This document shows positions 1-64,000 of a stretch of 64,000 nt of DNA, in pieces. Origin of the DNA: Eledone cirrhosa (lineage: Eukaryota). The stretch spans positions 40,424,001 through 40,488,000 of the forward strand of contig OZ024757.1 in the NCBI GenBank assembly GCA_964016885.1, in the 5' to 3' direction. The notes beneath the pieces were generated by a model. That model searched no databases and was not told the origin of the DNA. It saw nothing but the letters and a program-made list of their open reading frames with translations. The first letter of the stretch is position 1; each line of letters opens with the position of its first letter. Both the position numbers and the translations under genes were made by a program.

Positions 1-11884: not shown

Positions 11885-12120
11885 GCATGTATGTATGTGT
11901 GTGTGTGTGTGTGTGTTGGCGGGTTTATGTTGCTGTACGTATATGTATATATAAGTATGTATATATATATGTGTATATATATAAATATATATATATATAT
12001 ATACATTATATATATATATATATATACATACATATACATACTTACATATACATATACATACAGCAACATAAACCCGCCAACACACACACACAGACACACA
12101 TATATGCATACATACATGCA
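11885..12120. repeat. Inverted duplication centred on an (AT)-rich tract
   Basis: GTTGGCGGGTTTATGTTGCTGTA and its exact reverse complement TACAGCAACATAAACCCGCCAAC, with mirrored microsatellite flanks. Confidence 0.85.
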
Positions 12121-12133
12121 TGCTACAATACAC

Positions 12134-12198
<65 letters not shown>

Positions 12199-12333
12199 AT
12201 TGAAATGAAATGAAAGGAAACATCAATAATGAAAAAGAAATTGGTCATTTATAAAAAAAAAACACAGAAAATATCAAAAACACGCCCTCCAAAATTACTT
12301 TTAGTAGTAGTAGTAATAGTAGTACTAACAGTG

Positions 12334-12381
<48 letters not shown>

Positions 12382-12658
12382 CCAATGGTGTTAGTAATAG
12401 TTATATAACAGTAGTCATAACAGTAATAGTAATTGAAATAAGTTTTAGTAGTAGTAGTAGTAATAGCAGAAGTTACAGTAATCGTAATGGTAGTTTTAAT
12501 AGTAGTAGTTGTAGTAATAGTAGTAGTTGTAGTTGTAGTTGTAGTAATAGTAGTAGTTGTAGTGATATTAGTAGTAGTAGTTGTTGTTGTTGTTCTGTTA
12601 ATGTTTTGTTTATTTCCTCTAATACTTGCATTAAGATTTTTATATTTTAAATTAATCA

Positions 12659-12708
<50 letters not shown>

Positions 12709-12726
12709 TGTATATATATACATACA

Positions 12727-12804
12727 CAGGCTGTCACATAAAATGTATACACACTTCAACAGCAATCTAATTAATGTATGTATACATTTTTGAGGGACAC
12801 CCTG
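12727..12804. mobile_element. Tc1/mariner-type MITE
   Basis: Imperfect TIRs CAGGCTGTCAC..AAAATGTATAC / GTATACATTTT..GGGACACCCTG-TA; related to 17476-17551. Confidence 0.65.
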
Positions 12805-13095
12805 TATATATATATATGTATACACGTACACACATATTTCTTTTTTCTAACCGTGTTTTCACGGGCGATGTTATTGCTACTGCTGCTATTTGTATTATTG
12901 TTGTTGTTGTTGTTGTTGTAGCTGCTACTGCTGCATGCTTTATATGTTGCTGCTGCTGTTGCTGCGGTTTGAAATTTAAATTTAACATTTCACATTTTTT
13001 TTAGAAATGTCTAAGAGAGTATGTAGTGATGTGATAGATGGGGTATTTTATTTGAGTATGGTGGTGGATTAGAGAGGGAGATGAGAGGACAGAGA

Positions 13096-13163
<68 letters not shown>

Positions 13164-13178
13164 TTTTAATATAGATGA

Positions 13179-13227
13179 AATTCTACAGGACTAGAACTGT
13201 TTCATTTTTCAGAAATCATCAGGAATC
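13179..13227 (-). ncRNA. Type I hammerhead ribozyme (mirror copy)
   Basis: Minus: GATTC-CTGATGA-TTTCTGAAAAAT-GAAA-CAGttctagtcCTG-TA-GAATT. Confidence 0.7.
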
Positions 13228-13232
13228 CCTGG

Positions 13233-13281
13233 GATTCCTGATGATTTCTCAAGAATGAAACAGTTCTAGTCCTGTAGAATC
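13233..13281 (+). ncRNA. Type I hammerhead ribozyme with complete stem III
   Basis: GATTC-CTGATGA-TTTCTCAAGAAT-GAAA-CAG ttctagtc CTG-TA-GAATC. Stem I GATTC/GAATC, stem III ACAG/CTGT, GUA cleavage after 13276; stem II is short and weak. Confidence 0.8.
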
Positions 13282-13363
13282 TCATCTATATAAAAACATT
13301 TATACTCTGCAATGTATTGAGTACCTTACTTACTGTGGTTACCTCCGATTCAACCCGGAATAA

Positions 13364-13434
<71 letters not shown>

Positions 13435-13584
13435 CTTCTACAAACTGTTTCATTCCGTATTAAACTTTCTAGTAATATATTGAGTACCTTACCAACTCTG
13501 GTTACCCGCGATTGAACCTGGGACTCACACACTCGCATTTAAATATATATATGGATAGAGAGAGAGGGGGAGAGAGTGGATAAA

Positions 13585-13728
<144 letters not shown>

Positions 13729-14182
13729 ATATTTATATATATATATATATATATATGTATATGATGGAATAGCTAAGAACTTCATAGATTGTTAGTTCAT
13801 GTAAGGTGTATGTTTATGCTTACGTATGTGTATGTGTGTATGTATGTTTATATATATATATATTGTGGGATTGTTACTAATATGTCAATAAGTGTATGTG
13901 TGTATGTGTCTATATATATATGTGTGTGTGTGTGTGTCTGTAAGCTCAAGTAAAGCAGTCAGTGAAAGAGGGGTTTAGCAAGGAGATGTACTTGACGCCG
14001 TCCGCTTTACATGTTGCGTCAACTTCAGTTTTACCAACACAACTTATCTATTTAATCTACGTTTCTAAATATTTACAAGTTGCTCGCCTCTCTCTAAAAA
14101 AGAAGTATTATGAGAAACCTACCTTTATTGACATATATTTTCTTTGTTTGTTTGTATTACTAGTAATTTTTTTATTAATATT

Positions 14183-14670
14183 ATCCCACGGAGGTTAACT
14201 TTGCCTTTTATCCATACACTGCCGATAAAATAAAGTACCAGTAATACAATGGTGTCGGTTTAATTGACTTTTCCTCCCCATAAATTGCTGGCCTTGTGCA
14301 TAAATCAGAAATCATTATTACAACCCTTTACATTCTGAGTTTAAATAACACCGAAGTACCTCTGCCTTTCATCCTTAAGGGGTCGATACAATAAAGTACC
14401 AGTCATGCACTGGGGTTGATTTAATCGACTTTCCCTTACCCCCAAACCTTTATTAGGGTTATGGGTTGACGGAATCGTTAGAGTCGGACAATAGCTTTAG
14501 GACATTTAATCACTGCCCTCTTCTGTCCGAGTTTAAAATCTCGCCAAGGTCAACTGTGTCTTACAACCTGTTGTGAGATACAATAATTAAAGTACCAGTC
14601 AACAACTAGGGTCTGTTTAACTGACTTTTGCCTTCCCCAATATCGCTCGTCTTTCGCCCAAACGTTATTG
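14183..14670 (+). mobile_element. Cluster of Deu/Nin-domain-like SINE copies
   Basis: Repeated GAGGTTAACTTTGCCTTTCATCC...GTCGATAAAATAAAGTACCAG...TTGCTGGCCTTGTGC modules; a further degenerate copy at ~15205-15320. Confidence 0.8.
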
Positions 14671-14726
14671 CGCATAAGTAGAGTAAGAAAATAAAGTTGT
14701 TTAATTTTAAGCAAAATGCAACTAAC

Positions 14727-14952
14727 TATGTACATGTATGTATATATATATGGAAGTCTTAAGGTGTATATAGCTATGTGTCTATGTGTATGTGGGAATA
14801 TTTACGTGCATATAGCTATGTACATGTATGTATATATATATGGAAGTCTTAAGGTGTATATAGCTATGTGTCTATGTGTATGTGGGATTATTTACGTGCA
14901 TATAGCTATGTACATGTATGTATATGAGGATGTCTTAAGATGTATATAGCTA
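14727..14952. repeat. ~92-bp tandem duplication, with an inverted copy at ~15785-15899
   Basis: GGAAGTCTTAAGGTGTATATAGCTATGTGTCTATG... occurs twice in tandem; its reverse complement follows the family A element. Confidence 0.8.
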
Positions 14953-15005
14953 TATATATATGTATACTGAATATATTGCGAAGCCTTCAGGCGTACATAG
15001 CTACG

Positions 15006-15064
<59 letters not shown>

Positions 15065-15582
15065 TTGATATGTGTACATGTGGTTATATATCTTGTAAAG
15101 CGATTGAATATTTATTTACTTATGTGTATCGAAAATCTAAAGCTATGCTTAACAGACACGCATCGTACGATTATTCCATACTACTTGTATCTTTAAGGAA
15201 AACGGAGATGTAGCTTAGTCGTTAGAACGTCGGGGAAATTGTTTTGCAATATTTGTTCAGGCTTCATGTCAACTGACTTCCCACCGACGTCAACTTTGCT
15301 TTTATCCTATCGAGATCCATACGTATATAAAATTAAGTGAAGATTGGGGCCGATTCTGCCTCTAAACCTCATTTTCATTTCTATCACACTCGCCCCTTCT
15401 CTTACTATCTGGATTTAGTCAGACCTGGAAAGGGGTCAAGTCCTATATACCCGAGATCCGTTACTGGTAACATTGTTGCCCTAAAACTCCGCCAGCAATT
15501 ATGTAGTAATGAAATAACATATGTATATATTTATGAATGGTATCTGTATCTAAAATGTAAACCTCAATCTGAATAGCTGATT

Positions 15583-15778
15583 ATAGGAAAATGTATGACC
15601 CCCGACGGCAGAGCTCAAGCCGTTTGGACAGCTATTTCAGTCCAGAAATAGCCGTCGAAACGGCTTGAGCTCTGCCGTCGGGGTCATACGTTTTCCTATT
15701 TCCCACTCTACTACCCTAAATATTGAGTACTCTGGTGCGTTATGGTCCATCTGGTTCCTTACCACAATTCCTTCGTTA
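15583..15778 (+). mobile_element. Family A fold-back mini-element
   Basis: Same arms and tail as 11244-11449, in the opposite orientation. Confidence 0.85.
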
Positions 15779-15921
15779 GCTGAATATATATACATACATG
15801 TACATAGCTGTATGCACGTAAATAATCCCACATACACATAGACACATAGCTATATACACCTTAAGACTTCCATATATATATATACATACATGTGCATAGA
15901 TCTTTGGTTATTTTAAAGACC

Positions 15922-16130
15922 TAGTACCTTGGGCAAGTTTCTTTCACTATAGCTTCGGTTTGCCAATGTATACTGTTTGGAATTTGGTAGACGGAATCTG
16001 TGTGCGTGTATGTGTGTGTGCGTGTGTGCGTGTGTTATTATGTGTGATCATATTAGTGGTTATGTCATGTAACTTGGCTGAGCGACAAAACGAGATCGAT
16101 GAAATAAGTGTACCAGCCTTAAAAAAACTA
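15922..16130 (+). mobile_element. CORE-like SINE fragment interrupted by a (TG) tract
   Basis: ACCTTGGGCAAGT..CTTTCACTATAGC...TTTGGTAGACGGAA resembles the octopus CORE-type SINE body (from recollection). Confidence 0.55.
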
Positions 16131-16141
16131 TCTCTCTCTCT

Positions 16142-16217
<76 letters not shown>

Positions 16218-16219
16218 GG

Positions 16220-16386
16220 TATATCAGACCTGTCAAACTCTAAAAAGCCAAACTGGGAAAAATGAGGCAAAGCGGGGTATTTTACATAATGAAAGCTATA
16301 CCCATTTTCACAAGAGAAAACATCACTCACCGACCCCAAAGTGGGTGGGAGATCCTCCCGTCGGACGGGGACAGTTCACAGGTCTG

Positions 16387-16390
<4 letters not shown>
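16220..16390. mobile_element. Small MITE in (TA)n
   Basis: TIRs ATCAGACCTGTCAAACT / AGTTCACAGGTCTGAT. Confidence 0.6.
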
Positions 16391-16463
<73 letters not shown>

Positions 16464-16850
16464 GGTGTGTATTGTTTACGATATGATAAACTAAATCACT
16501 AATGACTGAAACTTGTAAAAGCATAACAGAGGAAACATGCCTTGTTCCACTGAGTGAGTGAACGAACAAACAACTGCCTCTGTGTCTATGTATAAGTGTG
16601 TGTGTGTATATAAATAAATCTATATCTATATGTATATGTTAGTAGATGACTAGATAAACATAGAAAACTTTTAAATATTACAAGTGATCATATATTGATA
16701 CGCCTACTTTCTGTCATGAATATTTATATTTATGTAAATTTTTTTTCTTTCCGAAATGTATTTTATTTTTCGCATATAGCCGCATATATTCATATGAGAA
16801 TATGATGCTACAATATTTTAGCTACGATTATTTTTCTTATGTACTATCTA

Positions 16851-16891
<41 letters not shown>

Positions 16892-16964
16892 TATATATAT
16901 ATATATATTATTATTACATTGTCAATATTGATTCGGCTGCTGATTATATTTCAAACTATTATAA

Positions 16965-17013
<49 letters not shown>

Positions 17014-17031
17014 TATATATATATACATATA

Positions 17032-17369
17032 TAACAAAGGAATTGTGGTAAGGAACCAGATGGACCATAACGCACCAGACTACTCAATACTTAGGGTAGT
17101 AGAGTGGGAAATAGGAAAAAGTATGGCCCCGACGGCAGAGCTCAAGCCGTTTTGACGGCTATTTCTGGACTAAATTATAATTTTTAGCCTAGTGAATAAA
17201 TAGCCGAACTTGTCAAGGGGGTACCCCCTTATATGGAAGTACTCCATATAAGGAAGTACCCCCTTGACAAGTTCGGCTATTTATTCACCAGGCTAAAAAT
17301 TCTAATTTAGTCCAGAAATAGCCGTTAAAACGGCTTGAGCTCTGCCGTCAGGGTCATACTTATTCCTAT
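17032..17369 (-). mobile_element. Longest family A fold-back element, with complete hammerhead framework on both arms
   Basis: About 125-bp inverted arms around ~17240. Plus arm: CCCC-TTGACAA(17264-17270)-GttCGGCTATTT...AAATAGCCG-tt-AAAAC-GGC...GCC-GTC-AGGG; the minus arm is its mirror (17127-17220). Confidence 0.85.
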
Positions 17370-17475
17370 ATATATGTATATATATATATATATATATTTC
17401 AATATATTGTAGAATGCATAAGACAATCATATTCATATACATACACACGCAGACACATACATATATATATATATA

Positions 17476-17551
17476 CAGAGTGCCCCAAAAATGTATACAC
17501 CATTTGATTGGAAAGCTATAGACGGTTGTATACATTTTTAGGGACACCCTG
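17476..17551. mobile_element. Tc1/mariner-type MITE with TA target site duplication
   Basis: TA-CAGAGTGCCCCAAAAATGTATACA ... TGTATACATTTTTAGGGACACCCTG-TA. Confidence 0.75.
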
Positions 17552-17571
17552 TATGTATATATATATATATC

Positions 17572-17730
17572 GTTATGTTCTGTGTTCAAACCCCGCCAAG
17601 GTTAGCTTGCATTTCATCCTTACATGGTCGATAGTATAAAGTACCAGTCATGCACTGGGTCGATCTATTTGACGTTCCCCTCCCCCGACATTGCTAGCCT
17701 TGTGCCTAAATCAGAAACCATTATTATTAT
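17572..17730 (+). mobile_element. Deu/Nin-domain-like SINE
   Basis: B-box GTTCAAACCC, central domain, and TTGTGCCTAAATCAGAAACC(ATT)n tail. Confidence 0.75.
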
Positions 17731-17834
17731 TAAATATTATATTTATTTGATCGAGATCTAAATTTTTTCCCCGTCAATATTATATCTTTCTGTTTTTATT
17801 TTTTTTTTAATTTCACTTTCCCCTATATAGAAAT

Positions 17835-17944
<110 letters not shown>

Positions 17945-17968
17945 TATGTATATATATATATATACATA

Positions 17969-18001
<33 letters not shown>

Positions 18002-18174
18002 GAGGATATTTGCACCACGTTTAAGCTTCTACCGTCTCTCTATCTAAGTTTATCCCTGGTTCAATCGGGTTCAATCGGAGGTAACCACAGTCAGTAAGGG
18101 ACTCAATACGAAGCAGAGTATAAATATTTAATGAAACACTTCTATTATTGTTAGCATCACATGTAATTCACTAA

Positions 18175-18300
18175 TTCATTTCTGAGTTCAAATCCCGCCT
18201 AGGTTAACTTTGCCTTTCATCCTTACGGAGTCGATAAAATAAAGTACCAGTAATACACTGGGATATTTGCTGGCCTTGTGCCAAAAGTAGAAACAACTAT
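18175..18300 (+). mobile_element. Deu/Nin-domain-like SINE
   Basis: GAGTTCAAATCCCGCC-AGGTTAACTTTGCCTTTCATCC...GTAGAAAC. Confidence 0.8.
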
Positions 18301-19899
18301 GTATATAAATACATATATATAGCATAAATAAAGTGTCATACACTTAACATGTAAGCGAGACCTTAGATTTCGCGGTCCAGTTATGCCCACCACCACAATA
18401 ATGTGAAAGAGCCTCTTCTAAACTGGCCTTTGGTCGGGTACTCGGACAAAAATTATCAAAAAAATTATTTGATTCTAACATTTGATTTTATAAATATATT
18501 TATCGTTTTCTTGTATTAAGATTTAAATATTGGATAAGCTGTTATCTTGGACATAATTACACATATCTAACAATGAGGATAATGAGGAGGTGGTGAGGGC
18601 GGGGAAGAATAACTACAGTTTAGTTTGATAGAGGAATACCGTCCGAAGAGTTCTCTTTCGCTGCCAACCGTTTTGTTGGCTTATTTCTTTATAAAAATTC
18701 TTGAATGAAAAACATTGTAATAACGTGTAGCAGAAAAGAGAGAATTCTGTCAGTCAGTCGACTTGTGTTGCTTGTAACACCGATAGTGCTTCTTGGAGTA
18801 ATAGTAGTAGGAGGTGGTGCAGTAGTAGTTATAGTAGTTGTAGCTGTGGTAAGTAGTTCTCTGTGTTGAGGGTTGACTTGTTGGGTTTTTTTGTTTTTTT
18901 GCTAAAGACCTTCGTGCTGGTAAAGGTGGTGGTGGTGGTAGTATTAGTGGTGGTGGTGTGTTGCCGTTAAGAGTTTCATTGCCGGCATCACACTTGGTGG
19001 TGATGATGATGGCGGTAGTAGTAGTAGTGATAGTAGTAGTAGTGGTGGTGTTAGTAGTAGTAGTAGTAGTAGTGGTGGTGATAGTAGTACTAGTTGCCTG
19101 CGTTAAGGGATGTGGTTTTTTGTTATGGTTGTTATTATTTATTCAAGTTCTTCGTGCTGAGAATCATGAAGGCGAAGTTGGTGGTGGAGGCGGTGGTATT
19201 AGTGCTGAGAGCTTTGCGTTGCCGGCATCTCTCTTGATGGTGTCGTCCACGGGGGGGAGTAATGATGGCGGTGGTGTCGGTAGCAGTGTTGGTGTTATGG
19301 CAGTAACTATATTGGTGCTTCTGCTGCTGCTGTAATTGGTGTCGGGGTATGCCACTGTTATCTTCTTCTTCTTGTGGTTGTTGTTGTTATTGTAGTTTTT
19401 CTCATTGCTTTATTATATTGCTTTCTTTCGGCGGGATTTCGAGCTTTACAGGGAGGGTGATGTATCATCCATGTTTAGGGGCCCGCTGACTGGAAATTTC
19501 ATCAGAGAGAGAGAAGGGGTGAGGTAGATAAACCAAGGAGATAGAGAGAAATGGGGTGAGGTTGATAAATCAAGGGGGTAGAGAGAGATGGGTGAGGTTG
19601 ATAAATCAAGGGGGTAGAGAGAGAGAGGAGGGTCCTTACGTTTTATTTACGATAACAAAAATCGGAGGTCGTTGAAATACTTAGGATCTCCCTGACTACA
19701 TCCAAGTCAATGCCCTCAAACCCATCCCAAGTTCTCACTGGAGGTGTGAGGTTGGACTTGTGGTTTTCAGGGTGGTGGGCTTACGTGTTTTATGTGTGAG
19801 GTTCGTTGTTTTTTCTTCGTTTTAATTCACGTTTTATTTTCATTTTCGCCACATCTTTGCTTATCATTTCTTGTGTATTTGTCTAACTGAACACTGGGA

Positions 19900-20350
19900 G
19901 CTTTTGTTGTTGCTGTTGTTGTTGTTGGTGGTGGTGGTGCGGTTGTTGCTGTTGTTGTTGGTGGCGGTTTGGTTGTTGCTGTTGTTGTTGTTGGTGGTGG
20001 TGGTGTTGGTGGCGGTGTTGTTGGTGTTGGTGGTGGTGTGGTTGTTGGTGTTGTTGATGGTGTTGTTGCTGTTCCTGTTGGTGGTTTTGTTGTTGCTGCT
20101 GCACTTGCTGTTGGTGTTGTCGTTGGTGGTGGTGTTGTTGTTGGTGGTGTGGTTGTTGGTGTTGGTGGTGTTGTTGTTGGTGTTGTTGTTGGTGGTGTTG
20201 TTGTTGGTGGCGGTGTGGTTGGCGGCGGTGTGGTTGGTGGTGTTGTTGGTGGTGTTGTTGGTGGTGTTGTTGGTGGTGTTGTTGGTGGTGGCGGTGTGGT
20301 TGGCGGCGGTGTGGTTGGTGGTGTTGTTGTTGTTGTTGTTGTTGGTGAAT
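19900..20350. repeat. (GTT/GGT) trinucleotide mosaic
   Basis: Direct inspection; source of the poly-T/P, V/G and Q/H ORFs. Confidence 0.9.
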
Positions 20351-21659
20351 AATGGTGATATTGTTGTTGCTGCACTTCTTGTTGATATTGTCGCTAAACC
20401 ATCACGATGTTGTTACTGCTGATGTTGTTGTTGTTGATATTACCACTAGATGTTGTTGGTAATGTTGTTATTGCTGTGGGTAGTCACGGTATGTAGGAAC
20501 ATTTCTAGATTATTCTCTTCGCTATCTTCTTCCTTTCTCTCTCCTCTCTCAATTAAGTTGCTGATATTACAGTTATTGTTGTTGTTATTGGTGCTGTTGT
20601 TGTCGTTGCTGATGTTGTCGTTGGTGCTGTTATTGTTGTTGCTTTCCTTCTTTTTCCTCCTCTTTTAACTTATTCTTCTTAAACAGTTTTTTTATTTCTC
20701 TTTTTATTAATTTAGTAGAATTTTTGTAGTTTTTATTTTTATTTTTGCTGCAATATTGCTTCTCTTTATTATTATTGTTGTTGTTGTTGTTGTTACTAAT
20801 AACAAGCTATAATAAAGATGTTGATGGTGATGATGATGAAGTTGACGTGGTCACTTTATTTTGCTAAATTCTTTCGATTCTTCGACTGGTGTTTGGGTTG
20901 TATATATATTTTTAATGTTATTTTCTTTATTCTTCTCGTCCGCATTCCTTAATATGTTTTCTTCTTTCCTTGGCCTTCTATCTCTCTCTTCTCTTATATA
21001 TATCTTGTCTTCTATCTCTCTCCCCTCTTCTTGTCTTCTCTCTTTTCCCTTCTATAGCTCTCTCTTCTATATCCCTCTTGTCTTCTTTCTCTCTATCTTC
21101 TTTTCTCTTCTATCTCTCTCTCTTTCTTGTCTTCTCTCTCTCCTCTTCTCTTCCTCTCTTTCTCGTTATCTCTTCAACACCACAGCAAAAAAAAAAAAAA
21201 ATAGCCATCTTTTTAAATCTGTATTTATTTTTAGTTGTTCGTTTACTGCTGGCAAGCACCTATTGTAAATATGACTTCTTACATCTTGTTCTGGTTCTTG
21301 TTGCTGCTCCTGTTGCTTTTGTTATTGCTGCTGCTGTTGCTGAAAGTGCTGCTGTTGCTGCTGTGGCATTTATTTTTCTTTTCTCTTGTTATTACTGCTG
21401 ATTGTTCATTAATGGTATACATGTGATATGCTGTTGCAGCGGCTTCTGCTGTTGTTATGTGTTACTGCTGCTGAGGCTTCTGTTGTTGTTGTTGCTGCTG
21501 CTGCTGAGGCTCCTGTTGTTGTTGCTGCTGTTTCTGTTGTTGGTGGTACTGCTGCTGTGTTTGATGCTGTTGCTTCTATTTTCATTTCGCTTCTTTATTA
21601 CTACTGTCGTTCATTAAAGCTATGCATGTATTACACCGCTACTACTGCACCTGGCATTG

Positions 21660-21805
21660 CTGCTGTTGAGCTGTCATTGCTGTCGTTGCTGCTGTTGAGG
21701 CAGTCATTGCTGCTGTTGAGGCAGTCATTGCTGCTGTTGAGGCTGTCGTTGCTGCTGTTGAGACTGTCATTGCTGCTGTTGAGACTGTCATTGCTGCTGT
21801 TGAGG
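21660..21805. repeat. 21-bp tandem repeat (CTGTCATTGCTGCTGTTGAGR)
   Basis: About 6-7 units. Confidence 0.85.
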
Positions 21806-22115
21806 TTTTTGTTGTTGTTGCTGCTGTTGATGTTATTGTTGTTGTTCCTGCTATTAAGACTCCTGTTAACATTTACAACGGTAATTCTTTGTGAACAGTT
21901 GTAATTCGATCGTCTTATTGTTGTTATTGATGTTGGTGTTGCTGCTATTTCTGGTGCCACCATTCATGCTACTACTACTACTACTGTATTTTGTCCATCA
22001 AAGCAAGAACAAGCCATTATTTCTCGTTTTCTTTTTCCCCACTCTTCCTAAACTTCTATTGAACAGAACTTATGACAGACCAGAACAGATCACCGCTTTT
22101 AATTAAGCCAAATTA

Positions 22116-22335
22116 CACACATTTTATAAAATATATAAACCTCTACATATTTTATAAAATATATGAACCTCTACATATTTTATAAAATATATGAACCTGT
22201 ACACATTTTATAAAATATATAAACACTTACACATTTTATAAAATATATAAATCCTTACACATTTCATAAAATATATACTCCTTTACACATTTTATAAAGT
22301 ATATAATCATTTAGACATTTTAGTAAATATATACC
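22116..22335. repeat. 28-bp minisatellite with palindromic core ATTTTATAAAAT
   Basis: About 8 units at a 28-bp period. Confidence 0.9.
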
Positions 22336-23125
22336 AATAGCTGCGGTCTGGACTTCAGTTCACTACGTTTAGATTTGTACATTTAAACTGAAATGTTCGC
22401 TAAATATTTAGAGCGAGTTCGTACGGTTTATGCATTTACTATATATAGTATGTCTTGTAGAAAGACTAACAGAAATGTGTATAACTGTTGTTACATTTCT
22501 CGTTAATGGTATGTTTTTTTTGTAATTGTTTGTGTTTTTTTTGAAAAATTAGTTTTACTATAATGATATAGCACATTTTTTTTTTATTTTCATTTTAAAA
22601 TGTTGATATTTATTTTTAATTATGATTGTTTGTGATTTTCTGCAGTCATCGATATAATTATTTATGATTGACACTATCGAAAGTATTTTAATTAGAAAAC
22701 TAATTTCTCTGTCCCATTTCTTTCCTAAAGACATTCACACCGCTTTCACACAAATATTACATCAATATAATTCGCCTTAACATAAACAGCAATTAGTAAC
22801 GTGTTATATAATTTAATTGTGTTCATACGCGGAACAAAATCACGACGTAAGGTTTCAAGGTCCAAATTTGCCCACACCTCCAGAACACCAGAGGCAGAAA
22901 AAAGTGAACTTTCTGCAGGCACTAATATATATGTGTGTGTGTGTGTGTGCGAATATAAAATGGGCCCAAATGCCACCCTTTATATCTTGCCATTAGAGCA
23001 TTTCAAAATATAATGATCCTTTTATTTATAAAAAGTTATATTTTAAAATAGTCCAGTGACTTTTGGACCCCTACATGTATGTATGTATGTATGTATGTAT
23101 GTATGTATGTATGTATGTATGTATG

Positions 23126-23159
<34 letters not shown>

Positions 23160-24744
23160 TGTATGTATGTATGTATGTACATATGAATGTTTGTAAGTAT
23201 GTATTTATGTATGTATGTATATATGAATGTATGTAAATATGTATCTATGTATGTATGAATATATGAATGTATGTATGTATATATTTATGTATGTATATTA
23301 TTCATAATATATATTGCAATGTTACGTTCTTGTCAAATTCGTTTTAATATTGTTAAATTAACGAAATCTTTAGAATAATTAGTATGATTAAGATTAGTAT
23401 TAATTATTTGATTAATTAATTATTATAAATGATTAATTAATAATAATGAAAATTATCGGTAATTACCTTTCGAAATAATTTAGTTCGTCTCTGTTTCTTG
23501 GGTAGAAGCTTCGTTTTTTGTTAAAGAAAGTGTTGACTGTTACATTAAGCGTTGTTGTCTCTAGTACATTGAAGAATGAGAAAGTTCAACCAGTCACATA
23601 TGGAACACACACACAACTTGATGTTGCAAAAGTTTCATGTGGAAAAGCGAAAGAAATGAAGGCAAATTATTATTATTATTATTATAATTACAAATAATTT
23701 TTCCGTTCTCTTTTCTTTTTAAAATTCTTCCTTTTTTTTTTCTTCTAGTTGCTGTTTCTTTTTCAGTTCAATTTGTTGTTTTTTATATATATATACATAT
23801 ATATTATGGATATTTTTTAGTTTTGGGGGTTTTTTTTCAATTTTTGTTTTAGTTTTTAATTTTTTTTTAAATAACAGGTTTTAATAAAATCGGATTGATA
23901 AAAAAGATTTCAGAAAATTGTATTTTTCTTTGAAAATTTTAAAAAAGTTTGAAAATTTAATAATAAAACCTCACTTGAAAAATCGTTTTTACAAACCTCA
24001 CTATTATATATAGCTGAAGCCTCACTTATATATGATGTACGCACAACACAACTGTACACACACACACTTCGCTGTATACACACTTATTTACACACGCAAA
24101 GATAGAAAAATGACCACGCGTTCGCATACAACATTCGGTTATCTTGCTGCAACAAACAGAAGCGCCAAACTTTGATAAATAGTCCAGAATTTAATCAGAC
24201 TTCATACAACTACTACAATATAGGTAGTTAGTTAGTTAATATATATATGATATAATTTTTACAATATGCCGCTTAATTGAATTATTCAAAATGTCATCTC
24301 GTGTAGAAAAACGATTTAATGTGTTGAGTGAGGAAGAAAAGGGCAGTGAGGTTTTATTTAAAGTGAGGCAATCTGAACCACAGACCATAAAGAGAGGAGA
24401 CTAGGAAATTTATGTTAAGATTTTCGACTTAATCTTTTCTTTCTCTTTCAGTTTATATAAATACATATACAGATATATGTATATATATATACACACACAA
24501 TATATTATAATGTATATACAGTTCGTAATTGTCTTACTGCTTTTTATTTCATTAGTATTTTGTGTTTTTTGTTTGCTTGATTGCTTTTAAAAAGTTATTA
24601 TTTAAGCAATAAGATCAGCGCTTTTTCTTTCTTCTTTTCGGTTTATCTGTTTTTCTTTATTCCTCATTTAACCCAAACGGACTCGAATATCTGACCTGAA
24701 AAATAAATAAAAATATTGCATGAAAATATGTTAAATTATTATTT

Positions 24745-25600
24745 TTATGCCTTTCATCCTTACCAGTAGTGTACCAGTAATGTACTGGGGTAATTGCTGG
24801 TTTTGTGCTAAAAGTAGAAGGGTTTAAATCCCACCAAGGTTACCTTTGCCTTTCATACTTGCAGGGTGGATAACAAACTACCAGTAATACACTGGGGTAA
24901 TTACTTGCCTTGTGCCAAGGTTATCTTTGCCTTTCATACTTATGGGTTCGATAAAATAAAGTACCAGTAATACACTGGAATAATTGCTGGCCTTGTGCAA
25001 AAAGTAGAGACAATTATTATTGTTATTATTTAACTTGTAGAATGGCAGAATCGATAGAGCGACGGACAATATGCTTTGCCACATATAGTATCGACTTTCT
25101 TCATTCTGAGTTCAAATCCTGCCGAGGTTAGCTTTGCCTTTCATCCTTAAAGGTGTCGATAAACTAAAGTACCTGTCGCGCACTGAGGTCGATTTAATTG
25201 ATTTTCCCCTCCCCAAAAATTGATGGCCTTGTGCCTATATAAGAAACCATTATTATTATAATTATTATTATTTAACTTGTGGATTGGCAGAATCGATAGA
25301 GCGACGGGCAACATGCTTTGCTACATATAGTATCGACTTTTTTCACTCTGAATTCTTATCCCGCCGAGGTTAACTTTGTCTTCCATTCTTAAAGTGTCGA
25401 TAAAATAAAACACCTGTAATGCACTGGGATCTATCTAATCGAATTGCCCTTTCACCAAATTCTTGGCCTTGTGCCTGAATCATAAACCATTATTTAACAG
25501 TTGGATTGGCGTAATCGGTAGAGTGACGGACAGCTTATAGTATCGACTTTTTACATTCTGATTTCAAATCCCACCGATGACAACGTCTTTTTCTGTCTTT
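24745..25600 (+). mobile_element. Tandem cluster of Deu/Nin-domain-like SINE copies and fragments
   Basis: At least five partial or complete units head-to-tail (TGGCAGAATCGATAGAGCG A-box, GAGTTCAAATCC B-box). Confidence 0.85.
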
Positions 25601-25731
25601 AAGTATCATTCCCTTATTTTACAAGCTATTTCATTGCATCGCTGCGCATGAATTCATCACAATTCATAATAACTTTAACCTCTCAGCCCTTCGTAAAGTA
25701 CAAGAGATCTGTTACATATACACGATGTTTG

Positions 25732-25792
<61 letters not shown>

Positions 25793-26155
25793 CCATGTCA
25801 TTCACAAAACCACGAACCTATTCAATCATTGTCTATTCCCATTTCCACGCTCTCAGCAAATCGATCAATCATTCTCTCCACAATTTCAATATACTCAGTT
25901 ATTCACGATCACATAGACAAACATTCGCACACACACTCCACCATCACAGACAGACACACACACTCCACCACCACCACCAGACACACAAACATAGTCACTG
26001 ATTTGCGAAAGATTGAAATACGTATCAGGAAGATATCTATGTTTGATTTTTTTAGTAAACTCCTGAACGATGAATTGGAAGGACTTAGCAAAGTTTCCCG
26101 GGGACGCCTTCATCATAAACTCGGCAGCCTAATTGGAGGAATCATAGATGGGGAT

Positions 26156-26545
26156 CCTGCTCTGAAGTTCGATCCTGGTCAGGAGTAGGGTTCCCGGTAA
26201 ATCTTTTCAGTTTTTTTTCTATTGGCTATAAAATAAAAACTGAAAAAGACTACATGTACCCTTCGACCAGGACTGAACCCAAGACCAGGATTTCCACCGT
26301 CTCTAGCACTTACCACTGGCCCACTGAGACAACTACGAAATTCTACTGAAAATTCATACTTATAAACCTACTTTCAACATTTTCAAAACAAAGTGTTGTA
26401 GTCTCGTTCATGTCTTTCTTAATGTTATTGCTCCTACTTAAAGTCGACTTCTAAATCATTTGGCTGCCCCCTAAACTCCATCCTCGTCTTGTTTTGTCAT
26501 CTATCTAGACTATATTTTAACCTGTAATTCATGTTTCATTTCTGT
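26156..26545 (-). mobile_element. ~390-bp dispersed repeat with tRNA-like segment and internal fold-back (copy 1)
   Basis: Reverse complement of 33005-33393. Confidence 0.8.
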
Positions 26546-26714
26546 TGTACGTCATGCCTTCCCCGCCTCTCTTTCTTGTCCCATAACGCAGTGGCACCTT
26601 AGTGATATACGGCGTTTGGGGCAATTTAAGGCCCATAGAGCCCATCTTCTCTCCATGTGTGAATGCAGCAGATTTCTTCCAGAGAAGGATAGAAAGTGAC
26701 AAAGAGATATAGAG

Positions 26715-26885
26715 GGAAAAAAATCGATCACACTGATTGATTGGTACTTCTGTTATCGACCTTGAAAATATAAGAGGCAAAGTTGACCTCAGTGGGATTT
26801 GACCTCAGAGATCAGAGAACTGAATCAAATATCACAAAGCACTCTATCTGACGTTCTACCGTCTCTGCAAATTGGCCAGCGACCA
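26715..26885 (-). mobile_element. Degenerate Deu/Nin-domain-like SINE
   Basis: GGTACTT..TTATCGACC...AGGCAAAGTTGACCTC..GGGATTTGA. Confidence 0.65.
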
Positions 26886-26929
26886 TAATGTACTCTATAT
26901 AGTGAAACTCCGCGCCTAACATATTGAAA

Positions 26930-27525
26930 TGTAGAGTTTTAAAAACAGTTTAATTTCTAAAGTTATACACATAATGAATTGAAAAATAATCATTAAATTT
27001 TAATGATTAATCTTAATGAAAGCTAAAGTCTAAATGGGTGAAACATTTCCCAGGGACGCATTCTCTGTGTTGTATATAGTGATACACAAAACAGTTTCTG
27101 ATTAACCAAAATTTCACACATAGTGAATTGAAAAATAATCGTTAATTGTTAATGATTTATTTTAATTAAAGCTAATGACTAACTGGGTAAAACACTTCTC
27201 AGGGCAGCCTTCTGTATTAAGTATATATAGTTAAATGAAGGGCTTTACATAATTTAGTGAGACTCAAAACAATTACTAATTAATTAAAATGATACCTATA
27301 ATGTAAAGAAGAGAAAATCATTAAAGTTTAATGATTAATGTTAATTAAAGTTAATGGTTGACTGGGTAAAAAGATTCTTAGGGACGCCGTCTGTATAAAG
27401 TATATAGAGTTAAATCAACGGCTTACATAATATAGTGTGACACAATCATTTCTAATTAATTAGAATGTAAAGAAGAGAAAATCATTAAATTTTAATGATT
27501 ATGTTAATTAAAGTTAATGATTTTT
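26930..27525. repeat. Diverged ~150-180-bp tandem repeat (about 4 units)
   Basis: Recurring AATCATTAAATTTTAATGATT palindrome and ACTGGGTAAAA..TTCT.AGGG. Confidence 0.75.
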
Positions 27526-28434
27526 GTCTGTTCATTACAGATGAAAGAGAATATCCGCCTCAGTGAAATTTGAACCCGAACTAGTGTGTGACGTCATTAA
27601 ACGGTGTTTACGGTCCAATCGTTGGTTGTAACGTTACTGGTCGTTTTTGTCGCTTCGTTACTACTCGAGGAAGATGTACCATAAATATATATTGATTGCT
27701 TCCCCAGACACCGAATAAAGTTTGAAGTTATAGTAGTTGAACCTCAGATCAACCATGTTCTACAAACCCTTTGATCAAAAGATGAGCTGCAAAGACAGTG
27801 TCAATTCTAAATTTTTTCATTCTTGGTTTCTTTTATTCTCCGTGCTTTGAAATTTGAGCGGCAAATTGTCAAAATCGTTACAGCTTTTGGTGAAATGCTT
27901 TATGATATATATTCAGACTTCTACTGTTCTGATTTCAAATACTTCTGAGGTCAACTGTGCCTTCCCTATTTTCGAAGTCGATAAATGAAATACTAAGCTA
28001 GTATGATCGATGTGCTGAATCTATAGAGATGTCGAACAGTATTTGTTGCTATTCTTTGTGTTCTGTGTTCAAACCTCACTCTGGCTCACTAGTGTGGTAG
28101 ATTTAATATGTCGCTCAATTTAAGACAAGCAGCTGGCTCCTGGGAGTCCCATCTGTTACAAATATTTGTGTCAGGCATTCGGTTTAAGGATACTTTCCAA
28201 TTAACCAACGTGCTGTCTCGTCATTGGGCTTAAAAACTGATTTATGTTCTTATCATCCGATCCTATCCTTGGTCGTCCAATGACATAAGGGTTTCGGTTG
28301 CACAATACTCTGATCCATGTTCTCAAAATATCCATCTAACTTAGAACCCGAGACACACACACCCGCACACACATGTGCAAAAAACAGAATAAATATCAAA
28401 GCAAACGACACAGTACAATATATAATATATATAG

Positions 28435-28940
28435 ATCTACTTTTGGCACAAGACCAGCAATTACCACAGTGCATTACTGGTACTTTATTTTATCGACCCC
28501 GTAAGGATGAAAAACAAAATTAACCTCACTGGGATTTGAACTCAGACAGTAAAGGGACGTAACTCTATGTTTCAAAGCATGCCGTCCGACCTTCTAGCGA
28601 TACTGCCAATCCACCACCCATATATATTATTATTGTACCAGTAATGCACAGGGTAATTGCAGGCCTTGTGCCTAAAGTAGAAACAATTATATTATACTAT
28701 TAAGGGCGGTGAATTGGCAGTATCGGTAGACGGTCAGACGCCATGCTTTCAAGCATAGTTATGTCCCTTTATGATTTGAGTTCAAATCCCGCCCAGGTTA
28801 ACTTTGCCTTTCATCGATAAAATAAAGTACCAATAATGTACTGAGTAATTGCTGGCCTTGTGCCAAAAAGTAGAAACAATTACATTATACTATTTACGTA
28901 ATGGGTAATTGCTGGCCTTGTGCCAAAAGTAGAACAAGTA
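28435..28940. mobile_element. Inverted pair of Deu/Nin-domain-like SINEs (minus 28435-28620; plus 28700-28880) plus tail fragments
   Basis: Same family in opposite orientations about 80 bp apart. Confidence 0.8.
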
Positions 28941-29070
28941 TTGTGCTCTAATCAAGGGATTCTGGACATAAGTTGAGAATAATTATTAGGATAAGTAGTA
29001 TTTACTACGAGAGAAGGAAATACAAGGGAAGAAATAGGTCTGGGAATCAACCTCCCGTTGTGTGTAGCTG

Positions 29071-30856
29071 TGTACTGTAATAGTGTATTGTAGTAGTGTA
29101 CTGTAATAGTGTATTGTAATAGTGTACTGTAATAGTGTATTATAGTAGTGTATTATAGTAGTGTATTGTAGTAGTGTATTGTAGTAGTGTATTATACTAG
29201 TGTATTATAGTAGTGTATTGTAGTAGTGTATTGTAGTAGTGTATTATACTAGTGTATTATAGTAGTGTATTGTAGTAGTGTATTGTAGTAGTGTATTATA
29301 GTAGTGTATTATAGTAGTGTATTGTAGTAGTGTATTGTAGTAGTGTATTATAGTAGTGTATTATAGTAGTGTATTATAGTAGTGTATTATAGTAGTGTAT
29401 TATAGTAGTGTATTATAGTGGTGTATTATAGTAGTGTATTATAGTAGTGTATTGTAGTAGTGTATTATAGTAGTGTATTATAGTAGTGTAGTATAGTAGT
29501 GTATTGTAGTAGTGTATTATAGTGGTGTATTATAGTAGTGTATTATAGTAGTGTATTGTAATAGTGTATTATAGTGGTGTATTATAGTAGTGTATTGTAA
29601 TAGTGTATTATAGTGGTGTATTATAGTAGTGTATTGTAATAGTGTATTATAGTGGTGTATTATAGTAGTGTATTGTAGTAGTGTATTATAGTAGTGTATT
29701 ATAGTGGTGTATTATAGTAGTGTATTGTAGTAGTGTATTATAGTAGTGTATTGTAATAGTGTATTATAGTAGTGTATTGTAATAGTGTATTATAGTGGTG
29801 TATTGTAGTAGTGTATTGTAGTAGTGTATTATAGTAGTGTATTATAGTGGTGTATTGTAGTGGTGTATTGTAGTAGTGTATTATAGTAGTGTATTATAGT
29901 AGTGTATTATAGTAGTGTATTATAGTAGTGTATTATAGTAGTGTATTATAGTGGTGTATTGTAGTGGTGTATTGTAGTGGTGTATTATAGTAGTGTATTA
30001 TAGTGGTGTATTATAGTAGTGTATTATAGTAGTGTATTATAGTAGTGTATTGTAATAGTGTATTGTAGTAGTGTATTGTAGTAGTGTATTATAGTAGTGT
30101 ATTGTAATAGTGTATTGTAGTAGTGTATTATAGTAGTGTATTGTAATAGTGTATTGTAGTAGTGTATTATAGTAGTGTATTATAGTAGTGTATTATAGTA
30201 GTGTATTGTAATAGTGTATTGTAGTAGTGTATTATAGTGGTGTATTGTAGTAGTGTATTATAGTAGTGTATTGTAGTAGTGTATTATAGTAGTGTATTGT
30301 AGTAGTGTATTATAGTGGTGTATTATAGTAGTGTATTATAGTAGTGTATTATAGTGGTGTATTGTAGTAGTGTATTATAGTAGTGTATTATAGTAGTGTA
30401 TTATAGTGGTGTATTATAGTAGTGTATTATAGTAGTGTATTATAGTGGTGTATTGTAGTAGTGTATTATAGTAGTGTATTATAGTAGTGTATTATAGTAG
30501 TGTATTATAGTAGTGTATTATAGTAGTGTATTATAGTGGTGTATTATAGTAGTGTATTATAGTAGTGTATTATAGTGGTGTATTGTAGTAGTGTATTATA
30601 GTAGTGTATTATAGTAGTGTATTATAGTAGTGTATTATAGTAGTGTATTATAGTAGTGTATTATAGTAGTGTATTATAGTGGTGTATTATAGTAGTGTAT
30701 TATAGTAGTGTATTATAGTAGTGTATTATAGTAGTGTATTATAGTAGTGTATTATAGTAGTGTATTATAGTAGTGTATTGTAATAGTGTATTATAGTAGT
30801 GTATTATAGTGGTGTATTGTAGTAGTGTATTATAGTAGTGTATTATAGTAGTGTAT
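29071..30856. repeat. 13-bp satellite (AGTGTATTATAGT and variants), ~1.8 kb
   Basis: Direct inspection. Confidence 0.97.
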
Positions 30857-31031
30857 GTGTGAGTTAGTGAGGTATGATGATGCAAGGTGAGTTGATTGAA
30901 GCAACAATAACAGTAGTAACAGTATTATTAGTAGTAGTAGTAGTAGCCGAAGTATAGTTGTAGTATCTTGAGGAATGTCCTAACTCTTTCGAATATATAG
31001 TGTTAAAGATAACAGAAGGTAGAGAGAGAGA

Positions 31032-31068
<37 letters not shown>

Positions 31069-31743
31069 TGAGATAGAGAGATAGAGAGAGGAGGAGAGAG
31101 TGAGAGAGTGAGAGAGAGAGAAGGAGAGAGTGAGAGAGAGAGAGAGGAGAGAAGGAGAGAGTGAGAGAGAGAGACAGAGAGAATGAGAGAGAATGAGAGT
31201 GAGAGAGAAGAAGAGAGAGCGAGCGAAATTGTGTGTGTGAGAGGTAATAGAAGAAAGACGGAGAGAAAGAGGGGGATAGTGTGTGAGAGAGAGATAGAGA
31301 GGTAATAGAAGAGATACATGTAGTGTGAGAGAGAGAGGGGGTGGAGAGGGATAGAGGGAGAGAGGGAGAGGGGGTGGAGAGAGGGAGAGAAAGAGAGGGA
31401 GAGAGAGGGATATAGGGAGAGAGGGAGAGAGAGGGGGAGAGGGGGAGAGAGAGAGAGAGAAGGTGATAATGTGTGAGTGTGTGAGAGAAGCAAATAGAAT
31501 ATGTAATAGTGTGTGTGTGAAAGAGAACGATAGATAGATAGAGATGAGGGGAGAGAGAGAGAGTGTGTGTGTGTGTAGGAATGATAGAGAGACAGAGAGA
31601 GGGAGATAGAGAGAGGCAATAGTATGTGAGAGGGAGAGGGATATAGAGAAAGGGCAATAGAGAGTGTGTGAGAGGGAGAGGGAGAGGGCAATATTGTCTG
31701 TAAGAGAGATAGAGAGAGAAATGTAGGGAGAGAGCAATAGAGA

Positions 31744-31776
<33 letters not shown>

Positions 31777-32196
31777 GCAATAGTGTGTGTGTCAGAGAGA
31801 GAGAAGGAAATAGTGTGAGAGAGAGAGAGAGATGCAATAGTGTGTGTGTGTGAGAGAGAGAGAGAGATAGAGAGGGGCAGAAGCTTAAGGCGACTAGTTA
31901 TGTCTGTGTGAGCGTTCTAGTAGAAATGACAGCATGTAGTGTTGATAGTAGAAGTAGTAGTGTTGGTGGTGTCATTAGTAGTGTAGTAGTAGTAGTAGTT
32001 GTGGTAGTGGTAGTAGTAGTAGTAATAGCATATATATGTGTAAACATATGGGTATGTGTGTATATACGTATGCATATGTGTTATATATATATATCTGACG
32101 TGGTTTGAGGTACACTTTGGTTGCTATTTCTAACGTGACCAACATCATGTAGATGCATCTTCACGAGTACTAACTGCACTACTACTACTACAATAA

Positions 32197-32274
<78 letters not shown>

Positions 32275-32304
32275 CAGCTGCAGCAGTAGTGATAGTAGTA
32301 TTAA

Positions 32305-32361
<57 letters not shown>

Positions 32362-32374
32362 CAGCAGCAGTAGC

Positions 32375-32406
<32 letters not shown>

Positions 32407-33004
32407 CAGCAGTAGTAGTAGTAGTAGTTAGTAGTAGTAGTAACCATTACCTCACTACCTACTGCCAGTCAACATTTGAAATGTCCATCGTGAGAAATTC
32501 TTGGTTTCTCTCCTAATCGATTTTATTGATGTCTCTTCTTACTCTTGTGTTCTTCTAACTTAATACATACCACTTGTCTCGTATATACAAATAATACCTA
32601 TATATACAGGGTCAGATTTAATAGAGAGGGCAAAGAGAGCAATCCCCACCCCCCGCGAGTCCCCATCTCTGGGGGCTCCACCAGCGATGACGGCAGCAAT
32701 TTATTTTTGCCCTCAGCTGAGCTTTTTAGTTTTAGGATGGTTACAGTTTTTTTGGAATTTAATACTTGTATGCAGTGGCGGACTGACCAGGTTGCCAGGT
32801 TGCCCAATGGCATGTGGGCCCCAGGGGGCCCACGGTAGCATTGCAAGGGCCCACAATAGCATTGCAGAGCCCACTGTAGTATTTTAGGGACCAATGCTTT
32901 GCTTTAAAAAAAATGCCTGAAATGAAAGAGAAAGAATAAAATGTGGTCAACCAATCCCCCAGAGAATTACTAGAAACCAAAATATAGCTGGAATCAGTGG
33001 TTGT

Positions 33005-33393
33005 ACAGAAATGAAACATGGATTACAGGTTAAAATATAGTCTAGATAGATGAGAAACAAAACGAGGATGTAGTTTATGGAACACCCAACTGGTTTAGAA
33101 GTCGACCTTAAGTAGGAGCAATAACATTAAGAAAGACATGAACGACACCACAACACTTTGTTTTGAAAATTTTGAAAGTAGGTTTATAAGTATGAATTTT
33201 CATAGGACATATGTAGTTGCCTCTGTGGCCTAACGGTGGGTACTACAGACGGTGGAGATCCTGGTCTCGGGTTCAATCCTGGTCAAGATATTCATGTAAA
33301 CTTTTTTCAGTTTTTATTTTACAACCAATAGAAAAAAAACTGAAAAGGCTGACCAGGAACCTACTCCCGACCAGGATTGAACTTCAGACCAGG
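33005..33393 (+). mobile_element. ~390-bp dispersed repeat with tRNA-like segment and internal fold-back (copy 2)
   Basis: TGGCCTAACGG (A-box-like) ... GGTTCAATCC (B-box-like); CCTGGTCTCGGGTTCAATCCTGGTC is mirrored by GACCAGGATTGAACTTCAGACCAGG. Confidence 0.8.
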
Positions 33394-33826
33394 CAGAAGA
33401 AGAAGGAGGAAGATGAAGAAGAAGAAGAAATGCCAAGTTGATTTCTCCCAACATCTTTAAAAACACTTTCACCAACCAACCAAGATCTCAACAATTTCAA
33501 ACGTTCTGTAATTCTTTCGCTTCTAAAGATCTCATTACATAGCCCAAATAATATAATAGTATATAATAATAACAATAAAAGAATATAAATATATAAATAT
33601 ATACACATGCGACAGTTTGTCCTCAACTCATTTCGTAAATATATCTTATACCGTGTACGCTATCAACATTGCAATATAATCTTCACCCCTACCAGAGACA
33701 CCACCACCAGCGCCACCTCCACCATTAAGAATATGAGTTTCAGTATATACATACATAGCCACACACACACACACACACAGAAATATATATATATAATTAT
33801 GAGTATATATATATATGATATGATAT

Positions 33827-33954
33827 GATATGAAAGCATTGCCCCGACACTACCACCAATAAATATATAAGGTTCAGTATATATATATATATATATATAT
33901 ATATGATATCAAAGCATTGCCCCGACACTACCACCAATAAATATATAAGGTTCA

Positions 33955-34011
<57 letters not shown>

Positions 34012-34058
34012 ATCAAAGCATTGCCCCGACACTACCACCAATAAATATATAAGGTTCA

Positions 34059-34125
<67 letters not shown>

Positions 34126-34251
34126 ATCACAGCATTGCCCCTACACTACCCCCAATAAATATATAAGGTTCAGTATATATATATATATATATATATATAT
34201 GATATCACAGCATTGCCCCTACACTACCCCCAATAAATATATAAGGTTCAG
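33827..34251. repeat. Five 51-bp units separated by variable-length (TA)n
   Basis: GATATCAMAGCATTGCCCCKACACTACCMCCAATAAATATATAAGGTTCAG at ~33827, 33905, 34009, 34123 and 34201. Confidence 0.9.
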
Positions 34252-34719
34252 CATACAAATAAAGATTCAGCGAGAATCACATTTCGGCGGGCGGGAAAAG
34301 CGAAGCGAAACGCAAATATCAGAAATGACACTGGCAAAGTGCTCAATAGTTAAAAACCAGAGCTAAACAATGTGTTAGGAAGCCATACAAAACTGAAAAG
34401 GTGGTCAAGAAGGCATTAACCACCCAAGCCAAAAACCAAAACAGTATATATATATATATTTTGGGGAAGTAAGAAACAAAAGCAATAACAATGAGTGCTG
34501 TTACGAACAGTGTTGGTATTAGGTTCCAGCATATGTGTGGCTGTATAAGTGTTTATATGTGTGTGTTTGTTAAAGCAGGCTTAGGCACACGCCCGCACGT
34601 GTGTCTGGGAAGCTGTGTGGTAGAGTGTATGTGTGTCAGGGGTGTATGGGTGTATATATAAGTACCAAGTTGACATTTAAGTACAAAACGTATAGTAGAT
34701 GGTGAAACACAAGTACATA

Positions 34720-34756
<37 letters not shown>

Positions 34757-34827
34757 TGAGTGAGTGAGAGAGCTTTGTATGTTGGCTTATAGACATATAT
34801 AATCATTTACATACTCTTACATACATG

Positions 34828-34934
<107 letters not shown>

Positions 34935-35148
34935 TAGTATTTGTTTTGTGATACGTAATTAAAAGATCAAAAGTGGCATTAAGTCATGTATGTATACTGA
35001 CACACACACACACACATATATATATGTATATATATATATACACACTTATATGTATATCTCTCTCTCTCTATATATATATATGCGTGTGTATGTATTTGTA
35101 CGCAAACGTATTTGTTTCTAGATGTGCGTGCACGATTGTATATATAGA

Positions 35149-35221
<73 letters not shown>

Positions 35222-35573
35222 GTCTATTGTATGTGTGTTTATGTTTTTAAGCGCGTGTATATTCATGCAGGTGCGTGTGTGTATATAAACTGTTTGTTGT
35301 AACCAGGGACTGGCGAACAATTTCCAATTTGTTGACATCAATGACAAGCTTAATCCGATCAAGTCAATAATATAAATTACACTACGGAATTCAGAGACAG
35401 GAATCGATTCTAAGATATCGTTTTGGACACGTACGTCTGCGTATAACTTGCAGCTTGTACATACATACATACCTACATACCTACATACATACATACATAC
35501 ATACATACATACATACATACCTACATACATACATACATACATACATACATACATACATACATACATACATACA

Positions 35574-35608
<35 letters not shown>

Positions 35609-35641
35609 GTTTTGCAATGTACGTATATATATATATATATA

Positions 35642-35827
35642 TAACGAAGGAAGTGTGGTAAGGAACCAGATGGACCATAACGCACCAGAGTACTCAATAC
35701 TTAGGGTAGTGGAGTGGGTAATGGAAAATGTTCAAGACCCCGACGGCTATTTCTAGACTCTATGAGTCCAGAAATAGCCGTCGAAACGGCTTGAGCTCTG
35801 CCGCCGGGGTCTTGAACATTTTCCTAT
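35642..35827 (-). mobile_element. Family A fold-back mini-element (internal deletion in the left arm)
   Basis: Same tail and arms; the segment between the two GACGGC repeats is lost on the left arm; (TA)n flanks. Confidence 0.85.
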
Positions 35828-35981
35828 ATATATATATATATATATAGTATGTGTATACACAAGTTTGTGTGTATATTTGTAACTTAGGTTATTATTAGCA
35901 TAAGTGTGCATAAACTATTTCAATGTGCATTAGCCTATATATATATATCTATATATTTTACATCATACACCCCCTATATAA

Positions 35982-36054
<73 letters not shown>

Positions 36055-36558
36055 TTTGTGCAAACAACATAATAGGAAATCATTTGAAGCGATGACTGTG
36101 TAAATATTTCGTAAAATTTTAGGAAGTTAATCACGGAAATAGCTGTAAAAAAGTCATTTGTTGCGTTGATCATAGCAAAACATTGCGTTAAATAGTTCGT
36201 CTTAATGAACGGAAGAGGTTTTGTTTAACCTGATTCTTTGCTATGATCATCAGAACATCTGGTTGTTTTATAGCTATTTCTGTATTTGAGCTTCCTACAA
36301 TTTTACGAAATACATACATACATGCAAACACAAACAAACATAAACACACATACATACACCCACATACACCCACATACCATCTTACACACACGAAGTCATC
36401 TTCCTCACTGGTTAACGAATGTGTGTAATCTGGCCAGCTGGGTTTGAATTTTAATAATTTAAACTTAGTTGTCCCTCGAGTGAGTGGGGAAACCCCCGAA
36501 GCTATGTCTATTCGCTTTGGCTTGCTTCGTCCCCTAATTATCTATATCTGTCTATCTA

Positions 36559-36620
<62 letters not shown>

Positions 36621-36709
36621 CGTATATACACACACACATATAGACACACACATAGATATACATATATATATATTCTCTAATTCACTCTTAGACGCGTGTC
36701 TACATGGAA

Positions 36710-36801
36710 ACATATCTGAGGAGCTTCCGATTCCAGAGTCACGGTCAGTCATTAATCGATAGTTCCTCCAGCTGATCGACAGTGAAACATATGTAATATG
36801 T
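36710..36801 (+). ncRNA. Type I hammerhead ribozyme motif with long stem II
   Basis: ACATAT-CTGAGGA-GCTtcCGATT...GATCGacAGT-GAAA-CATATG-TA-ATATGT. Stem I ACATAT/ATATGT, palindromic stem III CATATG, GUA cleavage after 36795. Confidence 0.75.
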
Positions 36802-36862
36802 AATTAAATACGATGTAACACTGATTCGTTCTCCCCTTATATCTTATTATATATATATATCT

Positions 36863-36898
<36 letters not shown>

Positions 36899-36907
<9 letters not shown>

Positions 36908-37265
36908 TAAAAAAATAATGAATAAAACAATGAAACAGTTCCTTATATTAAACAAAAAAAGTTCATTATTTAACGATCGTTTCTAGGATATATATGTGTT
37001 AGAATTGGCATGCATATTCATATGCCAATTCTAACACATATATATCCTAGAAACGATCGTTAAATAATGAACTTTTTTTGTTTAATATAAGGAACTGTTT
37101 CATTGTTTTATTCATTATTTTTTTAATATTTTATCTTGACTCTGTATTCCGTTTATCTTTCACCGAAAGTGATTTTTCATTGCATCTCTTCTTTCCATGA
37201 TATCCGGATTACATTGAGTTCTTCATACGGATTGGACACTACCGTAAACTCTTGGTAGATTTATC

Positions 37266-37270
<5 letters not shown>
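36899..37270 (+). mobile_element. Family C fold-back element: perfect 113-bp inverted arms plus tail
   Basis: 36899-37011 is the exact reverse complement of 37022-37134; each arm has GAAAC-GATC-GTT; tail 37135-37270; (TA)n flanks. Confidence 0.85.
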
Positions 37271-37303
<33 letters not shown>

Positions 37304-37796
37304 TAATATTATATTATTTATTTATGTTCATGCAGAGAACAAAAGTGCATTTAAGGTTTCAAGGCCCAGTATTCCAATAGTGACCATACCACTATTCTGT
37401 AAGAGGAATCTACATTATAACCTAATCTTTGGGCGCTTAAACATGTTGCTTTGTTAACTCCGAAACGACCAAATCTTTCTCTTATATTAGGACAATGTGA
37501 CGGGGTTCAAATGACGCTGGAATTACCAGCAAAATAAAGCAAACAAAAAACACCCAATTAACTTTATGATGAAAGATCCGTTAATAGTAATTAAGAGGAT
37601 ATTTGTCTCTAATCCTTAGATATCTCAATGAATGGATAATTGTTTCTACTTTGGGCACAAGGCCAGCAATTACCCAGTGCATTACTGGTACTATATCATT
37701 GATATTGCTTCTGTGAGTGATATCTTATCCATATCATTTAGTAGTTCAACAAAACATCGTGTTAAAGAGCACGCAGCCGCCCCAACGAAATGATAT

Positions 37797-37879
<83 letters not shown>

Positions 37880-38188
37880 TAGGTATAGCAGGAGTGGTGG
37901 ACACATTTTTGAAATGGGCGGGGTGGGGGTGGAATTTGGACGATTGCGACCGATAGATACTATTAACAACTGGAAAGACCGACGGAAACTATTGTATCCT
38001 CGGTCCGATTTGACGAAAGTCGATCGATCCTTTTTTTTTTTTTAGCTCTGTGCATTCTAAAATGGTCAGAAAACTTCTATATGAATAAACTTAACATGTA
38101 CATAAATTGTAGCGCATATCAAGATAGATGTGTGTTTTTGGTAGTTTGGGGAGAAAGAAACTGGTATTATGCCCAATTTATGAATTCC

Positions 38189-38243
<55 letters not shown>

Positions 38244-38245
38244 AA

Positions 38246-39003
38246 TGGGAGTTTCGTAAAATCGAAGCTTCGGTTGCAGCCAAGCCAACGAAATACAATG
38301 AGGAATTATGCAGCCCAGCACTCCATGAGGAATTTCAGAGTAATAACATTTGTTAGACGCCATGACAAATTGAAAACAGTGGCAGGCAAGCCTGGCCACG
38401 ACACCGAAGCAACGAAAAAACTAACAGCTTAATAAAAAACAAACCTCGACCTTCTCGGAAGCAGAGTGTCGTTTCTCCGATAGGTTTCTATGAACCCATA
38501 CTTCAACAATACTACTTGCCCAAATAAGCAGGTTTTTGGTGTTGGAAGACCGAATTGAGGATTTATGTTATCAACAGGTTTCTGTTCTGTGACTTGACCC
38601 GGTGAGGTATGAAATAGCAAGCCACTGTTGTTAACAGTGGCTAATGCCTCAACTATCACGTGCTTTTTCCCAACAAGGGAAATAACCCCGGGTTTTTAGC
38701 GGGCAAATTCAAAATGTGAACAAGGGAAGCGTGTGTTCCCTGCATAAACCGAATAAGAAGCACTCGACCAGGCGTTATTAAACAAACATAAATAATTGAG
38801 CAATCAACGGAATTGTCTAATTAAATTAGTTAATTAATTATTAGGCCTCGGAGATAATAATACAAATGGAAGTTTAGTCAAATGGGAGCTTCGACTGTAA
38901 CCAAGCCAACGGAATATAATTAGGAATTATGCGCCCAAGCACTCCATAAGAAGGCTCAGAGTAATAACATTCTTAGATGGTTATACATTGAAAACTGTGG
39001 CAG
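38246..39003. repeat. Pair of diverged ~140-bp direct repeats (38246-38384 and 38866-39003)
   Basis: Shared CCAAGCCAACG..ATA.AAT.AGGAATTATGC..CC.AGCACTCCAT..G...TCAGAGTAATAACATT...TTGAAAAC.GTGGCAG. Confidence 0.75.
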
Positions 39004-39047
39004 TTTATATATATAAATACACACACATATATCTATCATATCATCAT

Positions 39048-39158
39048 TAAATCCCGCCGAGGTTGACTTTGCCTTTCATCCTTACGGGGTCGATAAAATA
39101 AAGTACCAGTAATGTACTGGGTAATTTCTGGCCTTGTGCCAATAGTAGAAACAATTAT
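39048..39158 (+). mobile_element. Deu/Nin-domain-like SINE (5'-truncated)
   Basis: AAATCCCGCCGAGGTTGACTTTGCCTTTCATCCTTACGGGGTCGATAAAATAAAGTACCAG. Confidence 0.85.
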
Positions 39159-39680
39159 GTGCTATCATAATTATTTCTGTGTGTATGTGTGAATGTATTT
39201 GCGTGTATGTATGTTAGTGTGTCAACATATAACTATATGTGTGTCTGTACCTATGTATATGTATATATGTGTGGCTATGACTGCGTGTCTTTATAGCGGC
39301 CAACATCTTGTCTACGGTATCATGTTATAAGTTACGGATGGACAATGGGACAATAATTGCTGTAGAGAGAGATCAAACTGCGTGAAGGTGGATTTAGCCG
39401 AGACAAACTTTCGGACAGTCTAAGATTCCATAGGTTGGCCTCTTAAAAACTAACATGGTGACCTTTACTTGGAGACTTCTAGAAGACAGAAGGTCTTTAG
39501 TGCTGTGTACCTGCTGTGTTCTATTGTAGAAACACACGCAAAGTGAAAACTGGTAATAGAGACTACGAATCTACGGGGCCTGGGAGTTCCTCTCTCTCTC
39601 CCCCTCTCTCTCTCTCGCTCTGTATATATCTATCTCTCTCTCTAAATATATTTGACATTGCCTGTCTCTCTTTATCCCGC

Positions 39681-39732
<52 letters not shown>

Positions 39733-39807
39733 ATATATATATATATATATAAACAAAGAAGGCGTGATAAGATACCAGATGGACACATACACATCCATCA
39801 ACCACTT

Positions 39808-40275
39808 ACACGCAAACACAGAGAAACACACGCAAACACAGAGAAACACACACAAACACAAAGAAACACACGCAAACACAGAGATACACACGCAAACACA
39901 GAGAAACACACGCAAACACAGAGATACACACGCAAACACAAAGATACACACGCAAACACAGAGAAACACACGCAAACACAGAGAAACACACACAAACACA
40001 AAGATACACACGCAAACACAGAGATACACACGCAAACACAGAGAAACACACACAAACACAAAGATACACACGCAAACACAGAGATACACACAGAAACACA
40101 GAGATACACACGCAAACACAGAGATACACACACAGACACAGAGATACACACGCAAACACAGAGAAACACACACAAACACAGAGATACACACACAAACACA
40201 GAGATACACACACAAACACAGAGATACACACACAAACACAGATACACACACAAACACAGATACACACACAAACAC
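39808..40275. repeat. 20-bp minisatellite (ACACAGAGAWACACACRCAA)
   Basis: Direct inspection. Confidence 0.93.
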
Positions 40276-40968
40276 ACGAGCACTCACGCGCAAGTACTTG
40301 TACACGCTTACACAAACACATCTACTCGAGAAAATTCTTTTGCATTCACACCCCGCCCCACACACTTACATACACACTTACATACACATGCATGTACACA
40401 CTTACACATACAGACAGAGGCACACAGATACACACATACACAAAACAGACTCCCAGACACACACATACACACACATACACAATCGCAAACATACATACAC
40501 TGTAATGACATAGTGGGACAGTAAGGTAATAGAGAAGAGCAAGACGAGAGAGAGAGAGGGAGGGTGGAGGGAGAGAGAGAGAGAAATAGTGAGAGGGGGG
40601 GGAGTGAGATAGTGTGAGGGAGAGAGGGAGAGGGGGTGGATGGAGAGAGTGAGAGGGGGTGGAGGGAGAGCGAGAGTGTGGGGGAGAAAGAGAGAATTAG
40701 ATAAAGAACTGGTGATGAAGAAAATGAGGGAGGGAGTAAGTGCTTCTCTCCCTTACCTCCCCCCTCTCTCTCTCTCTCTGTGTGCGTGTGCGGGTGTGTG
40801 TGTAAATACTTGTGTGCGTGTGCGGGTGTGTGTGTAAATACTTGTGTGCGTGTGTGTATGTACATGTGTTTGTATATGCTTTTATATGTGTGTGTGCGAG
40901 AGGGAGAGAGAGTAATTTTGGCTGTGTGTCTGTGCGTGTGTGTGTACAAGATAGATATATAGAGGGAG

Positions 40969-41007
<39 letters not shown>

Positions 41008-41534
41008 GCGTGTGTGAGATGTGTACGTGTGAAGGAGTGTATGTGTTTGTCTGTGTCTGTGTGTGAGAGAATGTGTGTGTGCGTGTCTGTGTGAGGGGTA
41101 TGTGTGCCTGTGTGTATATGTGTATGTGCGTGTGTATGTGTATGTGTGTGTATACGTGTGTGTGCGTGCGTGTATATGTATCTGTGTGTGTGTGTGTGCG
41201 TGTGTGTATATGTGTGTGTGTATGTGTGTGTGTATATGTGTGTGTGTGTATGTGTGTGTGTGTATGTGTGTGTGCTGTAGCTTTTACTCTACGGTGTCAG
41301 GCCATCCAACTCACCGTCAGAGGAGATGTTGTATGTGAAGATATTAAATGATAATTGAGAGCTGTTGTGTGTATCTGTGTGTGTATGTGTGTGTGTGCAT
41401 GTATGTGTGTGTCTGTGCGTGTGACTGTGTATATGGGCCTATGCATATGCAAGTGTGTGAGTTATGTATACGAATGTGACGCATGTATTATATATATATA
41501 AATATATATATATATATACAGTATATACATACAG

Positions 41535-41566
<32 letters not shown>

Positions 41567-41912
41567 TAAAGTTAGTCCTTCATCAGTGATCTTTCAACCA
41601 TCATTGGTATTTCATCGCTTTAAAGATCATATACCTCCGGTTGGTGCGAGCAACGGCTAAAGAATGTCTTTGGGACACGTAAATAAGGGGAACGAGCGAG
41701 AATGTAAAGATACAAAGATGGTAAAGCAACGAAAAGTGAGGAAGAAAGAGTCAAATATATATATAGCAACAGAATTAAGAATAACATGGTCGGCTGTACA
41801 ATAGGGGTTATTTACAGTATTAACAATTGTTTCTTTAATCAGGTGAGTTTAAATGTCGTTGATCGTTAGGAAGTTACGTCACTCGACCTTAATTACAGTT
41901 TATACGCGATCA

Positions 41913-41961
<49 letters not shown>

Positions 41962-42094
41962 AGTGTCGGGACCCCGACGACTGAGCTCTTGCCATTTCAA
42001 CCCCTAATTCCAGATATGTTATAATATAACCATACTCTACTAACCCAAGGATTGACTACTGTTTAGGTCAGCAAATCTATCTCGATAGCAATAC

Positions 42095-42900
42095 GTAGGG
42101 ATGTTGTCCGGGAACTAAGATCACTTAAAGTGTCTAGAGCTACAATTTTGATAAGGGGTCAGTTCACTTCATGAGGATCACTCGTTCTTGTATGTGGCCC
42201 ACGAGACCCTGATATCAGTGAGAAGGGACGTGGTCCGGGGACCAAGATCTCCAGATGTCTTCACTATATAGGTTTGACAAGAAGACAGTCCACTTCACAG
42301 ATCTCACTTCTTAAAGTGTATGTGTGTGATAGCTCACACCTATGCAGGTTTAGCTGGCCCCCTCCAAGGTATATCTCGTTGGAGGTGTCTTGGGTTATTT
42401 AATGATAGGGACCCCAGTCCTATCATCTCATTTCATCAGTTTAGTAAACTGGAGCAACGTGAAATAAAGTGTCTTGCTCAAGGAAACAACACATCTCTCG
42501 GTCTGAGAATTGAACTCACAACCTTTCGATTGCAAGCCCAATGATCTAACCACTAAGCCATGCGCCTTCTTAAAGTGGCCAAACCATAACCTATATTAAT
42601 GAGTAGAAATGTGATCCGGGGACCAAGACCTACACAGGTCGCCACTACCAGAGGTTTGATTAGAAGATTTTCAACACCATGGGTCTCACTCATTCAAGTG
42701 GCCAAATCTACCCCAATTTAGTGAGAATGAGATGGCCCGTGGACCAATAAAACCATACGTATCGAGAGTTATAGGTTAGATAAGAGGACAGTTGACTCTA
42801 GGGGGCTCATTCCTTAAAGGGGCCAGCCACATAACCCTATACTAATGAGTAGGGAGGAGGGCCCGGGGGTCAGTAACACTTGGTATCGACTGCAACAATT
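42095..42900. repeat. Old ~121-127-bp tandem repeat (about 5 units) interrupted by a SINE
   Basis: Recurring CCGGGGACCAAG...AGGTTTGA..AGAAGA...CTCACT..TAAAGTGGCC...AATGAGTAG. Confidence 0.7.
42319..42565 (-). mobile_element. Full-length tRNA-derived SINE with 12-bp target site duplication
   Basis: TSD CTTCTTAAAGTG at 42307-42318 and 42566-42577; tRNA-like head followed by TCCTTGAGCAAGACACTTT on the minus strand. Confidence 0.9.
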
Positions 42901-43111
42901 TCGACTACAAAACACTCGGAAAAACGACCGATATTTCGAAAGCAAGAAAGTTGTAGAATAATTTCAGAATGGAATGAGAGAAGAATTTAGAAGGAAAAGG
43001 AAGAATTTGGCGTAGCGATGATTGAGGAATTACATTGCGAAACTTGTTACACACTGACAATATCATTGACACTCATCTACACTGCATGTGCGGATGTGTA
43101 TCTGCGTGTGT

Positions 43112-43227
<116 letters not shown>

Positions 43228-43340
43228 TGTGTCTGTGTGGGAGGGAGGGGTGCGTGTCTGTGATTTTGTGTCTGTGTGTCTGGTTCTTTCTGAGTCTGTC
43301 TGTTGATGAAAGCGTGTGTTTTTGTGCTTCTCCCTCTCTG

Positions 43341-43438
<98 letters not shown>

Positions 43439-43601
43439 AATATGATGATAATAATGGAGCTGCGGCGTTGCAAATGGGATACATATGAAAAAGTGAGTCC
43501 TTCATCAGTGACCCTCCACGCACACACGTATAAACAATAATTGGGGAATTACCGTAAACAAAATGCCGGAACGAAGACACGAATATATATATATATATGT
43601 A

Positions 43602-43683
<82 letters not shown>

Positions 43684-44007
43684 TATATATATATATGTAA
43701 ATATATATATATATATATATGTAAATATATATATATATATGTAAATATGTGTATATATATATATATATATTTACATATTTACATATATATATATAAATAT
43801 GTATACACATATATATATATAGGTAAATGTATATATATGTAAATATATATATGTGTGTATATAAATATGTATACGTACTTACATATATGTATACAGACGT
43901 ACAGTAGTATGTATATATATATACATACATGCACACATATATATATGTACGTATGGATTCACCGAACTTTTATTATAATGCTCGGTGTGTTTGTAAACAA
44001 ATATATG

Positions 44008-44083
<76 letters not shown>

Positions 44084-44289
44084 CATATATATATATATAT
44101 CAATAAATGTAGAAGAAATTTGTAATATTCTTTAAAAATAATAAATGACAACAAATTGTATAACAACATCTACAAAAAACACAAACAACAGCAGTGTGTA
44201 GTTGTATGCCTGTCTGTATTTAAAATAGCAGACTGTCAAAAGCCGGAACAGAACCACGTGTACTACTTATCCAAAGATTTTACAACTGA

Positions 44290-44398
44290 TAATTATTTCT
44301 ATTTTGGCACAAAGCCATCAATTATTTCAGTGCATTACTGGTACTTTATTTTAGCAACCCCGTAAGGGTGAAAGGCAAAGTTAACCTCGGCGGGATTA
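44290..44398 (-). mobile_element. Deu/Nin-domain-like SINE fragment
   Basis: CTGGTACTTTATTTT...GAAAGGCAAAGTTAACCTCGGCGGGATT. Confidence 0.8.
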
Positions 44399-44677
44399 CA
44401 ACTAATAATGATAATAATATTCTTTTATATAGTATATGTCTCAGCACACGATTTCACATCAATAATCTTACAATACAAAGCCCCCACCTCACTCCAGCCA
44501 AAAATAAATAACCACTACCACCACCAGAAAAGAAATAGTTATAATCCGTTGGTCAGTAAAGACACAATACGAAAAAATATAAAATAGGAAAATTACTGAA
44601 ACCATGGGGTAAATAAGGGCCAAACTTTCACCTGCTGATGCCTTAAAATATATGATATGTTAGGCCTTTTCTTAGTG

Positions 44678-44874
44678 TTAATTCTTTAGCATTTACATTA
44701 ATCTATATATACTATTGTATTTTCACTTAATACCGAATCTACGAGATTTTGATATTATTTATTTTGAGAATAGTGACTTAATGTCAGTATGAGTGGTCAG
44801 TTACAGCCGGTTTGAACAGAAAGAGGTGAGAGAATTATGGCTGGATATAGCCGGTCAAAATGCTAAAAGGTTAA
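44678..44874. mobile_element. TTAA-flanked (piggyBac-like) MITE
   Basis: TTAA-TTCTTTAGCATTT ... AAATGCTAAAAGG-TTAA. Confidence 0.6.
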
Positions 44875-45324
44875 AGAATAAAGACAAATAATAAAAAAAC
44901 AAATACATATTTTTTTTTAAATGAGGCCCAAGCGTGTGGTGCCCTGAACTATAGCATATTTAGTTTATAGGTAAGTCCAGCACTGTCAAGGGGAAAATTT
45001 CGAAAGAGAATGAAGAAATATGAGAGAGTTGTTATACGTGTGTGTAGTCTGAATGAAGAATGGAAAGCCGTCGCAATGACTTTCTGTGTTATGTGTAAAG
45101 GAAGAAGATTTGAAATTGAAGGGAGATAACCGCTAAGGGACAATAAACGTAACGTTACGTTGAAGAGGTACTTTTATAGTAAGAGGAAAGACACACGTTT
45201 TCAGGCAAACAGGCGCGCACACACACACATGCGCACACACACATTCATATATATATGTATATACCAATATATATATAGATATATATAAAACCAAATATAC
45301 ATATACACGTATATGTGTTAAGAA

Positions 45325-46770
<1,446 letters not shown>

Positions 46771-47236
46771 GACTTGGCCGCCACCATATATATATATATA
46801 CATATATATATATACATATATATATGGTGGCTGCCAACTTGTTTTCGAGTACGGCCACTACTTTTTATCCATGTAGGAGAACCCCTACCGACGCGCTGAA
46901 CGAGTGTGACTTTTTAGTCCAGCCAGCGACTTGAAAACTCTGGTACAAACACTACACTTGTGACAATTATTGACACATAGTGCTGGGCCCATGGTACCAT
47001 GTGACGACAAGTGCAGAGAGATCTCCAGATATAAAGCAATGCCTGTGCCGTGAAGCTTTTATAGTGAGCAAAGGCACTGCACAAAGCCAGTCCCACTCTC
47101 TTAACCAAGAGAATATTTACCAAAAAGAAGAACAAGTCAACATCATTGGATACCATCAGGGTTGCAGGTGTTATATCAGAGTTTTATATACATACATATA
47201 TACATATATATATACATATATATTTATATATATATT

Positions 47237-47267
<31 letters not shown>

Positions 47268-47974
47268 ATATATATATATATATATACATATATATATGTA
47301 TATATGTGTGTGTATGTGTGTATACATATATGCGTATATTCCCACACCACACAAAAGAGACATTATTGACTCAAGTGTAAGAGCAAGGTTTTGGAGATTG
47401 CAGGAGAGCAGCTAGATATGGTGAGCAGCGGCCAATGTAGTTGCTGTAGAATGGGAGGTGAGAGGACACAGAAGGTTTGTGAGCCTGTGTCTAGAGAGGA
47501 TATCTTTGCACAGGTACACAGATAGACAGGTCGATAGGTAGGTAGGTAGATAGATAGATAGATTGATAGATAGATTGATAGTTAATATAGAGAAGGAGAT
47601 AGATAGAATTAAGATATATAGAAAGAAGACTCCATCTGATGTTACCACCTGAACTACCACCACCACCACTACTACTGCCACCACTACCTCCTCCACCACC
47701 AATGCGACTAATACCACCACCACCACTACTACTACTGCTAACTCTACAACTACTACCACCAATGCGACTAATACCACCACGACCACTACTACTACTACTA
47801 CGACTACTACTACTATACATTGTTAATCACAGATCGATACACGACAATAATATGTATAGCTGTTGTTCTATTGACTAATTTCACTTCATATACATTTACA
47901 GCTCGTTAATAACACCCCCTCCCACCACACTCCCTCCCACCACACCGCCTTCTAACCTCTCACACTTTCCCTAC

Positions 47975-48160
47975 CTATCTATCTCTCACCCCGTCTCTAT
48001 AAAACTATCTACCTCTCACCCCCTCTCTATATAACTATCTACCTCTCACCCCCTCTCTATATAACTTCCTACCTCTCACCCCCTCTCTATATAACTTCCT
48101 ACCTCTCACCCCCTCTCTATATAGCTATCTGCCTCTCACCCACACTCTATATAACTATTT
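47975..48160. repeat. 30-bp minisatellite (ACCTCTCACCCCCTCTCTATATAACTWYCT)
   Basis: About 6 units. Confidence 0.9.
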
Positions 48161-48579
48161 ACGTATCTATCTCTCTTCCTCATACTCAGTACGGACATAT
48201 TTCTCCCGGAAAGGGGGCCTCGTTCACAGAGAGAAAGAGAGAGGGTGAGGGATCAGTTTAATAAGAGGTGGGCCCCAGGGCATTGACAACCACCGACCTC
48301 TCAATACATCCATCCCTGCGTGTACCCATAACTATATTTGTCTAGAAGCTTAAGATCCGTAGTTCCAGGTGAGTTTATGACCACACTAGATTTCTGCTTT
48401 ACAGGTAAAACTAATTAGTTTTACAATTCGAGTGAACAGGTGCAATGTGAAATAAAATGTCTTGTTCAATTACGTAATTTAGCGGAATACAAATATACTC
48501 ACGAGAAAAACACTCTATATAAAGCAATAGACTTGATGACACAGTATTTGTAAATACATAAATACAATACAAATGTATA

Positions 48580-48613
<34 letters not shown>

Positions 48614-48818
48614 CATATATACTGTTATATATATACTTGTTTGATGTTGAAGGACAGAACAAAAGAGAGACAAAAAATAAAATAATCACAGAGGAGGTCA
48701 CGTAGTGTGTGACAAAAGATCTTTGACAATATATAAACAGCTATCCTGTTATAGTAAAATGAAAACCAACAATTGCTCGTGCTTTTATTGGCCGGTTCAT
48801 CGTGCCAACACAAATACA

Positions 48819-48859
<41 letters not shown>

Positions 48860-49340
48860 TATAGATAGACAGATGTTCGGGTGTGTATTAATATATACAC
48901 AGGTATACGGTTATATATATATGTATGTTTGTAAGTATGTATACATATACATCCGTCAATTCGTTCATTCATATATACATATATATACGCATATATACAT
49001 ACATACATCGGCCGATTTAATTAAATACTGATTAAATATGCATTTTGCGAAAAAAAATCAATACTATAAGCACACACACATACAGATATACATACACACA
49101 CACATGAATATGTATGAGTGTTTCTACGTGTGTGCGTGTGTGTGTTTTCTGTGCGGGTGTGTGTATTTGTCTGTGTGTGAGTGTGTATGTGTGTCTGTGT
49201 GTGAGTGTGTATGTGTGTGTGTGTGGGTGTGTGGGTGTGTGTGTGTGTGTGTGTGGGTGTGTCTGTTTGTGTGTGTGTGTGTGTGTCTCAAGCAGTGTTA
49301 ATGACCTTCTGTAACTGCATGCAGTAATTAGACATTGCGC

Positions 49341-50098
49341 ATGTGTGTACATGTGTGTACATGTGTGTGTACATGTGTGTGTACATGTGTGTGTACATGT
49401 GTGTACATGTGTGTACATGTGTACATGTGTGTACATGTGTGTACATGTGTGTACATGTGTGTACATGTGTGTGTACATGTGTGTACATGTGTGTACATGC
49501 GTGTACATGTGTGTGTACATGTGTGTACATGTGTGTACATGTGTGTACATGTGTGTACATGTGTGTACATGTGTACATGTGTGTACATGTGTGTACATGT
49601 GTGTACATGTGTGTACATGTGTACATGTGTGTACATGTGTGTACATGTGTGTACATGTGTGTGTACATGTGTGTACATGTGTGTACATGTGTGTGTACAT
49701 GTGTGTACATGTGCGTACATGTGTGTACATGTGTGTACATGTGTGTACATGTGTGTACATGTGTGTGTACATGTGTGTACATGTGTGTACATGTGTGTAC
49801 ATGTGTGTGTACATGTGTGTACATGTGTGTACATGTGTGTACATGTGTGTACATGTGTGTACATGTGTACATGTGTGTACATGTGTGTACATGTGTGTAC
49901 ATGTGTACATGTGTGTACATGTGTGTACATGTGTGTACATGTGTGTGTACATGTGTGTACATGTGTGTACATGTGTGTGTACATGTGTGTACATGTGCGT
50001 ACATGTGTGTACATGTGTGTACATGTGTGTACATGTGTGTACATGTGTGTACATGTGTGTGTACATGTGTGTACATGTGTGTACATGTGTGTACATGT
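49341..50098. repeat. GTACAT(GT)1-3 satellite, mostly 10-bp units
   Basis: Direct inspection. Confidence 0.97.
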
Positions 50099-50104
50099 CT
50101 ATCT

Positions 50105-50210
50105 ATGTGTAAAATTAATGTTAAAGTTATTTTTATGTAAAACCCCCGCCGTCACGTCTTGTAATGTCCCATCTGTGTACGCCCCTGTGGCAGATAAAGA
50201 GAGATATCTA
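50105..50210 (+). mobile_element. Tx1-like LINE 3' terminus (second copy)
   Basis: Near-identical to the reverse complement of ~4115-4210. Confidence 0.75.
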
Positions 50211-50349
50211 TCTATCTATCTGTCTATATATATATCTGTCTGCCTGTCTGTCTCTCTATGTAGCTATATATCGCGGACAAGCGACAGGGTAGGTTTAATG
50301 AGTGAAAGACAGTGAGAGAGAAAAGGAGAGAGAAAGAGAGAGAGAGAAA

Positions 50350-50470
50350 GATTTCTCCCGAATGAAACAGTTCTAGTCCTGTAGAAGCCATTTCTATATT
50401 AAATATACTCTGCTATGTATTCAGTAGCTTACTTACTGTGGTTACCCCCGATTGAACCCGGGATAAATTT
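50350..50470 (+). mobile_element. Family B element truncated within HHR stem II
   Basis: GATTTCTCCCGAAT-GAAACAGTTCTAGTCCTGTA-GAAG plus a tail homologous to 13298-13366. Confidence 0.8.
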
Positions 50471-50477
50471 ATATATA

Positions 50478-50640
50478 TAACGAAGGAACTGTGGTAAGGA
50501 ACCAGGTGGACCATAACGCACCAGAGTACTCAATACTTAGGGTAGTAGAGTGGGTAATAGGAAAATGTTCCAGAAATGGTCCAGAAATAGCTGTCGAAAC
50601 GGCTTGAGCTCTGCCGTCGGGGTCTTGAACATTTTCCTAT
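50478..50640 (-). mobile_element. Family A element (tail plus one inverted arm)
   Basis: Same sequence as the other family A copies. Confidence 0.85.
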
Positions 50641-50780
50641 ATATATATATATGTGTGTGTGTGTGCGAGTGTGTGTGATGCAGACACAGACTCGGACACA
50701 CAGACACATACACGTAGAGGACAACGTGAACTCTGAGAGGAAGTAAATACCATCTTGTACAACTCCCATACTACATGAAG

Positions 50781-50853
50781 TTTTATATAATTAGCGTTGT
50801 AGCGTTGTAGGAGAGATGACGTCATAACGACATACGTCATACGTCATACGTCA
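50781..50853 (-). promoter_or_regulatory. Candidate CRE cluster plus TATA box
   Basis: TGACGTCA at 50817-50824, three TGACGTA half-sites (50833-50853), and minus-strand TATATAAAA at 50789-50781. Confidence 0.35.
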
Positions 50854-51087
50854 TACGGGTCGTTTCCAGCTAGTGCTGGTCGCTGCACTGTCCTGTGATA
50901 GTAGTAGTGGTAGTAGTGATAGTAGTAGTGGTAGTAGTAGTGGTAGTGGTGGTAGTAGTAGTAGTAGTGGTAGTGGTGGTAGTAGTAGTAGTAAAGGTAG
51001 TAGTAGTAGTAGTAGTAGTAATAGTAGTGGTAGTAGTAACCAGAGTAGTAGTAGTAGTAGTAGTAACCATAGTAGTAGTAGCAGTAA

Positions 51088-51125
<38 letters not shown>

Positions 51126-52197
51126 ATAGTGGTAGTAGTAGCAGTAGTAGTAGTAGTAGCAGTAGTAGTAGTAGCAGCAGTAACAACAACAACATCAATG
51201 GTAGTGAAACCGATACTATTACTACATTTACGTTTTTTACAATTGCATACACATTCATACATACACATACACACATTCATACATACACACACACACACAC
51301 ACATTCATACATACACACACACACAGTCATACATACACACACACACATTCATACATACGCATATACACACATTCATACATACACACACACACGCTTTCAT
51401 ACATACACACATACACATTCATACATACACACACACACGCTTTCATACATACACACATACACATTCATATATACACATATACAGGCTTTCATACATACAC
51501 ACACACACATTCATACATACACACATACACATTCATACATACACATACACACACGCTTTCATACATACACACATACACATATACACGCTTTCATACATAC
51601 ACACATACGCATTCATACATACACACGCACACACATTCATACATACACATATACACGCTTTCATACATACACAGACACACATTCATACATACATATATAC
51701 ACGCTTTCATACATGCACACACACGCATTCATACATACACATATACACGCTTTCATACATACACACACACACATTCATACATACACATATACCCGCTTTC
51801 ATAGATACACACACACACATTCATACATACACATATACACGTTTTCATACATACACACACACATTCATACATACACATATACACGCTTTCATACATACAC
51901 ATACACGCACATTCACACACATTATTAACTAATGTGTGTGAGAGAGAAAAAGAGAGAGAGTAAAAGAGAGAGTGTGTGTGAGAGAGAAAGAGAGGGAGAG
52001 AGAGAAAAAGAGAGAGAGTGTGTGTGTGAGAGAAAGAGAGGGAGAGAGAGCGTGTGTGTGAGAGAAAGAGACGGAGAGAGAAAGAGAAAGAGAGAGAGAA
52101 TGGGAAGAGAGCGAGATAAAGTATGTGTGTGTGTGCGTATATGTCTGTGTGTGTGTGTGTTTGTGTGTTTGTGTGTGTGTGTGTTTGTGTGTGTATT

Positions 52198-52232
<35 letters not shown>

Positions 52233-52262
52233 TGTGTGTTTGTGTGTTTGTTTGTGTGTTTG

Positions 52263-52350
<88 letters not shown>

Positions 52351-52404
52351 AATACGTGTTAATAATTTAGATTAACAAAGATCTTCCTTACAACATTTGT
52401 TTTG

Positions 52405-52850
52405 TCCGGTTACGATTTGAGTTCAAATCCTAGCGAGGTCAGCCTAGACGTTTACTCGTCCGGGATCGATAAATGAAAGTACCAGTAATACACTGGAGTC
52501 TATCTGACTGATTATTTCATTTCAAATTGCTGGCCTTGTGCCAAATGTAGAAACAATATTTTTTGCTCCAGCCCTTTATGTTCTGAGTTCAAATCCTGCC
52601 GGGGTCAGCCTTGTCTTTCACCCTTCCGAGTTCGATAAATTAAAGTACCAGTAACACACTAATTGGATTTATCTTACAACCCCATTTCCTTCAAATTGCT
52701 GGCCTTGTGCCAAAAGAAGAACCATTTTTTGACTCTAGCCCTTTACGATCTGAGTTCAAATCCCACCGAAGTCAACGATGCCCTTCTCCCGTCCGGGGTC
52801 GACAAAATAAAATAAAATAAAGTACCAGTAATACACTGGGGTCGATTTAA
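52405..52850 (+). mobile_element. Three tandem Deu/Nin-domain-like SINE units
   Basis: Three TGAGTTCAAATCC...GATAAA..AAAGTACCAGTAA modules. Confidence 0.85.
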
Positions 52851-52919
52851 TTGTGATACGGATATCTCTTTGATTCATAGTTCGGACTCATTGTTTTTAT
52901 TTGTAAATTTTTTATCCAG

Positions 52920-53015
52920 CTGATTGACTGGAGTAAGGTAAAATAAAGTGTCTTGCTCAAGGACACAACACAGCATGACAGCTTGGGTCTATTCTGGGAA
53001 TCGAACTCAACCGTA
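52920..53015 (-). mobile_element. tRNA-SINE fragment related to 42319-42565
   Basis: AAATAAAGTGTCTTGCTCAAGGACACAACAC...GGAATCGAACTC. Confidence 0.7.

Positions 53016-64000: not shown

What the first reader, a model, noticed from the sequence alone, without database searches (positions are those of the whole stretch)
17127..17354. Hammerhead with apparent U3-A8 compensatory core (UUGACAA)
Seen: both arms of the longest family A copy have CCCC-TTGACAA-G where CUGANGA is expected. This is followed by a 9-bp stem II (CGGCTATTT/AAATAGCCG) with an inner hairpin, then stem III ACGGC/GCCGT, a GUC triplet and (A/G)GGG closing stem I. This copy has lost G12 (AAAAC), but the four other copies retain GTCGAAAC. 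Known: positions 3 and 8 form a Watson-Crick pair in the active HHR, and U3-A8 is a rare tolerated variant. Inference: the family consensus is an active variant ribozyme that canonical CUGANGA searches would miss.
Basis: partly seen in the sequence, partly recalled or inferred. Interest (0 to 1): 0.72.

Follow-up and report, generated by a model that had tools for sequence, protein, structure and literature searches.

The report
Penelope hammerhead with genomic cut-site scars
This is a decayed copy of a hammerhead-shaped RNA motif at the end of a very abundant Penelope-like jumping gene; its U3-A8 core is already known, but many tiny genomic copies begin exactly at the predicted cut site, so the RNA likely does cut itself in the host, and a quarter of copies carry a mismatched core that would be expected to cut poorly.

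Summary
The motif is real. It is the type I hammerhead in the pseudo-LTR of a Hydra-type Penelope-like element (PLE), present here as the two inverted arms of one 5'-truncated insertion. UUGANAA is the family state, not private decay, but U3-A8 is already published in PLEs. 'Compensatory' fails as a rule. Genome-wide exact matches are U3-A8 5,769, C3·A8 1,795, U3·G8 79 and C3-G8 21, so A8 is nearly fixed while position 3 toggles; the C3·A8 mismatch marks a young, successful lineage. This window's copy is likely dead (G12→A in both arms). The best evidence for activity is a scar. Of 92 short inverted insertions scored, 38 have a non-templated spacer, and in 31 of those an arm stops exactly at the base after GUC; none stops 1-2 nt upstream. 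The template RNA therefore likely had a 5' end at the scissile bond. Most copies extend past the site, so cleavage is likely partial. No RNA data or assay was available. The scan found this before on other DNA of the same genome (two notes, read after my analysis).

The parts
17032..17369 (.). Whole insertion: 5'-truncated Penelope-like element with inverted arms, flanked by (TA)n on both sides
   Evidence: arms 93% identical over 17111-17369; same ends in copies that carry RT and GIY-YIG
17032..17237 (-). Main arm: 3' end of the element (hammerhead + 20 nt + tail)
   Evidence: 8 differences in 205 nt to copy L019
17032..17110 (-). 79-nt 'tail', present on one arm only; likely lies between two reverse-transcription start sites
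   Evidence: tail pattern 22,621 exact matches; interpretation by analogy with PMC11167929
17127..17220 (-). Hammerhead, minus arm: stem I CCCC 17220-17217 / GGGG 17130-17127; core UUGACAA 17216-17210; G12>A at 17153; predicted cut between 17131 and 17130
17244..17369 (+). Inverted arm, stops at TTCCTAT 20 nt after the cut site and joins (TA)n
17260..17353 (+). Hammerhead, plus arm: stem I 17260-17263/17350-17353; carries C11.1>U (17326), G12>A (17327), G1.1>A (17350); likely inactive
17264..17270 (+). Core positions 3-9, UUGACAA (U3, A8)
17271..17326 (+). Stem II: pair 10.1-11.1, 2x1 loop, 9-bp helix 17274-17282/17316-17324, inner hairpin
   Evidence: three pairs change on both sides between subfamilies
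17330..17348 (+). Stem III (5 bp) with a 9-nt loop holding the palindrome GAGCUC
   Evidence: predicted homodimer 13.9 kcal/mol below two monomer hairpins
11253..11449 (.). Shorter family copy, truncated in stem II, GTCGAAAC intact, no UUGANAA half
15582..15769 (.). Shorter family copy, truncated in stem II
35651..35827 (.). Shorter copy of a sister subfamily
50487..50640 (.). Shorter copy of a sister subfamily

Best explanation
The motif is the type I hammerhead of a Hydra-type Penelope-like retrotransposon, the family carries A8 with U or C at position 3, and intact family members likely cut their own RNA slowly or partially after GUC, while this window's copy is likely dead. SHOWN: host element, core counts, stem II covariation, and insertion arms that stop exactly at G1.1. 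INFERRED: (1) Transcripts from tandem copies hold the hammerhead; the element's protein nicks (TA)n DNA and primes two cDNAs, 20 nt and about 100 nt downstream of the cut site. (2) On uncut RNA, the majority, reverse transcription runs into stem II and usually aborts there. On cut RNA it runs off the new 5' end at G1.1 and adds a few untemplated A/T, leaving a palindrome centred on the cut site. (3) A8 is likely kept not to pair with U3 but because G8 would create GAGUUC, which is predicted to pair with the loop III palindrome and lock the core in a wrong helix. (4) Weak cleavage suffices or is dispensable, which would let a C3·A8 lineage thrive.
For: Host: copies with this end encode RT plus C-terminal GIY-YIG with DKT and CxCx5C motifs, a 3,096-bp tandem unit and (TA)n targets (criteria). 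Core: with positions 3-9 left free, U4, A6 and A9 are 100 of 100, G5 98 of 100, position 7 takes all four bases (first 100 of 5,733). Stem II has three double changes, though mostly on one branch. Scar: 768 short inverted junctions genome-wide; 92 scored; in the 38 with a non-templated spacer, 54 of 76 arm ends are at G1.1, 0 at -1, 0 at -2, 1 at -3, 7 at +1; both arms stop there in 23 (strict scoring 54 of 98 ends in 49 junctions). Spacers differ between loci and occur in seven subfamily types, so the events are independent. CpG decay does not explain them: 0 parent forms against 8 single-A/T spacers. 22 of 30 loci from an independent pattern (871 matches) also start at G1.1. Fold: hammerhead-constrained ensemble share is 0.023-0.043 with U3-A8 and 1.5e-5 to 1.6e-4 with C3-G8 on the same backbone.
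Against: No assay and no RNA reads. In a random sample of 30 tail-bearing copies, 27 extend upstream of the site and none starts exactly at it (two at +1). The hammerhead fold is never the predicted minimum. In a type III hammerhead scan, every 3/8 change except the G3-C8 swap had low activity (PMC9901934), and single G8C or C3G killed an Anolis PLE hammerhead (PMC11167929); both sit badly with 1,795 C3·A8 matches. That paper found no RNA-seq reads ending at its cut site. The scar shows a defined 5' end, not what made it. Truncated copies have lost their core, so they are assigned to subfamilies only by a 20-nt segment.
Confidence: 0.72

Rival explanations
1. Only U3-A8 (and G8) members cut; C3·A8 transcripts are inactive passengers that are cut in trans by U3-A8 siblings through loop III dimers, or amplify without cutting.
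For: The palindromic loop III favours dimers; PLE hammerheads are thought to work as dimers (PMC4209133). Hammerhead mutants did not reduce insertion in vitro (PMC11167929). Scars are somewhat more frequent in U3-A8 types, 22 of 58, than in C3·A8-rich types, 8 of 29.
Against: That difference is not significant (p 0.47). The C3·A8 lineage kept the rest of the core intact across several starred nodes. This rival is compatible with the best explanation and differs only on C3·A8.
Confidence: 0.4
2. The 5' end at G1.1 is not made by the ribozyme: it is a transcription start, a protein-nuclease cut or a structure-induced reverse-transcriptase stop, and the hammerhead is a vestigial fold kept as a protein-binding or priming scaffold.
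For: The 3-8 pair is not maintained; most templates were uncut; an extended stem I ends at the first priming site (folds).
Against: The stop matches the scissile bond to the nucleotide. A stop at the base of stem III would be expected at -1 (inference), where 0 of 76 spacer-class ends lie. Only 5 of 20 double-stop spacers end in G, so there is no cap-copy signature (the cap signature is recalled). U4, G5, A6 and A9 and G12-A14 and C17 (partly fixed by its filter) stay constant while neighbours vary.
Confidence: 0.2
3. One reading: a strictly compensatory U3-A8 pair gives a fully active variant ribozyme.
For: U3-A8 is 5,769 of 7,664 matches; U3-A8 is reported active in vitro (cited in PMC3088659; the primary paper was not held).
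Against: C3·A8 1,795 and U3·G8 79; no 3/8 association; most templates uncut.
Confidence: 0.08

Closest known systems
U3-A8 minimal hammerheads of Schistosoma mansoni Cercyon PLEs (Cervera and de la Pena 2014, PMC4209133; parts 1-2 of 4 read, supplement passages)
   Same: U3-A8 core in a PLE pseudo-LTR, long helix II, short helix I, G10.1-C11.1, palindromic loop III, copies in inverted pairs.
   Different: Here stem III is a full 5-bp helix with a 9-nt loop and stem II carries a second hairpin; large C3·A8 and smaller U3·G8 subfamilies exist; cut-site scars were not described in the parts read.
Hydra clade of C-terminal EN+ PLEs, including Hydra-1_Obim (Craig et al. 2021, PMC8557442 and preprint; section 11, passages, part 2 of the supplementary archive read)
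   Same: DKT motif, CxCx5C linker, no CCHH, C-terminal GIY-YIG, (TA)n targets, about 3 kb, hammerhead near the 3' end, inverted 5'-truncated arm.
   Different: All Hydra hammerheads listed in File S2 have canonical CUGANGA and short stems. This family's protein resembles Hydra-1_Obim by eye but is a different family; no tree was built.
PAc (Poseidon) of Anolis carolinensis (Frangieh et al. 2024, PMC11167929; parts 1-2 of 4 read)
   Same: Two reverse-transcription start sites bounding a one-sided tail; AT-rich targets; uncut RNA as the main template.
   Different: PAc has C3-G8, needs protein to cut, and no reads ending at the cut site were found; here the tail is 79 nt and genomic copies record the cut site.
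Natural U3-A8 hammerheads (Perreault et al. 2011, PMC3088659; passages read)
   Same: Natural U3-A8 at the core pair.
   Different: Described as rare covariation; no C3·A8 mismatch in the passages seen.

Membership tests
Type I hammerhead ribozyme | Three helices around the core, stem I open-ended | tested here: met
   92.5% of cells paired versus 28-50% for slid controls; three stem II pairs change on both sides (16 hand-picked copies); the changes fall mostly on one branch
Type I hammerhead ribozyme | U4 G5 A6 N7 A9, G12 A13 A14, A15.1-U16.1, H17 conserved, N7 free | tested here: met
   Family level. Not met by this window's copy (G12>A in both arms)
Type I hammerhead ribozyme | Canonical C3-G8 | tested here: not met
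   21 of 7,664 matches
Type I hammerhead ribozyme | Watson-Crick pair at 3-8 (any identity) | tested here: inconclusive
   Met in 5,790 of 7,664; C3·A8 mismatch in 1,795; no covariation
Type I hammerhead ribozyme | Self-cleavage 3' of position 17 | not testable with these tools
   Indirect only: arm ends pile up at G1.1
Type I hammerhead ribozyme | Match to an Rfam hammerhead model | tested here: not met
   (this decayed copy only; intact copies were not scanned)
Penelope-like element, EN+ | Single ORF with RT and C-terminal GIY-YIG endonuclease | tested here: met
   Motifs read by eye in frameshifted copies L031-L034; Pfam and PDB gave no hit on fragments
Penelope-like element, EN+ | Partial tandem pseudo-LTRs, inverted 5'-truncated arm, one-sided tail | tested here: met
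Hydra clade | DKT in place of DKG; RWK-like motif | tested here: met
   SDKTGNL and RWR in L031
Hydra clade | CxCx5C linker, no CCHH in the endonuclease | tested here: met
   CNCPDRSTC; one Cys only between VIY and YIG
Hydra clade | Insertion into (TA)n; short unit | tested here: met
   unit 3,096 bp, slightly above the 'generally <3 kb'
Hydra clade | Placement in an RT phylogeny | not tested
   Reference proteins were not available as stored sequences

The most novel reading that the evidence does not exclude
A hammerhead lineage that cuts in the germline without needing the 3-8 Watson-Crick pair: A8 is selected to avoid a misfold with the dimer-forming loop III, C3·A8 cores still cleave (alone, protein-assisted or as heterodimers), and hundreds of palindromic mini-insertions are a subfamily-resolved fossil record of ribozyme activity in Penelope-like elements.
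Probability: 0.3. Interest if true: 0.72.

Novelty: new variant of a known kind. Interest (0 to 1): 0.5.

Why it matters
What hammerheads do in endonuclease-bearing Penelope elements is stated to be unclear (PMC8557442), and the one biochemical study found no RNA ends at the cut site in vivo (PMC11167929). Insertions that stop at the scissile bond give a DNA-only readout that cleavage likely happens in the germline and can be scored per subfamily in any assembled genome. The natural series U3-A8, C3·A8, U3·G8 and C3-G8 on one backbone is a ready-made test of how much the 3-8 pair matters. The U3-A8 core itself is not news.

Tried and rejected
Rfam: no hit. The repeat finder was swamped by (TA)n. 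Pfam, PDB and protein searches on ORF fragments gave nothing, weak evidence for frameshifted fragments. One widely gapped genome pattern returned no answer, so sister subfamilies were found with a pattern that fixes the 5' side of stem II. RNA evidence: no RNA holder listed. Contigs of three coded runs from one sample hold the family with N7 varying and no listed change at 3 or 8 near family A; contigs cannot show RNA ends. Rejected: private decay; a wobble path C3-G8 > U3·G8 > U3-A8 as the whole story, because most C3-G8 copies in the large clade sit scattered among C3·A8 siblings, consistent with sporadic A8>G, although two older G8 subfamilies exist; C3 as a T-deletion artefact, because spacing is identical to U3 siblings; CpG decay as the source of spacers; a shifted core register with G8 as the G after AA, because position 9 would then vary. 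Tree-independent pairs were too few to test any covariation. Literature: searches turned up no report of cut-site-truncated PLE insertions or of a natural C3·A8 family; most hits were seen only as listings. Przybilski and Hammann 2007 and Lunse et al. 2017 are not held and may bear on both; one supplementary file of PMC4209133 was not searchable.

Full report
1. Observation. The window lies in a 3.0-Gb genome at G000:C18. Positions 17111-17369 form a 93%-identical inverted repeat between (TA)n tracts. Each arm reads CCCC, UUGACAA, G, a 2x1 loop, a 9-bp stem II with an inner hairpin, position 12-14, a 5-bp stem III with a GAGCUC loop, GUC and (A/G)GGG. Both arms have G12>A; the + arm also has C11.1>U and G1.1>A. 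G12 is the general base (PMC6155905, passage), so this copy is likely dead. The other four window copies keep GTCGAAAC but lack the first half of the core. Rfam finds nothing.

2. Host element. The best 30 genomic matches share this end. Longer copies L031-L034 carry frameshifted RT and C-terminal GIY-YIG frames, with a 3,096-bp tandem unit in L031 and long inverted arms in L032-L034. DKT, CxCx5C, lack of CCHH and (TA)n targeting match the Hydra clade of Penelope-like elements; no phylogeny was run. Copies end either 20 nt after the GUC or about 100 nt after it, like the two priming sites that bound the tail in the Anolis element. The window copy is one insertion: minus arm with tail, plus arm without. 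The first ATG of the ORF lies well downstream of the hammerhead, so codon constraints likely do not shape it.

3. Positions 3 and 8. In family A, with the core left free, U3 and A8 are each 99 of the first 100 of 573 matches listed; C3-G8 is 0. Across sister subfamilies, whole-genome exact counts are U3-A8 5,769, C3·A8 1,795, U3·G8 79 and C3-G8 21 (all 100 listed); reversed controls are 0. An insertion can count twice, once per arm. A8 is 98.7%; positions 3 and 8 are not associated. With all seven core positions free, the first 100 of 5,733 matches give C3 in 23 (all with A8), G8 in 3 (all with U3), and position 7 as G 73, T 14, A 11, C 2. A tree of 163 copies with positions 3, 7 and 8 masked (134 columns, bootstrap not fully settled, midpoint root, sample enriched for G8 and C3 by design) places CUGAGAA as a short-branched lineage spanning several starred nodes between U3-A8 groups; two older G8 groups also exist. 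So A8 is the conserved feature, and the Watson-Crick pair was not required for amplification.

4. Structure. On 16 hand-picked copies the hammerhead helices are 92.5% paired, and three stem II pairs change on both sides; these changes fall mostly on one branch, so they are not independent events. The hammerhead-constrained fold is close to but never the predicted minimum (share 0.023 for L003; 2e-5 and 0.008 for the window arms). Placing G8 in silico lowers the share about 6- to 100-fold against the matching A8 variant, and C3-G8 lowers it about 240- to 1,500-fold against U3-A8, because the core then pairs with loop III and the GUCGGG strand. This offers a folding reason for A8; it is a prediction. 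Loop III favours a dimer by 13.9 kcal/mol.

5. Evidence of cutting. If the RNA is cut after GUC, both cDNAs should run off at G1.1 and leave a palindrome centred on the cut. A pattern requiring non-family letters just before GGGGTC gave 871 matches; of 30 loci read, 22 start at G1.1, 7 are G-run insertions and 1 is a point mutant. A position-neutral gapped pattern found 768 short inverted junctions. I scored 92 of the first 93 listed (one duplicate strand dropped; the last 7 of the 100 listed were not fetched). With strict matching, 54 of 98 arm ends in 49 spacer-bearing junctions lie at G1.1. Allowing substitutions, 54 of 76 ends in 38 junctions lie there, with 0 at -1 and -2; 31 junctions have an arm there and 23 have both. 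Nine more are flush CCCC|GGGG and ambiguous by one base. Spacers are varied and mostly A/T. By subfamily type the scar is 22 of 58 in U3-A8 types and 8 of 29 in C3·A8-rich types (p 0.47); assignment rests on a 20-nt segment, and the main C3·A8-rich type is 12 of 14 C3·A8 among unselected full copies. Against strong activity: 27 of 30 random tail-bearing copies extend upstream of the site, most stopping in stem II.

6. Comparison. U3-A8 in PLE hammerheads is published (PMC4209133, about 1,300 hits) and natural U3-A8 earlier still (PMC3088659). Listed Hydra-clade hammerheads are all canonical, so this long-stem A8 form is a new variant there. A type III mutational scan found low activity for all 3/8 changes except G3-C8 (PMC9901934, passages), which fits partial cleavage and makes the C3·A8 lineage unexpected. 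My searches (listed under Tried and rejected) found no report of cut-site scars or natural C3·A8, but two key papers were not held.

7. Earlier notes. After forming this reading I found two scan notes on other DNA of this genome that reach the same conclusion; they are unreviewed and are not independent support.

8. Verdict. A real hammerhead motif of a known element class with a known core variant, misdescribed as compensatory. The worthwhile parts are the cut-site scars and the mismatched-core lineage. Interest 0.5.

Noticed in passing
window 57142-57115, minus strand: Canonical minimal PLE-type hammerhead (CUGAUGA, one extra A, 4-bp stem II, GAAA, short stem III) of a different family; a similar, weaker one at 453 minus.
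   Followed up: partly
window 1593-1640, plus strand: CUGAUGA followed by a 9-bp hairpin, GAAA and (TA)n; possibly the 3' end of another PLE family.
   Followed up: no
L035:6048-6494 minus (also in L017): A second GIY-YIG endonuclease of Hydra type but of different sequence abuts a family A end; a nested or chimeric PLE insertion.
   Followed up: no
L236-L265: 5' ends of tail-bearing copies cluster 35-48 nt upstream of the cut site, inside stem II (14 of 30), suggesting a strong reverse-transcriptase stop.
   Followed up: partly
L273, L277, L288, L292: Some copies join G1.1 directly to AT-rich target DNA with no inverted arm.
   Followed up: partly
window 28935-about 30700: 13-bp tandem array with strong GC skew.
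   Followed up: no
L003 and siblings, flanks of stem I: Stem I is predicted to extend through internal loops to exactly the first priming site (TTCCTAT), which may define where reverse transcription starts.
   Followed up: no
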